Shown here: positions 1 to 64,000 of the stretch, in pieces
How the letters are laid out: every line of letters starts with the position of its first letter
How positions within the stretch are numbered: the stretch's first letter is position 1
Assembly (NCBI GenBank): GCA_050115495.1
Contig: JASFQK010000037.1
Location: 1 to 64,000 of the forward strand
Source: Phycisphaerae bacterium
Lineage (GTDB): Bacteria; Planctomycetota; Phycisphaerae; UBA1845; Fen-1342
Reading direction: 5' to 3'
DNA: 64,000 nucleotides
Position numbers and translations under genes: made by a program
The notes under the pieces: generated by a model
Database searches by the model: none
The model's input: only the letters and a program-made list of their open reading frames with translations
What the model was told of the DNA's origin: nothing

Positions 1-1
1 G

Positions 2-91
2 CGGACGCTGAATGGCGCGAAGCTTCTGCCGGACGTGATCGCCAGCGTCCGCTTCATCGACGGAGAAAAACCCGAGAAAGCCGCCGCCTGA
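2..91 (+). mobile_element. 3' end of an IS256-family transposase (partial, runs off the window)
   Basis: Frame from nt 2 reads RTLNGAKLLPDVIASVRFIDGEKPEKAAA*, resembling the typical IS256 C-terminus (LNG..LL..VI.G..F.DG...AA); an IS256-like terminus follows. Confidence 0.75.
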
Positions 92-99
92 TCACGACG

Positions 100-125
100 C
101 CATCAACGACTTTTGACAATAGCTC
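100..125 (+). mobile_element. Right terminal inverted repeat of the IS256-like element
   Basis: CCATCAACGACTTTTGACAATAGCTC just after the transposase stop; resembles IS256-group ends (...TTTGACAATAGCTC); the partner IR is outside the window. Confidence 0.65.
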
Positions 126-224
126 AGATGCGCGCCGATCGCGCCCGTACCGATTACTGCACTCAGTACGGGCGCGAACGTGAAGGCGGAATAGGAGGGG
201 GCGGCGGTTGCCGATGACAGACTG

Positions 225-644
225 TCACGCATGAGCCGCCGGCAGCCGATGCGACGTGTGATCCAGAGCATCGTCGTCGCCAACAGCCGGTGTATCCAGA
301 AGCGACCTGACGCGCACGACGCGTGCCGTTGCCGTCCGCGCGTCACGGCCCAGCAGCTCTTCGACACGGTTTGCATCGACGCCGGCCAAGTCATCGTCCA
401 GGATGACCAGCTCCGGCGGGCTGCGCACGGCGCTCAGCAGGGCATGCAGGCCATCCGGCGACACGGCGAGGCTCAGACCCGCCGAGGCCAGCGCGACCTG
501 GAACCAGGCCACCAGCGTGCGTCGGGCGGAGGCGAGCAGCACCCGCCCCGTGAACCGCGGCTGCGTCCGGCGAACTGCGGCGACTCCGGTGCTTTGGACG
601 TCGCGTGATGGTGTTGTGCTCGAATCATCATCGAGGTCAATCAT
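225..644 (-). CDS. Degenerate single receiver-domain (pseudo-REC) protein
   Basis: RVLLAS...LAVSPDGLHALLSAVRSPPELVILDDDLAGVDA follows the REC fold; the beta1 acidic pair and conserved Lys are not evident; GGAGG RBS. Confidence 0.65.
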   Translation of the reverse strand: MIDLDDDSSTTPSRDVQSTGVAAVRRTQPRFTGRVLLASARRTLVAWFQVALASAGLSLAVSPDGLHALLSAVRSPPELVILDDDLAGVDANRVEELLGRDARTATARVVRVRSLLDTPAVGDDDALDHTSHRLPAAHA

Positions 645-813
645 GCTTCCTCCCCCTGTGTGCCTGGCCGCCGCGCCGCTGGCCGGTTCGCTCCGACCTG
701 TTTCGCGCCGAGCGCTGCCGCATCGGCACGAACTGCGGCGATTCGATCTCCTCGAGTTCGGACACGTAGTCGTTTCCCCGTTCGTGCCGGATGCGGTTAC
801 CGTGCTGTAGCAT
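637..813 (-). CDS. 58-aa small hypothetical protein (below the ORF-track cutoff)
   Basis: AAGGAG-7nt-ATG; MLQHGNRIRHERGNDYVSELEEIESPQFVPMRQRSARNRSERTGQRRGGQAHRGRKHD*; overlaps the next start by 8 nt. Confidence 0.55.
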   Translation of the reverse strand: MLQHGNRIRHERGNDYVSELEEIESPQFVPMRQRSARNRSERTGQRRGGQAHRGRKHD

Positions 814-874
814 ATCGTGTCTCCTTGTGGCGTCGGGTTCCCGCGGACACCACGGTCCGCCGGGTAACGACGCC

Positions 875-1399
875 CTAGTTTGCGTCGTGGGGGCTGGCTT
901 CGGTTGTGGACCGGGTCGCCGTCGCCCCGGATGTCGGGGTCCTCAGGCGGGCGGCGTGCCGAACCAGTTCGCGACGCCGCCCGTCGAGCGGGCTTTCGGG
1001 AACATCCGTGGAGACGATTTCGATTTTGTAGCCGTCTGGGTCGAAGACGAACGTCTGATAATATCCGCCGTAGATCCTCGGTGCGGTCGCCTGACTCCCT
1101 CGTGCGGTTGCGGCGATGTAGATGTACTCGAGGTCCTCGGCCTTGGTCACTTCCAGGCTGACGTGGTCCATGCCGATTGGCTCGCCGCCTCTGGGTAACC
1201 CCTGAATCAGTGCGATCCCGAAGCTGAGTGGCGAGGACGCGGAGGGTACGGCACAGATGCAGACGCTATCGCCGGGCGGTACCGCCGGTCGCACCTCGAG
1301 CCCGAACAGCTCGCAATAGAACCTCGCGCTGCGCTCCAGGTCACTAACGCGTAAGGCCACGTGATTGATATGTGTTGGCCGGACTCGACTGGGCCACAT
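875..1399 (-). CDS. VOC/glyoxalase family protein
   Basis: INHVALRVSDLERSARFY..LFGL, MDHVSL, FVFDPDGYKIEI motifs. Confidence 0.9.
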   Translation of the reverse strand: MWPSRVRPTHINHVALRVSDLERSARFYCELFGLEVRPAVPPGDSVCICAVPSASSPLSFGIALIQGLPRGGEPIGMDHVSLEVTKAEDLEYIYIAATARGSQATAPRIYGGYYQTFVFDPDGYKIEIVSTDVPESPLDGRRRELVRHAARLRTPTSGATATRSTTEASPHDAN

Positions 1400-1459
1400 T
1401 GTTGTGCTCCCATCACTAAGAGTTCCACTAGAAGTATCCGCTGCGCGGCTTGGGGCGGG

Positions 1460-1486
1460 ATGAAATGGGCCTAAGGGTTTCCTTAA
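1460..1486 (-). promoter_or_regulatory. Putative OmpR-family binding site upstream of the VOC gene
   Basis: Minus strand TTAAG-N6-CTTAG-N6-TTCAT, 11-bp periodic repeats, in an AT-richer patch next to an OmpR-type two-component pair. Confidence 0.4.
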
Positions 1487-1599
1487 CCCCGCCGGTCAGG
1501 GATGCGGAAGGCATGGCCGCGGTGTGCAAACGGTCCGGCGATGTGTGGATAAGCCCGATAACCGGCCGCTACAGCCCGGCAGCCGGGTACGACGACGGG

Positions 1600-3045
1600 C
1601 TAAGCGCGTGGCAGTGTTATCTGGAACTCGCACCGGCCGTCGGAGCGGTTGGCCACGTCGATCTGCCCGCCGTGCAGCTTCGCGACGCCTTGGGCGATCG
1701 ACAAACCTAACCCGCTGCCCGCCGGCCGCCCGGTGTCTGGCGCTTGGTAGAAGCGTTCGAACAGGTGCGGAAGCTGATCATCAGGGATGCCGGGACCGCG
1801 ATCGCGAACGGTGACTCGGACTTGCGACTCGCCTCCCTCGACCGCCACTTCCACCGTCTCCCCCGGCGGCGAAAAGCGAATCGCGTTTCGCACGAGGTTG
1901 CTGACCATCGACACCAGCAGCTCGGCGTCCCCTGCGACCTCGGGCTCATCCAGCGCTTCGGTCGGCGCGCACAGTGAGGGCTCCAGGCGGATCTCACGCT
2001 GCGCTGCGTACGGGTGGCAACGCTCCACGGCGTCGGTCACGACTTCATTGATCGAGGCGCGCGCCTGCGAATGGAGTGGTAGCCCGGCGTCGGCCCGCGC
2101 CAGGAGCAACAGGCTCTCCACGATCGTCGCCAGGCGTCGCATTTCCTCCTGGACGCCGGATACGAAACGATCGTACTCCTCGGGTTGCCGGGCCTGACGG
2201 GCGAGCACCTGGGCCTGTCCGAGCAGGTGGGTCACCGGCGTTTTCAACTCGTGAGCCGCATTGGCGATGAACCGCTCCTGAGCCGCGAAGGCCGCCTGCA
2301 GGCGATCCAGCATGTCGTTGAGTGTGCGAACCATCTCCACGACCTCATCGCGGCCGGATGGAACGGGCAGTCGGCGGTCGAGATGCGCCGCGGTCAAATG
2401 CTGGGCCTCGCGGGCGACGCGGCCGATGGGGGCCAGTCCACGGCGTACCAGTTGTTCGGACGCGATCGCGGCGAGAATCAGCCCCAGCGGGATCAGCACC
2501 AGCATCGTCTGCCACAATACGGTGATCGCATGTTCCACCGAGGTCAGGCTGACGGCGACCTGCAGGTAGAACGGCGACATCCCGGCACGCTCGTGACGGA
2601 ACGTGATCATGCGGAACCGGTGACCGACGCCGAGCAGCTCAACCGCGGCGTCCCCGTCAAGTGTCTCGAACACGAGCGTGCCGGCGGCACCCTCGCGGCG
2701 GGCGTGGTCCGAGAGCGGCAGTTCCGTGCGGCGCAGATTGGCCGACTGCTCGACGACGCGGCCGTCGTGCAGGCGGATCTGGAAGTAGTACTCGAGGAAG
2801 TGGAACGGGTTGACGTGCGGTCGAATCCGGCTTTCCCGTGTGCTGGCGGGGGCTTCTTCGGTCGCGATCTCGACGGCTTCGGCGATCACGCGCGCGCCGG
2901 CCATCAGGCGCTGATCCAGTTCACGCCGTAGGAAGCGCTCGGCCACGAACATGAACACGATCGCGAGCAGCACCAGGACCGCGCCAAACATCGCCAGGTT
3001 CAACAGGACCAGTCGGAAACGGAGTGTACGAAATGGGTTTGGCAT
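1600..3045 (-). CDS. Sensor histidine kinase (2 TM, HAMP, HisKA, HATPase; CusS/QseC-like)
   Basis: FIANAAHELKTP H-box, NLVRNAIRF N-box, DRGPGI and GSGLGL G-boxes. Confidence 0.95.
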   Translation of the reverse strand: MPNPFRTLRFRLVLLNLAMFGAVLVLLAIVFMFVAERFLRRELDQRLMAGARVIAEAVEIATEEAPASTRESRIRPHVNPFHFLEYYFQIRLHDGRVVEQSANLRRTELPLSDHARREGAAGTLVFETLDGDAAVELLGVGHRFRMITFRHERAGMSPFYLQVAVSLTSVEHAITVLWQTMLVLIPLGLILAAIASEQLVRRGLAPIGRVAREAQHLTAAHLDRRLPVPSGRDEVVEMVRTLNDMLDRLQAAFAAQERFIANAAHELKTPVTHLLGQAQVLARQARQPEEYDRFVSGVQEEMRRLATIVESLLLLARADAGLPLHSQARASINEVVTDAVERCHPYAAQREIRLEPSLCAPTEALDEPEVAGDAELLVSMVSNLVRNAIRFSPPGETVEVAVEGGESQVRVTVRDRGPGIPDDQLPHLFERFYQAPDTGRPAGSGLGLSIAQGVAKLHGGQIDVANRSDGRCEFQITLPRA

Positions 3046-3063
3046 GCACGCCGCTCCTGGGTC

Positions 3064-3747
3064 CTATGCTCCCGGCGGCTCGTCGCTCAGCATGTAGCCG
3101 GCCCCGATCACGGTGTGGATGAGGGGCTTGTCAAAGCCCTTGTCGATCTTGCGGCGCAGCGTCGATACGTAGACCTCGATCACGTTGCCGCTGTACTCGA
3201 AGTTCATGTCCCACACCTGCTGGCCGATGTTCGTTCGCGTCAGCACCCGGTTGGGCCGCCGCAGAAAGTACTCCAGCAGCGCGAATTCCTTGGCGGTGAG
3301 ATGGATCTTCTGACCGGCCCGCGTGACGCTCCGTTTGAGCAGATCCATTTCCAGGTCGGCGAAGCGTAGCACCGACCCTTCACCGGCCTGGCCCCGCCGC
3401 AGCAGGGCCTGAATCCGGGCGGCCAGCTCCTCGAAATCGAACGGCTTGACCAGGTAGTCGTCCGCCCCGGACTGGAGGCCCTCGACCTTGTTGCCGGTGG
3501 AGGAGAGGGCGGTGAGCATCAGAATCGGTGTCGAGACGCCGCGCTGGCGCAGTCGGCGGCACACGTCGATCCCGCTTTGCCCGGGCAGGAGAACGTCGAG
3601 GATGAGCACGTCGTACTCGCCCGACGCCGCCTGGATCTCGCCCGTCTTGCCGTCCCCGACCACGTCGATCGTGTAGCCCAGCTCTTCGAGCCCCTGCCGC
3701 AGGAAGCCCGCGATGGTCGGGTCGTCTTCGATAACGAGCAGTCGCAT
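3064..3747 (-). CDS. OmpR-family response regulator (CusR/CopR-like)
   Basis: RLLVIEDD, ILDVLLP, GADDYLVKPF, LTAKEFALLEYF, NVIEVYVSTLRRKID, TVIGAGY. Confidence 0.95.
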   Translation of the reverse strand: MRLLVIEDDPTIAGFLRQGLEELGYTIDVVGDGKTGEIQAASGEYDVLILDVLLPGQSGIDVCRRLRQRGVSTPILMLTALSSTGNKVEGLQSGADDYLVKPFDFEELAARIQALLRRGQAGEGSVLRFADLEMDLLKRSVTRAGQKIHLTAKEFALLEYFLRRPNRVLTRTNIGQQVWDMNFEYSGNVIEVYVSTLRRKIDKGFDKPLIHTVIGAGYMLSDEPPGA

Positions 3748-3890
3748 GCCGGCACTCGCTGAAGAACCTGTGAGTCGGGATTATAGCACGACAGCGACCG
3801 CCGGTGCGCGGGCGGCAGGTGAACGGTGTGGGCCACGCCCGTCGAGCGGCAGGGGGGAGCGATGCATGTTGCAGGAGGTATCCGACGCGG

Positions 3891-3965
3891 ATGGTGGATG
3901 TCAACCGCGACGGCATCGTGAACAACTTCGACATCAGCCGGTTCATAGCGTTGCTGACGGATGGT
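3891..3965 (+). pseudogene. Orphan dockerin-like C-terminal motif (gene remnant)
   Basis: MVDVNRDGIVNNFDISRFIALLTDG = Ca-binding loop plus helix typical of these protein tails, with no parent gene. Confidence 0.5.
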
Positions 3966-3998
3966 CGACCGGCTGCGCGAAGGGTGGCGGGTGCAGCC

Positions 3999-6900
3999 CT
4001 ACGGGGCGGGGCAGCTGCGTCGGTTCTGCGCGGGCCGCGGTGCGAGGAGGCTGGGCGTCTTCTCAGTCATGACGACTTCCCCGACGTATACAGGAGGCGC
4101 GTGCGCGAGATCGTCTGCCGGGGGAATGTGCACCGTTCGCTCTTCTGACTCGAACTGCTCGTTCGGCCGGCGAGCCTCTGTCCAGGCACGCAGTCGGTAC
4201 TCGCCAGGGGTGACGTCGTGGAAGCGGAATACGCCGGCGTGGCGACCAAATATGCGATAGCCGCGCGTCTGCTCTGGTGTCCGATCCACCGGAACGAGTT
4301 CGACGCGGACGTGGAGCCCAAGGCTCGCGGGAATCGGACCCGCCGACGTTACCACGTGCCCCGTCACCAATCGGCCGCACGGTACCAACTCCACACGCGT
4401 GACCCCGCCGGGTTCTACGGTGAGTTCCTGGTCATACTGGGGGGCATTCTCGCCGTGGGGCCAGTTGGCCTCCAGCCGCCACCGCCCCGGCGCAACCCGC
4501 TCGAAAACGAAGACGCCGTCCACGCCCGTAGAGTTCATCAGCACTTTCGCTTGCACGTCAGCCTCGTGGAACCTGCTGTGCCTTTCAGTCTGGGCAAAGA
4601 CGGCATTGAATGCCCAGGCGTGCTGTGTGACGCCCGGTATTGGTGAGTCCGGCCACTCGGCGGCCTCCAGCCGCAGTTCGCAGGAGAGGACTCCGCCGAG
4701 CAGGCAATGACCCTCGATGCGCCCCCACGGCTCCAGCGTGAGCACGAAATCGGGCGCGATCCTGTCAACGACGGTCTGCGCGTAGCCGGCAGGATGAAGC
4801 GCAGCCACAAGGAGCGGTAGTTGCGTATCGGGCAGGCGAAAACGTCCTTGTGCGTCGGTCACGACGATGTGCGTTGGCTTCGCCTGCGCGAGCACCGTGC
4901 GCTCGCCGACCTCGACGTGCCCGCGTCGCGACGGGTCCCGGGACGGGCCGATATAGAAGGTTTTCGGCTCGGCCGGGTGTTGGCCTTCTGCGGTCAGCAT
5001 GAGCACGGTTGCATCGGCGAGACGCTGGCCGGTCGGGCTCAACACGGTGCCCCAGTTTGCCGTGACGTCGTCCACGTCGTCGACTGGCGTTGCATCGTCG
5101 ACGCGAACGACGGTCGGATCGATGGTCCCCTCCGCTTCAATGGGCCAGTCTTCGCCCCCTGTCCCTCTGAAACGGCGGGCGCGGGGGAAGCTGGTGTCTC
5201 CCGCAACCAGTGCCTTCAACAGGTCTGGGACGTCCTGCGCCCAGAGCCGACCGGCTGCCACCAAATCAGGCAGATCCGCGGCGGCTTCGCGAGCGCCCGC
5301 CACGTCTCCCCGAAGGAGAAGTGCGGCCGCCCGGAAGTAGACGTAGCTGGCCTCAGTGGCCTCGGGATGCTGCGCTGCGTTTCGCTCCCAGGCATCGCAG
5401 TACGCCAGCAGGTCTGCCGGCCGGTCGGAACCGAGCAGGCGAGCGCAGATGTCGAACAGAACCAGCTCCGCAATGTACCACTCAACCGCGTCGCGCGCGA
5501 ACGGCAAACCATGCACGCGCATGAACTCCTCGTGCGCGGCGTCATTGCCGAGGTCCCCTTTGTGCAACACGGCCCAGTCGACGAGCGTCTCCGGCGTGTA
5601 TTCAGGATCAGGAGGGCAGATGTCCTGCCAGTCATCCCGACCGTAGCGCACGGCACGTTCGATGTTCAGCAAGGCGCGTCGGGCCGTTGGGTCGCGAGGC
5701 ATGGCCTTGATCCACTCGAGAGCTGCCGCGCGGGCCTCGCTCAACCGGTTGGCCTCATACAAGTGGGATGTGAGGCCACAGTGGTGGGCCGGCTCTCCAG
5801 GCTCGGCTTCGATTCGTGAGGCGTACTCCGAACGTATGCGCACAAGGGTGTCTTCGGGGGTGTTGTCCGGCGCGGGAGGCAGCGGGACCTGCCAGGGGAT
5901 GGGATGCTGGTTCTCGAAGAAGTATCCCCCCTCGTCACACCCGCCGAACACGTACGTCCAGGTCTGCGGTCCACGCCGGCAGGTGAGCCGGTTTGCCCCT
6001 TCAGGAGACCAGGTATAGTCGATGCTCGATGGGACTTCGCCGTCGAAGTACTGCGGTTGGAGTTCGGTCAACGTTCGCGGCCACAGGCCTCGAGCGTCGC
6101 GGAAGCAGCAGATGGCCGTGATCAGAAGCTCTGTTGGCTCAGGCGGGTGCGGTGGTGCGACCTCCGGCGGCAGCGTCGGCACAATCGGCGACAAGCGTGT
6201 CACGGCAGCTTCGTCGAAACGTGCCCGGCACAACCGACCGTATTCGTCGTACCCCACGATGCCAAGCAGTGCAGACTGGCCGAAGCGGCTGGTGGAGGCG
6301 CCGAGCCAGCATCTCTGGATGGGCCGGAGTTCCTGGGTCACGCCTGCCGTCGGATCCAAGCGCACCCAAGGCCGTCCAGGAGCATACAATAGCCCGTCCA
6401 CATCGAATATCCGGCCGCGGAAGTCGCCTCTGTCGAGCCGGTGCAGATCGCGATGAGAGTGTCCTTTGGCGTCCAGGCTGGAGTGTTTCTGCAACTGCAA
6501 ACACGACGAGTGAGCCAGGAGGCTCGTGCCATCCTCCAGGAAATGGAGGACGGCCGGGTCCACGCCGAAGTAAGGCTTCATGAAGGCCGGTACGACTTCG
6601 ACGCGCCGCTCCTCGAGGAGCACGCGCAGATGGAAACGTCGGCGCGACCCGCGCGACACGATCAGGTCGACCCGTCCTGGCGAGAGTGGATAGGGCACAC
6701 GGTAGATCTGGTCCGGCACAAAGGCCGTCCGTGGGCTCCAGCCCTGGACGTCGATTGTGTCGCGATTCGTGTCAACGGGACCGACCTCAGTGGCCTCGTG
6801 GAATACATCCACTTCCACGCGCCCCGCGTTAAGCCATAGACGCGCTATCCAGGCTCGTTGTGGATTCCCCAGCGCCCCGGTGGCGAGCATGTCGCCTGGG

Positions 6901-9203
6901 CCCAGCGGCTCCAGGCAGGCAGATCTGTCGGCCGGTGGCATACCGTCCGCAGGGGAAAGTCTTGCAACCAGCGTGCCGTCCAACGCGAACACGTCAACGC
7001 CGGTGCGGCAGGAAACGGCCCAGATGTTCACGCCGTCGAACGCAACCGCCTGGTACACGTTCTCGTCATCGCGTATGTGCACTTCGTCAAGCACACCGGC
7101 CTGCCGTTGCACGAAGATGCCGCGCGGGGCCCAGACGACGTCGAAATCGCCCGCCGGGATGAACTCGCATAGCATCCCACGCCGCTGGCACCAGCCCGCA
7201 TACCCGGCCCAGTCCAGGCTGGCGAGCGGTTCCCAGGTGCCGTCGCGTCTGGCAATCATCATATGCACGGGCTGAAGCCCCAATGGCACAGGTGGACGCG
7301 TGACTTGGCAAGGGTACATGCGTGGTACCCGATACACATCGGCGTTCAACCGACTGAGTGGCAGCCCGGAGCGCCATTGGTCGACTCGTCTGCACATGAT
7401 GGCCTGAACCTTCGAGGGAACGTCGGGCGGCATGCGTGCCAGCCACGCTTCCAACTCGGCGAGCAGAGCGGGAACGTCACGCGGCTGACCATCGTCACGA
7501 TAGGTGGCTCGGAAGAGAATGAGTCCGCTTTCGGCCTGGTATTGCACGGCCGGAGCGTTGGCTTCGGCCATCAGTGCCTCCCAGAAGGCGAGTAGCTCCG
7601 CGTTGCTGAATTCTCTCGGGTAGTCTGGATCGGCGCTGGCCCGCAGCGGCATGTCCAGAGGCAGCTCTGCGGACAGCTCCGCGCCGTAACGGAGGATGAA
7701 CTCACGTGTTTGCTCGAGTTGGGCACGGCTGGCCGGGGAGCGCTCGTTGTGAGAACGGTGGAGCGGCGCACTGACACAAGACCTGGCCCAATTCCCCGTT
7801 ATGTCGAAAGCGGGTGATGTCTCACGTTGTGGAAGGTCGCGCACGAGCGGCAAGACGTCCCGTAGGAATCGCCGATGCAGGCGCGTGCACTCTTCTCCAA
7901 GCGGTTCCAGCGGTGCCAGGAGATCAGGTGCGTAGCGTGGACGCTCGCTGAGCGGTTCGTACGTATCGGACATCACCAAGAAGAAGCGGTCCACTGATGT
8001 GGCCGAATTCCGGTACAGACGATAAGCCACTTCCTGCGAGAGCGCGCCACGCCGGATGAGCTGCTCCAGAAGTTCCAGACCGCGCTGCCAGTAGCCGATG
8101 CGGGCGTACCAGTCCGAGATGGCTTCGTCTGGCGGGATGAGATCCCAGCGCACGTACGCTTCGTACGGCACGATGTGGATGCAGTCCTCGATGATCTGCC
8201 GGGCCAACTCGACGGAATCGGGTTTGAGCAGCAGTGCCGCTTCACGCAGGCCGATCGCTCGCCGCAGGGCCCAGAGCCGGGCGAAGCTGTCCGCTTGCCG
8301 GGTCAGGAGCGACACCTGCTCGTCGATCGACAGGCCCGGCCCGGCAGACGTTGCGCCCAGCAACTCTGTGGGGAGGTCGCCACGTAGGGCCTCCACGCCG
8401 CTGGCGACACCGTCGTATCGCCGCTCCACTGTCCGTTCCGGCTCGCTGCCGCCGCTGACTTGCAGCCAGAGCGTGAGCGCCCCACGTTCGTCGCCCATCT
8501 CCTCTACCCGGTAATCGCCGCGGATGAACAGCGGCACGACGTGTTCGGCCAGCTCCGTGCCCGAAATGGCCAGCTCGTGGGCGATGGCCTCGGCTTCCTC
8601 TGTCTCAATCACCGCCGTGCCCGCGAACGCCCCTATCCCGGCGGCGAGGACGTTGGCCAGATCGTCCTGCAAGCGGTCGTAGTCGTGAACGAGGTTTCGT
8701 GACACGAACGCCGGCACGCCGACGATGCGTGACAAGCCCTCTGGATAACGGCTGCGCAGCTCCGCCACCCGCTCACTCAGCGTCGCGACGATCGGTTCGG
8801 GCACGCCCGGTTCGTACGTCAAACACTCGGTCCAGATGCGAGCCCCGATCCGGGCATCGCTGACCACGATGCGCAGCAGGCGCTCATCGTCGCGCAGTTC
8901 CCGGCTCAGCAGGAGCAGAGCGTCCGCGCCGAGCAGCCGCCCCAGCTTGAGACGTTGTCCAGCCCCATCGGCCTCCAGCACCGTAGCGAGGGCGAGTTCG
9001 CGCGTCGCCTCCGCCACCGCCGAACGCTCGACGAGTTGGATGTCTGGCTGAGCCGCCAGCGCCACGGTGAGCAGATCCACCCACCCGGTCTGCGCCAACT
9101 CCGGCGAGCCGATGATGGCCCACCGCTGATATGGACCGGTCTCTGCACCGATCGCCGCCGCCGTGAGGACCAGGGCCAGACCAACGCCCAACAGCTTGTT
9201 CAC
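3999..9203 (-). CDS. Giant secreted protein, paralogue A (~1734 aa): CsgG-like N-terminal domain, helical/TPR-like regions, beta-propeller-like region, carboxypeptidase-regulatory-like beta-sandwiches
   Basis: GTG start gives signal peptide VNKLLGVGLALVLTAAAIGA; LVERSAV..RELAL...KLGRLLGADALLL (CsgG/HfaB-like); VTDAQGRFRLP and GVFVFERVAPGRWRL. Confidence 0.8.
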   Translation of the reverse strand: MNKLLGVGLALVLTAAAIGAETGPYQRWAIIGSPELAQTGWVDLLTVALAAQPDIQLVERSAVAEATRELALATVLEADGAGQRLKLGRLLGADALLLLSRELRDDERLLRIVVSDARIGARIWTECLTYEPGVPEPIVATLSERVAELRSRYPEGLSRIVGVPAFVSRNLVHDYDRLQDDLANVLAAGIGAFAGTAVIETEEAEAIAHELAISGTELAEHVVPLFIRGDYRVEEMGDERGALTLWLQVSGGSEPERTVERRYDGVASGVEALRGDLPTELLGATSAGPGLSIDEQVSLLTRQADSFARLWALRRAIGLREAALLLKPDSVELARQIIEDCIHIVPYEAYVRWDLIPPDEAISDWYARIGYWQRGLELLEQLIRRGALSQEVAYRLYRNSATSVDRFFLVMSDTYEPLSERPRYAPDLLAPLEPLGEECTRLHRRFLRDVLPLVRDLPQRETSPAFDITGNWARSCVSAPLHRSHNERSPASRAQLEQTREFILRYGAELSAELPLDMPLRASADPDYPREFSNAELLAFWEALMAEANAPAVQYQAESGLILFRATYRDDGQPRDVPALLAELEAWLARMPPDVPSKVQAIMCRRVDQWRSGLPLSRLNADVYRVPRMYPCQVTRPPVPLGLQPVHMMIARRDGTWEPLASLDWAGYAGWCQRRGMLCEFIPAGDFDVVWAPRGIFVQRQAGVLDEVHIRDDENVYQAVAFDGVNIWAVSCRTGVDVFALDGTLVARLSPADGMPPADRSACLEPLGPGDMLATGALGNPQRAWIARLWLNAGRVEVDVFHEATEVGPVDTNRDTIDVQGWSPRTAFVPDQIYRVPYPLSPGRVDLIVSRGSRRRFHLRVLLEERRVEVVPAFMKPYFGVDPAVLHFLEDGTSLLAHSSCLQLQKHSSLDAKGHSHRDLHRLDRGDFRGRIFDVDGLLYAPGRPWVRLDPTAGVTQELRPIQRCWLGASTSRFGQSALLGIVGYDEYGRLCRARFDEAAVTRLSPIVPTLPPEVAPPHPPEPTELLITAICCFRDARGLWPRTLTELQPQYFDGEVPSSIDYTWSPEGANRLTCRRGPQTWTYVFGGCDEGGYFFENQHPIPWQVPLPPAPDNTPEDTLVRIRSEYASRIEAEPGEPAHHCGLTSHLYEANRLSEARAAALEWIKAMPRDPTARRALLNIERAVRYGRDDWQDICPPDPEYTPETLVDWAVLHKGDLGNDAAHEEFMRVHGLPFARDAVEWYIAELVLFDICARLLGSDRPADLLAYCDAWERNAAQHPEATEASYVYFRAAALLLRGDVAGAREAAADLPDLVAAGRLWAQDVPDLLKALVAGDTSFPRARRFRGTGGEDWPIEAEGTIDPTVVRVDDATPVDDVDDVTANWGTVLSPTGQRLADATVLMLTAEGQHPAEPKTFYIGPSRDPSRRGHVEVGERTVLAQAKPTHIVVTDAQGRFRLPDTQLPLLVAALHPAGYAQTVVDRIAPDFVLTLEPWGRIEGHCLLGGVLSCELRLEAAEWPDSPIPGVTQHAWAFNAVFAQTERHSRFHEADVQAKVLMNSTGVDGVFVFERVAPGRWRLEANWPHGENAPQYDQELTVEPGGVTRVELVPCGRLVTGHVVTSAGPIPASLGLHVRVELVPVDRTPEQTRGYRIFGRHAGVFRFHDVTPGEYRLRAWTEARRPNEQFESEERTVHIPPADDLAHAPPVYVGEVVMTEKTPSLLAPRPAQNRRSCPAP
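8200..9203 (-). repeat. ~1-kb near-identical direct repeat, copy 1 (5' end of paralogue A)
   Basis: Matches 13494-14497 at offset 5294 with only scattered substitutions by eye. Confidence 0.9.
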
Positions 9204-9238
9204 AGTGACGTTCGACCACGATTGGCTTGCGAGGTGTC

Positions 9239-12200
9239 TCACGACCTTCCTCCTGGTGGCGTCTCGGGACTGGGCTTCGAGGCCGGCTGGCCGGGCGGCG
9301 GCGTGTTCCGCCGACTCCGCCGCGAGTCCGGAGTCTCTGGCCGCGAACAGCGCACCAGCTCTTCGGTGATGGGGAGGTCGCCCAAGTCCACGGGCGGAGC
9401 GTGCGGAATGTCGTCGGTGTCCGGGACCTGCACGGTCCACGTCTTGTAGGCCCTGGGCTGACCAAACACGCGACGCTTGGACCAGACTTGCAGCCAGTAT
9501 CCACCTGGGGCAACGTCGTAGAAACAGAATGCGTCGCGCTCATGGAGACGCGGTCCAGCATGCGGAATGATGTCCGCGCCATTGATCATCGTAGCCGGAG
9601 TGAGGGCGAGGCTCAGCGAGAGCTTGCGGAGATCAAGGTCGGCACCGGTGGGCGAGACCAGACGACCGGTAACACGCCGGCCGGTCGGCAGGAGCTCAAT
9701 CCGACTCACTTGGCCGGGCTCCACGGTGATGTTCATCCGGCGGTTCATCGCCGGGAAGTTACCGAGCCACATCGGTGTGAGTTGCCACTCTCCTGGCGGG
9801 ATCTGCTCGAACGCGAATATCCCGTCCACACCGCTGGACGTCCGCAGTTCCCGCATTCTGGCTCTCTGCTCGCCAAATATGGGTTCGTCGGATGACTGCG
9901 TGAAGACGGCGTTGAATGCCCAGGCGTGCTGGACCAGGCCAGCGACCGGCGGCTCCGGCCATGCCGCCGCTTCCAGCCGCAGGTGGCAGGGCTCCCCCTG
10001 GCCCAGGAGGCAGTGGCCCTCGATGCGTCCCCACGGCTGCAGGACCAACGTGAGCTGGGGAGCGTCCTCTTCCACCACGGTCTCCACATAGCCGGCCGGG
10101 TGAATCGCCGCCAGGACGAATGGTGGCTGCGTGTCAGGCAGCCGGAAACGCCCCAACGCGTCGGTCAGTACGGCGGCTGTCGGTTCAGGTGCAGTCAGTG
10201 TGATGCGGCTGGCGGTGCGGGGGGGCTTGGCCCGACCCGGTTGGGTGGAGGCCGTGGTGGGGGATTCCACGGGTTCCTCGGCCGGGGGCGGGGCTTGTGC
10301 GGTCATGAGCAGCACGGAGGCATCAGGCAGCGGCTGGCCGTCCGGGCCGAGCACGACCCCGTGACGGTCGGTGTCGTCGTCCGTGTCTTCGCCCGAGCCC
10401 GGATCGCAAAGGAGGATCGTATCAGGATAGATGTCGCCGTCCGGGCGGAACCACCAGTCATCGTCCACGTACCCGGATTGGCTGAATGGCGGATAGCTGG
10501 CATCCTCAGCAGCCAGCGCGTGCAGCAGGTCCGGTACGCACTTCACCCAGGTGCGGTCGGTCGCCACCAGCTCAGGTAGCTCTTGGGCGACTTCTCTCGC
10601 TCGCTCCACGTTTCCCCGCTGGAGCAGGGCGGCCGCCCGAAAGTAGACGTAGCTGGCGTCCGTCGTGTCGGGGCTCTGTTTCGCCTGTCGCTCCCAGGCA
10701 TCACAAAGCTCGATTACCGCGGTCGATTGTCTCCCGCGGAGTAAGTAGCTGCAGGCGTCGAACAGCACCGGCTCCACCATGCACCATTCAGAGTTGTCGC
10801 GCACCAGCGGCCGACCGCCCAGTTGACCGTATTCGCTTTGCACCATGCTGTAGGCGAACGTGCCGCCGTTCAACACGGCCCAGTCAACGACCGTCTCGGC
10901 TACGTAGCGCGGGCCCGGTGCTTCCCCGCGTGGCCGATCGTCCGGCCCGAACCGTATGATATGTTCGACGGCCAACAACGCGTAGCGCGCGGCCGTGCTG
11001 CGGGGCATGGCTTTGATCCAGTCGAGAGCAGCAGCCCGGGCTTCGGCCAGCTCATTGACCTCGCACAGATAGAACAAGAGGCAACGCCGATAGAGGGCTT
11101 CGCCCGGTTCTGCCTCGACGCGCCTGACGAGCTCCTCACGCGCGCGCAAGAGGATCTCTCGGGGTGTGCTGTCCGGTGCTGGCGGAACCGGGCCCCGCCA
11201 GGGAACCAGCTGCTGGTCCCGGAGGAAGTAGCCACCCTCGTCGCACCCGCCGAACACGTACGTCCAGGTTTGCGGTCCACGTTGGCAGGTGAGCTGGTTC
11301 GCCCCTTCGGGAAACCAGGCATAGTCGATGCTCGATGGGACATCGCCGTCGAAGTACTGCGGTCGGAGTTCGGCCAGCGAGCGCGGCCACAACCCTCGTG
11401 CATCGCGCCAGCGGTAGATGCCGGTGATCAACTGGTTCATCACCTCGGGCGGGGCTGGCGGCGCGATGGCGGCGGGCAGCGTCGGCACGATTGGCGGCGG
11501 CTGCGTTGAAGCCGCCTCGTCCGTGCACAGTCGATACACTCTGCCGGCCTCGCTCCATGCCAATACGCCGAGCAATGCTGAACGGCCGTACGCCTGAAGC
11601 ACGCGTTGCTCTGCGGGATAGAGCTCCTGGATGAGTCCGGATTCCTGCTCATAGCGTATCCAGGGACGCCCCGGGACATACAGCAGCCCGTGGTCTTCGA
11701 TCACGCGGCCATCAAAGGAGCGGTCTTCCGCGTCGTACAGCACACGGACAGACTGCCCCAGGCTGTCCAGGCTGAGGTGCTTCTGAAGCCGGAGTAGCGC
11801 ACCGCGTGCCCAGACAACCGAGCCATCCTCCAGGAAATGGAAGGAACCGCCATATGACTCCTGGGACGATATGAACCCCGGCACGATTTCGACGCGACGC
11901 TCCTCGAAGAGGACGCGCAGATGGAAACGTCGACGCGACCCGCGCGACACGATCAGGTCGACGCGACCGGGCGAGAGTGGATAGGGCACTCGGTAGATAC
12001 GGTCCGGCCGGAACGCTGTCTGCGGACTCCACTTCTTCGGGTCCCGCTCGTCGGCACTCTCACCGTTGACCTCCTCCTGGCCGGGCTCGGTGGCTTCATG
12101 AAACACGTCCGCGCCCACCTGGCCGTTGTCCAGCCACAGGCGAGCGATCCAGGACCGCACCGGCTTGTCCAGCGCTCCGGTCGCCAGCACTTCACCGGGT

Positions 12201-14497
12201 CCCAACGGCTCCAGGCACGCAGACCGATCGGCCGGCGGCATGCCTTCCTCGGTGGAGAGCTTCGCCACGAGCGTGCCGTCCAGCGCGAATACCTCGATAC
12301 CCAAGTGGCAGGAGATCGCCCAGATGTTCACGCCGTCAAACGCGACTGCCCGGTATACGTGTTCGTCGTCGCGCACGTGCACTTCTTCAAGCACACCGGG
12401 ACGCCGCTGCACGAAGATGCCGCGCAGGGCCCAGACGATGTCGAAATCGCCGGCAGGAATGAACCCGCACACCCACCCGTACCGTTCGCACCAGCCCGTG
12501 TACCCGGCCAAACTCGGGCTGGCTAGCGGCTCCCACGTGCCGTCTCGTTTGGCGATCATCATGCGCACAGGCTGGAAGCGCATTAGCGCGGGCGGACGTG
12601 TGAGCGGGTATGAATCGCGGCGCCGCGTCCAGCGATGCTCCTGCAACTTGGGTTTGAGCTTGGAGCGGTGCATCGCAATTCGCGATCGCAGTTGTTGCGT
12701 CGACCGCGAGGCGGTCTCCTCTGGATTGCGGTCCAGCCACGCATCGAGTTCCGCGAGGACGGCTGGTGTGTCGCGTGGCAGACCCTCGGCGTCATAGGTT
12801 GCTCCGAGAAGAAGCAGACCTTCCTCGACACGAGACTGTACTTGCGGGTTGTCGGCCTCTGCGGCGAGCGACTCCCAGAAAGCACGCAGTTCGGCGACGC
12901 TGAACTCACGCGCGACGTCTGGATCGCTGGTGATTCGCAGAGGTGTATCCAGGACCTCTGGCGTCGACAGCTCCGGGCCGAAACGGATGACGAACTCGCG
13001 TATGCGCTCGAGCTTCGCTCGGCTGTAGCAGGACGGCACATCGTACGGATGGTACTCCGGGATGCTGACGCACGCTTTGGCCCACGTCGTCTCCGTCTGG
13101 GACGCCGTCTTCGTGCCATCCAGCGGCAGTTGGCGCACAAGCGGCAAGACCTCCTGCACGAACCGCCGGTGCAGGCGCGTGCATTCCTCCCCCAGCGGTT
13201 CGAGCGGCGCCAGGACCTCCGCGGGATAGCGAGGGAATGGGCTGCGTCCGTTGCGCGTGTCGGGAACCGTCCTGAAGAACCTGGAAAGCCCGTCGTCCAG
13301 TTGCTCGTATAGCCGAAGAGTCACTTCCTGCGAGATGGCGCCTTGTCGAATGAGCTGCTCCAGCAGCTCCACGCTGCGCCGCCAGCGCCCGATGCGCCTG
13401 TACCAGTCTTGAATGGCCGTTTCCGGCGGGATCAAGTGCCACCGCGGCGGTTGTTCGTGTGGCACGAGTTTGATGTACTCGTCGATGATCTCTTGGGCCA
13501 ACTTGACGGAGTCTGGTTTCAGCAGCAGCGCCGCTTCGTGCAAAGCGACAGCACGCCGCAGGTCCCCGAGCCGGGCGAAGCTGTCCGCTTGCCGGGTCAG
13601 AAGCGAGACCTGCTCATCGATCGACAGGCCGGGCCCGGCGGTCGCCGCCCCAAGCAGCTCGGTGGACAACTCGCGCTGTAGCGCCTCCACGCCGCTGGCG
13701 ACGCTGTCGTATCGCCGCTCCACTGTCCGTTCCGGCTCGCTGCCGCCGCTGACTTGCAGCCAGAGCGTTAGCGCCCCACGCTCGTCGCCCATCTCCTCGA
13801 CCCGGTAATCGCCGCGGATGAAGAGCGGCACGACGTGTTCGGCCAGCTCCGTGCCCGAAATGGCCAACTCGTGGGCGATGGCCTCGGCCTCCTCCGTCTC
13901 AATCACCGCCGTACCCGCGAACGCCCCTATCCCGGCGGCGAGGACGTTGGCCAAATCGTCCTGCAAGCGGTCATAGTCGTGAACGAGATTTCGTGACACA
14001 AACGCCGGTACGCCGACGATGCGTGACAAGCCCTCTGGATAGCGATTGCGCAGCTCCGCCACCCGCTCACTCAGCGTCGCGACGACTGGCTCGGGCACGC
14101 CCGGTTCGTACGTCAGGCACTCGGTCCAGATGCGGGCCCCGATCCGGGCGTCGCTGACCACGATGCGCAGCAGGCGCTCATCGTCGCGCAGTTCCCGGCT
14201 CAGCAGGAGCAGAGCGTCCGCGCCGAGCAGCCGCCCCAGCTTGAGACGCTGTCCAGCGCCGTCAGCCTCCAGCACCGTAGCGAGGGCGAGTTCGCGCGTC
14301 GCCTCCGCCACCGCCGACCGCTCGACGAGTTGGATGTCTGGCTGGGCCGCCAGCGCCACGGTGAGCAGATCCACCCACCCGGTTCGCGCCAGCTCCGGCG
14401 AGCCGATAATGGCCCACCGCTGATACGGACCGGTCTCTGCCCCAACCGCCGCCGCGGCAAGGACCAGGGCCAGACCAACGCCCAACAGCTTGTTCAC
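9239..14497 (-). CDS. Giant secreted protein, paralogue B (~1752 aa), same architecture as A
   Basis: GGGAG RBS, GTG start, same signal peptide and motifs; collinear with paralogue A over its length. Confidence 0.8.
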   Translation of the reverse strand: MNKLLGVGLALVLAAAAVGAETGPYQRWAIIGSPELARTGWVDLLTVALAAQPDIQLVERSAVAEATRELALATVLEADGAGQRLKLGRLLGADALLLLSRELRDDERLLRIVVSDARIGARIWTECLTYEPGVPEPVVATLSERVAELRNRYPEGLSRIVGVPAFVSRNLVHDYDRLQDDLANVLAAGIGAFAGTAVIETEEAEAIAHELAISGTELAEHVVPLFIRGDYRVEEMGDERGALTLWLQVSGGSEPERTVERRYDSVASGVEALQRELSTELLGAATAGPGLSIDEQVSLLTRQADSFARLGDLRRAVALHEAALLLKPDSVKLAQEIIDEYIKLVPHEQPPRWHLIPPETAIQDWYRRIGRWRRSVELLEQLIRQGAISQEVTLRLYEQLDDGLSRFFRTVPDTRNGRSPFPRYPAEVLAPLEPLGEECTRLHRRFVQEVLPLVRQLPLDGTKTASQTETTWAKACVSIPEYHPYDVPSCYSRAKLERIREFVIRFGPELSTPEVLDTPLRITSDPDVAREFSVAELRAFWESLAAEADNPQVQSRVEEGLLLLGATYDAEGLPRDTPAVLAELDAWLDRNPEETASRSTQQLRSRIAMHRSKLKPKLQEHRWTRRRDSYPLTRPPALMRFQPVRMMIAKRDGTWEPLASPSLAGYTGWCERYGWVCGFIPAGDFDIVWALRGIFVQRRPGVLEEVHVRDDEHVYRAVAFDGVNIWAISCHLGIEVFALDGTLVAKLSTEEGMPPADRSACLEPLGPGEVLATGALDKPVRSWIARLWLDNGQVGADVFHEATEPGQEEVNGESADERDPKKWSPQTAFRPDRIYRVPYPLSPGRVDLIVSRGSRRRFHLRVLFEERRVEIVPGFISSQESYGGSFHFLEDGSVVWARGALLRLQKHLSLDSLGQSVRVLYDAEDRSFDGRVIEDHGLLYVPGRPWIRYEQESGLIQELYPAEQRVLQAYGRSALLGVLAWSEAGRVYRLCTDEAASTQPPPIVPTLPAAIAPPAPPEVMNQLITGIYRWRDARGLWPRSLAELRPQYFDGDVPSSIDYAWFPEGANQLTCQRGPQTWTYVFGGCDEGGYFLRDQQLVPWRGPVPPAPDSTPREILLRAREELVRRVEAEPGEALYRRCLLFYLCEVNELAEARAAALDWIKAMPRSTAARYALLAVEHIIRFGPDDRPRGEAPGPRYVAETVVDWAVLNGGTFAYSMVQSEYGQLGGRPLVRDNSEWCMVEPVLFDACSYLLRGRQSTAVIELCDAWERQAKQSPDTTDASYVYFRAAALLQRGNVERAREVAQELPELVATDRTWVKCVPDLLHALAAEDASYPPFSQSGYVDDDWWFRPDGDIYPDTILLCDPGSGEDTDDDTDRHGVVLGPDGQPLPDASVLLMTAQAPPPAEEPVESPTTASTQPGRAKPPRTASRITLTAPEPTAAVLTDALGRFRLPDTQPPFVLAAIHPAGYVETVVEEDAPQLTLVLQPWGRIEGHCLLGQGEPCHLRLEAAAWPEPPVAGLVQHAWAFNAVFTQSSDEPIFGEQRARMRELRTSSGVDGIFAFEQIPPGEWQLTPMWLGNFPAMNRRMNITVEPGQVSRIELLPTGRRVTGRLVSPTGADLDLRKLSLSLALTPATMINGADIIPHAGPRLHERDAFCFYDVAPGGYWLQVWSKRRVFGQPRAYKTWTVQVPDTDDIPHAPPVDLGDLPITEELVRCSRPETPDSRRSRRNTPPPGQPASKPSPETPPGGRS
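13494..14497 (-). repeat. ~1-kb near-identical direct repeat, copy 2 (5' end of paralogue B)
   Basis: Matches 8200-9203. Confidence 0.9.
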
Positions 14498-14606
14498 GAT
14501 GCTGCACTCCCGGCCACGTTGCACGTTGGACGATGGCCCCAGTCGCGGAAGGGGTGATCCTCCCCGGGCGGTCCTTTCTGCGCCGCCACCTTCAATCCTG
14601 CCCGCG

Positions 14607-15710
14607 TCAGGGCGCGTTGGCCGACTCACGGGGCAGGCTGCGCTGGAAGTGCTCCAGCACGCGCACGCCCAGCACGCGGCCGGCTTTCTCCAAGGCCTTC
14701 TTGGCGGCGATGTTTTCCGACAGATCGACAGCACGCTCCGTAGTGCGGTCGGCGAGGACGATGCGGCCGCTCGTCCGGTCGATCACGTTGATCTCGACGC
14801 GGGCGGCACAGCTCAGCAGGTTGCCGATGCGGGCGGCGAACTCGCTGAACCCCTCGCCGACGATGACGCAATCGACGCCGGCCAGGGTGCGCGGCCAGCT
14901 CCCCGGACCATTCTTGCGCAGCGCACGTGCAAAGTCGGCCAGCTCATTCTGCGGCACATCTTTCACCGTGAAGCCGCACTCCCGCAGCAACAGCTTGATT
15001 TCGGTCTCCACCGCCGGATCAGGCACCTGTCGCGCCGGTACCCGCGCGTGCTGTTCCGGGATGATCACGGCGATCACGGGCTTGCGGACGCCGGCTAGGC
15101 TCGCCTTGAGTCCGGGCAGTGGATCGCGCGTGGTGTCCTCATCGGCGACCAGCCGAGGCCCGACCTCGCGCAGACGCTGGGCCACCTTGGCGGCGAGCTC
15201 CATGACGAGTTCGCCCATGTCGGCGTCACCCTCTTTCTTCACGAGGACACCGTCGACGAGGCTCGTCTCAGTGCCGATCAGCTTGGCGGTGATGAACGTC
15301 TGCTGGCCCATGACGAATGCCTTGCCGACCACCAGTAGCCGCGCGCCGACCACCTTGCCGACCTTCACCGCTTGCTCGGTCTCGACCACGCCGCTCAGGT
15401 TCAGCTCCAGTTCCTGCAACGCGCGTGGCAACGTGGCCCGGTCGACCAGGCGAAAGCCGCGTTCGCCGGAGAGCATGATCGCCAGTGTCTCGCCGATCTG
15501 CTTGCCCAGATTGGGCTCGCCTGGCGTGCTCGAGTCAAAATCGAGCACGGCGACGGTGAGTTCGGCTTGCGGCCGGCTGGTTGGCCCGGGCTGCGTGGCC
15601 GTCGGCGGGCCGGCCTGGCCGTGTGTGGGAATCGCCGCGACGGCTGCAAGCACGTACAAGCAGAACGTCGTGCACCAAACGCTCGCCCCCGATCCTGTCC
15701 ATCGTCTCAT
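14607..15710 (-). CDS. Secreted CsgG/HfaB-like protein (two related alpha/beta domains)
   Basis: Signal peptide; VAVLDF...FRLVDRATLPRALQELELNLSG...AVKVGKVVGARLLVVG; start moved to MRRWTG. Confidence 0.8.
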   Translation of the reverse strand: MRRWTGSGASVWCTTFCLYVLAAVAAIPTHGQAGPPTATQPGPTSRPQAELTVAVLDFDSSTPGEPNLGKQIGETLAIMLSGERGFRLVDRATLPRALQELELNLSGVVETEQAVKVGKVVGARLLVVGKAFVMGQQTFITAKLIGTETSLVDGVLVKKEGDADMGELVMELAAKVAQRLREVGPRLVADEDTTRDPLPGLKASLAGVRKPVIAVIIPEQHARVPARQVPDPAVETEIKLLLRECGFTVKDVPQNELADFARALRKNGPGSWPRTLAGVDCVIVGEGFSEFAARIGNLLSCAARVEINVIDRTSGRIVLADRTTERAVDLSENIAAKKALEKAGRVLGVRVLEHFQRSLPRESANAP

Positions 15711-15778
15711 CACAACCCCCTGTGTCGTTTTCGGATGCTCCCCGGCGACGTGCGGCCGGGATTCGCTCGCGCAGTGTC

Positions 15779-16813
15779 TCACGACCCACCTCCTGGCGGG
15801 ATGTTGATAACGGGCATCGACGCCGGCTGGCTGGCCGGCGTCGCGGACCGCCGGCTCGGCGGCGGCGTCGGCTCCGGGCGGGTGAGCAGGTAGTCCAACG
15901 CGTTCCTCAGGAACAACTGCGCACGCGGATCGTCCGCCCACGCCCCGAACGGAAGCTGACAGAGCACCAACCGACCGGCTCCGAGCTGCTTGCTGACCAG
16001 CAGGGCGTCGATCGGTACGGGGTCACGTCCGCCGACTTCGCGCGACCAGTATACGATCTCCAGGGCCGGTTCGTCCGCCGGCAGTTGCACCGCCGACAGC
16101 GCCGGCCCGGGCGGCTCGTACAGGCTGGCCACGTCTTGGGGCTGCAGGTCACTCAGCAGCAGGTGCTCGCCGTGTGCCAGCAGCCGTCCGGTTCGCGGCC
16201 GCCGGGCTACGGGGTAACCGGCCAGCCGCGCCATCCGCGTCTGTGCGCAGGCCAAAACGCTCGCCCCGGCGGACGCCTGATGAAGCAACGGCTCCTCATC
16301 GAACGCACCGATCAACGCGTCCGCGCCAAGCAGAATAACGTCTGCCTTCGCCAGACGCAGTTGCCCCGAATCCGAGGCGAGCGTGTGGGGAATCCCGTTG
16401 GCTGTGAGCAGGTCGGCCAGCCCTTCGTCGGCGCAGACCAGCAGCCGCCTGGCTCCGACACGCTCGCCCACGCCGGCCAGGAGATCCGTCGGATACGTGT
16501 GGATGGTCCGTTCGCCGCGGTCCAGCAACTGGCCATTGTCCTGTCGGCGAAGCTCGTATGACCAGCGCAGCTCCGACCGGGTCCGCGCTTCGGGGGGAGT
16601 AATCGTCAACTCGCCGGGGCTGCCGCCCGTGGGCAGGGATAGCTCACCGCTGGCCAGTTGGATCCCCGACAGGCTGAGCTGCCAGCTCAGCACGGCGGGC
16701 GGCAGGTTCTCCTGCTGTACCGCCCACTCCACGGCAATACTGCCGGGGCGTCCCCCGAACCAGTGCCCGTGATTGGACATCACGACGAGCAGGGCGATGA
16801 CGGCTGGCTTCAT
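15779..16813 (-). CDS. Hypothetical protein with a GATase-like/GH-accessory C-terminal fold
   Basis: Start overlaps the anti-sigma stop (ATGA); GAGRLVLCQLPF...DPRAQLFLRNALDYL. Confidence 0.7.
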   Translation of the reverse strand: MKPAVIALLVVMSNHGHWFGGRPGSIAVEWAVQQENLPPAVLSWQLSLSGIQLASGELSLPTGGSPGELTITPPEARTRSELRWSYELRRQDNGQLLDRGERTIHTYPTDLLAGVGERVGARRLLVCADEGLADLLTANGIPHTLASDSGQLRLAKADVILLGADALIGAFDEEPLLHQASAGASVLACAQTRMARLAGYPVARRPRTGRLLAHGEHLLLSDLQPQDVASLYEPPGPALSAVQLPADEPALEIVYWSREVGGRDPVPIDALLVSKQLGAGRLVLCQLPFGAWADDPRAQLFLRNALDYLLTRPEPTPPPSRRSATPASQPASMPVINIPPGGGS

Positions 16814-17676
16814 GGCCGGCCACCTCCTTCGCTCCGTGCGCTGGCGACGGCCAACGCATACTCACCCTGCCGCGTAAGCACCTGACCCGCCGCACAGACC
16901 TCCCCGGGCCGAATACACAGGTCTGAACCGACGGCGCCAAGGGCTTCGCCCTGGTCTTGGCGCCCCAGGAATTCTGCATAGATGCTCAGGTGAGCCGGGT
17001 CGTCGGCGGACGTGGCCAGCAGATAGCGCACGTTCTCGCCGTCATCCAGCGGCAGCGTCAGTTCCGCCGAGTGACCCGGCACAATGACCATGTCCGTCTG
17101 GGACACAACCGCGTTTCCCCGCAACAACGCCAGACGCAGCAGCATCAGGTTGTCCGGTGCCTTGTCCGGCTCGGCGGCCAGCCCCAGGTCGGATGCCCCT
17201 GGTGCGATGGCGACCCAACTCGCCCTATCGTCGAAGACGCCGGCGACCTGCCGGAACGTCGCCACACGGTTGTCGATCTCGGCGGGGCTGAACGCCAGCG
17301 TGGCCGTGGGTGGCGCTTCGTTCGAGAGCATCGGCGCCGCCGACCGCGGCACCGCCTGCCAGCCGAGCAGAACACCCAGCAGCAGGGCGGCGGCGAGGGC
17401 GAGCGGGTGCTGCCAGATGCGTCCTGGCCGACGTAAGGCGGTCTTGGTCAGACGGGCTTCAAAGGCCGCCCAGCCGTCCGCCGGTTCGTCGGGGATCTCG
17501 GTGGCCGCCGGATCCCCCCCGTGATCCAGCGACGCTCGGATCTGGTCGTAGTCGCGGACGGCGGCGGCACATTCGGCGTCCTCCTCGGCCCATTGCAGGG
17601 CTACCGCCACACGTCGGCGTTCCTCTGCGTCCCAGCCGTAGTCCAGAATGAGTTGCTTGGCGATTTCAGCATTCAT
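16810..17676 (-). CDS. Putative membrane anti-sigma factor
   Basis: Coupled to the ECF sigma gene; short N-terminal domain (ECAAAVRDY, WAAFEARL), one TM (LALAAALLLGVLLGW), extracytoplasmic domain. Confidence 0.75.
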   Translation of the reverse strand: MNAEIAKQLILDYGWDAEERRRVAVALQWAEEDAECAAAVRDYDQIRASLDHGGDPAATEIPDEPADGWAAFEARLTKTALRRPGRIWQHPLALAAALLLGVLLGWQAVPRSAAPMLSNEAPPTATLAFSPAEIDNRVATFRQVAGVFDDRASWVAIAPGASDLGLAAEPDKAPDNLMLLRLALLRGNAVVSQTDMVIVPGHSAELTLPLDDGENVRYLLATSADDPAHLSIYAEFLGRQDQGEALGAVGSDLCIRPGEVCAAGQVLTRQGEYALAVASARSEGGGRP

Positions 17677-18235
17677 GGCCGCCGACCTCCAGGGTCGTCG
17701 CCGCATCGGCTGTGAGCTGGCGGCGTAGCTGTTCCATCCCGTGGTACAACCGCCGGGAGACTTCCGCGGCGCTGCACCCGAGCATTTCCTTCACTTCGTT
17801 CCCCGATAGCCCGTGCATGACGCGCAGGACGAGCACCGCGCGGGTCGCGTCCGGTAGTGTATCCAGGCCGGCGAGCAGGGCCTCGTGGACCGTCGTGTCC
17901 GGCGGCGACGGATCCCGGTGGGTGCCACCCGGTGCGGCCGGCCCTTGCACGCCGCGTGAGAGTGCTGTCTGCGCCAGCGTCCGTTCCTGAACCTTTCGCC
18001 GGCGGAGCAGGCAGAGGCTCTCGTTTACGACCACACGCGTCAGCCACGCTTTCAAATGGTCGGGGGCGGAACCGCCGGTCACCTGCTGGCAGGCCTTCAG
18101 GAACGCCTGTTGGCAGACGTCCTCCGCGGCGTGCCGGTCCTTCAGGATGCCGGCGGCCACCCGGAACAACGCTCGCCCATGGGTTGCACTAAGTTCGGCG
18201 AGAGCCTGACGCCCCGACATCAACGCGTACTCCAC
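17666..18235 (-). CDS. ECF RNA polymerase sigma factor
   Basis: AEDVCQQAFLKA, KAWLTRVVVNESL (region 2); LDTLPDATRAVLVLR..GLSGNEVKEMLGCS..EVSRRL (region 4). Confidence 0.92.
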   Translation of the reverse strand: MEYALMSGRQALAELSATHGRALFRVAAGILKDRHAAEDVCQQAFLKACQQVTGGSAPDHLKAWLTRVVVNESLCLLRRRKVQERTLAQTALSRGVQGPAAPGGTHRDPSPPDTTVHEALLAGLDTLPDATRAVLVLRVMHGLSGNEVKEMLGCSAAEVSRRLYHGMEQLRRQLTADAATTLEVGGHEC

Positions 18236-18420
18236 GTGGAGTTGTCTCTCCTGGCAGCCTCATTCTAGTGGATGCGCGAGGGCCGGCGTTTTTTGGGGCG
18301 CGTCACGGAATTTCGGGGAGCTCGGGAAGCGGGTTGGGTCCCGCCGACGCCAGCGGCAGCAGCAACCGCACGGTGGCGGGAGGGCCGCACCGTCAACGTA
18401 TCCGCCTATTGGGCGGGCGG

Positions 18421-19665
18421 TTATGCTTCGGTCGGGGCGTGGGGCAGGTCGAAGTAGATCATTGCCGTCGAGGGGACGACGGGATACTCGACGCGGCAGC
18501 GGTAGACGTCGAACGCCTGGTCATTCCACCCAAGGCGATCGAACACGTGGCGGGCCAATTCGGCGTAGCGGGGGAAGTCCTGCGTCTGGAGCACGGACGC
18601 CCCGCGTCCGAGATAGCTGACGGTCTCGCGCGTGGTTGGCAGGCTGCGTTGCCGCCACGGATCCTCACCGCGGCGTTCACAGAAGTGCTCAACACAGACG
18701 GCCGCGCCCGGCAAGTTCGCACCGAAAGTCCCCTCGTGCACCAGCAAATCCAGTACAACCGCTTCGCAGGGCGTCCGTACCTTCTGGCACGCATTGAACC
18801 GTGGGTCCTTCTCTCTCCAGTGGCGACAGCCGACTTCGCGTATCACATGCCCTTCGAAACAGGTAATTGCACTACACCGGCCAACACCTCTGCTGACGAA
18901 CTCCCCCTGGAACTCGTTCGAAGGCTCCTCGATCTCGCGAAACTCGGGCAGAGGCTCGCTGCAGAAGTCGGACAGCAGAGACATCCGATCAGCGCCAACA
19001 GCCGTGCCTAACGGCTCGCGGCAGACCTTCTGTATGCAGCCGGCAGGAGTAACAGCGCACGCCCGCGAGACGATCAGCGGGGCGTCGCCGCGCAGTTGGC
19101 GCAGGGAGATGATCCCCTCGACGCGGGCCATGTCGAACATTGTTGGGTTGGTTGCTGGCTGGACAGCCATGAACTTGAGCAGCGTCTTGGCCTGCATGCC
19201 CAGGATGTGCTTCAGCCCTCGAAAGACGAGGCGGCGATGTGCCAGGTCGATCTGCCTGGCCTCTTCGCCGTTCAGGAGCGAGCCGATCATGGAGTCAAAC
19301 GTCGCCCGGTCGCCAGCGTGCTTGTTGACCAGACGCTCGAGGTCGGCCGTGGCTTGCTCGGCGGCCTGGATGGTCCCGGCGTGCACGCCTTTGGCGGCAG
19401 CGGCCTCGAAGAACTTTTTGAGCACTGCAGGCGTCGGTACGTGCGGTGCGGCCGCGAGCGGATCGGCCGCCGTGGCCACCTTGTAGAGCCTCCAGCTCGC
19501 CGTCTTCTGAATGCGCAGGGCACGATGTAGATCGGCGCTATCGGTGACTGGGCCGGGAACCGCAGCGATCACATTGGCCAATCCAGCCCGTACGCGTCCT
19601 AGGACGGCGGCCGTCTCATCCTCAAACGATCCTCTTGCCCCGGCTTGTGGTTTTCGCTCAGCCAT
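18421..19665 (-). CDS. Uncharacterised protein with an N-terminal HTH-like region, probable transcription regulator
   Basis: Long clean ORF; SADLHRALRIQKTASWRLYK is HTH-like; no signal peptide; divergent from a secreted-protein operon; start may be 19707. Confidence 0.65.
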   Translation of the reverse strand: MAERKPQAGARGSFEDETAAVLGRVRAGLANVIAAVPGPVTDSADLHRALRIQKTASWRLYKVATAADPLAAAPHVPTPAVLKKFFEAAAAKGVHAGTIQAAEQATADLERLVNKHAGDRATFDSMIGSLLNGEEARQIDLAHRRLVFRGLKHILGMQAKTLLKFMAVQPATNPTMFDMARVEGIISLRQLRGDAPLIVSRACAVTPAGCIQKVCREPLGTAVGADRMSLLSDFCSEPLPEFREIEEPSNEFQGEFVSRGVGRCSAITCFEGHVIREVGCRHWREKDPRFNACQKVRTPCEAVVLDLLVHEGTFGANLPGAAVCVEHFCERRGEDPWRQRSLPTTRETVSYLGRGASVLQTQDFPRYAELARHVFDRLGWNDQAFDVYRCRVEYPVVPSTAMIYFDLPHAPTEA

Positions 19666-19681
19666 AACGCCTAGAATAAAC

Positions 19682-19754
19682 ATCTTCGCGTTCAAGTCAA
19701 TCTTCATGGGGTGGTATCTGCGAAGATTTACAGAAATCTTCCCACAAAGATTGA
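19682..19754. promoter_or_regulatory. Putative operator array: palindrome GAAGATTT-ACAG-AAATCTTC plus extra AAGAT/ATCTT half-sites
   Basis: Perfect 8-bp inverted repeat at 19722-19741; ATCTTC at 19682 and 19700; AAAGAT at 19746 overlapping the -35. Confidence 0.6.
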
Positions 19755-19779
19755 CACGAATTCACCGGCCTGTTACAGT
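19751..19779 (+). promoter_or_regulatory. sigma70-type promoter
   Basis: TTGACA-17 nt-TACAGT with an extended -10 TG. Confidence 0.75.
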
Positions 19780-19857
19780 AGCGGTTGCCGTGAGCGATCT
19801 CGAGGTGGAGCGGCTGGGTCTTGGCTCAGACGAACACGACGTAAAGGAGGTGGCAAG

Positions 19858-20064
19858 ATGAGGGAGAGGGCGAAGGTGGCCAGCGAGTATGCCGGCAGAG
19901 CACGCGGTCATCGACGGGCTGCTCACGGCGGCGGCCCCCGTGCCCGGAAGTGCCTGCGGAAGATATATCAGTTCTTCGAAGACGCGTGCTATGCGGAGTC
20001 ACGGATCACGCTCCCGCGAGTTCCATCAGTATCCGAGCTCCCAGGGTTCAAGGACATATGGTAG
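19858..20064 (+). CDS. 68-aa basic small protein leading the operon
   Basis: AAAGGAGGT RBS before ATG; stop directly followed by the AGGAGG RBS of the next gene. Confidence 0.5.
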   Translation: MRERAKVASEYAGRARGHRRAAHGGGPRARKCLRKIYQFFEDACYAESRITLPRVPSVSELPGFKDIW

Positions 20065-20078
20065 AGGAGGCGTAACAC

Positions 20079-22862
20079 ATGAATTGGAAGAGGTTCACTT
20101 TTGGATTGGGCGCCGTGCTGTTGTGTGCGAACATGATTGCATACAGCGCAGATCCCGCGAGCCCGACGGCGTCCGTTTCCACCGTGAGAGCGACGTTACC
20201 CAGGACTGCGGCGGTGATGCCTGCAACCACGTGGAAGGTCAGCTTCAAGACCGCAAGGAATCCAGTCCTGGCTGGTGGTGAAGCTCCCGTGACTGACGCA
20301 GTGAAGAAGAGCGACGTTACCCTCACGTTGGGCGGTTCGCGCGACGTGCCGGACAACGACACCTGCGAGAACGCGATCCCCGTCGCCACTTCGTATCCCA
20401 CCACGATCTGCGGAACAAACGTGGGTGCCACAGACGACTGCCCGGCGTACTTCGATGATTATGAAGGCGTCTGGTATGCGATCGAACTGCCGTACGAGTA
20501 CAACACTCTGGTGACCGACTACTGCGCGACCGACCTTGAGTGGCCGTGCGAGCTCGGAATCATCTGCTATGAAGACTGCAACGACTGCTCAGCCTTCATC
20601 GTCGGTGAAACTGATTGGCAGGATTGCGGCGACGGCAGTTGGAGCCCAAAGATCTGGTGGGAGGACCTGCCGGGGCCGACGACCGTGCTGCTTCCGATCT
20701 GGATCAACCCGGCCCAGGATTTCTGCATCACGGTCGACGTAACGGAGTCCTTCCCGTGCAGTGTCGATTGCCCGGAAGGAAGTGTTGCGGAAAGCGAGGC
20801 TTGCGGCGAGGACACCAACGGCGGCTGTGGCATGGATACGCCGGCGTTCGAGCCACTGACCTGCGGCGAGACAGTCTGCGGCACGGGCTGGGCCGAGGGG
20901 GGGGGGCGTGACACCGATTGGTACGAGATCACCATCGACGAACCAACCTTCATGACGTGGACGGTCGCGGGCGAATTCGAGAGTGGCGTGTGGGCCGGCC
21001 TGGTGGAAACGGAGATCCCCGGCGTGCCGGACTGTGATCTGTTGTCGGGAACACTCATAGACCATTGGGCGTATGACTGTGAAGAGTTCAGTATCACCTA
21101 TGCCGCACGTCCAGGCACCTACTGGTGGTTCGTTTGCCCTGTCGGTTACCAGAGGACGTCTTGCGACGCCCGGAATCAGTACGTTGCCACGATGAGGTGC
21201 CAGCCGTGGGAGATCCGCGGCGCCTGCTGTGACGAGGATACGGGCATTTGCAGGGACGGCGTCCTCATGCAGGATTGCCCTGAACCGATGCGTTTTACCG
21301 AGAACACGCTGTGTGCTGACTTGATGCCGCCGTGTGGCGGTTGCCCGGAGAGCACGATCGAGATCGAGATTCAGACCGATTATAACCCGTCTGAGACGAC
21401 ATGGGAGATTACGGATCACGACACCGGTGCGGTGATCTGCTCCGGCGGTCCCTACGAAACGCAGTTCTGGACGTACTTCGCGCACTGCTGCATCGGCGCG
21501 GACGACTGCTTCGACTTCACGATCTACGACTCCTATGGCGACGGCCACGGGACGATGGGTGGGTACGCCGTCCGTCTCGACGGCGTCGAGCTCATCAGCA
21601 CAATCGAAAGCGGCTGGTACGGCGCTGAGATCACCCACAGCGGCATCGGCGCCAACTGCGAAGCCGGCCGCTGCTGCTATGAGCCCTGGCCAAATTGCGC
21701 CGACGCGACACTGTTGGACTGTGTCAGCGTCTACGACGGCGTGTGGACCGAGGGGCTGACCTGTGAAACTGATCCGTGTCAGAATCCCGACATTCCCGAT
21801 TTCGAAGTCACTGCTCCGTATACGTCGCCCCAGCGAACCACTTGTGGTGGGATCGACCGTTGCCAGCCGGAAGGCAACCCCCTTGTCCACGAGGAACACG
21901 TTTATCTCGTCACGATTCCGAACGACGGCCTCTGGAGCTTCAACACGTGCCTGGAGACAACTTCGAGCACGTGGCTGTCGGTTGGTACGTCGATGTGCGA
22001 AACGGACATCGGTTGGAACGCGGGCGCCTGCGGCGAGTCTGCCGAACTCGTCGTGACCCTGGACGCCGGCGAGTACTTCGTCACCGTTGAAAACAGACTG
22101 CTGTGCGGAACGTACGTGCTCGACATTCACGAGGTCATCCCCTGCGACGTTGAGTGTCCGGCCGACGCTACGCGCGAATCCGAGCCGTGCGGTGAGAGCA
22201 TCAACAAGGGCTGCCACGGGCAGCCGGCTGTGTTCGAACCGATCGCTCTTAACCAGCCGATCTGTGGCACGCTCTGGGCTGCCAATATGGAAGCTGACAA
22301 TGACTGGTTCGAGTTCGTGGCTCCGGCAGATGACACGATAACGTGGTCGGTCCGGACGAACTTCGACGGCATCGTCGGCGTGGCCCACCAGATAGTGCCT
22401 GGCGAGCCAGGTTGCAGTAACCTCAGCGGTCTCGTCACTCCGAAAGTATGGACGTGGTCGGATTGCGAGGACGCGAGCGTATCATTCCCGGTCGTGGCTG
22501 GCGGCACCTACTACCTGTGCATCCTTCACCAGACGATGTACAACAATCCGTGCGGCACGACCAATGACTACGTCGCTACACTCACCGGCACCAACAACAT
22601 CTGCGGTGACCTCGATGGTGACGGCGATGTTGACCATGACGATTACATGATCTTCCTGGGCGCCTTCGGCACGTGCGTCGGCGAGGCCAACTACGTGGCC
22701 GAGGCGGACTTCGACGGTGACGGATGTATCACGCTCGTCGATTACCAATCGTGGGTGGTGTGTTACCGCGACACGAATCCGGGCGGTAAGTCCCCCATGC
22801 TCAATCCAAGCGCGAAGGGCAAGATCCGGAAGTTGCCCGTCGGAGACATCGAGCGACCGTAG
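20079..22862 (+). CDS. Secreted Cys/Asp-rich multidomain protein with duplicated PPC-like modules and a C-terminal dockerin-like domain
   Basis: Signal peptide; repeats PCSVDCP..ESEACGEDTNGGC..DTDWYEI and PCDVECP..ESEPCGESINKGC..DNDWFEF; GDLDGDGDVDHDD...ADFDGDGCITLVD. Confidence 0.85.
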   Translation: MNWKRFTFGLGAVLLCANMIAYSADPASPTASVSTVRATLPRTAAVMPATTWKVSFKTARNPVLAGGEAPVTDAVKKSDVTLTLGGSRDVPDNDTCENAIPVATSYPTTICGTNVGATDDCPAYFDDYEGVWYAIELPYEYNTLVTDYCATDLEWPCELGIICYEDCNDCSAFIVGETDWQDCGDGSWSPKIWWEDLPGPTTVLLPIWINPAQDFCITVDVTESFPCSVDCPEGSVAESEACGEDTNGGCGMDTPAFEPLTCGETVCGTGWAEGGGRDTDWYEITIDEPTFMTWTVAGEFESGVWAGLVETEIPGVPDCDLLSGTLIDHWAYDCEEFSITYAARPGTYWWFVCPVGYQRTSCDARNQYVATMRCQPWEIRGACCDEDTGICRDGVLMQDCPEPMRFTENTLCADLMPPCGGCPESTIEIEIQTDYNPSETTWEITDHDTGAVICSGGPYETQFWTYFAHCCIGADDCFDFTIYDSYGDGHGTMGGYAVRLDGVELISTIESGWYGAEITHSGIGANCEAGRCCYEPWPNCADATLLDCVSVYDGVWTEGLTCETDPCQNPDIPDFEVTAPYTSPQRTTCGGIDRCQPEGNPLVHEEHVYLVTIPNDGLWSFNTCLETTSSTWLSVGTSMCETDIGWNAGACGESAELVVTLDAGEYFVTVENRLLCGTYVLDIHEVIPCDVECPADATRESEPCGESINKGCHGQPAVFEPIALNQPICGTLWAANMEADNDWFEFVAPADDTITWSVRTNFDGIVGVAHQIVPGEPGCSNLSGLVTPKVWTWSDCEDASVSFPVVAGGTYYLCILHQTMYNNPCGTTNDYVATLTGTNNICGDLDGDGDVDHDDYMIFLGAFGTCVGEANYVAEADFDGDGCITLVDYQSWVVCYRDTNPGGKSPMLNPSAKGKIRKLPVGDIERP

Positions 22863-22868
22863 GCTGAA

Positions 22869-22921
22869 CGCGGGCGGGGGGCTGCCCGTCGGCCTCGTGC
22901 CGGCGGGCAGGTCCTCCCGCG
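22869..22921 (+). other. GC-rich intercistronic stem-loop
   Basis: CGCGGG..CTGCCCGTCGGC / GCCGGCGGGCAG..CCCGCG; no U-tract. Confidence 0.6.
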
Positions 22922-22981
22922 CTGTGCCGGTTCTGAGGAGTGTTTTGACTACTGCCGAAGGAATTCGGAGGAGGCTTTGAC

Positions 22982-23524
22982 ATGAGAAGACTGCTGTGTT
23001 CCCTGATCACGGTTGCGGCGCTGGCTGTGAGCGCATCCGCCGCCATCACGATCGACTTCGACCCGTGTGACGCGTACATCTACGGCATCGGCAACACGGT
23101 CGACGTGGACATCATTGCCGACATCCCCGAGGCCGACGCGATCCTCGGCTGGGGGATGGACGTCATCGTCGACGATCCGTCGATCGCCGACATCACGCAC
23201 GTGGCCATCAACGAAGTGCTGTTCGATGCGGCGTACGCACCGGACGGCGACGGGCTGGCCGCGCTGGTTCCCAACGCCGGGACCGTGTGGGGCGACGACA
23301 TCGTGCTCGCCACGCTGACGTTCACCGCGTACGACGGCTATGACATCTGGACGGAGATCTGGGGCTCGGACGACAACCCGAGCGACCTTATGGAAGGGTT
23401 CGCGCTGGACGGCGGCGGCTTCGCCGATGTGCAGTACCTGACCGGCTTCGTCAATGTCGAGATTCCCGAACCGGCGTCATTGGCGCTGCTGGCCCTGGCG
23501 GCGCTGGCGCTGCGTCGCCGGTAG
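22982..23524 (+). CDS. Cohesin-like PEP-CTERM protein
   Basis: Signal peptide; GNTVDVDI..ILGWGMDV..DDPSIADI...LATLTFTA cohesin-like pattern; IPEPASLALLALAALALRRR. Confidence 0.8.
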   Translation: MRRLLCSLITVAALAVSASAAITIDFDPCDAYIYGIGNTVDVDIIADIPEADAILGWGMDVIVDDPSIADITHVAINEVLFDAAYAPDGDGLAALVPNAGTVWGDDIVLATLTFTAYDGYDIWTEIWGSDDNPSDLMEGFALDGGGFADVQYLTGFVNVEIPEPASLALLALAALALRRR

Positions 23525-23660
23525 ACGAGCGACTCCTGACCCACTCTCAGAGCAGGGCTGCTCGCTTGCCGGGCAGTCCTGCTGCTTTGCGCGTCAGGCT
23601 CGCTGCACGCACGCTGTCTCCGGTCACCTGTCGCGCACCTGAACCGAGAGGAGCCGTGTT

Positions 23661-24377
23661 TCAGCGGTGGCGTAGGGCGACCAGTCCGCAGAGCAGCAAC
23701 TGGGACATGGCCGGCTCTGGCATCCAGCCGTAGGCGAGCCCATCCACATCCATGAACTCCCCCGGGGCTCCCCATTGGTTGTCGGACGCCAGCACGACAT
23801 TCAGGGGAATCCTCGTGCCGATCGGACCGGCATGGTAGGCCAACACGCCCTCGCACCAATAGTCGATCCCTTGGCCGTGCGGCCACGTGTCCGCGCAGAA
23901 GAACGCGTAGCCAGCACTCCATGAGTACCCCGTCGGCACGAATTCCGGGCCCTCACCGAGGTCGTCCAGCACAAGGATCTGGTGATCGGGCGTAAAGCGA
24001 AAGCCCGATGTCGGCAGCCCGTCTCGACCGCGACCCAGCAGGTCGTACGTCGTTCGCGGGGATACGTCGGAGAAGCTCACTTCGGCGTACAGGAATCCCC
24101 AGTCTATGTCAGAAGGGAAATACTCGGCGGGGCTAACCGCTTCGACGCGCTGCCCACTGGGCACATTCTCATCTGTGGAGAAGCGCAGGTGCTTCTGCCC
24201 CCAGGAGGGGTGTTCGTCCGAGATCTCCGGGGCCGTGACTCCTGTGCTGGTCCAGCCATGCTGTCCCGCAATCGGTCCCAGCGCGTAGTTCTCAAAACCG
24301 ACAAGCTGCGTGCGGACGCCAGCGGCGGTGACGCACAATGGCAGTGCCGCGCACGCGATAGCAATCCACCATTTCAT
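23661..24377 (-). CDS. PEP-CTERM protein (beta-sandwich)
   Basis: AAGGAG RBS, signal MKWWIAIACAALPL, FENYALGPIAGQHGW, MPEPAMSQLLLCGLVALRHR. Confidence 0.8.
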   Translation of the reverse strand: MKWWIAIACAALPLCVTAAGVRTQLVGFENYALGPIAGQHGWTSTGVTAPEISDEHPSWGQKHLRFSTDENVPSGQRVEAVSPAEYFPSDIDWGFLYAEVSFSDVSPRTTYDLLGRGRDGLPTSGFRFTPDHQILVLDDLGEGPEFVPTGYSWSAGYAFFCADTWPHGQGIDYWCEGVLAYHAGPIGTRIPLNVVLASDNQWGAPGEFMDVDGLAYGWMPEPAMSQLLLCGLVALRHR

Positions 24378-24637
24378 CGTAGCTCTCCTTGTCTGTTCAG
24401 CCGTGTGGAGCGAAAGGTCGCACGCGTCGTCGCACGTCGGATGTGTCCCGGAAGGTCGTGCGCGGTTTCGCTGCTGGTTCGTGCCAAAGCATTGTATGGC
24501 CCTGCCCTCGGCGTTTTCCTGCACCTCTTTCTGGGGGACGCGGGCGGAGTGAGGCTGCCGTGGCGGGGGTCAGACGGCCGACTTGCGGCTAAAATGGAGC
24601 CGCGGGGGGGGTGATTGGCCATAAGGAGGTGTCGCAA

Positions 24638-25357
24638 ATGCCGCGGATTCGCATGCACGGGCAGTGGTTTGGGCGATTTCATTTGCAGGTACTGGCGCTG
24701 TTACTGCTGTCGGCGGCGGCCGTGGCGCTGACGCCGCAAGCCAAGCCGAATCCCGATCCGGAACGCTTCGCCAACGAGATCCGCGCGTTCGAGCAGTGGG
24801 ACAGAAAGAACTCGGCGGTGGCGGACGCCGTGCTGTTCGCCGGCAGCTCCAGCATCCGCATGTGGCCCACGCACGAGGCCTTCCCCACGCTGCCGGTGAT
24901 CAACCGCGGGTTCGGCGGGGCGCACATCTCGGACGTGATCCACTTCGCCGATCGTGTCGTCCTGCCGTACAAGGCGAGGGTGATCGTGTTCTACGCCGGC
25001 GACAACGACATTGCGGACGGCAAGTCGCCCGAGCAGGTGCGCGACGACTTCAAGTCGTTCGTTCAGTTGGTGCGGACGGCTCAGCCGCAGGTGCTGATTA
25101 TCTACCTGCCAATCAAGCCCAGCGTGGCCCGCTGGTCGCACTGGCCGCAGATGCAGCAAGCCAACAAGCTGATTCGCGAACTGTGTGAGTCCGGCGAGTG
25201 CCTCACCTACATCGACGTGGCGACGCCGCTATTGGGGTCGGATGGGCAGCCGCGGGCGGATCTGCTGCTCGAAGACGGGCTGCACCTCAATGCCGAGGGC
25301 TATAAGGTGTGGACGCACATGCTGACGCCGATTCTGCGGCGGCTGATGCGCGACTAG
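24638..25357 (+). CDS. Secreted SGNH/GDSL hydrolase
   Basis: FAGSSSIRMW, NRGFGG, YAGDND, DGLHLN; AAGGAGGT RBS. Confidence 0.92.
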   Translation: MPRIRMHGQWFGRFHLQVLALLLLSAAAVALTPQAKPNPDPERFANEIRAFEQWDRKNSAVADAVLFAGSSSIRMWPTHEAFPTLPVINRGFGGAHISDVIHFADRVVLPYKARVIVFYAGDNDIADGKSPEQVRDDFKSFVQLVRTAQPQVLIIYLPIKPSVARWSHWPQMQQANKLIRELCESGECLTYIDVATPLLGSDGQPRADLLLEDGLHLNAEGYKVWTHMLTPILRRLMRD

Positions 25358-25390
25358 CGTTCACCAATCGTGGGCCGCGGGCGGGCCGGG

Positions 25391-25420
25391 GTCCTGACGC
25401 GTGTCGCCACGCGTCAGGAC
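25391..25420. terminator. Hairpin between convergent genes
   Basis: Perfect 13-bp stem GTCCTGACGCGTG-TCGC-CACGCGTCAGGAC. Confidence 0.6.
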
Positions 25421-25471
25421 TTGCCGCCGCTCTCCCACGATCGTTCGTCAGGGGGGAGTCACCATGCGTTT

Positions 25472-28400
25472 CTATTCGGGGCCGGTGTAGAAGCCACTGA
25501 GCAGGGTCATGTCGTCCTGATCAATGTCTCCGTCACCGTCGACGTCGACGCAGGTGCAGCCGCCGCCCACGCCGCCACCGTCGCCGCTGAAGCAGGACTG
25601 GAACGTCGCGAAGTCCAGCAGGTCCACGTCGCTGTCCTCGTCGCAAGAGTGCGGCAGCATCCCGAACTGGAGGTTGTCGACGACCAGCGAGGCACCGTCG
25701 CCCCAGGTGAACAGGCCGTTTTGCATCGAGAGCGTCACGGCGAAAGCGTCCATCCCGACCAGCGAGCCCGGTACGGGGCCGACCACCGTCTCGAAATCCT
25801 CCGCCAGGAGTGCCCCGCTCGGATCGGAAACGGCGACGTTGTCGAAGTACACGGTGGCGCCGGTGCCCCAGGTTGGCGTGCGATACCCGAAGACGATGAT
25901 AGTCGCGATGTAGGACGGGGCGCTTGTGTCGAACCCATCCTCGGCCGTGAAGGTGTTCAGCGTTCCACCCAGCGTGTGGAAGGTGCCGTCGACCGCGGGG
26001 CTGTCCCAGGAGATCCGGCGACCGTTCTGGTCTTCGAGCCGCAGGGTGATCATGCCCGCCGACTCGCCGGCGCCCGGATCCCAGACGCCCTTGCAGTCGG
26101 CCGTAAACGACACCTGGCTGAGATTGCTCATGTTGATCTCGATGCCGGGCCAGGCCACGCCGGCCCAGTACCAGCCGGGGGGCGACTGGATGCCGGTCAC
26201 GGTGAGCTTGCCGCCGCCGCCGCCGCCGACACCGCAGTCCGTGCAGCCCTCGACGGACGCCGTTTCGATCGAGGCGCCCCAGCCGAAGCCGGCGAACGCC
26301 GTCTCGCCTTCGATCCCGATGTCCCAGGAAGTAATCGTGGAGCCCCACTCGGGATAGAACTGGCCGCCCTCCGGTGGCCAGGTGGACTCGCCGTCGGCCA
26401 GCACGGCGCCGACGGACTGGAACGTGCCGTCCGCGGTGCCGGCGAAGCTGACGTGGCCGGCCTCCTTGAGCCGCGGGGCAGGGGACGGCGACAGGTAGAC
26501 GTCATCGACCGTCAACGTGCCACCCCAGTTGCCATACGCTGAAGAGGGCGGCCCTTCGCCGATGAACATGATGACCACGGCGTAGCTTAGATTCGTGTCG
26601 AGGTCGAAGACGCCGTTGCTGCCGTCCGCGAAGCCGCTGACCGTGTAGCCAGACAGCGGGCCGCCGATGGACTGATACGTGCCGTCGTAAACCTGGTCGA
26701 AGCCGATCCAGTCGCCGTCCGGGTCTTCGAGCCGCAGGATGTACTGGGCCGGTTCCTGGAGCCACGACTCGTTCCACGTGCCCTTGACCTTCGCGGAGAT
26801 GGTCACGTTGGCCAGGTTCGTGGAGGCCAGGATCTGGTCGCGCCAGGCAGCGCCGGCGTACCAGTAGCCGTAGTCCTCCGGCCAGACGTCCCGCACTTCG
26901 ATCTGCATGCAGCTACCGTTGTCGCCGTAGCCGCCGGTCGTGAGCCCGCGCACCCACACGCCGCCCGTGGCTGTCACCGTGGCGTCCACGGCGTGGAAGA
27001 AGGCCTCTTCGTTGTCAATCTGCGAGTTCCAGTCCTCGAACGTGACATCGGTCTCATCTGTGGCGGCGATCTGTACTTCCGTGTCGGTGGTAATCGCCGC
27101 GAAGTCCTCGTCGACGTTCGGAATCGCCACGTACCCTTGCAGGCGGAGTTCGTACTTCGCACCGACGACGTTGCCCTGCACGTCAGCCGACATCGTCACG
27201 TACCGCGGGTCCAGCGTGCTCATCGGGGGCAGATCCCAGACCAGTGCTCCCGAGAAGTCGCTGCCGTCGGGGCGGTCGTTCGTCAGCACGAGATTGTCGA
27301 TGATCAGAGAGCCGCCGGTTCCCCAGGTCGGCGCCCGAGTCGGGTCGAAGAGCAGCATGACCCTGAAGGTTTCCGAATCGAAGTCGAACACGCCGGTCGC
27401 AGGGACGTCCGACGAGTTCTTCTCGATGGCCTGATCCAGCGTGCCGCCGATGGCTTGCCAGGTGCCGTCGGCAACGACCGGTGATTCGAAGACGAGCCGA
27501 TCGCCGTCGGCATCCTCGACGCGGAGCTGGTAGTGGCCGTAGATCTCGCCCTCCGCCGTGTTGGCATCGCCCTTGATGTCGGCGGTGAGGCTGTACTCGC
27601 TGCGGTCGAAGGCCGGCGGTCCGGAAATCACCTGGAAGGACACCGTGTCGAAGAAGACCGCGCCGCCGTCAGAGCCGGGATGGACCAACTGCAAGGCCGC
27701 CCGCACGGTCAGCGTGCCCGCCGGGGCCGTGAGCTGGATCGGCGTGTTGTCAATCCACGTGTCCAGCGGCGACGAACCGTCGAGCACCGTGGCAGCGGTC
27801 GTCGCCAGGGGCTCCTCGCTGATGCCGTCGTAGAACTCGATCCGCATCTCCGCGTAGTTGGAAGTGCCGTCGATTCCGTCGGCGGCGTGATGCGAGGACC
27901 AGCAGTCGAGTTGCCAGGTCTGCCCCGGCTCGGCGCGCAGTTCCTGAGCGACGCCCGCGGAGTTCATCCCGGAGGCGCGACCCCAGACCTTCAAGTCCTG
28001 TGAACCTGCCTGCGGATCGGTCGTGACGATGAGTACGCTCGGATAGGAGCCGCTCGTATCACACCAAACGTCCCAGCCGGCGATGGTGTCCCACAAGCCC
28101 AACTCGAAACCCGGATTCTGCAGAACTCCCGAGCCACCGGGCCACACCGGAATAGACCACGCCAATCCGGCGTACCAGTTTCCGCCGTTCAGGGTGACGT
28201 CCGTGACAGCGATCTGGCCGCCGCCGGTTCCGCCGAGGCCGCCGTTGGTCAGGCCCTGGGCGGAGGCGTCGCCGTTGAGCACGGCGCCGCTGCGCATGTA
28301 GCAGAACGCCGACTCATCCTCGATGCCGTCGTCCCAGTCGGACGTTGTCGCGCTGAGGTTGGGCGTGTATCCGTCTCCGACGAGGAAGGCGCCGCCGCCG

Positions 28401-28753
28401 GTGCCGGTTACGCTGTCGAGGTACTCCTCGACCATGTTGAGGGAATCGAGGAGGACCGCCAACTGACCGGCGCCCGTGCCGCCCACGCCGCCGCCGGGCA
28501 AGCCCTGGGCGGACATCTGGACACGAGCCAGACCGGTCGCCTGGCCCATGGCGGACTCGCCGAAGATGCCGTCATCCCAGTCGACGAACCAGCCGGAGCC
28601 CAGTTGATCCAGGAATACTCCGCCGCCGGTACCGGTGACCGTGTCGAAGTCCTCATCCACGAGCTGTGCCGTCGCAACTCCGCCGGTGGCGAATGCCAGC
28701 AGCAGAACGACGGTCGCAACAGGGAACCTCACTCTCTTCTGCCCAGCCGCCAT
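25472..28753 (-). CDS. Secreted ~1093-aa protein with four nested copies of a CBM-like beta-sandwich, a CBM4/9-like insert and a dockerin-like tail
   Basis: Signal peptide; repeated EDF, WDDGI..E.A, WYAG.AW, LR.ED.DG, DGT(W/Y/F)Q..GG.L, WG.G..L..DN motifs; LQNPGFE; CDEDSDVDLLD...DVDGDGDIDQDD. Confidence 0.85.
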   Translation of the reverse strand: MAAGQKRVRFPVATVVLLLAFATGGVATAQLVDEDFDTVTGTGGGVFLDQLGSGWFVDWDDGIFGESAMGQATGLARVQMSAQGLPGGGVGGTGAGQLAVLLDSLNMVEEYLDSVTGTGGGAFLVGDGYTPNLSATTSDWDDGIEDESAFCYMRSGAVLNGDASAQGLTNGGLGGTGGGQIAVTDVTLNGGNWYAGLAWSIPVWPGGSGVLQNPGFELGLWDTIAGWDVWCDTSGSYPSVLIVTTDPQAGSQDLKVWGRASGMNSAGVAQELRAEPGQTWQLDCWSSHHAADGIDGTSNYAEMRIEFYDGISEEPLATTAATVLDGSSPLDTWIDNTPIQLTAPAGTLTVRAALQLVHPGSDGGAVFFDTVSFQVISGPPAFDRSEYSLTADIKGDANTAEGEIYGHYQLRVEDADGDRLVFESPVVADGTWQAIGGTLDQAIEKNSSDVPATGVFDFDSETFRVMLLFDPTRAPTWGTGGSLIIDNLVLTNDRPDGSDFSGALVWDLPPMSTLDPRYVTMSADVQGNVVGAKYELRLQGYVAIPNVDEDFAAITTDTEVQIAATDETDVTFEDWNSQIDNEEAFFHAVDATVTATGGVWVRGLTTGGYGDNGSCMQIEVRDVWPEDYGYWYAGAAWRDQILASTNLANVTISAKVKGTWNESWLQEPAQYILRLEDPDGDWIGFDQVYDGTYQSIGGPLSGYTVSGFADGSNGVFDLDTNLSYAVVIMFIGEGPPSSAYGNWGGTLTVDDVYLSPSPAPRLKEAGHVSFAGTADGTFQSVGAVLADGESTWPPEGGQFYPEWGSTITSWDIGIEGETAFAGFGWGASIETASVEGCTDCGVGGGGGGKLTVTGIQSPPGWYWAGVAWPGIEINMSNLSQVSFTADCKGVWDPGAGESAGMITLRLEDQNGRRISWDSPAVDGTFHTLGGTLNTFTAEDGFDTSAPSYIATIIVFGYRTPTWGTGATVYFDNVAVSDPSGALLAEDFETVVGPVPGSLVGMDAFAVTLSMQNGLFTWGDGASLVVDNLQFGMLPHSCDEDSDVDLLDFATFQSCFSGDGGGVGGGCTCVDVDGDGDIDQDDMTLLSGFYTGPE

Positions 28754-28903
28754 GGTCTGGCTCCTTCTTCTTCCGATGCCCGGCAGTCGCCCCACAATGC
28801 GGCCACCGAGATGCGTCGCTCCTGTCCCTATGGCTCCGGCGGCGTCGCCGTCGGCGGCAACATCCCGGGCCGGAGCGTCTCGTCCACCACGTGCCATACA
28901 GTC

Positions 28904-31786
28904 TCAATCGGTGTTCTTGCGTATCTCCAACGTGCCCAGATAGTAGAACCCGTATTCGTTCGTGTTCGTCGCGCCCTTGTCGATGGTAATCGTGATGGCG
29001 TTCTGGGCGTTCGGCCCCATGTCCAGAATGCCGGCGATTTCCGATTGGTTATTGGACGCGTCGAGTGTTTCCATCGCCACGGACGAGCCGATCACGAGGT
29101 AGTCCGTCGTCCGGATATCCGCGACGCCCATGCGCGAGGCGAAGAAGATCAGGTCGTAGGTCGCCGTGGGATCCAGACCGGACAGCGTGATCCGTGCCAC
29201 CGGGAACGTGCCGCCGCTGAAGGGGATGCTGTTCCCGAAGAGCGAGTCCTGGAGAGCCGTGATGGGGTATTGCAGCGCGTCCAGGTCACTGCTCGGGGCA
29301 GGGCTGGTCGTGCCATTGGTGTTGGCCCCGTTGAATCGATAGGAGGGGTCGATCGTCAGCACGATACCGCTGGATTCGCCCGCCGCCGTGTCGAGCGGAA
29401 TGGCGCTGCCCATGTTGCTGGTGTGCACGTTGTTCCAGTAGCGCGGCGCGCCGCTCGTCGTCAACGTGGGGCTGCCGAAGTCAACCAGCACGACGTCATT
29501 CGTGACGGCCGGCGTCACCGTGAGGTACACCTCGAGCGTGCAGTCCACATAGCCGGGGGCGAAGGCCGTCACCGTGGCCCAGTGGCTTCCGAGCGACAGG
29601 CCCAGGGCGTCCACATCGAGCGTGATCGGCGAGCCGGCGACCCACGAGGCCGGCAGGCTCAACCAGGTCGGCGCTTCTTGTGTCGCCTGGTCGATCGCCA
29701 CCAGCTTCACGATCGGCGTGCTGGAGTCGCTGGCCACGACGATGGTCGTGCCCTGCGTGGTCTCGTCCTGGACGACGCTCAGCGTCAGCTCGTCCGGCTG
29801 GAACGCCAGCTCGGGCGGCGGCGGCACGTAGGCGATCTGAGACTCGGCGAAGTCGACCAGGTCCACGTCGCCGTCGCCGTCGGCATCCACGATGCAGCAA
29901 AGCCCGTCGTACAAGGGTGGATCGCAATAGGCCGTGGGGCAGGGGCCCGTCAGACACTCGGACTGCTCCGCAGCCCCGCTCGACGGGATGGCGACGCGCA
30001 CGTTGTCGAAGATGACGAAAGCGTGGCCCGTCGTGTTCTGCCCGACGTAGTGATCGAACAGCCCCAGCATGATATTGCCGGAGTCGAAGCCGGATTCGTT
30101 CGCCGCCTCGTAGATGACGGTGCCGTTGAGCTTCCAGGTGACCACGCCGTCCTGCTGCGTGATCTCCCCCTCGACCCACTGGCGTCCCGGCGAGCCCGCC
30201 GCGGAGTCGCCGATCGGGTCGCCGCTGACGGCGGGGAAGAGGTCGCGCAGCAGCGGTTGGGTTTCGTCCCAGTGCGGAACCGGAAGCCGTGTCGGTGCGG
30301 CCTCCTCGTTCCCGTAGTACGCGTTGTAGTCCTTGATTACGCCGCCAGTGGGGTAGTACCCCACGGCATCGCCACCGTCGCCGGCCACGGCGAAGAAGAC
30401 GCCGTCCGAATCCGACGTGACGGCTTCCGACCCGGCGAGCCTCGACCCGCTATGGTTGATGCCGAAGCAGGCGTGCTCGGTGGACTCCGGCGAATTCCAG
30501 CTTATGTACATGTCCCAGCGCAGGGAGAAGTCACCGTCGAAGAACCAGCCGGTGGGGAAGGCGCAGACGCCGGACGGGGCCGCGGGCCCGGCGGCCGTGT
30601 TGGCCGTCATCTTCAGGCCGCGCGTCGTGCCGCCTTGCGAATTGGGGGCGCTCGGAATCGACGCCGCGCCGTAGTCGAAGTTGAATACGGCCGAGTCACC
30701 GCTGCCGCCCGCGATGATCGTCCAGGCGGCCGAGGTATCCGTATCGAAGTCGTCCGACCATACGGTCGCCCAGATTCGTTCGCACTCGTCGGGAACGCCG
30801 TTGCCGTCACAATCGTCACTCGTACCCGCACTGATATCGCAGTCGTCGGGGATCGTGTTCCCGTTGCAGTCGGTTTCACGCCAGTCGGGCACGCAGTTCG
30901 CGTTGCAGTCCGACCCCGCGGCGCCGCAGGGGTGCGGGATCACCGCGTCGGCATACGCCTGGAGGTCCGCTGCTTCCTGTTCGGTCAGGCTGCCGAACAC
31001 CTTGGGCAGGCCGACCACGCTCTCGGAGTAGACCGTTCCGTAAATGACCAGGGCGGCGAGGTACGTTCCACGCGAGTTGGCGTGATAGAGATCGGAGGCG
31101 TGGAGGTTGGCCCAGCCGGTGTCCTCCCAGGCATCGCCCACCGGTGCCACCCACGCGCGATCTGCGCCGAGCGTGATGTCGATGTCCTGCTCCGCCTCTC
31201 GATAACCTGCCCGGAGCTCCTCCTGCATCTGCGCGGGGCCGCCGGGGAACGAGGGGTTGGCCCCGCTGTAGTATTCGTGTCCCGGTGCCCGGGCCCAGGT
31301 CTCGTACAGAATCGCGCCGGCGCCGGGGCTGTGGCTCCGGACCTCGCCGTACAGGGCGAGCAGGTCGGTGCGGAACTGGTTGAGCGCACCGATGTGCGTG
31401 GGTCGCGTCGAGTACCCCTGGAGGACCACGTAATCCCACTGGAAGCCGGGATCAGCCACGAAATCCTGCGGTGTGCTGATGACGGCCAGGTTGTTGGTCA
31501 GGTGCCAGGTCAGCGTTTGGCCACTCGCCGCGGCGTTCTCGATGTTGGGGTCCGCGTGCCCCGCGGCCGTGGCCAGTATGCCGACCACCCCCGGTACGCC
31601 TCCCAGGACTTCCGCCTCCGAAGAGCCCGAGCCCAGCGTGAAGCTGTTGCCGTAGAACAGGATGGTCAGCGGCTCATCCGCCCGGGCAGCGCCCGGCAGA
31701 CCAGCCAGGAGAGTGGCTCCACACGCCACCACGAGGCAAGCCGCGCGGAGACCGCCCCCGTGATTGGTACATCGTTTGTCACTCAC
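28904..31786 (-). CDS. Secreted multidomain SGNH (DUF4886-like) esterase with DCNxN repeats, lectin-like, dockerin-like and Ig-like domains
   Basis: ILFYGNSFT, WDYVVLQ, YETWAR, APVGDAW, DLYHAN; DCNANCVPD/DCNGNTIPDDC/DCDGNGVPDEC; DADGDGDVDLVDFA; GGAGGT RBS. Confidence 0.85.
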   Translation of the reverse strand: MSDKRCTNHGGGLRAACLVVACGATLLAGLPGAARADEPLTILFYGNSFTLGSGSSEAEVLGGVPGVVGILATAAGHADPNIENAAASGQTLTWHLTNNLAVISTPQDFVADPGFQWDYVVLQGYSTRPTHIGALNQFRTDLLALYGEVRSHSPGAGAILYETWARAPGHEYYSGANPSFPGGPAQMQEELRAGYREAEQDIDITLGADRAWVAPVGDAWEDTGWANLHASDLYHANSRGTYLAALVIYGTVYSESVVGLPKVFGSLTEQEAADLQAYADAVIPHPCGAAGSDCNANCVPDWRETDCNGNTIPDDCDISAGTSDDCDGNGVPDECERIWATVWSDDFDTDTSAAWTIIAGGSGDSAVFNFDYGAASIPSAPNSQGGTTRGLKMTANTAAGPAAPSGVCAFPTGWFFDGDFSLRWDMYISWNSPESTEHACFGINHSGSRLAGSEAVTSDSDGVFFAVAGDGGDAVGYYPTGGVIKDYNAYYGNEEAAPTRLPVPHWDETQPLLRDLFPAVSGDPIGDSAAGSPGRQWVEGEITQQDGVVTWKLNGTVIYEAANESGFDSGNIMLGLFDHYVGQNTTGHAFVIFDNVRVAIPSSGAAEQSECLTGPCPTAYCDPPLYDGLCCIVDADGDGDVDLVDFAESQIAYVPPPPELAFQPDELTLSVVQDETTQGTTIVVASDSSTPIVKLVAIDQATQEAPTWLSLPASWVAGSPITLDVDALGLSLGSHWATVTAFAPGYVDCTLEVYLTVTPAVTNDVVLVDFGSPTLTTSGAPRYWNNVHTSNMGSAIPLDTAAGESSGIVLTIDPSYRFNGANTNGTTSPAPSSDLDALQYPITALQDSLFGNSIPFSGGTFPVARITLSGLDPTATYDLIFFASRMGVADIRTTDYLVIGSSVAMETLDASNNQSEIAGILDMGPNAQNAITITIDKGATNTNEYGFYYLGTLEIRKNTD

Positions 31787-31819
31787 GCGGCACCTCCGCC
31801 TGTGGGGAGCCTCGCAGGC

Positions 31820-32698
31820 CTACCTGCGCCGTCGGAGCACGCACGCTCCGACGGCGAGCAGGAGAAGCCCGCTGGACGGCTCGGGCACGATGAACTGATC
31901 CGCTGCGGCGGAGAGGTAGTCGCCGTAGGGCTCCGGCATGCCCAGGCTCGCCAGCACGTCCGTCAGGTCGATGTCGCTGACGTCGTCCTCGTAGATCGTT
32001 CCGTAGATGACCAGCGACGCCAGCAACGTACCGCGGTTGTTCGCGTGGTAGCGGTCGGCGGCGTGCAGGTTGCTCCAACCGGTGTATTCCCACGCGTCGC
32101 CCACGGGGGCCACGCGCGACGTCTCGATGCCGGTCAGGGCGTTGACATCGGCCGTGGAGAGGGCGTACCCGTCCCGCAGCTCCTGCTGCATCTGGGCCGG
32201 CCCGCCGGGGAACTCCGGCGGACTGCCTTCGTAGAACTCGTGCCCCGGTGCGCGGGCCCAGGTCTCGAACCCGATCACCTGCGCGTCCGGGCTGTGGGCC
32301 GCGACCGCCTGGTACATCGAGACGAAGTCGGCCCGGTGGGCCGCCAGATCGCCGATGTGCGTCGGCTGCGTGGAGTAGTCCTGCAGAATGACGTAATCCC
32401 ACGTCTGACCGGCGGGGATGCCGGTGGTAATGATCCCGAGGTTGCTCGCCAGATGATCCCCCAGGCTCCAGCCTTCCACGGCGGCGCTGACCACGTACGG
32501 ATCTTCCTGGCCGGCCGCCACGGCGATGTCGTTCACCAGATCGGAGACGCTTCGCGTGCTCCAGGAGCCGAGGGTGAAGCTGTTGCCGTAGAAGAGCAGT
32601 TTCTTCTCGGCACTGGCCGGAGCGACCAGGATGAGCATCGCCACCAGCGCAACGGCGGCCCGGCCAGGATGTCTGCAGGCCTGCGCATGTCGGAACAT
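31820..32698 (-). CDS. SGNH (DUF4886-like) PEP-CTERM protein
   Basis: LLFYGNSFT, FETWAR, DRYHAN; VPEPSSGLLLLAVGACVLRRRR. Confidence 0.88.
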   Translation of the reverse strand: MFRHAQACRHPGRAAVALVAMLILVAPASAEKKLLFYGNSFTLGSWSTRSVSDLVNDIAVAAGQEDPYVVSAAVEGWSLGDHLASNLGIITTGIPAGQTWDYVILQDYSTQPTHIGDLAAHRADFVSMYQAVAAHSPDAQVIGFETWARAPGHEFYEGSPPEFPGGPAQMQQELRDGYALSTADVNALTGIETSRVAPVGDAWEYTGWSNLHAADRYHANNRGTLLASLVIYGTIYEDDVSDIDLTDVLASLGMPEPYGDYLSAAADQFIVPEPSSGLLLLAVGACVLRRRR

Positions 32699-32807
32699 GA
32701 CAGTCTCCACTTTCCCAGCGCTTCCGCGACCGGCGGTCTCCGCAGGCCTGCGCGCAGGACGGGTAGACATCTCCTGCGCGACAAGCCCGCGGAGATCTGC
32801 GCGGCGT

Positions 32808-33500
32808 TTAGCGCCGCCGCAGGACCGCCACACCGCCAAGCAGGAGCAGGGTCAGCGTCGCCGGTTCGGGCACGACGTCCATCTTCATGGCGCCGAGGTA
32901 GTAGAACCCGTAGCTGTTGTTGTTGTTGGGGCCGGGCTGCACGTCGACGGTGATCTCGCCGGTGGGCGTCGGGCTGATGCCCGAGATCACCACGACGTTG
33001 CTCGTGTTGCCCACGGATTCCAGCACGGCGCTGCCGGCGTTCATGCCGGTGATGTCGTACTGGGCCTCACGGTTGTCGCTGGAGCCCATCCGCGACGCGA
33101 AGATCGTGAAGTCGTAGGTCAGCGCGGGGTCCAGTCCCGTCAGACGGAACCCGGCCGTCGGCTGAACCTGCTCGTACCAGGGCTGCGTGCAGCCATACAG
33201 GCTGTCGCGGGTGGCCTGCGGATCGAAGATCGCGGCGTCGCCGGTCGGCGACTGCGTTCCGTTGTTGTTGGCCGACGTCGTGTAAAAGGCGTCGTACACG
33301 GTCAAGCCGATCCCGGTGTAGGCGCCGCTGTCATTGACGCAGTCGGCGATGGGGTACTGGTGCCAGTCGAGGTTGTTGTAGTTGCCGGGGGTGTGATTCG
33401 GTTCGTCGCCGAAATCGAAGAACAACGACTCTGCCATTGCCGGCATGGCCAGCGCGAACAGGCACGCGATCACCACCACACTCATTGCTGCACGGTACAT
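32808..33500 (-). CDS. PEP-CTERM protein, single beta-rich domain
   Basis: AGGAGG RBS, signal peptide, VPEPATLTLLLLGGVAVLRRR; homologous to the last domain of 28904-31786. Confidence 0.88.
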   Translation of the reverse strand: MYRAAMSVVVIACLFALAMPAMAESLFFDFGDEPNHTPGNYNNLDWHQYPIADCVNDSGAYTGIGLTVYDAFYTTSANNNGTQSPTGDAAIFDPQATRDSLYGCTQPWYEQVQPTAGFRLTGLDPALTYDFTIFASRMGSSDNREAQYDITGMNAGSAVLESVGNTSNVVVISGISPTPTGEITVDVQPGPNNNNSYGFYYLGAMKMDVVPEPATLTLLLLGGVAVLRRR

Positions 33501-33632
33501 GTCAGTCTTCTCCTCCTGAAAGGGGTGAGAGGTTTTCGCCGCACGCTGGCTCGCCGCTGGCGACCCCAGTGACGGGCCGGCAAGAAGGGCCATGGACGCC
33601 GCCGCGCCTCCTCACCCGCGTGGGACGACCCG

Positions 33633-33682
33633 GTAACAGTTACCGTTTCTGTTCCGGATCATAACCGATTTCTGGTCGGCAA
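33633..33682 (-). promoter_or_regulatory. Leftward promoter and operator of the glycan locus
   Basis: Minus strand TTGCCG-N13-TATGAT-CC-GGAACAGAAAC-G-GTAACTGTTAC. Confidence 0.6.
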
Positions 33683-34048
33683 TGCAATGCCAAGTTAACC
33701 GAAAACACGCTGTTCGCTCATGGCTTCGGGGGCGGTTCCGGGGCCCGTGTTTCGCTGCCCGTTTCGCCCGGTCTGCGGCCGCCGACCGCCGCCGGCGGGG
33801 GGATGGCGCTCCGTTGCCCGACCCGACAGCCGGGCGAAGTGCCGGCGGGGCCGGCCCGCGGGCCGAATGGGCGGATTCCGCGGGAATATGCCGGAAAAAC
33901 GGGCGAATGGCCCCTCGCCCAACCGGTGAGCCGGGGGCAGACAGGGTGCATCGATCCCGTAGCTTGGCGCGGCCGCGGGCGGCAGGTGACGCTCGGCGGG
34001 CGGTTTACGAACGCGTCGCCCCATCGGCGGAAAACGTGGCGTTACCTA

Positions 34049-34099
34049 TTGACGCGGACGGGCGTGTTATGATAGTGTAACAGATACCGTATCAGTTAC
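34049..34099 (+). promoter_or_regulatory. Rightward promoter and operator upstream of the LacI gene
   Basis: TTGACG-N13-TATGAT-AGT-GTAACAGATAC-C-GTATCAGTTAC. Confidence 0.65.
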
Positions 34100-34168
34100 G
34101 CTGACGCGTAACGCGACAGGCGAGTCGCGCCGCCTGCCCGTTCGCGCGGAACATAGTGAGTGCAGCGA

Positions 34169-35224
34169 ATGGCATCTGTAAGAAAAATCGCGGATCGGGC
34201 GGGCGTGTCGATTGCGACCGTCTCGCGTGCTCTCCACAACGAACGCGGTATCAGCCCCGATACACGGAGGCGGATATTGGCAATCGCGAACAGCGCCGGC
34301 TATTTCCGGGAGGCCCCCCAGCGCAGCACCTCACTGGTCGGCTTCGTCTACATCGGTGAGCAGACGCTCTCGCACCCCTTCGATGCCGCCGTGCTGGACG
34401 GACTCTCCAAGGGTCTGCGGCCGGACGGTTACGACCTGGTGATCCTGAACCCGCAGCGCCGGCGGCAGTCGGCCATGGAGTTCGCGCAGCTCATCTGCCG
34501 CATGAACGTGCTCGGCGTCGTGTTGCGCACGATGTCGGAGTCGCGCGACGTGTGCGAGGCGATGGCCGAGATCGGCTTCCCCCACGTCGTGATCTCGGAG
34601 CGGTTCGAGGGTGATGCCCGGGTCAGCTACGTTGATTCCGACTCGCGGGCGGCCAGCATGCAGGCCACCGAATACCTGATCTCGCTGGGCCACCGCCGCA
34701 TCGCCTTCGCGACGCACAACGTCCCGGACCACGATCACCTGGATCGTTATGACGGGTACGCCGAGGCGCTGGCCAAGCACGGTCTGGCCGTCGAAGAGGA
34801 CCTCGTGTTCCGGCACCCGGCGGACGTGCCGGGCGGAGCCACGGTGCTGAAGATGGCCATGAGCATGAAGGACCGGCCCACGGCCATCTACTTCGCGGAC
34901 TGGCTGCTGGCCATCGGCGGGCTGAAGGCGGCGCATGCCATGGGCGTGCGCGTGCCGGCAGACCTTTCGATCATGGGCGTCGACGACGCGGAACTGCGGC
35001 ACACGGTACATCCGACGCTGACCGCGGTGTGCCAGAATGCGTTCGACGTGGGTGCGAAAGCAGGGCAGGCCCTAGGCAAGATCCTCGCGGGGCAGGTTTC
35101 CGGCCCGCTACGCATCTCGCTGCCCGGGTTCTTCGAGATCAACGAGTCAACCGGAGTGCCGCAGCAGCACGCCGGCAGCACGGCGCCAGACGGGGATGGC
35201 AACGGTGGTTCCAGGCCGTTTTAA
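34169..35224 (+). CDS. LacI-family transcription regulator
   Basis: SVRKIADRAGVSIATVSRAL; LGHRRIAF, RPTAIY, VPADLSIMGVDD, PTLTAV. Confidence 0.95.
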   Translation: MASVRKIADRAGVSIATVSRALHNERGISPDTRRRILAIANSAGYFREAPQRSTSLVGFVYIGEQTLSHPFDAAVLDGLSKGLRPDGYDLVILNPQRRRQSAMEFAQLICRMNVLGVVLRTMSESRDVCEAMAEIGFPHVVISERFEGDARVSYVDSDSRAASMQATEYLISLGHRRIAFATHNVPDHDHLDRYDGYAEALAKHGLAVEEDLVFRHPADVPGGATVLKMAMSMKDRPTAIYFADWLLAIGGLKAAHAMGVRVPADLSIMGVDDAELRHTVHPTLTAVCQNAFDVGAKAGQALGKILAGQVSGPLRISLPGFFEINESTGVPQQHAGSTAPDGDGNGGSRPF

Positions 35225-35247
35225 GGGCGGACACGGAGCGACGTAAC

Positions 35248-36360
35248 ATGCGCACTTCTCGCTCAACCGGATCGACAGGGTTTCGCCGCCGGGCACGGGC
35301 GTTCACGCTGATCGAGCTATTGGTGGTGGTGGCGATCATCGCCCTGCTTATCGCCATTCTCCTGCCGTCGTTGTCGCTCGCCCGGGAGCAGGCGAAGGCG
35401 ACCGCGTGCCTGTCCAACATCCGCAGCATGGGGCAGATGGTGCACACGTTCGCGAACGACCGCGAAGGCTGGTTCCAGATTGCCGCGTCGGCCAACGGGC
35501 TGCTGCAGGCCGATCGCGACAAGCAGAAATACATGTATGGCGACGGCGGCGAGGTGCTGGCCTGGCCGGTCGCCCTGGCGCGGGCCAATTACTCGGGTTT
35601 CCGCAACAACTGGGATTGGGGTGTTCGCTCTCTACGAACCGACGCGATGTCCAAGCGCAGTGAGATGAGCAACCAGTTTATGGTGGCCGCCTGCCCGGCG
35701 GACCAGGTGCAGGTCGCGACGCCGTTCTTTCCACGTGGTTCAGCTCTGATCGGGGCCGATCCGACCGGTCTGACGGGATCTGACGTCTCGTACTGGGGCC
35801 GGCTGAGCTACGGGTTGAACGAAGACATCGCCGGGATTGAAGACACGGATACCCCGGTGCGCTACCCGGCCTGCTGGCGGTCGACGTATAGCGACACTGG
35901 CGATTGCACCGAGTGCATCGGCGGCTTCTGGTATGGCCCGAGCAGCCCGTGCTTCCGCCAGGAAGGAAGGCGGCTGCGCGGTCGCCTGGATCTGGTGTAC
36001 GAGCCGGCGACGGTGGCGTTGCTGGTCGACGCCGGACCGAACAACGGCGCCGCTCCCGGGGCGACCGGCGGGGTGGCGCACGATGCGAATCTGTTCAATA
36101 GCTGGCAGATGGAGGCCGGCGGCAACCTCGCCGCCATAGGGCCGTACCTGGGCAACTGCGTGCAGTACATGGGGCCGCGGATTCCGACCAACCGGCATCC
36201 GGACGGCAGGGTCAACATTCTGTACGCCGACTGCCACGGTTCCTGGGCGAAGCCGACGGGAGAGTGGTCCCAGCCGAGCGGGAACGTGCCGGCCCTGCCC
36301 AAGCGCTATACGCCACGCGTGCGGGTTTCACCCTATAGCGACGGCGGCGCCCGGCCGTAA
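35248..36360 (+). CDS. Prepilin-type N-terminal cleavage/methylation protein (DUF1559-like)
   Basis: [40 protein letters not shown]-terminal RHPDGRVNILYADCH (H-X9-DG variant). Confidence 0.92.
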   Translation: MRTSRSTGSTGFRRRARAFTLIELLVVVAIIALLIAILLPSLSLAREQAKATACLSNIRSMGQMVHTFANDREGWFQIAASANGLLQADRDKQKYMYGDGGEVLAWPVALARANYSGFRNNWDWGVRSLRTDAMSKRSEMSNQFMVAACPADQVQVATPFFPRGSALIGADPTGLTGSDVSYWGRLSYGLNEDIAGIEDTDTPVRYPACWRSTYSDTGDCTECIGGFWYGPSSPCFRQEGRRLRGRLDLVYEPATVALLVDAGPNNGAAPGATGGVAHDANLFNSWQMEAGGNLAAIGPYLGNCVQYMGPRIPTNRHPDGRVNILYADCHGSWAKPTGEWSQPSGNVPALPKRYTPRVRVSPYSDGGARP

Positions 36361-36526
36361 GTGCCTGCTGGTTCGGCGGGTGGATCGCCGGACCGATCGT
36401 GGACAGAGCACCTCGATCAGGAGGGAGGTGCGCATCGCTTCGACCCGAGCCGGCGGTCCTGGCGGCGCAGCGACAGCCGGTCGTGAGCGATGCACGCCGG
36501 GCCCGGTGGGTAGCAGCTTCCGGACG

Positions 36527-36701
36527 GATATGACCCACGACTTCCACGTGGTGCGCGGTGGGCGATCTGCGTGTCTTCGCCGGCTGCACGGGCGGGCCCG
36601 CCGTGGAAGCCGGCTCCGGATGTTCGTGCATGGATGTGGACGGCGACGGCGACGTCGACCTGGGCGAGTACGCGCTGCTACAGCGCGCCCAGGCACCGTG
36701 A
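36527..36701 (+). pseudogene. Frameshifted dockerin-like remnant
   Basis: DMTHDFHV in one frame, then GDLRVFAGCTGGPAVEAGSGCSCMDVDGDGDVDLGEYALLQRAQAP* in the next frame, which has an upstream stop at 36531. Confidence 0.65.
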
Positions 36702-36704
36702 GTC

Positions 36705-38279
36705 ATGGAGATTCGAGGACCACTGATGAGCGCATGGACCATCGCGATCGGGCTGACGGCGGTCGTGGCCTGCTACGGGTGCGCCGCACCGCTACCTGAA
36801 CCGGGTCAGAACGCGGCCGCTCCGAAGGTCGACGCGACCGTCTGTATCGACCTCTCTCAGCCGGTGACGACGGATTTCCTGGGCATCGGCGTGCAGTGGG
36901 CGTCGTACCCGTGGTTCGAGCTCTCGTCCGAGGACTGGGACAAGGTCATTCGTCGCGTTGAGTTCCTGCGGCTGCCCTTCAGCCGCGTGATGCTGGACGC
37001 GTTCTGGTATTGCCGTGGATTCGACGGCGACGGCCAGCCGGTATTCGACTGGGACACGCCCTACATGCGGAAGCTCCACCAACTCCTGGACTTCTGCCAG
37101 CGCAACGGGACGACCGTACTGCTGGGGGAGTGGGCTAGGCCGTCCGGCACGGAGCTCGACCTGCACAGCGCCGACCCGCGCTGGACGACGCTCGTTGGCG
37201 AGTCCGTCGCGCACTTCCTGCGAGACCGCAAGTACACGTGCATACGCTACTACAACCTGATCAACGAACCGCACGGTTCGTGGAGCAACATCACCGTCGA
37301 GGACTGGCGCGCGGCGCTGCTGAACCTCGAACGCGAGTTCCAGCGTCGCGGGCTCGATCAGCAGATCCGCATCGCCGCCCCGGATGGCGACCGCAACCTG
37401 ACCACGCGTTCGCTGCGGGATCCCGACCTGCGCCATCTCACTGGCGTTTATGACGAGCACTGGTACGTATACCGCGATGAGATTCGCCGTGGGCTGCTCG
37501 AGCTCTACGCTCGCGAGCAGTTGCGGCAGATCCACCGCGCCGATCCGGGCAAGCCGTTCATTCTCGGCGAACTGGGCATCATGGACGGCAAGACCGAGCG
37601 TGACCAGAACCCGGACGTGTTCCGCTTCTGGTACGGCCTGGCCATGGCCGACGCGGCGATTCAGACGCTCCGCGCCGGCGTCAGCGGCGTGATCGCCTGG
37701 AATCTCGACGACGCCATGTACTTCCTCGGCGACGGCCCGGAGTGCATGAACGCGCTGACCGAGAAGCTCCCGGACGACGCCTACGAACGCCGAAAGATCT
37801 GGGGCATGTGGAACATCCTCGGCGCCGAGCACGGCCAGCCGGAGGAAGAGCAACTTCGGCCGTGGTTCTTTGCCTGGGCGGTGCTGGCCCGGACGTTCCC
37901 CGCCGGTTGCGAGCCGGTGGAGGTCGAAGCGACCGGCATCCCCGGCCTGCGTGTGGCGGCGGCCCGGCTGGCGACGCCCGGCGCGTACTCGATCGCGATC
38001 GTGAATCACGACAAGTGGCCGCGGCGTCTGCGCCTGCACGCGCCCGCCGCGAAGGACGCGGTGACGCTCGACGTATGGGAGTACATCGACGCGGACGGCG
38101 ACGACCGCGTGGACTGCTGGCCCGTCACCGTGGACGCCGACGGACGTGACATTTTCCCCCGCCCGGCGGGACAGCGCCGGGACGTACGCCTGGCGGACGG
38201 ATTGGCGCTGGACGTTCCGGCCGGCGCCCTGCTGGTCCTGACCACGGCCGCGGCGGACGCTCCGGCCGGCTCGGATTGA
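36705..38279 (+). CDS. Clan GH-A glycoside hydrolase (GH5/GH30/GH39-like), probable lipoprotein
   Basis: YYNLINEP (acid/base), PFILGELG (nucleophile), IAWNLDD; hydrophobic leader ending ACYGC. Confidence 0.8.
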   Translation: MEIRGPLMSAWTIAIGLTAVVACYGCAAPLPEPGQNAAAPKVDATVCIDLSQPVTTDFLGIGVQWASYPWFELSSEDWDKVIRRVEFLRLPFSRVMLDAFWYCRGFDGDGQPVFDWDTPYMRKLHQLLDFCQRNGTTVLLGEWARPSGTELDLHSADPRWTTLVGESVAHFLRDRKYTCIRYYNLINEPHGSWSNITVEDWRAALLNLEREFQRRGLDQQIRIAAPDGDRNLTTRSLRDPDLRHLTGVYDEHWYVYRDEIRRGLLELYAREQLRQIHRADPGKPFILGELGIMDGKTERDQNPDVFRFWYGLAMADAAIQTLRAGVSGVIAWNLDDAMYFLGDGPECMNALTEKLPDDAYERRKIWGMWNILGAEHGQPEEEQLRPWFFAWAVLARTFPAGCEPVEVEATGIPGLRVAAARLATPGAYSIAIVNHDKWPRRLRLHAPAAKDAVTLDVWEYIDADGDDRVDCWPVTVDADGRDIFPRPAGQRRDVRLADGLALDVPAGALLVLTTAAADAPAGSD

Positions 38280-38295
38280 AGAGGCGAGACGAACG

Positions 38296-40311
38296 ATGAC
38301 GATATTGAGCGGCCTGGATTACGCGATCATCGGCCTGTACATCGTTGGGCTGGTGGCGTTGGGCCTGTGGTTCCGGCGAATCGCCTCGCGGAACATGAAT
38401 TCCTACTTCCTGGCAGAGAAGAGCCTGCCCTGGTGGATGCTGGGTATCTCCGGCATGGGCTACTCGCTCGATCTCGCCGGTACGATGCTCATCATCTCGC
38501 TCCTGTACATCTTCGGGCCGCGTGGGCTGTTCATCGAGTTCCGCGGCGGCCTGTCGTTGGCCATGATCTGCCAGATGATCTGGACCGGTAAGTGGCACCG
38601 CCGGTCCGGGTGCATGACGGTTGCCGAGTGGATGACGTTCCGCTTCGGCGAAGGACAGGGCGGGAAGTTCGCGCGGGCGGCGACGGCGGTGGTGTTCATC
38701 GTCTTCACGGCCAGCATGCTGACCTACCTGGCGGTGGGCACGGGCATGTTCCTGTCGCAGTTCGTTCCCTTCACACCGTTCCAGTGCTCGCTCGTGCTCA
38801 TCGGCGCTGCGGCGGTCAGCACCGTGATGTCCGGCCTGTACGGCGTCGTATTTGCTGACTTGTTCCAGTGCGCGTTAATCGTGATCGGCATCGTCATTGT
38901 CTGTGTGCTGGCGCTCGGTCGCATGGACGACGCGGCGACGTTTGCCCACGTTGCCCAGACGGTGACCGGCGCTGCGGAATGGACGCACTCGTTTCCGGAC
39001 TGGACGGCCACCGTCCCGCCCGACTACGAGCAGTACAAGCCTCTCTTCATGTACACGATGGTGTTCCTGGTGCTCAACAAGCTGATCATCGGCGGCTTCG
39101 GCACCGGCCACGAGCCGCAGTTCTTCGCGGCTCGCGACGAGCGCGAGTGCGGACTGCTGGCCTGGCTTTGGTCCACGCTGATGCTGGCCCGCTGGCCGTT
39201 CATGATCGCCTTCGCCATCCTCGGCATCTACATGGTGCAGAGCTTCTTCCCCAATCCCGACGAGATCAACCAGGCCGTCGCGCTCATCCAGCAGCACGTG
39301 CCCACCGATTCGGCCGCCGCCTGGCGTGAGGTTCTCAGCCAGATCAAGCTGCACCCGGATCAGCACGCCGACCTCGTCGCCTCCCTGCAAGGGGTGCTGG
39401 GCACGGACTGGACCAGCAAGATCGAGTTGCTCGGCTTCAAGGGCACGATCAACGCCGAGCGCATCGTCCCCGTCGTCATCATCTACGGCATCCCGGCCGG
39501 CGTTCGCGGGCTGCTCCTGGTCGCCCTCATGGCGGCGTCGCTCTCGACGTTCAACGTCACCGTGAACAAGGCCGCGGCCATGTGGACGAACGACCTGTAC
39601 AAGCCGTTCATGCGGCCGCAGGCCGAGACCCGCGAGCTGCTGATGAGCACGTACGTGTTCTGCGCCCTGCTCATCGGCCTGTCGTTCGCCGTGGCCTACG
39701 TCGTGCCCGACATCAACTCCATCTGGGGCTGGATCACGATGGGGCTGGCGTCCGGCATCGGCATGCCACTGCTGCTGCGCTTCTACTGGTGGCGATTCAA
39801 CGGGGCCGGCTTCGCCGCCGGCATGTTCGGCGGTCTGGCCGCGGCCCTCGCGGTCATGGCCTACAACACCTGCTATCCGAAGGAGGCCCTCAGCGAAGTG
39901 ACGCAGTTCCTCATCCTCACGCCGATCTCGGCGGCCTACGCGATCGTCGGCACCTACCTGGGCCGCTCGACGCCGGCGCCCGTGCTCGATCGCTTCTACC
40001 GCCTGACGCGGCCGTTCGGGTTCTGGGGGAATTACCTGCAACGGCTCGCTCCGCAGGAGCGCATTGCGGCGCGTCGCGAGCACCGCAATGACCTCATCTC
40101 GCTGCCGATCGCGTTTGTCTGGATGGTCACCATGTACCTAGCCCCGATGCAGTTCATGATCGGTCGGTACGCCGCGGGCGGCGTGTCCACCGCATTGTTC
40201 GTCCTGAGCTGTGTGGGCCTGTACGTGTTCTGGTACCGCAACCTCCCGTCTTCGGCCCCGCGCTCGGGGCCCGAGCCTGCTGATGCAGAGGCTCAGAAAG
40301 TCGTCCCATGA
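38296..40311 (+). CDS. Sodium:solute symporter (SSS) family protein
   Basis: LDYAII.LY, SYFLAEKSLPWW, GLYGVV.AD, PAGVRGLLLVALMAASLST, LRFYWWRFN; many TM helices. Confidence 0.92.
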   Translation: MTILSGLDYAIIGLYIVGLVALGLWFRRIASRNMNSYFLAEKSLPWWMLGISGMGYSLDLAGTMLIISLLYIFGPRGLFIEFRGGLSLAMICQMIWTGKWHRRSGCMTVAEWMTFRFGEGQGGKFARAATAVVFIVFTASMLTYLAVGTGMFLSQFVPFTPFQCSLVLIGAAAVSTVMSGLYGVVFADLFQCALIVIGIVIVCVLALGRMDDAATFAHVAQTVTGAAEWTHSFPDWTATVPPDYEQYKPLFMYTMVFLVLNKLIIGGFGTGHEPQFFAARDERECGLLAWLWSTLMLARWPFMIAFAILGIYMVQSFFPNPDEINQAVALIQQHVPTDSAAAWREVLSQIKLHPDQHADLVASLQGVLGTDWTSKIELLGFKGTINAERIVPVVIIYGIPAGVRGLLLVALMAASLSTFNVTVNKAAAMWTNDLYKPFMRPQAETRELLMSTYVFCALLIGLSFAVAYVVPDINSIWGWITMGLASGIGMPLLLRFYWWRFNGAGFAAGMFGGLAAALAVMAYNTCYPKEALSEVTQFLILTPISAAYAIVGTYLGRSTPAPVLDRFYRLTRPFGFWGNYLQRLAPQERIAARREHRNDLISLPIAFVWMVTMYLAPMQFMIGRYAAGGVSTALFVLSCVGLYVFWYRNLPSSAPRSGPEPADAEAQKVVP

Positions 40312-41318
40312 AGCTCGCACGCTACGAAGGCAACCCGATTCTGAAACCGGATCCGGAGCACTCCTGGGAGTCGATGGTCACGACCAACCCCGGGGCCTGG
40401 TATGACGAGGAGCGGCGCGAAGTGCTGCTGCTGTACCGGGCGGCCGGCTTCGACGAGCAGCACGTCATTCGGCTCGGGCTCGCCCGCAGCCGCGACGGAC
40501 GCAACTTCGAGCGCGAGCCGGAGCCCGTCTTCGGCCCGAGCCGCGACGGCTTCGACGCGGGCTGCGTGGAAGATGCCCGCATCGTTCGCATGAACGACTA
40601 CTTCTACATCACCTACGCCAGCCGCCCGTTTCCGCCGGGGCAGTACTGGCTGAACAACCACGTTCCGTATCGCGTGCCGAAGTGTCCGCCCGAGTTCCCG
40701 CAGCGCCTGCGCTCCAACGCGACGGCTACCGGCCTCGCCATCACGCGTGACTTCAAGACGTTCATCCGGGCCGGGCGCGTCACCGACCCGCTCGTCGACG
40801 ACCGCAACGTGATCCTCTTCCCCGAGCGGATCGGCGGCGAGTTCTGGATGCTGCACCGGCCGATGGAATGGCTGGGCCGCGGCTTCGGCACCGACCACCC
40901 TGCCATCTGGATCGCGCACGGCCAGGATCTGCTGAGCATGCGCGACTCGCGTCTGCTCTGCACCGCCCGGCAGCCTTGGGAACGGAAGATGGGGGCCAAC
41001 ACGCCGCCGCTGCGGACCGAGTTCGGCTGGCTGACCCTCTATCACGCCGTCGGGCCGGACAACCGCTACCGCCTCGGGGCGCTGCTGTTGAAGCTGGACG
41101 AGCCGACCCGCGTGCTGCACCGGACGCCGGAGTGGCTGTTGCAGCCGGAGATGGAGTACGAGGTCGACGGGATGTACGCCGGCTGCGTCTTTCCCTGCGG
41201 CAAGGTCGTCATCGACGGCGTGCTGCACGTGTACTACGGCGGCGCCGACCGCTTCGTCGCCCTGGCCACCTGCCCGCTCGATGAGCTGTTGAAGTACCTT
41301 CGCACCTGCCCGGCGTAA
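40308..41318 (+). CDS. GH130 family mannoside phosphorylase/glycosidase
   Basis: RYEGNPIL, NPGA, LLYRA, VEDARI, LHRP, WLTLYH, CVFPCG, YYGGAD. Confidence 0.9.
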   Translation: MKLARYEGNPILKPDPEHSWESMVTTNPGAWYDEERREVLLLYRAAGFDEQHVIRLGLARSRDGRNFEREPEPVFGPSRDGFDAGCVEDARIVRMNDYFYITYASRPFPPGQYWLNNHVPYRVPKCPPEFPQRLRSNATATGLAITRDFKTFIRAGRVTDPLVDDRNVILFPERIGGEFWMLHRPMEWLGRGFGTDHPAIWIAHGQDLLSMRDSRLLCTARQPWERKMGANTPPLRTEFGWLTLYHAVGPDNRYRLGALLLKLDEPTRVLHRTPEWLLQPEMEYEVDGMYAGCVFPCGKVVIDGVLHVYYGGADRFVALATCPLDELLKYLRTCPA

Positions 41319-41441
41319 CCGCCGGCCCGTCCGGCGTTCACCAGGTGCGGACGACCCCGGACGCGCCCGCGCCCGGGTAGGGGAGGGAATGCGGCGAAGT
41401 CGACCCCTGCCTCATCGCCGTCGGCGTGATACTATGTCGGG

Positions 41442-42203
41442 ATGTCTACAACGGATAGATACTCGGTGGAGACGCCGGAGAGCGTCGAGGTCAGCTTCGA
41501 GCTGGCCGGTCCCGGCTCTCGCTTCTGCGCGCTGGCGATCGACACGATACTCATGTGGCTCGTGGCGTTTGTGGTCATCATCGTCGCTGCATGTGGCGGC
41601 CTGCCGCTGCTCAGCGGGGATTCGGACGACCCGTTCGATCGGCTGGGTGGTTGGGTCACCGCCGTCATTATCCTCGCCGTGTCGGTGGTGATGTTCGGCT
41701 ACTACACGCTGCTCGAGCTGCTGCTGAACGGGCAGACGCCGGGCAAACGCTACCTGCAAATCCGCGTCATTCGCGACGACGGTACGCCGGCGACGGCACT
41801 CGACATCCTCATTCGCAACCTGGTTCGTATCGTGGACGCTCTTCCCGGTCTCTACGTTGTCGGTGGCATCGCCGCCCTCCTGCACCCGCAATACAAGCGT
41901 CTGGGCGACATGGCTGCCGGGACGATCGTGGTCAAGGAGTCGGAGCCGGATTACCGCGCGGCCGCCGATCGCCGCCGCGCGCCGCAGCTCCCCGAAGCGC
42001 ACATCACGTACGGCGCACTCAGTGCCGAGGAAAGCCGTCTGGTACGCGGCTTCCTGCAACGCCGGATCGAACTGCTCCCCGAGGCCCGCGCGGCTCTGGC
42101 CCAGGGGCTGGCGGAACGGCTGCACGCCCGGCATGGCGGGGACACCAGCGATCCCGAGACGTACCTCGAGCTTCTGGCGGAAGGACGGCACCTTGACGCC
42201 TGA
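41442..42203 (+). CDS. RDD family membrane protein
   Basis: ETPE.V..ELAGPGSRF.A..ID, GQTPGKR, IRNLVRIVD, KRLGDMAAGTIVV. Confidence 0.92.
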   Translation: MSTTDRYSVETPESVEVSFELAGPGSRFCALAIDTILMWLVAFVVIIVAACGGLPLLSGDSDDPFDRLGGWVTAVIILAVSVVMFGYYTLLELLLNGQTPGKRYLQIRVIRDDGTPATALDILIRNLVRIVDALPGLYVVGGIAALLHPQYKRLGDMAAGTIVVKESEPDYRAAADRRRAPQLPEAHITYGALSAEESRLVRGFLQRRIELLPEARAALAQGLAERLHARHGGDTSDPETYLELLAEGRHLDA

Positions 42204-43200
42204 CGAGCTGATCGCCGAACGACGGCCGGTCTGGGACGAGCTGGACGAACTGGTACGCCGTGCCCAGCGGCGCGGGCCGCGGTCGCTTTCGGGCGAGCAA
42301 GCCCATCGGCTCATCCACCTGTATCGAGACGTCAGTGCCGACTTGGCCCGCCTGCAGGCCCTGGGGGCCGAGCCCGACCAGCTCCGCGGCGTTAACCGCG
42401 TCGTTAGCCGTGCCCACGGCCAGCTCTACGGCCGGCGGCCGCGATCACGGCTGTCGTTGTGGCGGTTCTTCGCGAGTGACTACCCGCGGCTGGTTCGCCG
42501 GCGGTGGCCCTTCCTGGCGGCGAGCCTGGCCATCTTCCTGGCCTTCTCCGGCATGGGCTACCTGAGTGTGCAGACCAACCCGTCCGTCGTGGCAGACCTG
42601 CTGGGCGGGGCGGAAGACGAGTTTCGCGGTGACAAAACCGGCGAGGACTTCCGAGCCCGCTTCGAGAATACGTCCTCCCCGCTGCTGTCGAGCTGGGTCA
42701 CGACGAACAACATCCGCGTTGCCTTCATGGCATACGCGCTGGGCATTACCGCCGGCGTCGGGACCGTCTACGCACTCATGATCAACGGTACGATGCTCGG
42801 CGGGTTCGCCGGCGCCTATGCGCAGGATGGGGCCCAGTGGGAGTTCTGGCAGACGGTGCTCGTGCATGGGGCGCTCGAACTGACGGCGATTGTCATAGCC
42901 GCCGGCGCGGGACTCTTGATGGGGTTTGCGCTGTGGTGTCCGGGCCGCCGAACGCGGATGCGGGCGCTGCGCGAGGATGCTCGGGACGCCGCGCTCATCG
43001 TGCTGGGGCTCATACCGGCGTTCATCGTCGCCGGTTTCCTGGAGGGCTTCGTCACGCCCGCCCAGAACATTCCGGCGGGCGTCAAGCTCGCGCTGGGCGT
43101 CGCGATCATGGGCATCTACTGGCTGTACCTGGCGGTGGGGGGGCTGAGAAGATCATCGGTGGGGCCCGACACGCCGCTACGCCGCACGGTTCTGCGCTAG
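42193..43200 (+). CDS. SpoIIM (DUF95) family membrane protein
   Basis: TTG start overlapping the RDD stop; W.EL..L, LYR..SADLA, NNIRVAF, NG.MLG, HGALEL, AGFLEGFVTP. Confidence 0.88.
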   Translation: MTPDELIAERRPVWDELDELVRRAQRRGPRSLSGEQAHRLIHLYRDVSADLARLQALGAEPDQLRGVNRVVSRAHGQLYGRRPRSRLSLWRFFASDYPRLVRRRWPFLAASLAIFLAFSGMGYLSVQTNPSVVADLLGGAEDEFRGDKTGEDFRARFENTSSPLLSSWVTTNNIRVAFMAYALGITAGVGTVYALMINGTMLGGFAGAYAQDGAQWEFWQTVLVHGALELTAIVIAAGAGLLMGFALWCPGRRTRMRALREDARDAALIVLGLIPAFIVAGFLEGFVTPAQNIPAGVKLALGVAIMGIYWLYLAVGGLRRSSVGPDTPLRRTVLR

Positions 43201-43214
43201 GCGGGCCTGTTGAA

Positions 43215-43302
43215 GCGTCGGAAAAGGGGACTGGCTCCGCGCCAGAGACTCTGCATTATGGCGCGGCACGCTCACCGCGGTGCCTGTCCCCTTTTTCGAC
43301 GC
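43215..43302. repeat. REP/MITE-like inverted-repeat element between convergent operons
   Basis: 27-bp arms GCGTCGGAAAAGGGGACTGGCTCCGCG and CGCGGTGCCTGTCCCCTTTTTCGACGC (3 mismatches), 34-nt spacer. Confidence 0.75.
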
Positions 43303-43312
43303 GCGCCGAGCC

Positions 43313-44623
43313 TCAGAAGCGGCCGCTACGCTTCAGGGCCAGGTAGCGGGACAGGACGGCGGGCGTGAGATCGCGCGGATCGACGTCGAGCACGTCCACG
43401 CCGCTCTTGCGCATACGTTCGAGGGCGAGTCGCCGCTCGTCGCGGGTCTGTATGGCCACGGCCTTGACGTAGCAGTCATCGACCGTGGACGGCGCCGCGG
43501 CGACCTGCCGTTCCAGTTCACGGTTCTGCAACGTCACGCACAGCGGCCGGTGGTGCCGCACGAAACGGCCCATGTGTGCCAGCAGCGTCGCCGACGCCAC
43601 CGGGTCGATTACGTCCGTGAGGAGCACGATCAGCGAGCGCTTGCGGTGCCGCAGCGCCAGGAAGCGGCAGGCACGGTCGTAATTCGACTCGCGCACGCGG
43701 GCCTCCAGCCGGTACAGGGCCTCATTCATGCGCCGCAGGGCTCCGCCGCCCCGCGTCGGCGGGACGTACGCCTCGATCTCGTCGCTGAACCCCAGCAGCC
43801 CGAGCGAATCACCTTCCTTCATCGCCGCATAGGTGAGCATGATCGTCGCGTTGATGGCGTAGTCGAGCCGGGAGATGCCGTCGGCCTGGGTGGTCATCAA
43901 CCGGCCGCAGTCGAGCATGACGACGATGTTCTGGCTTCGCTCGGCGCCGAACTCACGCACGATGAGCCGGCTCCGTCGGGCGGTGGCTTTCCAGGCGATG
44001 TCGCGGACGTCGTCGCCGGGCAGGTATTCACGCAGGCTTTCGAACTGGTGGCCCTGGCCGCGCTCGGTGGCCCGCCGCAAGCCGAGCGCCTGCATGCGGT
44101 GCCGCTGGAGAGCCATCTCGTAGTGGCGCAGATTCTGCACGTTCGGGTAGACCTTCACCGGCGTGCGCAGGTGGATGCGCTGTTGCCGTACCAGCAGCCC
44201 CAGCACCGTCGCACAACGCACGTGAATGTCGCCGAACTCGTAGAGCCCCCGAGCGTGCGGCCGGGCGCGGTAGCGCAGCGTGGCCCGCGTGTGCGCCGGC
44301 AGGCGGGCCGCCATGAGCGGTGGTTCAACCGCCATCCCGTCGGGCACATCGTCGGTCAGGGCCACCGACAGCGTTCGCCCGCTGCCGTTGCGTACGTCCC
44401 AGCCGGCCTCGTTCCAGGCGTCGAGCGACAGGAATGGCGGGATGGCCCGCTCGATCTCGAGGGACGCCAGCCGCGGCGACCAGAACCAGTCTAGCAGCGC
44501 CAGCAGGACGAACGTCACGTCCAGCGCGAGCCCGATGGCCAGCCCGCCCGGTCCGCGAGCCACCAGCAGGATCGCCGCCGGTAGCGCCAGCAGAAGCAGC
44601 AGTTTGCGGGTGGGCAGAATCAC
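43313..44623 (-). CDS. DUF58 domain protein (MoxR-associated, vWA-like)
   Basis: FESLREYLPGDDVRDIAWKATAR, MLDCGRLM, LIVLLTD. Confidence 0.92.
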   Translation of the reverse strand: MILPTRKLLLLLALPAAILLVARGPGGLAIGLALDVTFVLLALLDWFWSPRLASLEIERAIPPFLSLDAWNEAGWDVRNGSGRTLSVALTDDVPDGMAVEPPLMAARLPAHTRATLRYRARPHARGLYEFGDIHVRCATVLGLLVRQQRIHLRTPVKVYPNVQNLRHYEMALQRHRMQALGLRRATERGQGHQFESLREYLPGDDVRDIAWKATARRSRLIVREFGAERSQNIVVMLDCGRLMTTQADGISRLDYAINATIMLTYAAMKEGDSLGLLGFSDEIEAYVPPTRGGGALRRMNEALYRLEARVRESNYDRACRFLALRHRKRSLIVLLTDVIDPVASATLLAHMGRFVRHHRPLCVTLQNRELERQVAAAPSTVDDCYVKAVAIQTRDERRLALERMRKSGVDVLDVDPRDLTPAVLSRYLALKRSGRF

Positions 44624-44641
44624 CGGCCGGCCCTCGTTGGC

Positions 44642-45607
44642 TCAGGCACTCAGCCGCGGCACCTCGATACGTTCGACCACCTGGCGAATCGCGTCGTCCG
44701 GCCGCAGGCCCTCGATCTCCGCCTCCGGCTGAAGGAGCACGCGGTGCCGTAACGATGGGACGACCAGGTCGCGGACGTCTTCTGGCGTCACGTAGTCCCG
44801 TTCGCGCAGCAGGGCCATCGCCCGCGATGCCTGGAACAGCGTAACGCCCGCCCGTGGACTGGCGCCGAGGGCCAGGGCGTGCGACTCGCGCGTGGCTCGC
44901 ACGATCGATGTGATGTAGTGCATGACCTCGGGCACGACGCGGACGGTGCGGATCGTCGCCTGGGCGTCGGCGAGGCCCTTCCCGTCCGTGCAGGGCTCGA
45001 TTCCGAACGTGTCGTGGCACGCCGCGTCGAAACCCTGCTCGTAGCGGTGGAGGATTTCCTGCTCGTCAGCCTCCGGCGGATAACCCGCCAGCGACTTGAA
45101 CATGAAGCGGTCGAGCTGCGCCTCGGGTAGAGGATAGGTCCCTTCGTACTCGATGGGGTTCTGCGTGGCGAATGTGGTGAACACCGGGCTGAGGGCCCGC
45201 GTCTGCCCGTCGATGGTGACCTGCCGCTCCTGCATCGCCTCGAGCAGGGCCGACTGCGTGCGAGCCGGCGCCCGGTTGATCTCGTCGGCCAGCAGCAGGT
45301 CGCAGAAGACCGGGCCCGGTATGAACTCGAATACGCGCTGCGCCTCGCGGTAGACATTCACGCCGAGCAGGTCGGCGGGCATTACGTCCGGCGTGAATTG
45401 AATCCGCCGAAACGTGCCCCCCACCACCAGGGCCAGCGCTCGGACGAGCAGCGTCTTCGCCGTCCCGGGCGGACCTTCCAGCAGGACGTGTCCGCCGGCC
45501 AGCAGGGCGACGAGCACTTCGTCCAGAAGGGTGTCCTGGCCGATGATGACTCTATTGAGCTCGGCGCGCAAGCGCCGGGCGAGTTCGATCGTGTTTTCCA
45601 ACGCCAT
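44642..45607 (-). CDS. moxR: MoxR family AAA+ ATPase
   Basis: GHVLLEGPPGTAKT, RIQFTPD.MPAD, LADEINRAP, ALLEAMQERQVT, ATQNPIE.EGTYPLPEAQLDRF. Confidence 0.95.
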   Translation of the reverse strand: MALENTIELARRLRAELNRVIIGQDTLLDEVLVALLAGGHVLLEGPPGTAKTLLVRALALVVGGTFRRIQFTPDVMPADLLGVNVYREAQRVFEFIPGPVFCDLLLADEINRAPARTQSALLEAMQERQVTIDGQTRALSPVFTTFATQNPIEYEGTYPLPEAQLDRFMFKSLAGYPPEADEQEILHRYEQGFDAACHDTFGIEPCTDGKGLADAQATIRTVRVVPEVMHYITSIVRATRESHALALGASPRAGVTLFQASRAMALLRERDYVTPEDVRDLVVPSLRHRVLLQPEAEIEGLRPDDAIRQVVERIEVPRLSA

Positions 45608-46838
45608 GCTCAAGCGCCTCCACAACCGTGTCCAACCGCCGAGCCAGGTGTAGCAGGGCGGCGTCGTTGACGATCCGCGCTGGCCCGGTCAACTGCTCGG
45701 CGATCTCACTCTCCTGGGCCTGACCGCGACGTTGCAGTGCATCAGCCAGCTCGACGCTGCCAGCCTGCGGCGACAGACGCAGCAGGCCGCACAGTCGCTC
45801 GCGGTAATAGCTGCATACGGCGGCGGCCGCCACCTCCCGGGCTCGCGCCGCCCGCAGAAACTGCCCGGCGGCCCGCGTGAATTCGCCCTGCGTCCGTCGC
45901 CGCGCCGGCGGAACGTGCTCCGCCCGGCCGAAACGTACGCCGCCGGCCGCCAGGGCCAGCAGCGCCACGATCAGGGCCTGCGTCACCGGCCACGCCCAAC
46001 GCCCATCCCACAGGAGCTGGAACATGGCCTGCCACATATCCGGCTCATGCGGGAAGCCGGCGTGGTATTCATCGAACGCGAACGCGGCGGTCCGATCGCC
46101 GTCGGTCAGCGACTCCGCCAAGCTGGCTAGCCAGAGAGCATGACCACCCTCGTCGAGCCCGCGGTTCGTCAGGGCGTGCACGTCGGCGAGGGCGAGGATG
46201 CGGCCGGATCCCCAGCGCGTCTCGAAGGCCAGCACGCCCTGTTCATCGGCCCACAACACCTCGAACGGTAGGTCGGCACTGGGCCAGAGCAGCGGTTGCT
46301 CGGGATGAAAGCGGAGCGAATCCCGGGCGACCAGCAACTCTTCGCCGAGCGGGTGACACGTCGCCGGCGAGATTTCCTCGTCCGGGACCGCGTCCTCGGT
46401 CGCGGGCGACGTCTCGCGGGCGTAGGCAAACCACGTGCCCGGGCCGCAACAACCCTCTTCACAAGCGCAGCACCTCACCTCGCGCTCCGGCGCCACGAGG
46501 AGGTTGTGCCCCTCGGCGACCCACCGGCTCAGCACGCGCGCTTCGTAGTCGCTGACGCCCTGCGCTGGCCGCAACAGCACGAGCGCGTCGATCCTCGCCA
46601 GCGTGTCCGTGTCGATTGGCCGTCGCAACCGCTGCACGTCGTAGCCGAGCTTGTCCAGTACGAGGTAGGCCGCCTTCGTGCCGTAAGGGGCGTTGAAGAA
46701 CGTGGAGGGCTGCTCGCGCAGGCCGCCAGCTTTGGCGGGCGGCAGCACCAGCCAGATCAGCAGCGCCAGCACGATGGCCGCCGTCAGCGCTACCGCCAGC
46801 AGCCTCAGATCACGCCTTGTCTGCAGGTCCAGCTTCAC
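45552..46838 (-). CDS. DUF4350 domain membrane protein
   Basis: PSTFFNAPYGTKAAY, GSGRILAL, LTN..L, FDEYHAG, RFGR; position in the MoxR cluster. Confidence 0.85.
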   Translation of the reverse strand: MKLDLQTRRDLRLLAVALTAAIVLALLIWLVLPPAKAGGLREQPSTFFNAPYGTKAAYLVLDKLGYDVQRLRRPIDTDTLARIDALVLLRPAQGVSDYEARVLSRWVAEGHNLLVAPEREVRCCACEEGCCGPGTWFAYARETSPATEDAVPDEEISPATCHPLGEELLVARDSLRFHPEQPLLWPSADLPFEVLWADEQGVLAFETRWGSGRILALADVHALTNRGLDEGGHALWLASLAESLTDGDRTAAFAFDEYHAGFPHEPDMWQAMFQLLWDGRWAWPVTQALIVALLALAAGGVRFGRAEHVPPARRRTQGEFTRAAGQFLRAARAREVAAAAVCSYYRERLCGLLRLSPQAGSVELADALQRRGQAQESEIAEQLTGPARIVNDAALLHLARRLDTVVEALEHGVGKHDRTRPALARRAQ

Positions 46839-47544
46839 TTCGCATGCTCTCGAAGGATGCGGCCATGGCCCGACAGGTTTCCTCGCTCGGCGCGGTTCCG
46901 CCGTACACGATGCCGTCGAACGTCCGGGTCAGGCTGCGGAAACACTGCTGTGCCCCGGCGTGTGGGGCCAGTTCACGGATGTAGTCGCCGTTTGTCTTGG
47001 ACTCCCGGAAGTGCACCCATCCCTGCCGATCGAGCCAGAGGATCGACGCCACGTACAGGTAGCGCACCGCCGCCAGCCACTCGCCGGCGTCCAGGTGTCG
47101 GCGGGCTTCGGCGAGTAGGGTGTCGAACTCCAGCTCACACACGGTGGCGAGCCGGCCGGTGGCCCGCGTGTGCTTCACCCACGGGCCTCGTCCGCCGCCA
47201 AACTGCGTGATGATGACGTACGCCAGGTGCGCGAGGATCGCCAGCAGCGTGAGCGCTAGCCAGATTACGATCAGCCAGCTCAGCCAGGACGGCAGCCCCC
47301 ACAGCCAGTCGCGCAGCCACTTGCACAGACCCGACAGCTTCTCCCAGAGCCACTCCCGCCACTTCCGACCCTTGTCGTGCACGTGTCGGAATTCGGGCTG
47401 GGCCAGCACCTCAGCTACGGTCTCTCGGACCTGCTGCTGTTGCTCAGCGCTGAGCGGTTTGACGGTCGGTGCCGCCGCTGCGGACGCCCGTCCCCCGGCG
47501 CTGGAGAGGATCAACACGAGCGCCAGGACCGTCGCCGAACGCAT
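46810..47544 (-). CDS. DUF4129 domain protein
   Basis: AGEWLAAVRYLY, KTNGDY.REL, FDGIVYGG. Confidence 0.85.
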   Translation of the reverse strand: MRSATVLALVLILSSAGGRASAAAAPTVKPLSAEQQQQVRETVAEVLAQPEFRHVHDKGRKWREWLWEKLSGLCKWLRDWLWGLPSWLSWLIVIWLALTLLAILAHLAYVIITQFGGGRGPWVKHTRATGRLATVCELEFDTLLAEARRHLDAGEWLAAVRYLYVASILWLDRQGWVHFRESKTNGDYIRELAPHAGAQQCFRSLTRTFDGIVYGGTAPSEETCRAMAASFESMRSEAGPADKA

Positions 47545-47548
47545 GCTG

Positions 47549-48397
47549 TCAGTCCGCCATCACCTGCGCAGGCGCTGCGACGGACTCGGCCAGCCGCTGC
47601 AGGTCGAACGCCTCTTTGCGCACGCGCAGATCGTAGTACAGCAGGATGATTGGCGCCATCTGGATCGGGAGCACGACCGCCTGCATGAGCAGCAGACAGA
47701 CTTCCAACAGGAAGTACGGGAGTCCCAGCGCCTGGAACGCGAAGGTGCCACCATAGACGATAGCCATCGCCAGGAGCCACAACAGGAAGACGATGGCGAA
47801 CCCCTTGCGCAGGTTGCCCTTCATCAGTTCCTTGGAACGCGACATGGCCCCCGCGCCGCTCATTCGTTCCAGCACGACCACCGGGGCGACGATCAGAAAC
47901 CACATGGTGAAGATGATCCCCGGCACGATCAACAGCACATACCCAAGCAGCAGCACAATCCCCACCAGGAACTGAGTGCCCAACAGGGGGAACAGCCGGC
48001 CGGCGGCCCGCTGGAACGCCGTACCGGCGGACATCCGCTCGCCCAGAATCGCCCCTGAGATGCTGTGCATCAACGCCGCTTGTGCCAATGGCAGCACGAT
48101 GAGTGTGAAGATCATCGTGCCGAGGAGGCCAAGCAGCATGGGTACGACCGGCATCTCCGGCATGGGCATCTGCTCGAGGTCTTCCGGCGAATACGTGTCG
48201 AGCGGGATGGACTGTACCTCTGGCGATCCGGCGGCAAGCTTGACCCCGAGCGTATACAACATATACGGCAGGTACGCGACGAGCGCGATCACCAGAAACG
48301 ACAGGAACCGCCCCTTATACAGGCGGAACGTGGCGTCCAGGATGTCCCCGATCCCCATCGGTCGCAATTCAACGATTGAGGGTTCAGCCCCGGCCAT
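47549..48397 (-). CDS. Integral membrane protein of the MoxR cluster (GDPD membrane-domain-like)
   Basis: LRPMGIGDILDATFRLY, PVVVLER...AMSRSKEL, LLYYDLRVRKEAFDL. Confidence 0.85.
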   Translation of the reverse strand: MAGAEPSIVELRPMGIGDILDATFRLYKGRFLSFLVIALVAYLPYMLYTLGVKLAAGSPEVQSIPLDTYSPEDLEQMPMPEMPVVPMLLGLLGTMIFTLIVLPLAQAALMHSISGAILGERMSAGTAFQRAAGRLFPLLGTQFLVGIVLLLGYVLLIVPGIIFTMWFLIVAPVVVLERMSGAGAMSRSKELMKGNLRKGFAIVFLLWLLAMAIVYGGTFAFQALGLPYFLLEVCLLLMQAVVLPIQMAPIILLYYDLRVRKEAFDLQRLAESVAAPAQVMAD

Positions 48398-48513
48398 TAC
48401 TCACCTCCCTGGCCGTCCCGTGCAGGAACGCCGTGGCGGGCACTATAACACGTTCGCTCGCCGACACAAGCCCGGTCATGCCGCGATCCCCCCCGCTTAC
48501 GTGACGCGACTGG

Positions 48514-51228
48514 TCAGAAAGTCTTCCGGCTCGCCGCCAGCCGCTCCCGCCATTCGGTCGCCTGTTCCGGCTTGCCCCACTTCTCGTAGAGGTCGACCAG
48601 GAACTGGGCCGTCTGCCGCGTGCGGTGGTTCTGCTCGCCGAGCAGGATGGCCAGCCGCTCGTAGCTGCGCGCGAGGACCGGCTCGGCCTCGGCGTAGCGA
48701 CCCGCCGCCACCAGGCAGGCCGAACGCCCGCTGTCCAGGTCGGCGATGAACCGATGCCCGGGTGGCAGGATGCGGCGGGCCACGTCGAGTCCCTCCTCGA
48801 ACACCCGGCCGGCCCGCTCCGTGTCGCCCTTGGTGTACAGCATCCAGGCGAGGTTGTTGAGACTGCTGACGACCAGCTCGTTGTCGGGGCCGTACAGCGC
48901 TCGCCGCATTTCGAGCGCCTTGGTGAGCAGCCGTTCGGCCGTGTCGAAATCGCCCCGGGCCTGCCGCACCGTCGCGTAGTTCGTCAGGCAGGACGAGACG
49001 GTCAGGTGCCGCTCGCCGAACACACGGCGGGCTAGGTCGAGCGTGTCCTGGGCGACCGTCTCCGCCTCGTCGAGGTTCCCCTTATCGATCAGCAGGACCG
49101 TCAGCGCACTCATCCGCCGAGTGCGCAGGGCCGTGTTGTCGGGCGCCTGCTCTTCGGCCAGCGCGAGGGCTTCGCGATAGAGCGGTTCGGCGGCGGCGAA
49201 GTCGCCCATCTCGTGGTAGAGCCCGCCGAGCAGCACGACGGCGTCGGCCAGGTCGGCGGGGCTGCCGCCGTCCGTCTGCCGGCGAATCCCCAACGCCGAG
49301 CGGAGCTGGCCGAGGGCGCTGTCGAACTCGCCGAGCTGTTGGAACGTCTTGCCGATCGTCTCGTGCAGCGCGGCCCGCACGGTGGGCTGGTCGGGGAAAC
49401 TGCGGTCGATCTGCCCGGCCGCCGCCTCCAGCACCGTGAGTACGGTGTACTGCCGGCCACGGGCCTCGGCGGGGTTGATCGATGTGAACAGGCGTTCGAG
49501 GAACTGGTACGTCGCCTGGGCACGCTGTGCTTCATTCTGCGCCAGTCTCTCGGCGTCGAGCGCCCGCTGGCGCAGACTGCGCTCGTGCAGGATGGAGACG
49601 CCGGCCAGACCGAGCAGCAGCGCCAGTGCCACAGAGGCGATCACGCCGAACCGGGCCACCTGCCGCCGGCGCGTCTCCCGCCGGGCTGTGTCGGCGGCGA
49701 GTTGCCGCTCCGCCCGGCGTTCTTCGAGCCGCCGCAAACGATCGGCTACCTGGGCGGCGGAGGCCAGTCGTTGCGTCGGATCGCCGTCCACGCACGCGGC
49801 GATGTCCTCGACCAGCAGCTCATCCGAGACCTGCCGGTGCCAGCCCTCGGCCAGCGGCCGTTTCAGGTCGCCGACCACCATCTGGAACAGCACGATGCCC
49901 AGTGCGTAGATGTCGCCCTGGATTGTGAACGGCTTGCCGGCGTGCAGCTCGGGCGGAATGTACATGCCCGTGCCGGCGGTCGTGCGCGAGTAGTTCTCCA
50001 CGAGCGTCGCCGTGAAGCCGACGCGCGGGATGTTGGCGCTGTCCAGCTTGCTGCGGTCGGTCAGTTCGCCGATGCCGAAGTCCGCCAGCCGCGGGCGCGG
50101 TGTGCCGTCGTCCGCATCGTAGATCAGCACGTTCGACGGTTTGATGTCCTTGTGCAGCACGCCGAGCGAGTGGGCGGCGGCGACGGCCTCGGCGACGAGG
50201 GCGACCAGCTCCAGACGCTGGGCGAGCGGCACGGTCGACAGGCCGCCCTGGCAATCGGCCCAGTCCGGCAGGCTGCCGTGGGCCGTGTATTCGCACTCCA
50301 GGAAGTACGGTGCTTCCTTGAGCTGCACTTCGTAGAGCTTGGCGATGTCCCGGCGATCGCCGAGCTGTTCGCGGATCAGGCGGAAGAGCGTCAGTTCGCG
50401 CTTGAGCGAGCGCAGGCCCTGCGGGTCGAAGCAGAACTTGAACGCCCGCGGCTCGCCGGTCTGTTGGTTACGGCCGAGCCACACTTCGCCGAAGCCGCCT
50501 TCGCCGAGCTTGCGCTCCAACACCCAGCCGGGGCGGACCGGCAGTTCGAGGCCGCGGCCCGGCCGCCAGCCGAGCACGTCTTCCTCGTTCTTCGTGACCG
50601 CCCGCACGGCCCGGGCCTTCTTGCTGTCCGGCGGCGCAACCAGCGGGGCCCGTCCGGCGACGCCGACCTCGAAGACTTCGAGGGCCTCGTCGTTGCCCTG
50701 GAAGAGGTAGCGGCCATGGGCCATCCAGGCGAGCCGCAGATCGGGCTCGTCGCCGGCGGGGTGGTGGCGGATGTACTGGCGGGCGTCGTCGAACGCCCCG
50801 CGTGTGAGCAGGATCTGTCCGGGCAGGGCCAGGTCCATGACGCGAGCCGCCATGTCCGCCGCCAGACCCACGACTTTCGGCTGCGTCCCCGCTTCTGCCG
50901 ACAGGAGGGAGACCTGGCCGATGTGCAGTCCGATCCGGACCTGGAGCGGCACCGGCCGCCAGGGCTCCGTGGCCAGGGCGTGCTGGAAGAGCAGGGCGGC
51001 GCTGACGGCGTCCTCCGCCGTCGCAAAACCCGCCAGAAAGCCGTCCCCGGTGTCGTTGAGTATCCGAGCGTCGCGCCTGCCGGCGATGATCTGCCGCGAA
51101 ATGGCGTCGTGCCGGGCGATGAGCTCACGATAAACAGCCGTCCCGTGCCGGCTCTTCAGCTCAACCGACCCGACCACGTCGGTGAACATGAGCACCATCA
51201 ACTGCGCAGCCGGCGTATCGCTCATCAT
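48514..51228 (-). CDS. Class III nucleotide cyclase-like / Ser-Thr kinase / TM / TPR fusion protein
   Basis: MFTDVVGS, TGDGF, RIGLHIG, AAR..LA.PGQIL; LGEGGFGEVW, HKDIKPSN, DFG, YIPPE; kinesin-light-chain-type TPRs (AEPLYREAL, SSLNNLA). Confidence 0.92.
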   Translation of the reverse strand: MMSDTPAAQLMVLMFTDVVGSVELKSRHGTAVYRELIARHDAISRQIIAGRRDARILNDTGDGFLAGFATAEDAVSAALLFQHALATEPWRPVPLQVRIGLHIGQVSLLSAEAGTQPKVVGLAADMAARVMDLALPGQILLTRGAFDDARQYIRHHPAGDEPDLRLAWMAHGRYLFQGNDEALEVFEVGVAGRAPLVAPPDSKKARAVRAVTKNEEDVLGWRPGRGLELPVRPGWVLERKLGEGGFGEVWLGRNQQTGEPRAFKFCFDPQGLRSLKRELTLFRLIREQLGDRRDIAKLYEVQLKEAPYFLECEYTAHGSLPDWADCQGGLSTVPLAQRLELVALVAEAVAAAHSLGVLHKDIKPSNVLIYDADDGTPRPRLADFGIGELTDRSKLDSANIPRVGFTATLVENYSRTTAGTGMYIPPELHAGKPFTIQGDIYALGIVLFQMVVGDLKRPLAEGWHRQVSDELLVEDIAACVDGDPTQRLASAAQVADRLRRLEERRAERQLAADTARRETRRRQVARFGVIASVALALLLGLAGVSILHERSLRQRALDAERLAQNEAQRAQATYQFLERLFTSINPAEARGRQYTVLTVLEAAAGQIDRSFPDQPTVRAALHETIGKTFQQLGEFDSALGQLRSALGIRRQTDGGSPADLADAVVLLGGLYHEMGDFAAAEPLYREALALAEEQAPDNTALRTRRMSALTVLLIDKGNLDEAETVAQDTLDLARRVFGERHLTVSSCLTNYATVRQARGDFDTAERLLTKALEMRRALYGPDNELVVSSLNNLAWMLYTKGDTERAGRVFEEGLDVARRILPPGHRFIADLDSGRSACLVAAGRYAEAEPVLARSYERLAILLGEQNHRTRQTAQFLVDLYEKWGKPEQATEWRERLAASRKTF

Positions 51229-51450
51229 CCTCGTCTCTGTCCCGCTTTCGCCGCATGATATGCACCCCCGGCGGGGGCAACCAGCCCCGGGCCGCGGGCG
51301 GCTTCGGAGCAGCGACACACCGGTTACGTTACAATGGCTGTTTGACTCGGCGGACCAAGATTGTGTTGCACATGTTGGCGGGCGATCCGCGCGCCGTCGG
51401 TACGATGGATTCATGGATGGGAGACGGTCTCAAGGATGAGGAGAATTGGC

Positions 51451-53058
51451 ATGAAGCCTGGAGTGGGAACAGCGCATCAATCGTGTGACGTGCGGCTTGT
51501 CGGGCTGGTGGTTGTCCTGTTGCTGGGCGGTTCGGCCCGGGCCGCGGTGTACGAAGTGGGGGACGGGCAGCCGTATGCGTCGATCGGCAGCGTGCCGTGG
51601 GAGTCGATCGGCGCCGGCGACACCGTGCTGATTCACTGGCGGGCCACGCCGTACAAGGAGAAGTGGGTGATCGCGGGGCAGGGCACGGACACAGCCCCGA
51701 TCACGGTGCGCGGCGTGCCGGGGCCGGACGGGCAGTTGCCAGTCATCGATGGCGACGGAGCGACGACGCGCCTGGCGCTGGATTACTGGAACGAGAACCG
51801 GTCGGTCATCAAGGTCGGCGGATCCAGCGTGCCGCCGGAGGTGATGCCGCAATGCGTCGTGATCGAGAACCTCGACGTGCGTGGCGCGCGGCCGCCGAAC
51901 GCGTTCACCGATGACGCCGGCAACGTGCAGACCTACTCGCTGAACGCGGCGTCGATCCACATCGAGCGTGGCGAACACATCGTGATCCGCGGCTGCATCA
52001 TCCGCGACAGCGGCAACGGGTTGTTCGTCTCATCCAGCGACGAGTACGTGGCCCGGGACATTCTGATCGAGGGCAACTACATCCACGACAACGGTAACGT
52101 CGGCCGGATCTACGAGCACAACGTCTACACCGCGGCGATCGACATCGCATACCAATGGAATCGCTTCGGATCACTCCAGCCGGGAGCCGGCGGGAACAAC
52201 CTCAAGGACCGCTCGGCGGGGCTCGTGGTCCGCTACAATTGGCTCGAAGGCGGGAACCGGCAGCTCGACCTCGTTGATGCCGAGGACAGCAGCCAGATCC
52301 GGGCCGATCCGGCGTACCGTGCGACACACGTCTACGGCAACTACTTCATCGAGCCCGCCGGCGAGGGGAATCGCCAGATCGTGCACTACGGCGGCGACAG
52401 CGGCGCGACTGACTGGTATCGCAAGGGCACGCTCTACTTCTACCACAACACGCTGGTCTCGACGCGCACGGACCGCACGACGCTGTTCCGCCTGTCCACG
52501 AATGACGAACACTGCGATGCCCGCAATAACATCCTGTACGTGACGGCGGCCGGCAACACGCTCGGCATGCTCGATTCCGACGGTGTCCTGGACCTCAGCC
52601 ACAACTGGGTGAAACCGGGATGGGTCGAGGCGTTCGAGCCGCTCGGCGGGGCCGTGAACGACGACGGGACGTCCATCCTGGGCGACACGCCCGGTTTCGT
52701 CGATCCGTCGACCCAGGCTTATCACCTGCTGCCGAGCTCGGACTGTGTTGATGCGGCAACGGTGCTGCACCCCGCCGTCGTCGGCGTGCACGACGTGCTG
52801 CGGCAATACGTGCGTCACCAGGCGAGCGTAGACCGCCCGGCGTGGGGCACAGTCGATGACCTCGGCGCCTACGAGTTGCTCCCGGGGGACGCGGACGGCG
52901 ATGGCGCCGTGGACGCGGACGATCTGGCGGTGCTCGCGCCGTGCCTGACGGGCCCGGACGCGACACCGGGATCGGGATGTCTGGTGTTCGATCTCGACGT
53001 CAGCGGTGACGTCGATCTGACGGACTTCGCCGTGTTCCAGACGGCTTCGGGCGGGTGA
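51451..53058 (+). CDS. Secreted right-handed beta-helix (pectin lyase-fold) protein with dockerin-like tail
   Basis: AGDTVLIH, PITVRG, IRDSGNG, EHNVY, NLKDRSAG, DLGAYE; GDADGDGAVDADD..CLTGP..DLDVSGDVDLTDFAVFQ. Confidence 0.85.
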   Translation: MKPGVGTAHQSCDVRLVGLVVVLLLGGSARAAVYEVGDGQPYASIGSVPWESIGAGDTVLIHWRATPYKEKWVIAGQGTDTAPITVRGVPGPDGQLPVIDGDGATTRLALDYWNENRSVIKVGGSSVPPEVMPQCVVIENLDVRGARPPNAFTDDAGNVQTYSLNAASIHIERGEHIVIRGCIIRDSGNGLFVSSSDEYVARDILIEGNYIHDNGNVGRIYEHNVYTAAIDIAYQWNRFGSLQPGAGGNNLKDRSAGLVVRYNWLEGGNRQLDLVDAEDSSQIRADPAYRATHVYGNYFIEPAGEGNRQIVHYGGDSGATDWYRKGTLYFYHNTLVSTRTDRTTLFRLSTNDEHCDARNNILYVTAAGNTLGMLDSDGVLDLSHNWVKPGWVEAFEPLGGAVNDDGTSILGDTPGFVDPSTQAYHLLPSSDCVDAATVLHPAVVGVHDVLRQYVRHQASVDRPAWGTVDDLGAYELLPGDADGDGAVDADDLAVLAPCLTGPDATPGSGCLVFDLDVSGDVDLTDFAVFQTASGG

Positions 53059-53077
53059 GATTTCGCCCCCGCCGTCG

Positions 53078-54166
53078 CTACCGCTCCATATACCGCACCT
53101 GCAATATCCCCGCATCGGCGAGGTCGACGTCGCCGTCTTCGTCGATGTCGGCCTTGGCGAACAGGGTCGGGTCGACGCCGGCGGGGGGCGTGAGAACGTC
53201 CGGGCCGGCGAGGCAGGCGCCTTGCGCTTCCACGTCGGCGACGTTCAGGAAGCCGTCGGCGTTGATGTCAAACGTCTCGATAACCCGCACGTCAACGTGA
53301 GCGATCACGGTCCGCACCGTGACCTCATTGCCGGCGACGGCGTCGTCGAGCTCCATGGCGTAGCCCAGGTGGATGAAGCCCGCCGTTACGTTCCACGCCG
53401 GGTCGGCCGGCTGGGTGTGCAGGTCGTGGTACCAGTTCACGTGGTAGCCCATGAAATCGCACAGGAACCGGCTGGTGTCGATCGTGGTGGAGTACGGATA
53501 CAGGTTGGGCACGGTGGCGATGATCGCGTCGATCACGTCCTGCATCGGCAGCGTGGAGTACCGCTCGGTTCCGGGGATCTCGCCGGCGATCGGCAGTTCC
53601 GGCGTCGGGTCGTAGGGAGTCAGGTAGTCGTTGGTCCACGCGCTCAGCGAGTACATGCGGTGACCGCCCTCTAGCTCCCAGTCGAAGTCATTGCCGGACC
53701 GGCCGTAGGCCACGATCGCGATCGGCCGCAACTGCTCCACCAGCGGCCAGAAATCGCCGGACGTGTCCTGGTAGTCGACCTCGAAGTCGCCATCGCCCTT
53801 GGGGTTGACGCCGGTCCCGCCCGGGAATTCGGGGAAGAACGCGTAGACGTTGTACCCGCGGCCTTCCCAGTTCTCGCCGACCCAGCCGTCCGGGTTCTGT
53901 TCCGGATTCGGACTGAACTGCCGCAGCATCTCATTCGTCGGCGGCCAGTAGCCCGTGAGCAGGACGTTCGGCAAGCCGTTGTTGACGAGATCGAGCCGGT
54001 CGACCGCCGACCGGAGATCCTGAAGCTGGATGGACCGCGCGTAGGGAAGCGTGACCGGGCCGGGATCGCGCGTCTCCTGAGCCACGGCGCCGGCGGCCAG
54101 CAGCAACGTAACGATCGTCAGGGCAACCACTCGCGGCAGGCCGCGCGAATACGAATGCAGCGACAT
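53078..54166 (-). CDS. Secreted pyroglutamyl-peptidase I-like (C15) protein with dockerin-like tail
   Basis: VLLTGYWP, WELE, RFLCDF, AGFIHL (Glu-Cys-His); DINADGFLNVAD..CLAGP..DIDEDGDVDLAD. Confidence 0.8.
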   Translation of the reverse strand: MSLHSYSRGLPRVVALTIVTLLLAAGAVAQETRDPGPVTLPYARSIQLQDLRSAVDRLDLVNNGLPNVLLTGYWPPTNEMLRQFSPNPEQNPDGWVGENWEGRGYNVYAFFPEFPGGTGVNPKGDGDFEVDYQDTSGDFWPLVEQLRPIAIVAYGRSGNDFDWELEGGHRMYSLSAWTNDYLTPYDPTPELPIAGEIPGTERYSTLPMQDVIDAIIATVPNLYPYSTTIDTSRFLCDFMGYHVNWYHDLHTQPADPAWNVTAGFIHLGYAMELDDAVAGNEVTVRTVIAHVDVRVIETFDINADGFLNVADVEAQGACLAGPDVLTPPAGVDPTLFAKADIDEDGDVDLADAGILQVRYMER

Positions 54167-54377
54167 GTACACTCCCTTTCTCGCCGCCCCCGTTGTGATC
54201 AGCCTGTTCCACCATCCCATCGTCTGTGCCAGGCAGCGGCGGGAACCGCGCCGCCGCCGGCGGTGCCACTCACGCCCACGTCGGCGCGAGAGTCCGCTCC
54301 GAAAGGACGAGCCGCCGCGCTGCACGAGTATCTCGGCAACGCGGCGGGCTCAATGCTAGCCGTGTCCTCCGGCGCGT

Positions 54378-55733
54378 CTACCGGCGACGGAGCGACAGCA
54401 GACCGCCAACCAGCAGCAGGGCGAACATGCCCGGCTCCGGAACCAGTACCCGCATGTAGGCCTGACCGATGCCGGTGCCGGCACCGTCACGCAGGTCGGC
54501 CGTGAAGTACAGGTAGCCGTCATCCGTCAGGAACATGTCGTCGTTGTTGAAGATATCGATGTACGCATCGTCGTCGAACAGGCCGTTGCCGTCGACATCG
54601 ACCGGATCACCCTGACGCAGCAGCACCGAGGTGTTGTTGTACACCAGCACGGCGTCGAAATCCGGATCGGCGTTGCTCGTGCATCCGCCATAGACGAAGT
54701 CGCCCAGGCCGTTCGAGACCATCTCGAAGAAGCACGCCGAGTAGACCGAGTCGCTGAAGGTCTCGCCGGGCTGGCCGCCGGGGATGAGATCGCCCACAGC
54801 CGCCAGCAGCGTGCCGTTATGAAGGACCCAGTCCTGCTGATCATCGTTGTCGCCACGGGCGAGCCAGTCGCCGTTGGGCGTCATGATAGACGCGACGATC
54901 GATTCGACGGGGGATGTGAAGCCCGACAGCGCCATGCCTTCCTGGACCACGATCTGGTTGTTGTACGCCAGGATGGCGTCGAAGTTGTTGTCGCCTTCGA
55001 GGTAGCCCTGCGCGGCCCAGTTGTTGCCGTCCGCGCTGACGTAGAAGTCGTTCATATCGAAGCTGTCCCACGCCTCTTGAGTCTGCGGACCGGGGACGGT
55101 CGTTCCTTCCTGGGCCAGTGTTCCGTTGTCGAACACGAGGAAGTCGTCGAACGTGCTGCCGAGCGAGCCGACGGTCGACGGGGCACGCGCGGCGACGCGG
55201 CCGTCATTGGTGATCGACGCCGTGTCCAGCGACGAGCCGAAGACCTCGGTCGGGAAACCGGGGACCGCGCTGCCTTCGACAAACACGCCGGCGAACGCGC
55301 CGGTCCAGCTCACGATTTGCTCGTCGGTCGTGCTCGGGGCGCTGCCGCCGAGGTTCGTCGCGAACGCGTAGTGGCCAAAGTCGTTGATGCTCAGCCTGCT
55401 GTCGATCAGGCCGACGAGCTCGCCCGACGCTCCCCACGGGGCCTGCGTGCCTTCGCGGACGACCACGTTGCCGACCATGCCCTGTCCGGTGAGGATGATC
55501 TCATCCTCGGACGTCGACAGATCGGTATCCGCCGACATGATCCAGTGCAGACCGTTCATGCTGCGGAACGGTCGGTCGAAGCTGCTGAACTTCGCGCCGG
55601 CCAGACCGGGAACGTCCGATGTCGGACTCGTCTGGATGTTCGAGTAGATCACGGTGGGCACCATTGCGAAGGTCACCGCCGGCAGCACCACCGCAATGGT
55701 TAGCACAGCACATACTCTGACAATTAGGTTCAT
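54378..55733 (-). CDS. PEP-CTERM protein with NxxGxxAF-type beta-propeller repeats
   Basis: AGGAGG RBS, signal peptide; SINDFGHYAF, VVVREG/LAQEG/VVQEG/LLRQGD repeats; VPEPGMFALLLVGGLLSLRRR. Confidence 0.88.
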   Translation of the reverse strand: MNLIVRVCAVLTIAVVLPAVTFAMVPTVIYSNIQTSPTSDVPGLAGAKFSSFDRPFRSMNGLHWIMSADTDLSTSEDEIILTGQGMVGNVVVREGTQAPWGASGELVGLIDSRLSINDFGHYAFATNLGGSAPSTTDEQIVSWTGAFAGVFVEGSAVPGFPTEVFGSSLDTASITNDGRVAARAPSTVGSLGSTFDDFLVFDNGTLAQEGTTVPGPQTQEAWDSFDMNDFYVSADGNNWAAQGYLEGDNNFDAILAYNNQIVVQEGMALSGFTSPVESIVASIMTPNGDWLARGDNDDQQDWVLHNGTLLAAVGDLIPGGQPGETFSDSVYSACFFEMVSNGLGDFVYGGCTSNADPDFDAVLVYNNTSVLLRQGDPVDVDGNGLFDDDAYIDIFNNDDMFLTDDGYLYFTADLRDGAGTGIGQAYMRVLVPEPGMFALLLVGGLLSLRRR

Positions 55734-56369
55734 TCTCGTTCCTCCTGTGATACGACTCCGCCCTGAGTTTGTGCGCAGCCGGATCGCCGGATGTGAAGCT
55801 GTACCCAACCTGAGATCTGACTGCGCTTCCTCGACTCTCGGTTCCGCCACGAAATGCTTGCAGGCGACGAAACCCCTCTTAAACCAAGGTACCCCTATCG
55901 ACACCGCGGGGTCAATAACAATATTACGATCGGGTGATGTGCCGCGCAAATACACACGATCGGGGGACACGCTGTGACCGGCCAGACGTCGCTCGCTCGT
56001 TTGGCTGGCCACTTTGGCGCGCGGATGATCGAACGGGCGCCATGAAGCCTAAACTCCACAACACAAGTAGCTTACAGCATGTGCTGCGTTTTCGTGTGCG
56101 GTTACGGGGTGGCCGTAGCATGTGGTGACAGACGAGATGTCCCCTGATGATCCTACACCAATAGAGAAATGGATACACAGAATCAGTGTATATGCAAACC
56201 TGTGACTATCACAAAGCCGCTCGCCCCGCGGAACGTGGCGTCGGCGAATGCGGGCTGGCAGGGCGACAGGGGGCCGAGACGCGGATTGCTCCGGAATGGG
56301 CGGTGATCTAGGCTATCGCCTCGCCGCGCGGAGCAACACCGCCGCCGGCGACTGTGGGAGACTGACCGT

Positions 56370-56738
56370 ATGTCCACGCCGGACTATCGCATTAACCTCG
56401 ACGTTCGGTTTGGCTCGCTCGAGCTCATCGACGTGGCCCGCCTGCGGGACGAGGTGACCGAGCAGTGGTTCAACCAAACGCTGTGCACCGTCAACGACTG
56501 TGCCGTCCGACTCGGCGTCGTGCAGGGTGAGTTCCACTGGCACCACCACGATGCGGAGGACGAGTTCTTCTACGTCGTCTCCGGCCGGTTGCTGATCGAC
56601 CTCGACGACCGCACGGTCGAGCTCCACCCGAACCAGGGCTTCACCGTCCCCCGCGGCGTCCGCCACCGCACCCGCGCCCCCGACCGTACCGCCATCCTGA
56701 TGATCGAAGGCCGGAATGTGCAACCGACGGGGGACTGA
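56370..56738 (+). CDS. Cupin domain protein
   Basis: GEFHWHHHDAEDEFFYVVSG, FTVPRGVRHRTRA. Confidence 0.92.
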   Translation: MSTPDYRINLDVRFGSLELIDVARLRDEVTEQWFNQTLCTVNDCAVRLGVVQGEFHWHHHDAEDEFFYVVSGRLLIDLDDRTVELHPNQGFTVPRGVRHRTRAPDRTAILMIEGRNVQPTGD

Positions 56739-56751
56739 GCTGGCGCTTATC

Positions 56752-58980
56752 TCATCGCGGTTCGCCGGCGAGGTCTGTCAGGAGACGGAGTAAGCCCTCC
56801 TGCACGCGTGAACCGACCGTGTCGGGCAGACCTTCGGTTGGCGTCAGGCTACGCAGAGCGGCGATGGGGAACTCGGACTTGTCCGTCAGCGTCGCCGTCC
56901 ATTCCTTCTCTTCCTGCCAAACACTCTCACCCTTGACGCGCTCGCAGTGGTACAGGACGAACTTGCACGTGAGCTTGCCGCCTTCCAGTTGGGCCGCGAT
57001 GTCCGCGTCGCGGGCCGGGGCATCGAATCGTATCTTCGCGACCACGTGGTCTACCAGTGCAGACGTGACGGGCCCGAGCAGGGCTTCGACCTGCTTCTCC
57101 GCCTTGCCTCGCCGGCGTGCCAGGATCGCGCTGTTCAGACGCTCGACGACCTCGCTGGTCGGTGTGGCGGATTCAACGGCTGCGTGGGTCGCGGATTCCT
57201 GCATCCGCAAGGTGAGATCGGTGACCTTACGCCGGCTCGGCTCGAGTTCGAGTTCGACCTTTCGGCAGTAGTAGGTACATGGTGTGCACTGCCCCGGAGG
57301 CTCCTCCTCACGCGCCTCCGCCTGCCACTTCAGGCGAACGCCCGTCTCGGCACGCGCCCGGGCAAGTGCGACAAGCCCCACGATGGCAACGACCGCCACG
57401 ACCGCGACGATGGCAGCCGGCCACATCTCCGTCACGTCCGTGTCGGGCGGCGGTGATACGGAGAAGGCGACCGCGTACGAGTTGTTGGATTCGCTGAGCT
57501 CCGGCACGACCTTCTCGGTATCCAGGTCTATTGTGACTTCATAGTCTCTGCCGCGGGCCCGAGGCACGATTCCGAACTCGACGACCATGCGGACGTGGTC
57601 CTCCGCAGCCAGGCCCGGCAGCTTCGCCGGCAGCTCGCGGGACACGCCGTCGAGACGCGTCCGGACCGGCCCGGGCCAGGGGGGCGTGGTCTGCACGTTC
57701 AGCAGGAAGGGCGGGCTGTCGGCCGTGCCGACGTTCTCCAACCGAGCCTGCACTACGACCACATCACCTCGCTCAACCGCAGACGGAACGGGATCGACCG
57801 CCAAGTCTGGGCGCCTCTCCGGGCCCGGGAAGGAGAACTGAACGGTCTTGGTATCGATGGTGGGTTCCTGCTCGCCGATGTGCCTGGTAAGCGTCACGGT
57901 GTAGCGGACGTCCTTCCCTCGCATCTCGTCCTGAACCTTGAAGCTGAGCTCGACAGGAGTCGACCCAGGCTTCAGGTCGCGCAGTCTGCCTTCGCCTGTG
58001 GGGGCACGGCCATCATCCTCCGGGGTGGCCGTCACAACGAACTCCCCAGGCAGCGGCGAATCCGAGTGACTGATTACGGCAGCGGTCGTCACCCATCGTC
58101 CGTCCGGCTCGTCGAGCGTACACGACTTGATTCTCAGCTCGGGAGGTGCTGGGATGTGAAAGTCGTCCTTCCACTCGTTGTTCTTCTCGTCGGCCTCCCG
58201 AATCCTCCCGGGATCGTCAACCGTGACCGTCGCCACGAAGCGCTGCCCGCGGCACTTGGGAGTGAAGAACCACTCGATGCACACGTTGTGGACTTCGCCG
58301 GGCGCCAGTTCCGGAAACAAACGATCCCCTTCGATGAACCGGGCCTCGCATTGTATAAAGCGTCGTCCGGGCCACTCGGGCTTCGTCGACGCACCCAGCA
58401 TGTATCGGGGGCTGTTTCCCGTGCCTATATTCTTCACTTGCAGTTTCACTCTGACGTTACGTTCCTCGGCATCGATGATCTCGATCGTCGGTGGCGGATC
58501 GCGCAGGATCGTGAGATCTGGAGGCCCGACTTCCAGTGGGAAGGTCAGGTGCACGGACCTGGTGTCGAGAGGTACCGGCCTCTGCGGATTGCGTGAAACG
58601 TGCGTGAGTGGTGTCGGGGGTTGGTAGGCGAGCGTCACCGCGTAGTCGGCACCTCGCAACCTCGGCGTCGATGTCGCCTGGAAGTGGATCTCGATCTCTC
58701 GCGACTCTCCCGTCTTCAGTCCGTCGAGCGCCCCCTCTCCTGCCGGAGCGCCCCGGACCTGCGGCTTCGCCGTGATGAGGAATGGCCCCACCAAACGCGA
58801 GTCGTCGCGGCGCATCACCGTGGCGGTGGCGATCCACACCTCGCCTTCGCGCCGAAGCGTCTGATCGTTGATCCGCAGTTCCACGCCGTAAGCGGATCGC
58901 TGGGCGTAGCCTGGCGCGGCGGGCAGCACAGCGCACGCAAGAACTGCGAGACATAAGACGTGATGGAGTCTCGGCCACAT
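56752..58980 (-). CDS. Membrane-anchored protein with duplicated Ig-like + CARDB modules
   Basis: Signal peptide; PDL..VKNIGT..IREADEKNN and PDL..LENVGT..VPELSESNN; TM WPAAIVAVVAVVAIVGLVAL; C-terminal domain with CTPCTYYC. Confidence 0.8.
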   Translation of the reverse strand: MWPRLHHVLCLAVLACAVLPAAPGYAQRSAYGVELRINDQTLRREGEVWIATATVMRRDDSRLVGPFLITAKPQVRGAPAGEGALDGLKTGESREIEIHFQATSTPRLRGADYAVTLAYQPPTPLTHVSRNPQRPVPLDTRSVHLTFPLEVGPPDLTILRDPPPTIEIIDAEERNVRVKLQVKNIGTGNSPRYMLGASTKPEWPGRRFIQCEARFIEGDRLFPELAPGEVHNVCIEWFFTPKCRGQRFVATVTVDDPGRIREADEKNNEWKDDFHIPAPPELRIKSCTLDEPDGRWVTTAAVISHSDSPLPGEFVVTATPEDDGRAPTGEGRLRDLKPGSTPVELSFKVQDEMRGKDVRYTVTLTRHIGEQEPTIDTKTVQFSFPGPERRPDLAVDPVPSAVERGDVVVVQARLENVGTADSPPFLLNVQTTPPWPGPVRTRLDGVSRELPAKLPGLAAEDHVRMVVEFGIVPRARGRDYEVTIDLDTEKVVPELSESNNSYAVAFSVSPPPDTDVTEMWPAAIVAVVAVVAIVGLVALARARAETGVRLKWQAEAREEEPPGQCTPCTYYCRKVELELEPSRRKVTDLTLRMQESATHAAVESATPTSEVVERLNSAILARRRGKAEKQVEALLGPVTSALVDHVVAKIRFDAPARDADIAAQLEGGKLTCKFVLYHCERVKGESVWQEEKEWTATLTDKSEFPIAALRSLTPTEGLPDTVGSRVQEGLLRLLTDLAGEPR

Positions 58981-59350
58981 CTCTCATCTCCCCGAAATGA
59001 CGCCTGATTCGCCGCGGGTTGCCAGATTGCGCTGTGTCCACGGCAACGGTCGATATGTCGGCGACGGCTTGGTGTTGCCAGCAGGCCACGCCTCCCCGTG
59101 CATATGCGCGAGGATGGTAACAGCGCAACGGCGCAGACACAATCAGAATGGGTGGTTAGATGCTTGTGGCGTTGCGTGTAGCCGAGGTGATTGCAGACGG
59201 TGAGCCGCGCCGCTATCGCTCCGCGACGCCACAGTCGACGTGTGCGGCTGGGCCGACGGGGTGACGCCTTATGCAGGGATAGAAGGTGTAGCCGACGGCT
59301 GTTTGAGGCGACGCCGCGGAACGGCCAGCGAGGACGTGACACAAAACACT

Positions 59351-59392
59351 CGTGCCTGACGGCAAGCTCGTTTGAGCTCGCCGTCAGGCACG
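59351..59392 (-). terminator. Long hairpin downstream of the 59437-61599 gene
   Basis: 19-bp stem (1 mismatch) CGTGCCTGACGGCAAGCTC-GTTT-GAGCTCGCCGTCAGGCACG; followed on the minus strand by AGTGTTTTGT. Confidence 0.65.
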
Positions 59393-59436
59393 TTGGCGTG
59401 ATGCAGCGATAGGCTGAAAGCGAAGCGGAGGCCGCT

Positions 59437-61599
59437 CTACTGCACAGCGGTCTGGAGCGTCGCGAAGTCCGCCAAGTCGGCGTCGGCGTCGCCGTCCAGA
59501 TCCGAAGTCGCACAGCCGCCGGGCAGGGCCACGTCCGGGCCGTTGAGGCAGCCGGCGAGGATCTGGAGATCGTCGACGTCGACGATGCCGTCGCCGTTCA
59601 GGTCGCCCAGTCCCGACGTGACACTCAGCGTCAGCGCGGCGGGATAAGCGGCGCCGGCGGGGTCACCGTTCTGGTCCGTATGGCCGACCTTCAGTCCGTA
59701 CGGCGTGCTCAGGCCGAATGCGTCGTCGCCGGCGGCGGCCACGGTGACGTTGACCGTGCCGGAGCCGAGCGTGCGGAGCGTGACGCGGTACAGGTCCACC
59801 GGGGCGGTCAGGCCGCCGGTGAAGCTGGTGGTGTAGCCGTTGATTGCCCAGGCGCCACGATCACCATCGTTGCCCTCGAAGGAGATGATCTCGGGGCGGG
59901 TCACGTCAAACGAGGCGAGCGGGGTAATGGATTCGACGCGGGCCACACCGCCGGCGGAGATGAACAGGTCGTGCACGAACTGCATCACGCCGTTCTGCTG
60001 GCCGGCGGCGGCGTTCGCCCCGCTGGTCACGGCGGCGCTGACGGTGATCTCGACGGTCTCGTTCGCCGCCAGGTTGTTGAGGGCGTGGCCGCTCGGCACG
60101 TAGACCGAAGTGCTGACCGTGCAGTTGACGCCGGCGTTGGCGTTGAGGTAGACGCCGGTGGCGGAAGGCGTATCGGTATCGTAGAGCCGCCCGACGACGC
60201 GACCGTCGGTGTTGCCCTGGAAGTTCAACGTCCATTGCAGGTCGCTGGCCTCGATGCCGTTATCGCCGGTGGCGTCGACGTCCCAGGGCCGCGTCTGCGT
60301 GGCCGGGTCGCCGTCGTCGCCCTCGGGGGCTTCGCTGAAGCTGTTGCTGAAGATCCAGTCAGGCTCGCCGAAGACGGCGGCCAGTTTGGCGATGTCCGCC
60401 GCATCGCAATCGCCGTCGCGATCGGTGTCGCCGGGGATGAAGGGGATGGCCAGCGGATTGACGCGTCCGGCCATGACTTGGTACGTCGTGATGGCGCCGA
60501 AGTCGTAGTCCACGCCGACGCCGTCATCGAGCCAGAGGGGTACGTTTGTGGTGTAAGGCTGAATGGCGTCTTCGTTGGTGTTGACGGCGTTGCGGAAGAA
60601 GAACCACGGGGAGGGGCCCTGTCCGCCGGTCCCCGTCACTGCCTCGCCGCGAATCCACTGCTCGGTGGCGGTGTCCTGCCAGTTGTTGCCGTTGAGGAGT
60701 TCGCCCAGGCCACCGGGCGCCGGCGTCCAGCCGTCGCCGGTCACGCGGCAGTCAACGCGCGACACGCAGTCCGGATTGAACCCCTGCGGATCGTCGAGGG
60801 CGTGCACGTGCCGATACGGCAGGCCGTCGTGCGTGCTGCCGTCATCCACGTGCCGACCGTCCTGGTCATACTCCCAGCCGCGATCGTGCTCGAAGCTGAG
60901 CTCGTCGACGATTTCGAGGTCGTCGCTGATATCCTCGAGCGTGCTGGCGCCCTTGAGATCCAGCGTGTAGCCGTCGATGTTGTTCGGCTGCCCCTTGTCC
61001 AGGTCGCCGTCGCCGTACTGGTCCATCGGCTCACCGGTCTGCGGGTCGATCACCGGCGTGATGAGCTCGTCATCCGGGCAGATGTCCTTACCCCAGCGGA
61101 GCCCGCCGGGGTTGGAGGGATCGGCCTCGGTGCGGCCGGGACGGTTGCGGATCAACAGGATGGTCGTGCTGCCGTCGTTGTTCAGCTTGTTGGGCGTGTC
61201 CAGCCCGCCGTTCCAGATGGTGTTCCAGCGCTGGAAGCTGGTGTCCGCCAGCAGCGCGGGGTAGTACTCGCTACTGCCGATCCCGATGACCAGCAGACCG
61301 TTGGCGCCAAGCTGCAATCCATCCAGGCTGAAGAACTCGTCGACCTCCTGCAGGGGATCAACGTCTGGCCGGGGGGGAATGCTGCCGAGCGCGTAGTACT
61401 TGCCCCGTGCCCCGTTGACGAACGCGACCGCGTAGCCGTCGAGCTTCATGCCCGGCGTGCCGTAGAGCTCGATGAACTCGCGGGTTGCGTCGGCACTGCT
61501 GCCAGGCGGGTTGATGTAGACCTCGTTGAGGACTATGGCGGCTACAGCCGGGCTGGCCACCAGCAACAGACCCAGACAGCCTGCGACGATCTTACGCAT
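59437..61599 (-). CDS. Secreted protein: lamin-tail-like N-terminus, internal dockerin-like, cohesin-like beta-sandwich, terminal dockerin-like
   Basis: IVLNEVYINPPG..REFIELYG; GDTDRDGDCDAAD..DVDATGDNGIEASD; ETVEITVSA..VDLYRVTLRTLGSG; GDLNGDGIVDVDD..CLNGP..DLDGDADADLADFATLQ. Confidence 0.8.
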   Translation of the reverse strand: MRKIVAGCLGLLLVASPAVAAIVLNEVYINPPGSSADATREFIELYGTPGMKLDGYAVAFVNGARGKYYALGSIPPRPDVDPLQEVDEFFSLDGLQLGANGLLVIGIGSSEYYPALLADTSFQRWNTIWNGGLDTPNKLNNDGSTTILLIRNRPGRTEADPSNPGGLRWGKDICPDDELITPVIDPQTGEPMDQYGDGDLDKGQPNNIDGYTLDLKGASTLEDISDDLEIVDELSFEHDRGWEYDQDGRHVDDGSTHDGLPYRHVHALDDPQGFNPDCVSRVDCRVTGDGWTPAPGGLGELLNGNNWQDTATEQWIRGEAVTGTGGQGPSPWFFFRNAVNTNEDAIQPYTTNVPLWLDDGVGVDYDFGAITTYQVMAGRVNPLAIPFIPGDTDRDGDCDAADIAKLAAVFGEPDWIFSNSFSEAPEGDDGDPATQTRPWDVDATGDNGIEASDLQWTLNFQGNTDGRVVGRLYDTDTPSATGVYLNANAGVNCTVSTSVYVPSGHALNNLAANETVEITVSAAVTSGANAAAGQQNGVMQFVHDLFISAGGVARVESITPLASFDVTRPEIISFEGNDGDRGAWAINGYTTSFTGGLTAPVDLYRVTLRTLGSGTVNVTVAAAGDDAFGLSTPYGLKVGHTDQNGDPAGAAYPAALTLSVTSGLGDLNGDGIVDVDDLQILAGCLNGPDVALPGGCATSDLDGDADADLADFATLQTAVQ

Positions 61600-61667
61600 A
61601 GTAGTATCTCCAGATGAGACCCGTCTCCAAATGGGCGAGTCGACCACGTCGTTCTCGGAATCGCCGC

Positions 61668-62588
61668 TCAGCGCAACACCCAGGCATCCTCAGAGCGGCG
61701 TGCGATGCTGAGGATCCCGTCGAACACGACCGCAGGATTGAGATCCCGCTGCTCCGGCGGATACACGTCGGTGTTGAGCGCGAATTCGCCATCGCGATCC
61801 TGGTCGATGAACACCCGGACATGGCCGTCGGCGAACAGCACGTTGGCGCGATGTCCCTGGAGGTCCTTCTTGAGCACCCACGATCCCGTGCCGTGGGCCG
61901 GGCCGAAGTCCGCGTAGTTCTGAATGCCGTAGGGACCGTCGTACGGTCCGTCGATCATCGTCTTCACCGACCGCTTGCCCAGCACCAGGTTGTCCAGGTC
62001 GGTGCGGCCGTCGCCGATGAGCGGGATCCGCGACTCCGTGACCAGCGTCGCGCCGCCCAGCCGCAGGCCCCCGTAGCCATTCTTGACCCGCTTGGTGTTC
62101 GGGTCGCCGTGGATCGGGTTCCACTCGGTCCGGGCCATGTAGTACGACTGCGTGTAGTTGGTGTTGTACCCGCGATCGATCAATTGCTGTGCTTCGTTCG
62201 GCGCGTACGAATCCACGCCGGCGGCCGTCGCGCCCAGCTTCTGGTTGTAGCGCGCCGGGTTGCTCGGACAAAGCTGCGTCGCCGGGAAGGCCAGCCGCGA
62301 GTTGACCAGGTCCGCCACCCAGCCGACCTTGTCGACCGGGCCGTCGCGACCATTGGAAACTTCAGGATCGAAGGACCCGCTGCACGTGCGGTCCTCGTTG
62401 TCGCCGGCGTAGGCATGGATGGCGATGCCGATCGTTCGCAGGCTCGCGCCACACTTCACTTCCTTGGCCTGTTCCCGGGCGCTGCTCAGCGCCGGCAGGA
62501 GGATCGACAGAAGAACGGCGATGATGGCGATCACCACAAGGAGCTCGATTAACGTGAAGCCCGTCGGTTGCCTGCGGCTGTCGTGCAT
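61668..62588 (-). CDS. Prepilin-type N-terminal cleavage/methylation protein (DUF1559-like)
   Basis: [48 protein letters not shown]. Confidence 0.93.
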
Positions 62589-62813
62589 GCCAGTCCTTTC
62601 GTTTGCCTCAGCTCGCCACGCCTCCTGAGTCCGGACGATCGTCACACCGCGGCGGCTCGCGCTGACCCCTCGCTTCCGCTCAAGCTCGATCGCGTCGGTC
62701 AGCCATCCGCACGCAGCCACCCGCGGGGCCGGTCGGCTTCCGCGGGCGGCTGTGGCGTGGTGTCAGTCAGGGCGACACGCGTCGACGCGTCGCTCCCTCA
62801 GCGAGCCGGTGCT

Positions 62814-63437
62814 CTAGCGACGCCGAGCCAGCCCGAGGCCGGCCACCGCCATCAGCACGAGCGACGTCGGCTCCGGCACGTACGTGCCCGGGTTGGCCAC
62901 GTCGCCGTGCGCGCCGGTGTACGAGCCAAACGCGTCGCCGAGCTCAGCTTCGACCCACTGGTACACGTCGTTCGCGCCGAGAGTGGCCGGCGTAGCCGGG
63001 TTTCCGCTCACGCCATTCGTGCGAATCGAGTCGTCGAAGTCCTCGTCGCCGTAGGTCAGCCGGTCGATTTGCAGGCTGCCGGCGTCGTAGAGGTTGATCT
63101 CGTCGTTGCGGCCGATATTGGCCTGATTTCCACCGATCACCTTGACCGTTTCGACCAAGCCCCAGTTGGCCCGGAAAGTCTCGGCGGGGTCTTCGCACAG
63201 GATGACCGATTCGCCGGGCTGCACGGTGCCGAAGTCGCTCAACATGACATCGCCCGGATAGCGAGCATCGTCAGAGAAGCTCCAGCCGGTCATGTCGACG
63301 GGGTCGATGCCCGTGTTGGTGAACTCAATGAACTCGCCATCGTCGCCCTTGTACATCCACTCCGTGATCTGCATGGACGCCGCCACAGGCGCCGCCAGTA
63401 CGATGATCCCGAGCACTGTGATCAGGGTGTTCCTCAT
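62814..63437 (-). CDS. Lamin-tail-domain PEP-CTERM protein
   Basis: MQITEWMY..GEFIEFTNTG..PVDMTGWSFSD, NPG; VPEPTSLVLMAVAGLGLARRR. Confidence 0.9.
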   Translation of the reverse strand: MRNTLITVLGIIVLAAPVAASMQITEWMYKGDDGEFIEFTNTGIDPVDMTGWSFSDDARYPGDVMLSDFGTVQPGESVILCEDPAETFRANWGLVETVKVIGGNQANIGRNDEINLYDAGSLQIDRLTYGDEDFDDSIRTNGVSGNPATPATLGANDVYQWVEAELGDAFGSYTGAHGDVANPGTYVPEPTSLVLMAVAGLGLARRR

Positions 63438-63700
63438 TCCAGATCTCCTTTCTCCTTCGGTTAATTCATAACTGCCCCAGGGGGCCGACATCGGTAAGGC
63501 TTGGATGGAGCCAGCTTGTAACCGGTATGTGTGAGCGAATGATGAACGCCTGGCAAAGACCGGATGAGCCGGCGTCGCTGGAGACGAAAAACCCGCCGAT
63601 CCGTAAGCGCTGCATCTTGCAGCATGACGGCGCGGCGAGCACAATGCCGACCCGACCGGCTGCCGGCGCAGCCGACGCGAACCCCTGCTCAGGAACTCCC

Positions 63701-64000
63701 ATGTCACGCACTTGCTGTCTGCTGATCGCGCTTGGCGGCGTTGCCGCGGTGTTGGCCCAGTCCGCTCCCTCGACCCCGCCGGAAGTCGCCACGATTCGAC
63801 AGGTGTGGGTCTCCACCGGCACGACGTACGCGAACACCGATTCGCTGGCGGCGTGCCAGGTCGGCTTGGACAAGGTGAGGGTCTTCGCCACCGCCAAGGA
63901 TGGGGACCGCGTCGACGTGTTCGACGGCTCCACGGGGACCTGGCTGCGGTCGATCGGCACGCCGGGGAAGGACCCTGGGCAGCTCAAGTATCCCAATGGC
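63701..64000 (+). CDS. Secreted beta-propeller (phytase-like/NHL-repeat) protein, 5' partial view; absent from the ORF track
   Basis: AGGA RBS; MSRTCCLLIALGGVAAVLA..NTDSLA..VFATAKDGDRVDVFDGSTG..LRSIGTPGKDPGQLKYPNG, open to the window end. Confidence 0.7.
   Translation, partial: MSRTCCLLIALGGVAAVLAQSAPSTPPEVATIRQVWVSTGTTYANTDSLAACQVGLDKVRVFATAKDGDRVDVFDGSTGTWLRSIGTPGKDPGQLKYPNG

Follow-up and report, generated by a model that had tools for sequence, protein, structure and literature searches.

A two-gene cassette of a Phycisphaerae bacterium probably encodes a docking pair, in which a PEP-CTERM protein with a single cohesin binds the Trp-type dockerin of a cargo protein encoded upstream and likely holds this cargo at the envelope after exosortase processing. 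The cassette lies in a 64,000-nt stretch of DNA (GCA_050115495.1, contig JASFQK010000037.1, positions 1 to 64,000, forward strand), which was analysed as a whole and is called the window here. The architecture of the two genes, their pairing, the restriction to one dockerin subtype and the presence of an exosortase gene are established here, as are the folds in the form of models. The small protein may serve as a surface anchor, a role that we word conditionally since, according to passages of PMC12188702, proteins with this tail may end up either attached or released.

The original prediction, a secreted 927-aa dockerin protein followed by a 180-aa gene for a signal peptide, a cohesin and a PEP-CTERM tail, was borne out by the open reading frames, the fold models and, for the tail, the HMM searches. 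The two genes are separated by 119 nt on the same strand (Table 1), and the signal peptides of both proteins were called by eye from the sequence. Their adjacency goes beyond chance, because all five Trp-type dockerin genes of this genome are located directly upstream of a small-gene paralog, whereas this holds for none of the 129 dockerin genes of the common ("NFD") type.

Table 1. Positions in the window of the two genes, their domains and the flanking elements
Feature	Position	Strand	Description
Divergent 428-aa gene	18421..19707	-	Unannotated 57-member family
Sigma-70-like promoter candidate	19751..19779	+	10/12, extended -10; 300 nt upstream of cargo gene; consensus match only
Large (cargo) gene	20079..22862	+	927 aa; exported, cysteine-rich; signal peptide, tandem beta-sandwich domains, dockerin
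PPC / collagen-binding-domain-like beta-sandwich	20778..21200	+	Residues 234-374; VIA-align Z 13.1, rmsd 2.2 over 110 residues to 1nqd_A
Two more PPC-like beta-sandwich domains	21789..22589	+	Residues about 571-687 and 707-837; 5sv5_A Z 10.9; 8k1b_B Z 8.9
Asymmetric Trp-type dockerin	22605..22778	+	Two Asp-rich loop-helix repeats, residues about 843-900; second helix DY-x2-W-x2-CY
GC-rich stem-loop without U-tract	22864..22932	+	Between the two genes; z about -3
Small gene	22982..23524	+	180 aa; signal peptide, one cohesin-fold domain, PEP-CTERM tail
Signal peptide of small protein	22982..23044	+	Residues 1-21; read from sequence; A-x-A end conserved in alignment
Single cohesin-fold domain	23045..23464	+	Residues 22-161; structure model and structural searches
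PEP-CTERM sorting tail	23462..23524	+	PF07589 21.8 bits (cut-off 20.7); TIGR02595 16.2 bits (cut-off 16)

Each of the four remaining paired cargo genes likewise has a hairpin on its 3' side, weak in one case (z -2.0); a z <= -2.5 was also seen in 16 of 60 control genes. Two sigma-70-like promoter matches were found, with 1.1 expected by chance. The divergent gene was dropped as a part of the cassette: members of its family are divergent to four of the five cassettes and also to many other exported-protein genes, and a family of 57 in such neighbourhoods is not cassette-specific.

As had been proposed, the small protein takes a cohesin fold in the models. The AF2 model (pLDDT 92) is a nine-strand beta-sandwich of the cohesin type, cohesins fill the top 20 rows of the VIA-align search (Z 14.1 with an rmsd of 2.4 over 132 residues, against Z 8.4 for the best non-cohesin), and Foldseek also returned a cohesin match (E 2.5e-6). 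Sequence identity to solved cohesins is 5-21%, Pfam Cohesin (PF00963) has no match at E <= 1 in this protein or in any of 53 aligned homologs, and a PDB sequence search gave no cohesin match for the family; PF00963 is present on 14-24% of the members of its ESM Atlas neighbour clusters. The silence of Pfam and of the PDB sequence search was dropped as a sign against a cohesin once the fold searches had given one, and by its modelled fold the family is a divergent cohesin subfamily outside the membership of PF00963. As Pfam misses this cohesin entirely, annotation-based surveys would overlook the cassette. The protein further combines the signal peptide with a PEP motif, a membrane helix and a basic end, in a genome that contains an exosortase gene, 133 PEP-CTERM substrates (by pattern) and six paralogs of this cohesin-PEP-CTERM protein (cohesin-PEP). 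In the profile searches the sorting tail scores above its cut-offs, the cohesin has no match, and for the dockerin Dockerin_1 (E 0.008, 16.8 bits) falls under the curated cut-off of 22.9.

The large protein is, judging from the models, a string of PPC-type binding domains that ends in a dockerin. Pfam gives a weak PPC match at residues 740-814, no catalytic family was found in the protein by Pfam or NCBIfam, and Foldseek on the whole cargo model yielded only TM <= 0.12. The dockerin consists of two Asp-rich calcium-loop and helix repeats with invariant or near-invariant Asp positions and two helices in the model, which resembles the solved dockerins 2ozn_B (Z 7.5, rmsd 1.7 over 54 residues) and 2vn5_B (Z 6.8). 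Since the two loops are followed by a 27-aa low-confidence tail, the dockerin is near the C-terminus and not at it, as had first been supposed. Within the Trp-type, the two repeats have different consensus sequences, whereas NFD-type repeats are near-identical. The Trp-type dockerin therefore lacks the symmetric repeats that, according to passages of PMC12484212, permit two orientations in type I dual-binding dockerins.

A Trp-type dockerin profile seeded from other genomes only retrieved five proteins at 54 bits or more from this genome, the next best reaching 21.6. Among the 129 NFD-type genes, only seven precede any PEP-CTERM gene and none precedes a member of this cohesin family; one cohesin-PEP paralog (C8) has no dockerin gene upstream. 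This points to one dockerin subtype, the Trp-type, as the partner of cohesin-PEP. The idea that the small protein captures dockerin-tagged cargo is accordingly supported by models and pairing for this subtype, and not for dockerin cargo at large. For the 129 common-type dockerins other partners are likely, for example the Pfam-positive HYR-cohesin(-dockerin) proteins encoded elsewhere in the genome.

The predicted interaction was also upheld by a model of the complex, which passed with an ipSAE of 0.83 (best control 0.42) at a mark met by 116 of 157 solved pairs and 2 of 215 mismatched pairs; cohesin-dockerin being a textbook pair, this pass may reflect likeness to solved structures and is no test of specificity. 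Contact agreement among runs was at least 97%, with a partner pLDDT of at least 85. Docking in the model is mainly through the second dockerin repeat; the interface includes the subtype-defining Y889, Q890, W892 and Y896 and, on the cohesin, the conserved G56-G58, L95 and E138-G139, and NFD repeats differ at these positions. From this model and the asymmetry of the repeats we infer that the dockerin would bind in a single mode via its second repeat.

The pairing recurs among relatives, as had been anticipated. A dockerin is encoded no more than 1 kb upstream in 34 of 51 cohesin matches (seed loci included), 9 of the 12 top-scoring loci in genomes that had not contributed a seed are paired, and both parts are present in 71 of 251 genomes of the order against 30 expected by chance, kin genomes not being independent. 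The paired cargo bodies (21) fall into six unrelated BLAST clusters and homologs that are 59-61% identical over the cargo body bear other tails, hence the conserved unit is the dockerin tail plus the cohesin. A cargo-body search of 151 genomes found matches in only four, and a metagenome scan gave few body homologs. Among the dockerin matches listed, a cohesin is encoded no more than 2.5 kb downstream in 37 of 78, so that about half are unlinked; the unlinked Trp-type genes probably encode additional cargo for this socket. Of 77 genomes having a dockerin match at E <= 1e-19, 8 have no cohesin match. The cohesin profile had no match in 300 other genomes of the phylum (13 candidates scored per genome), and a contig search with a single protein as query retrieved one locus only, in a Phycisphaerales MAG. 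Tree congruence was observed (Mantel r 0.51) and was not taken as proof of co-evolution; duplication of the cassette alone would produce it.

Some of these genomes bear on whether the cohesin is a lasting anchor. The pair could bind specifically while the cohesin is released or periplasmic and acts as an escort, an export tag or a matrix cross-linker, which we consider unlikely. Exosortase substrates are described as surface-attached or released, some perhaps staying periplasmic (passages of PMC12188702), and two genomes, G019 (98% complete, nine Trp-type dockerins) and G057 (94% complete, four), retain Trp-type cargo with no match to the cohesin profile or Pfam Cohesin. In 10 genomes, moreover, the gene upstream of the cohesin encodes a lipoprotein-like protein that has a dockerin only and lacks cargo, an arrangement left unexplained by plain display of cargo. 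By analogy, however, the C-terminal sorting signal of single-cohesin proteins in cellulosome producers acts as a cell anchor (passages of PMC12484212), and a one-to-one cassette with binding-domain cargo would suit display. That the genes are merely co-inherited, non-binding neighbours, with the cohesin fold serving as a lectin-like or structural module, is very improbable: the fold is a common beta-sandwich type, identity to solved cohesins is low and orphans exist on both sides, but the linkage tracks the dockerin tail and persists where the cargo body has been exchanged, low-GC metagenome contigs show it again with distant cohesin-PEP genes, and the complex model passes on conserved residues. 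Least probable is that cohesin-PEP proteins accept every dockerin type of the genome as general sockets, the neighbour being one client among many; six sockets for more than 100 dockerin proteins would suit such a many-to-one design and divergent family members do occur behind Trp-less dockerins, but no socket follows any NFD-type gene, the symmetric NFD repeats are unlike the Trp-type ones at the modelled interface, separate HYR-cohesin proteins exist, and this cohesin family has no match in 166 of the 251 genomes of the order, several of them (e.g., G032 and G036) with dozens of weaker dockerin matches.

For the anchored docking pair, the following course can be envisaged. Both proteins would be exported by Sec and the dockerin would fold in a calcium-dependent manner; the beta-sheet face of the cohesin would bind the second repeat of the Trp-type dockerin in a single orientation. 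The exosortase would process the cohesin, which would be kept outside the cell, and the non-catalytic cargo may function in adhesion or ligand binding. It is conceivable, though we would stop short of calling it probable, that diderms run parallel, non-cross-reacting dockerin codes, in which the Trp-type is read by an exosortase-anchored cohesin so that any protein gaining the 58-residue tail is displayed, about 130 common-type dockerins use other partners, and the cargo-less version, a dockerin-only lipoprotein with a cohesin-only PEP-CTERM protein, links membranes, surface layers or cells by the same joint.

Cohesin-dockerin modules are widespread outside cellulosomes, with partners and roles stated as unknown in passages of PMC5244752 and PMC9012536. 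The cassette provides a specific, small and expressible candidate pair in a diderm, for which the NFD dockerins of the same genome are a built-in negative control. To our knowledge, most PEP-CTERM proteins are without a defined job; the cassette would give one of them a concrete adaptor role and a route to ask if exosortase substrates stay on the surface. The pair likely provides these diderms with a private means of attaching selected proteins to the cell surface and, if orthogonal, would be a new plug-and-socket for surface display.

Among known systems, ScaE of Ruminococcus flavefaciens (sortase, LPXTG; PDB 2zf9) and OlpA and OlpC of Clostridium thermocellum (SLH-anchored; PDB 3ul4, 4dh2) likewise combine one cohesin with an envelope attachment signal that would capture a protein bearing a dockerin, and the small protein shares their fold (Z 10.8-12.5). 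Sortase and SLH anchoring are both covered in passages of PMC12484212. Unlike these proteins, the present cassette has a PEP-CTERM tail in a diderm, non-catalytic cargo, a two-gene arrangement, an asymmetric, cysteine-bearing dockerin and no multi-cohesin scaffoldin. A cellulosome is defined in passages of PMC11557425 by a multi-cohesin scaffoldin carrying dockerin-tagged glycoside hydrolases; no glycoside hydrolase family was found among 22 paired or adjacent cargo proteins scanned, and each cohesin protein has one cohesin. The cassette would work like an anchoring scaffoldin and is not a cellulosome. Pairing outside cellulose degradation is likewise known from NagJ-NagH of Clostridium perfringens (PDB 2ozn, whose chain B is the closest structure to the Trp-type dockerin) and Archaeoglobus fulgidus (2xdh), and non-cellulosomal pairs are reported in passages on ANME archaea (PMC9012536, PMC5244752) and Ca. 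Stygibacter (PMC8542988). The passages on these pairs contain neither a PEP-CTERM cohesin nor a two-gene cassette of this paired kind; cohesins with archaeal sorting tails could be present in the ANME domain lists (S4 Data, PMC9012536).

The 'Planctosome' of freshwater Phycisphaerae (Andrei et al., 2019; PMC6461901) is, in its main-text passages, likewise a genome-predicted, non-cellulosomal use of cohesin and dockerin in the same phylum, and its 'adaptor' resembles the HYR-cohesin(-dockerin) proteins of the present genome. Unlike the cassette, it is anchored by a lamin-tail-domain protein of 2,210 aa and has peptidases as cargo, and neither PEP-CTERM nor a one-domain socket nor a dockerin subtype of its own occurs in those passages (PMC6461901). 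The cassette in turn has no lamin-tail anchor, HYR adaptor or dockerin peptidases. With the PEP-CTERM/exosortase system, reportedly described by Haft and co-workers in 2006, it shares the signal peptide and PEP-CTERM tail, a genomic exosortase and many substrates, and it differs in that the sorted protein would function as the adaptor of another exported protein. No PEP-CTERM-tailed cohesin or cohesin-bearing exosortase substrate was found in the literature searched; new here are a dedicated dockerin subtype beside a large unlinked dockerin family and the cargo-less lipoprotein-dockerin variant.

The small protein, a single cohesin with a PEP-CTERM tail, and the large protein encoded directly upstream of it form a gene pair that is specific to one dockerin subtype. 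Their reading frames, with coordinates and lengths as originally predicted, are separated by 119 nt, and a hairpin situated 3' of the cargo stop codon may, speculatively, tune the transcript ratio of the two genes.

Features of the window, and HYR-repeat proteins elsewhere in the same genome
Feature	Coordinates	Strand	Length
Large-protein (cargo) ORF	window 20079-22862	same as small-protein ORF	927 aa
Small-protein (cohesin-PEP) ORF	window 22982-23524	same as large-protein ORF	180 aa
Further dockerin-tailed gene	window 25472-28897		
Member of unannotated family	window 18421-19707	-	~420 aa (family)
Convergent exported-protein gene	window 23661-24374	-	
Adjoining SGNH/DUF4886-like paralogs	window 28904-32839	-	960 aa (one of them)
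HYR-repeat proteins L123-L126	C25:69359-72538; C3:22965-26012; C38 near 17990; C2 near 156766		

The unannotated family has 57 members in this genome (56 paralogs besides the one in the window) and no convincing match in Pfam or NCBIfam; most members are encoded divergently to PEP-CTERM or dockerin-tailed genes, as a family of regulators devoted to exported proteins might be. The convergent exported-protein gene has a degenerate PEP-CTERM-like end and likewise no match in Pfam or NCBIfam. Of the SGNH/DUF4886-like paralogs, the 960-aa one has an internal dockerin-like loop and the shorter one a PEP-CTERM end.

The small protein scores above the PEP-CTERM cut-offs, as expected from the original prediction, and has 57 homologs of like length, itself included (E <= 0.001). 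Although Pfam Cohesin matches none of the 53 homologs in the family alignment, the proposed cohesin is borne out by the predicted fold: the AF2 model is a beta-sandwich (pLDDT 92) whose best 20 VIA-align rows are cohesins without exception (first 6kgc_A, Z 14.1, rmsd 2.4 over 132 residues; non-cohesin maximum Z 8.4). Foldseek is in agreement, and both Cohesin and PEP-CTERM clusters occur among the neighbours in ESM Atlas. Cohesin-profile matches within open frames of 591-925 aa in three other genomes (L222, L223 and L224, in G471, G463 and G373) suggest fused forms. The proposed dockerin tail of the large protein is upheld by its model, in which residues 840-898 align with dockerins of solved structure (Z 7.5 and 6.8), but the Dockerin_1 match (residues 843-889) is sub-threshold. 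The same model (pLDDT 75, pTM 0.38) has beta-sandwich domains in a chain, three of them like PPC / collagen-binding domains (Z 13.1, 10.9 and 8.9); domain searches found no catalytic family, and we infer a binding or adhesion role.

We consider it fairly probable that the pair works as a display system. Both proteins would be exported, with Sec the likely route. Calcium would fold the dockerin, which would bind the sheet of the cohesin in a single orientation, and exosortase would process the tail of the small protein, leaving at the envelope a socket that displays the large binding protein. The genome contains one exosortase gene (168 bits). The fate of PEP-CTERM proteins is unsettled, with both surface attachment and release described in PMC12188702, and a released or periplasmic cohesin acting as escort of the cargo is a clearly less likely reading.

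That the two proteins do not bind is quite improbable. ESMFold2, given alignments and two calcium ions, scored their pair at 0.83 against 0.42 for the best control, in line with the predicted complex; among solved pairs 116 of 157 come up to this mark and among mismatched ones 2 of 215, counts that are only a rough guide here, and the pass may stem from likeness, because cohesin-dockerin complexes have already been solved. Contact agreement between runs was at least 97% and partner pLDDT at least 85. The best-defined modelled contacts join cohesin L55-G58, L95 and A141-L142 to dockerin L860, F863, L886, Y889 and Q890, with W892 and Y896 likewise within the interface, and conservation is modestly higher in the interface columns of the cohesin than in its other columns (0.61 vs 0.49). 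Against the pairing model count orphan cohesins; Trp-type dockerin genes also occur in G019 (nine; 98% complete) and G057 (four; 94%), where neither the cohesin profile nor Pfam found a cohesin.

The host genome (5.97 Mb, 92% complete), probably planctomycete since homologs with a named source are labelled Phycisphaerae or Planctomycetes, provides a large internal control for pairing with one dockerin subtype. In the Trp-type dockerin, the subtype of the large protein, the two repeats are unlike each other and the second helix carries DY-x2-W-x2-C; the repeats of the NFD dockerin are near-identical. By pattern counts, PEP-CTERM genes number 133 and genes with the symmetric NFD dockerin at their end 129; under a tighter pattern, dockerin ORFs of every type came to 104. 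A dockerin profile seeded with 17 dockerins upstream of the cohesin, all from other genomes, was run against 55,163 ORFs and recovered exactly five proteins scoring at least 54 bits (next 21.6). A cohesin-PEP paralog lies directly 3' of all five genes and follows 0/129 NFD dockerin genes, only seven of which directly precede any PEP-CTERM gene; the small protein has six paralogs, the sixth (C8) being preceded by another PEP-CTERM gene. By gene adjacency in this genome, the predicted capture of dockerin-tagged cargo would apply to the Trp-type dockerin and not to the NFD type, and a general socket is the least probable reading of all. The four HYR-repeat proteins have Pfam cohesin matches (two above cut-off), dockerin-like ends and likeness to the planctosome adaptor, and are candidate partners of the common dockerins.

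The predicted conservation of the gene pair was also found. Among 61 related genomes, a dockerin end lies within 1 kb upstream of 34/51 cohesin matches and within 2.5 kb of 36/51, counts that take in seed loci; in 8 of the 15 others the contig breaks off no more than 0.5 kb upstream. In genomes giving no seed, 9 of the 12 best-scoring cohesin loci are paired (L188-191, 193, 195, 198, 200, 204; unpaired L194, 196, 202). Conversely, a cohesin follows within 2.5 kb in only 37 of 78 dockerin matches, near-full-length rows hand-picked among 150 listed, with shorter generic-looking matches left out and three G017 rows included without Trp check. Across 251 genomes of the order (16-24 candidates scored per genome), the cohesin family occurs in 85, the Trp-type dockerin in 90 (E <= 1e-16) and both in 71 against 30 expected, kin genomes not being independent; at E <= 1e-19, 69 genomes have both and 158 have neither, 16 have the cohesin alone and 8 the dockerin alone. 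The cohesin profile had no match in a sample of 300 further genomes of the phylum (13 candidates scored per genome). On metagenome contigs taken independently of the cohesin, a PEP-tailed gene scoring on its profile follows 7/11 Trp-type dockerin genes (two close family members, four distant at 25-42 bits, one frameshift-split) and 1/9 other dockerins, three of these nine at contig ends; the low-GC contigs are probably from other phyla. Split or frameshifted cargo or cohesin copies, due to either assembly error or decay, occur at L151 and L155 (G003 C104), L174 and G014 C92.

The conserved unit is the dockerin tail plus the cohesin socket. The Trp-type tail is found on 27/74 homologs of the cargo body, and other dockerins on some of the homologs at 59-61% identity; 21 paired cargo bodies fall into six BLAST clusters (GEVED/GBD/PPC, n=12; DUF11, n=3; beta-helix/PMP, n=3; singletons, n=3), none with a glycoside hydrolase or peptidase family, Pfam coverage of these bodies being poor. 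In many Trp-type cargo proteins (L011-L013, L022, L023, L087, L089, L090, L098-L100) the dockerin is followed by an additional dockerin-like repeat of a different type, so these proteins could bridge two docking systems. In 10 of 14 genomes with the cohesin but without the Trp-type dockerin (G051, 382, 391, 399, 409, 413, 416, 432, 446, 511), cohesin-PEP is preceded by a 113-195-aa ORF that combines a Trp-less dockerin with what looks by eye like a lipoprotein signal, the cargo being absent; the remaining four have an adaptor-like gene (two), an unrelated gene or a contig end there. Since both partners have diverged in this cargo-less form, the dockerin-then-cohesin order persists under divergence. 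Loci at which such a lipoprotein-like, dockerin-only ORF directly precedes a divergent cohesin-PEP gene are L114, L206-L208, L210-L215, L217, L219 and L220.

Searches combining PEP-CTERM with cohesin, dockerin or cellulosome found no report in the literature covered (few subscription papers, no supplements), and the available parts of PMC5244752 and PMC9012536 do not describe a PEP-CTERM cohesin. New with this locus are a pairing confined to one dockerin subtype, set against a large control within the same genome, and the cargo-less variant. The cassette works like the single-cohesin anchors ScaE and OlpA, as far as the accessible text of PMC12484212 presents them; however, it is not a cellulosome, and it also differs from the planctosome as outlined in the portion available of PMC6461901.
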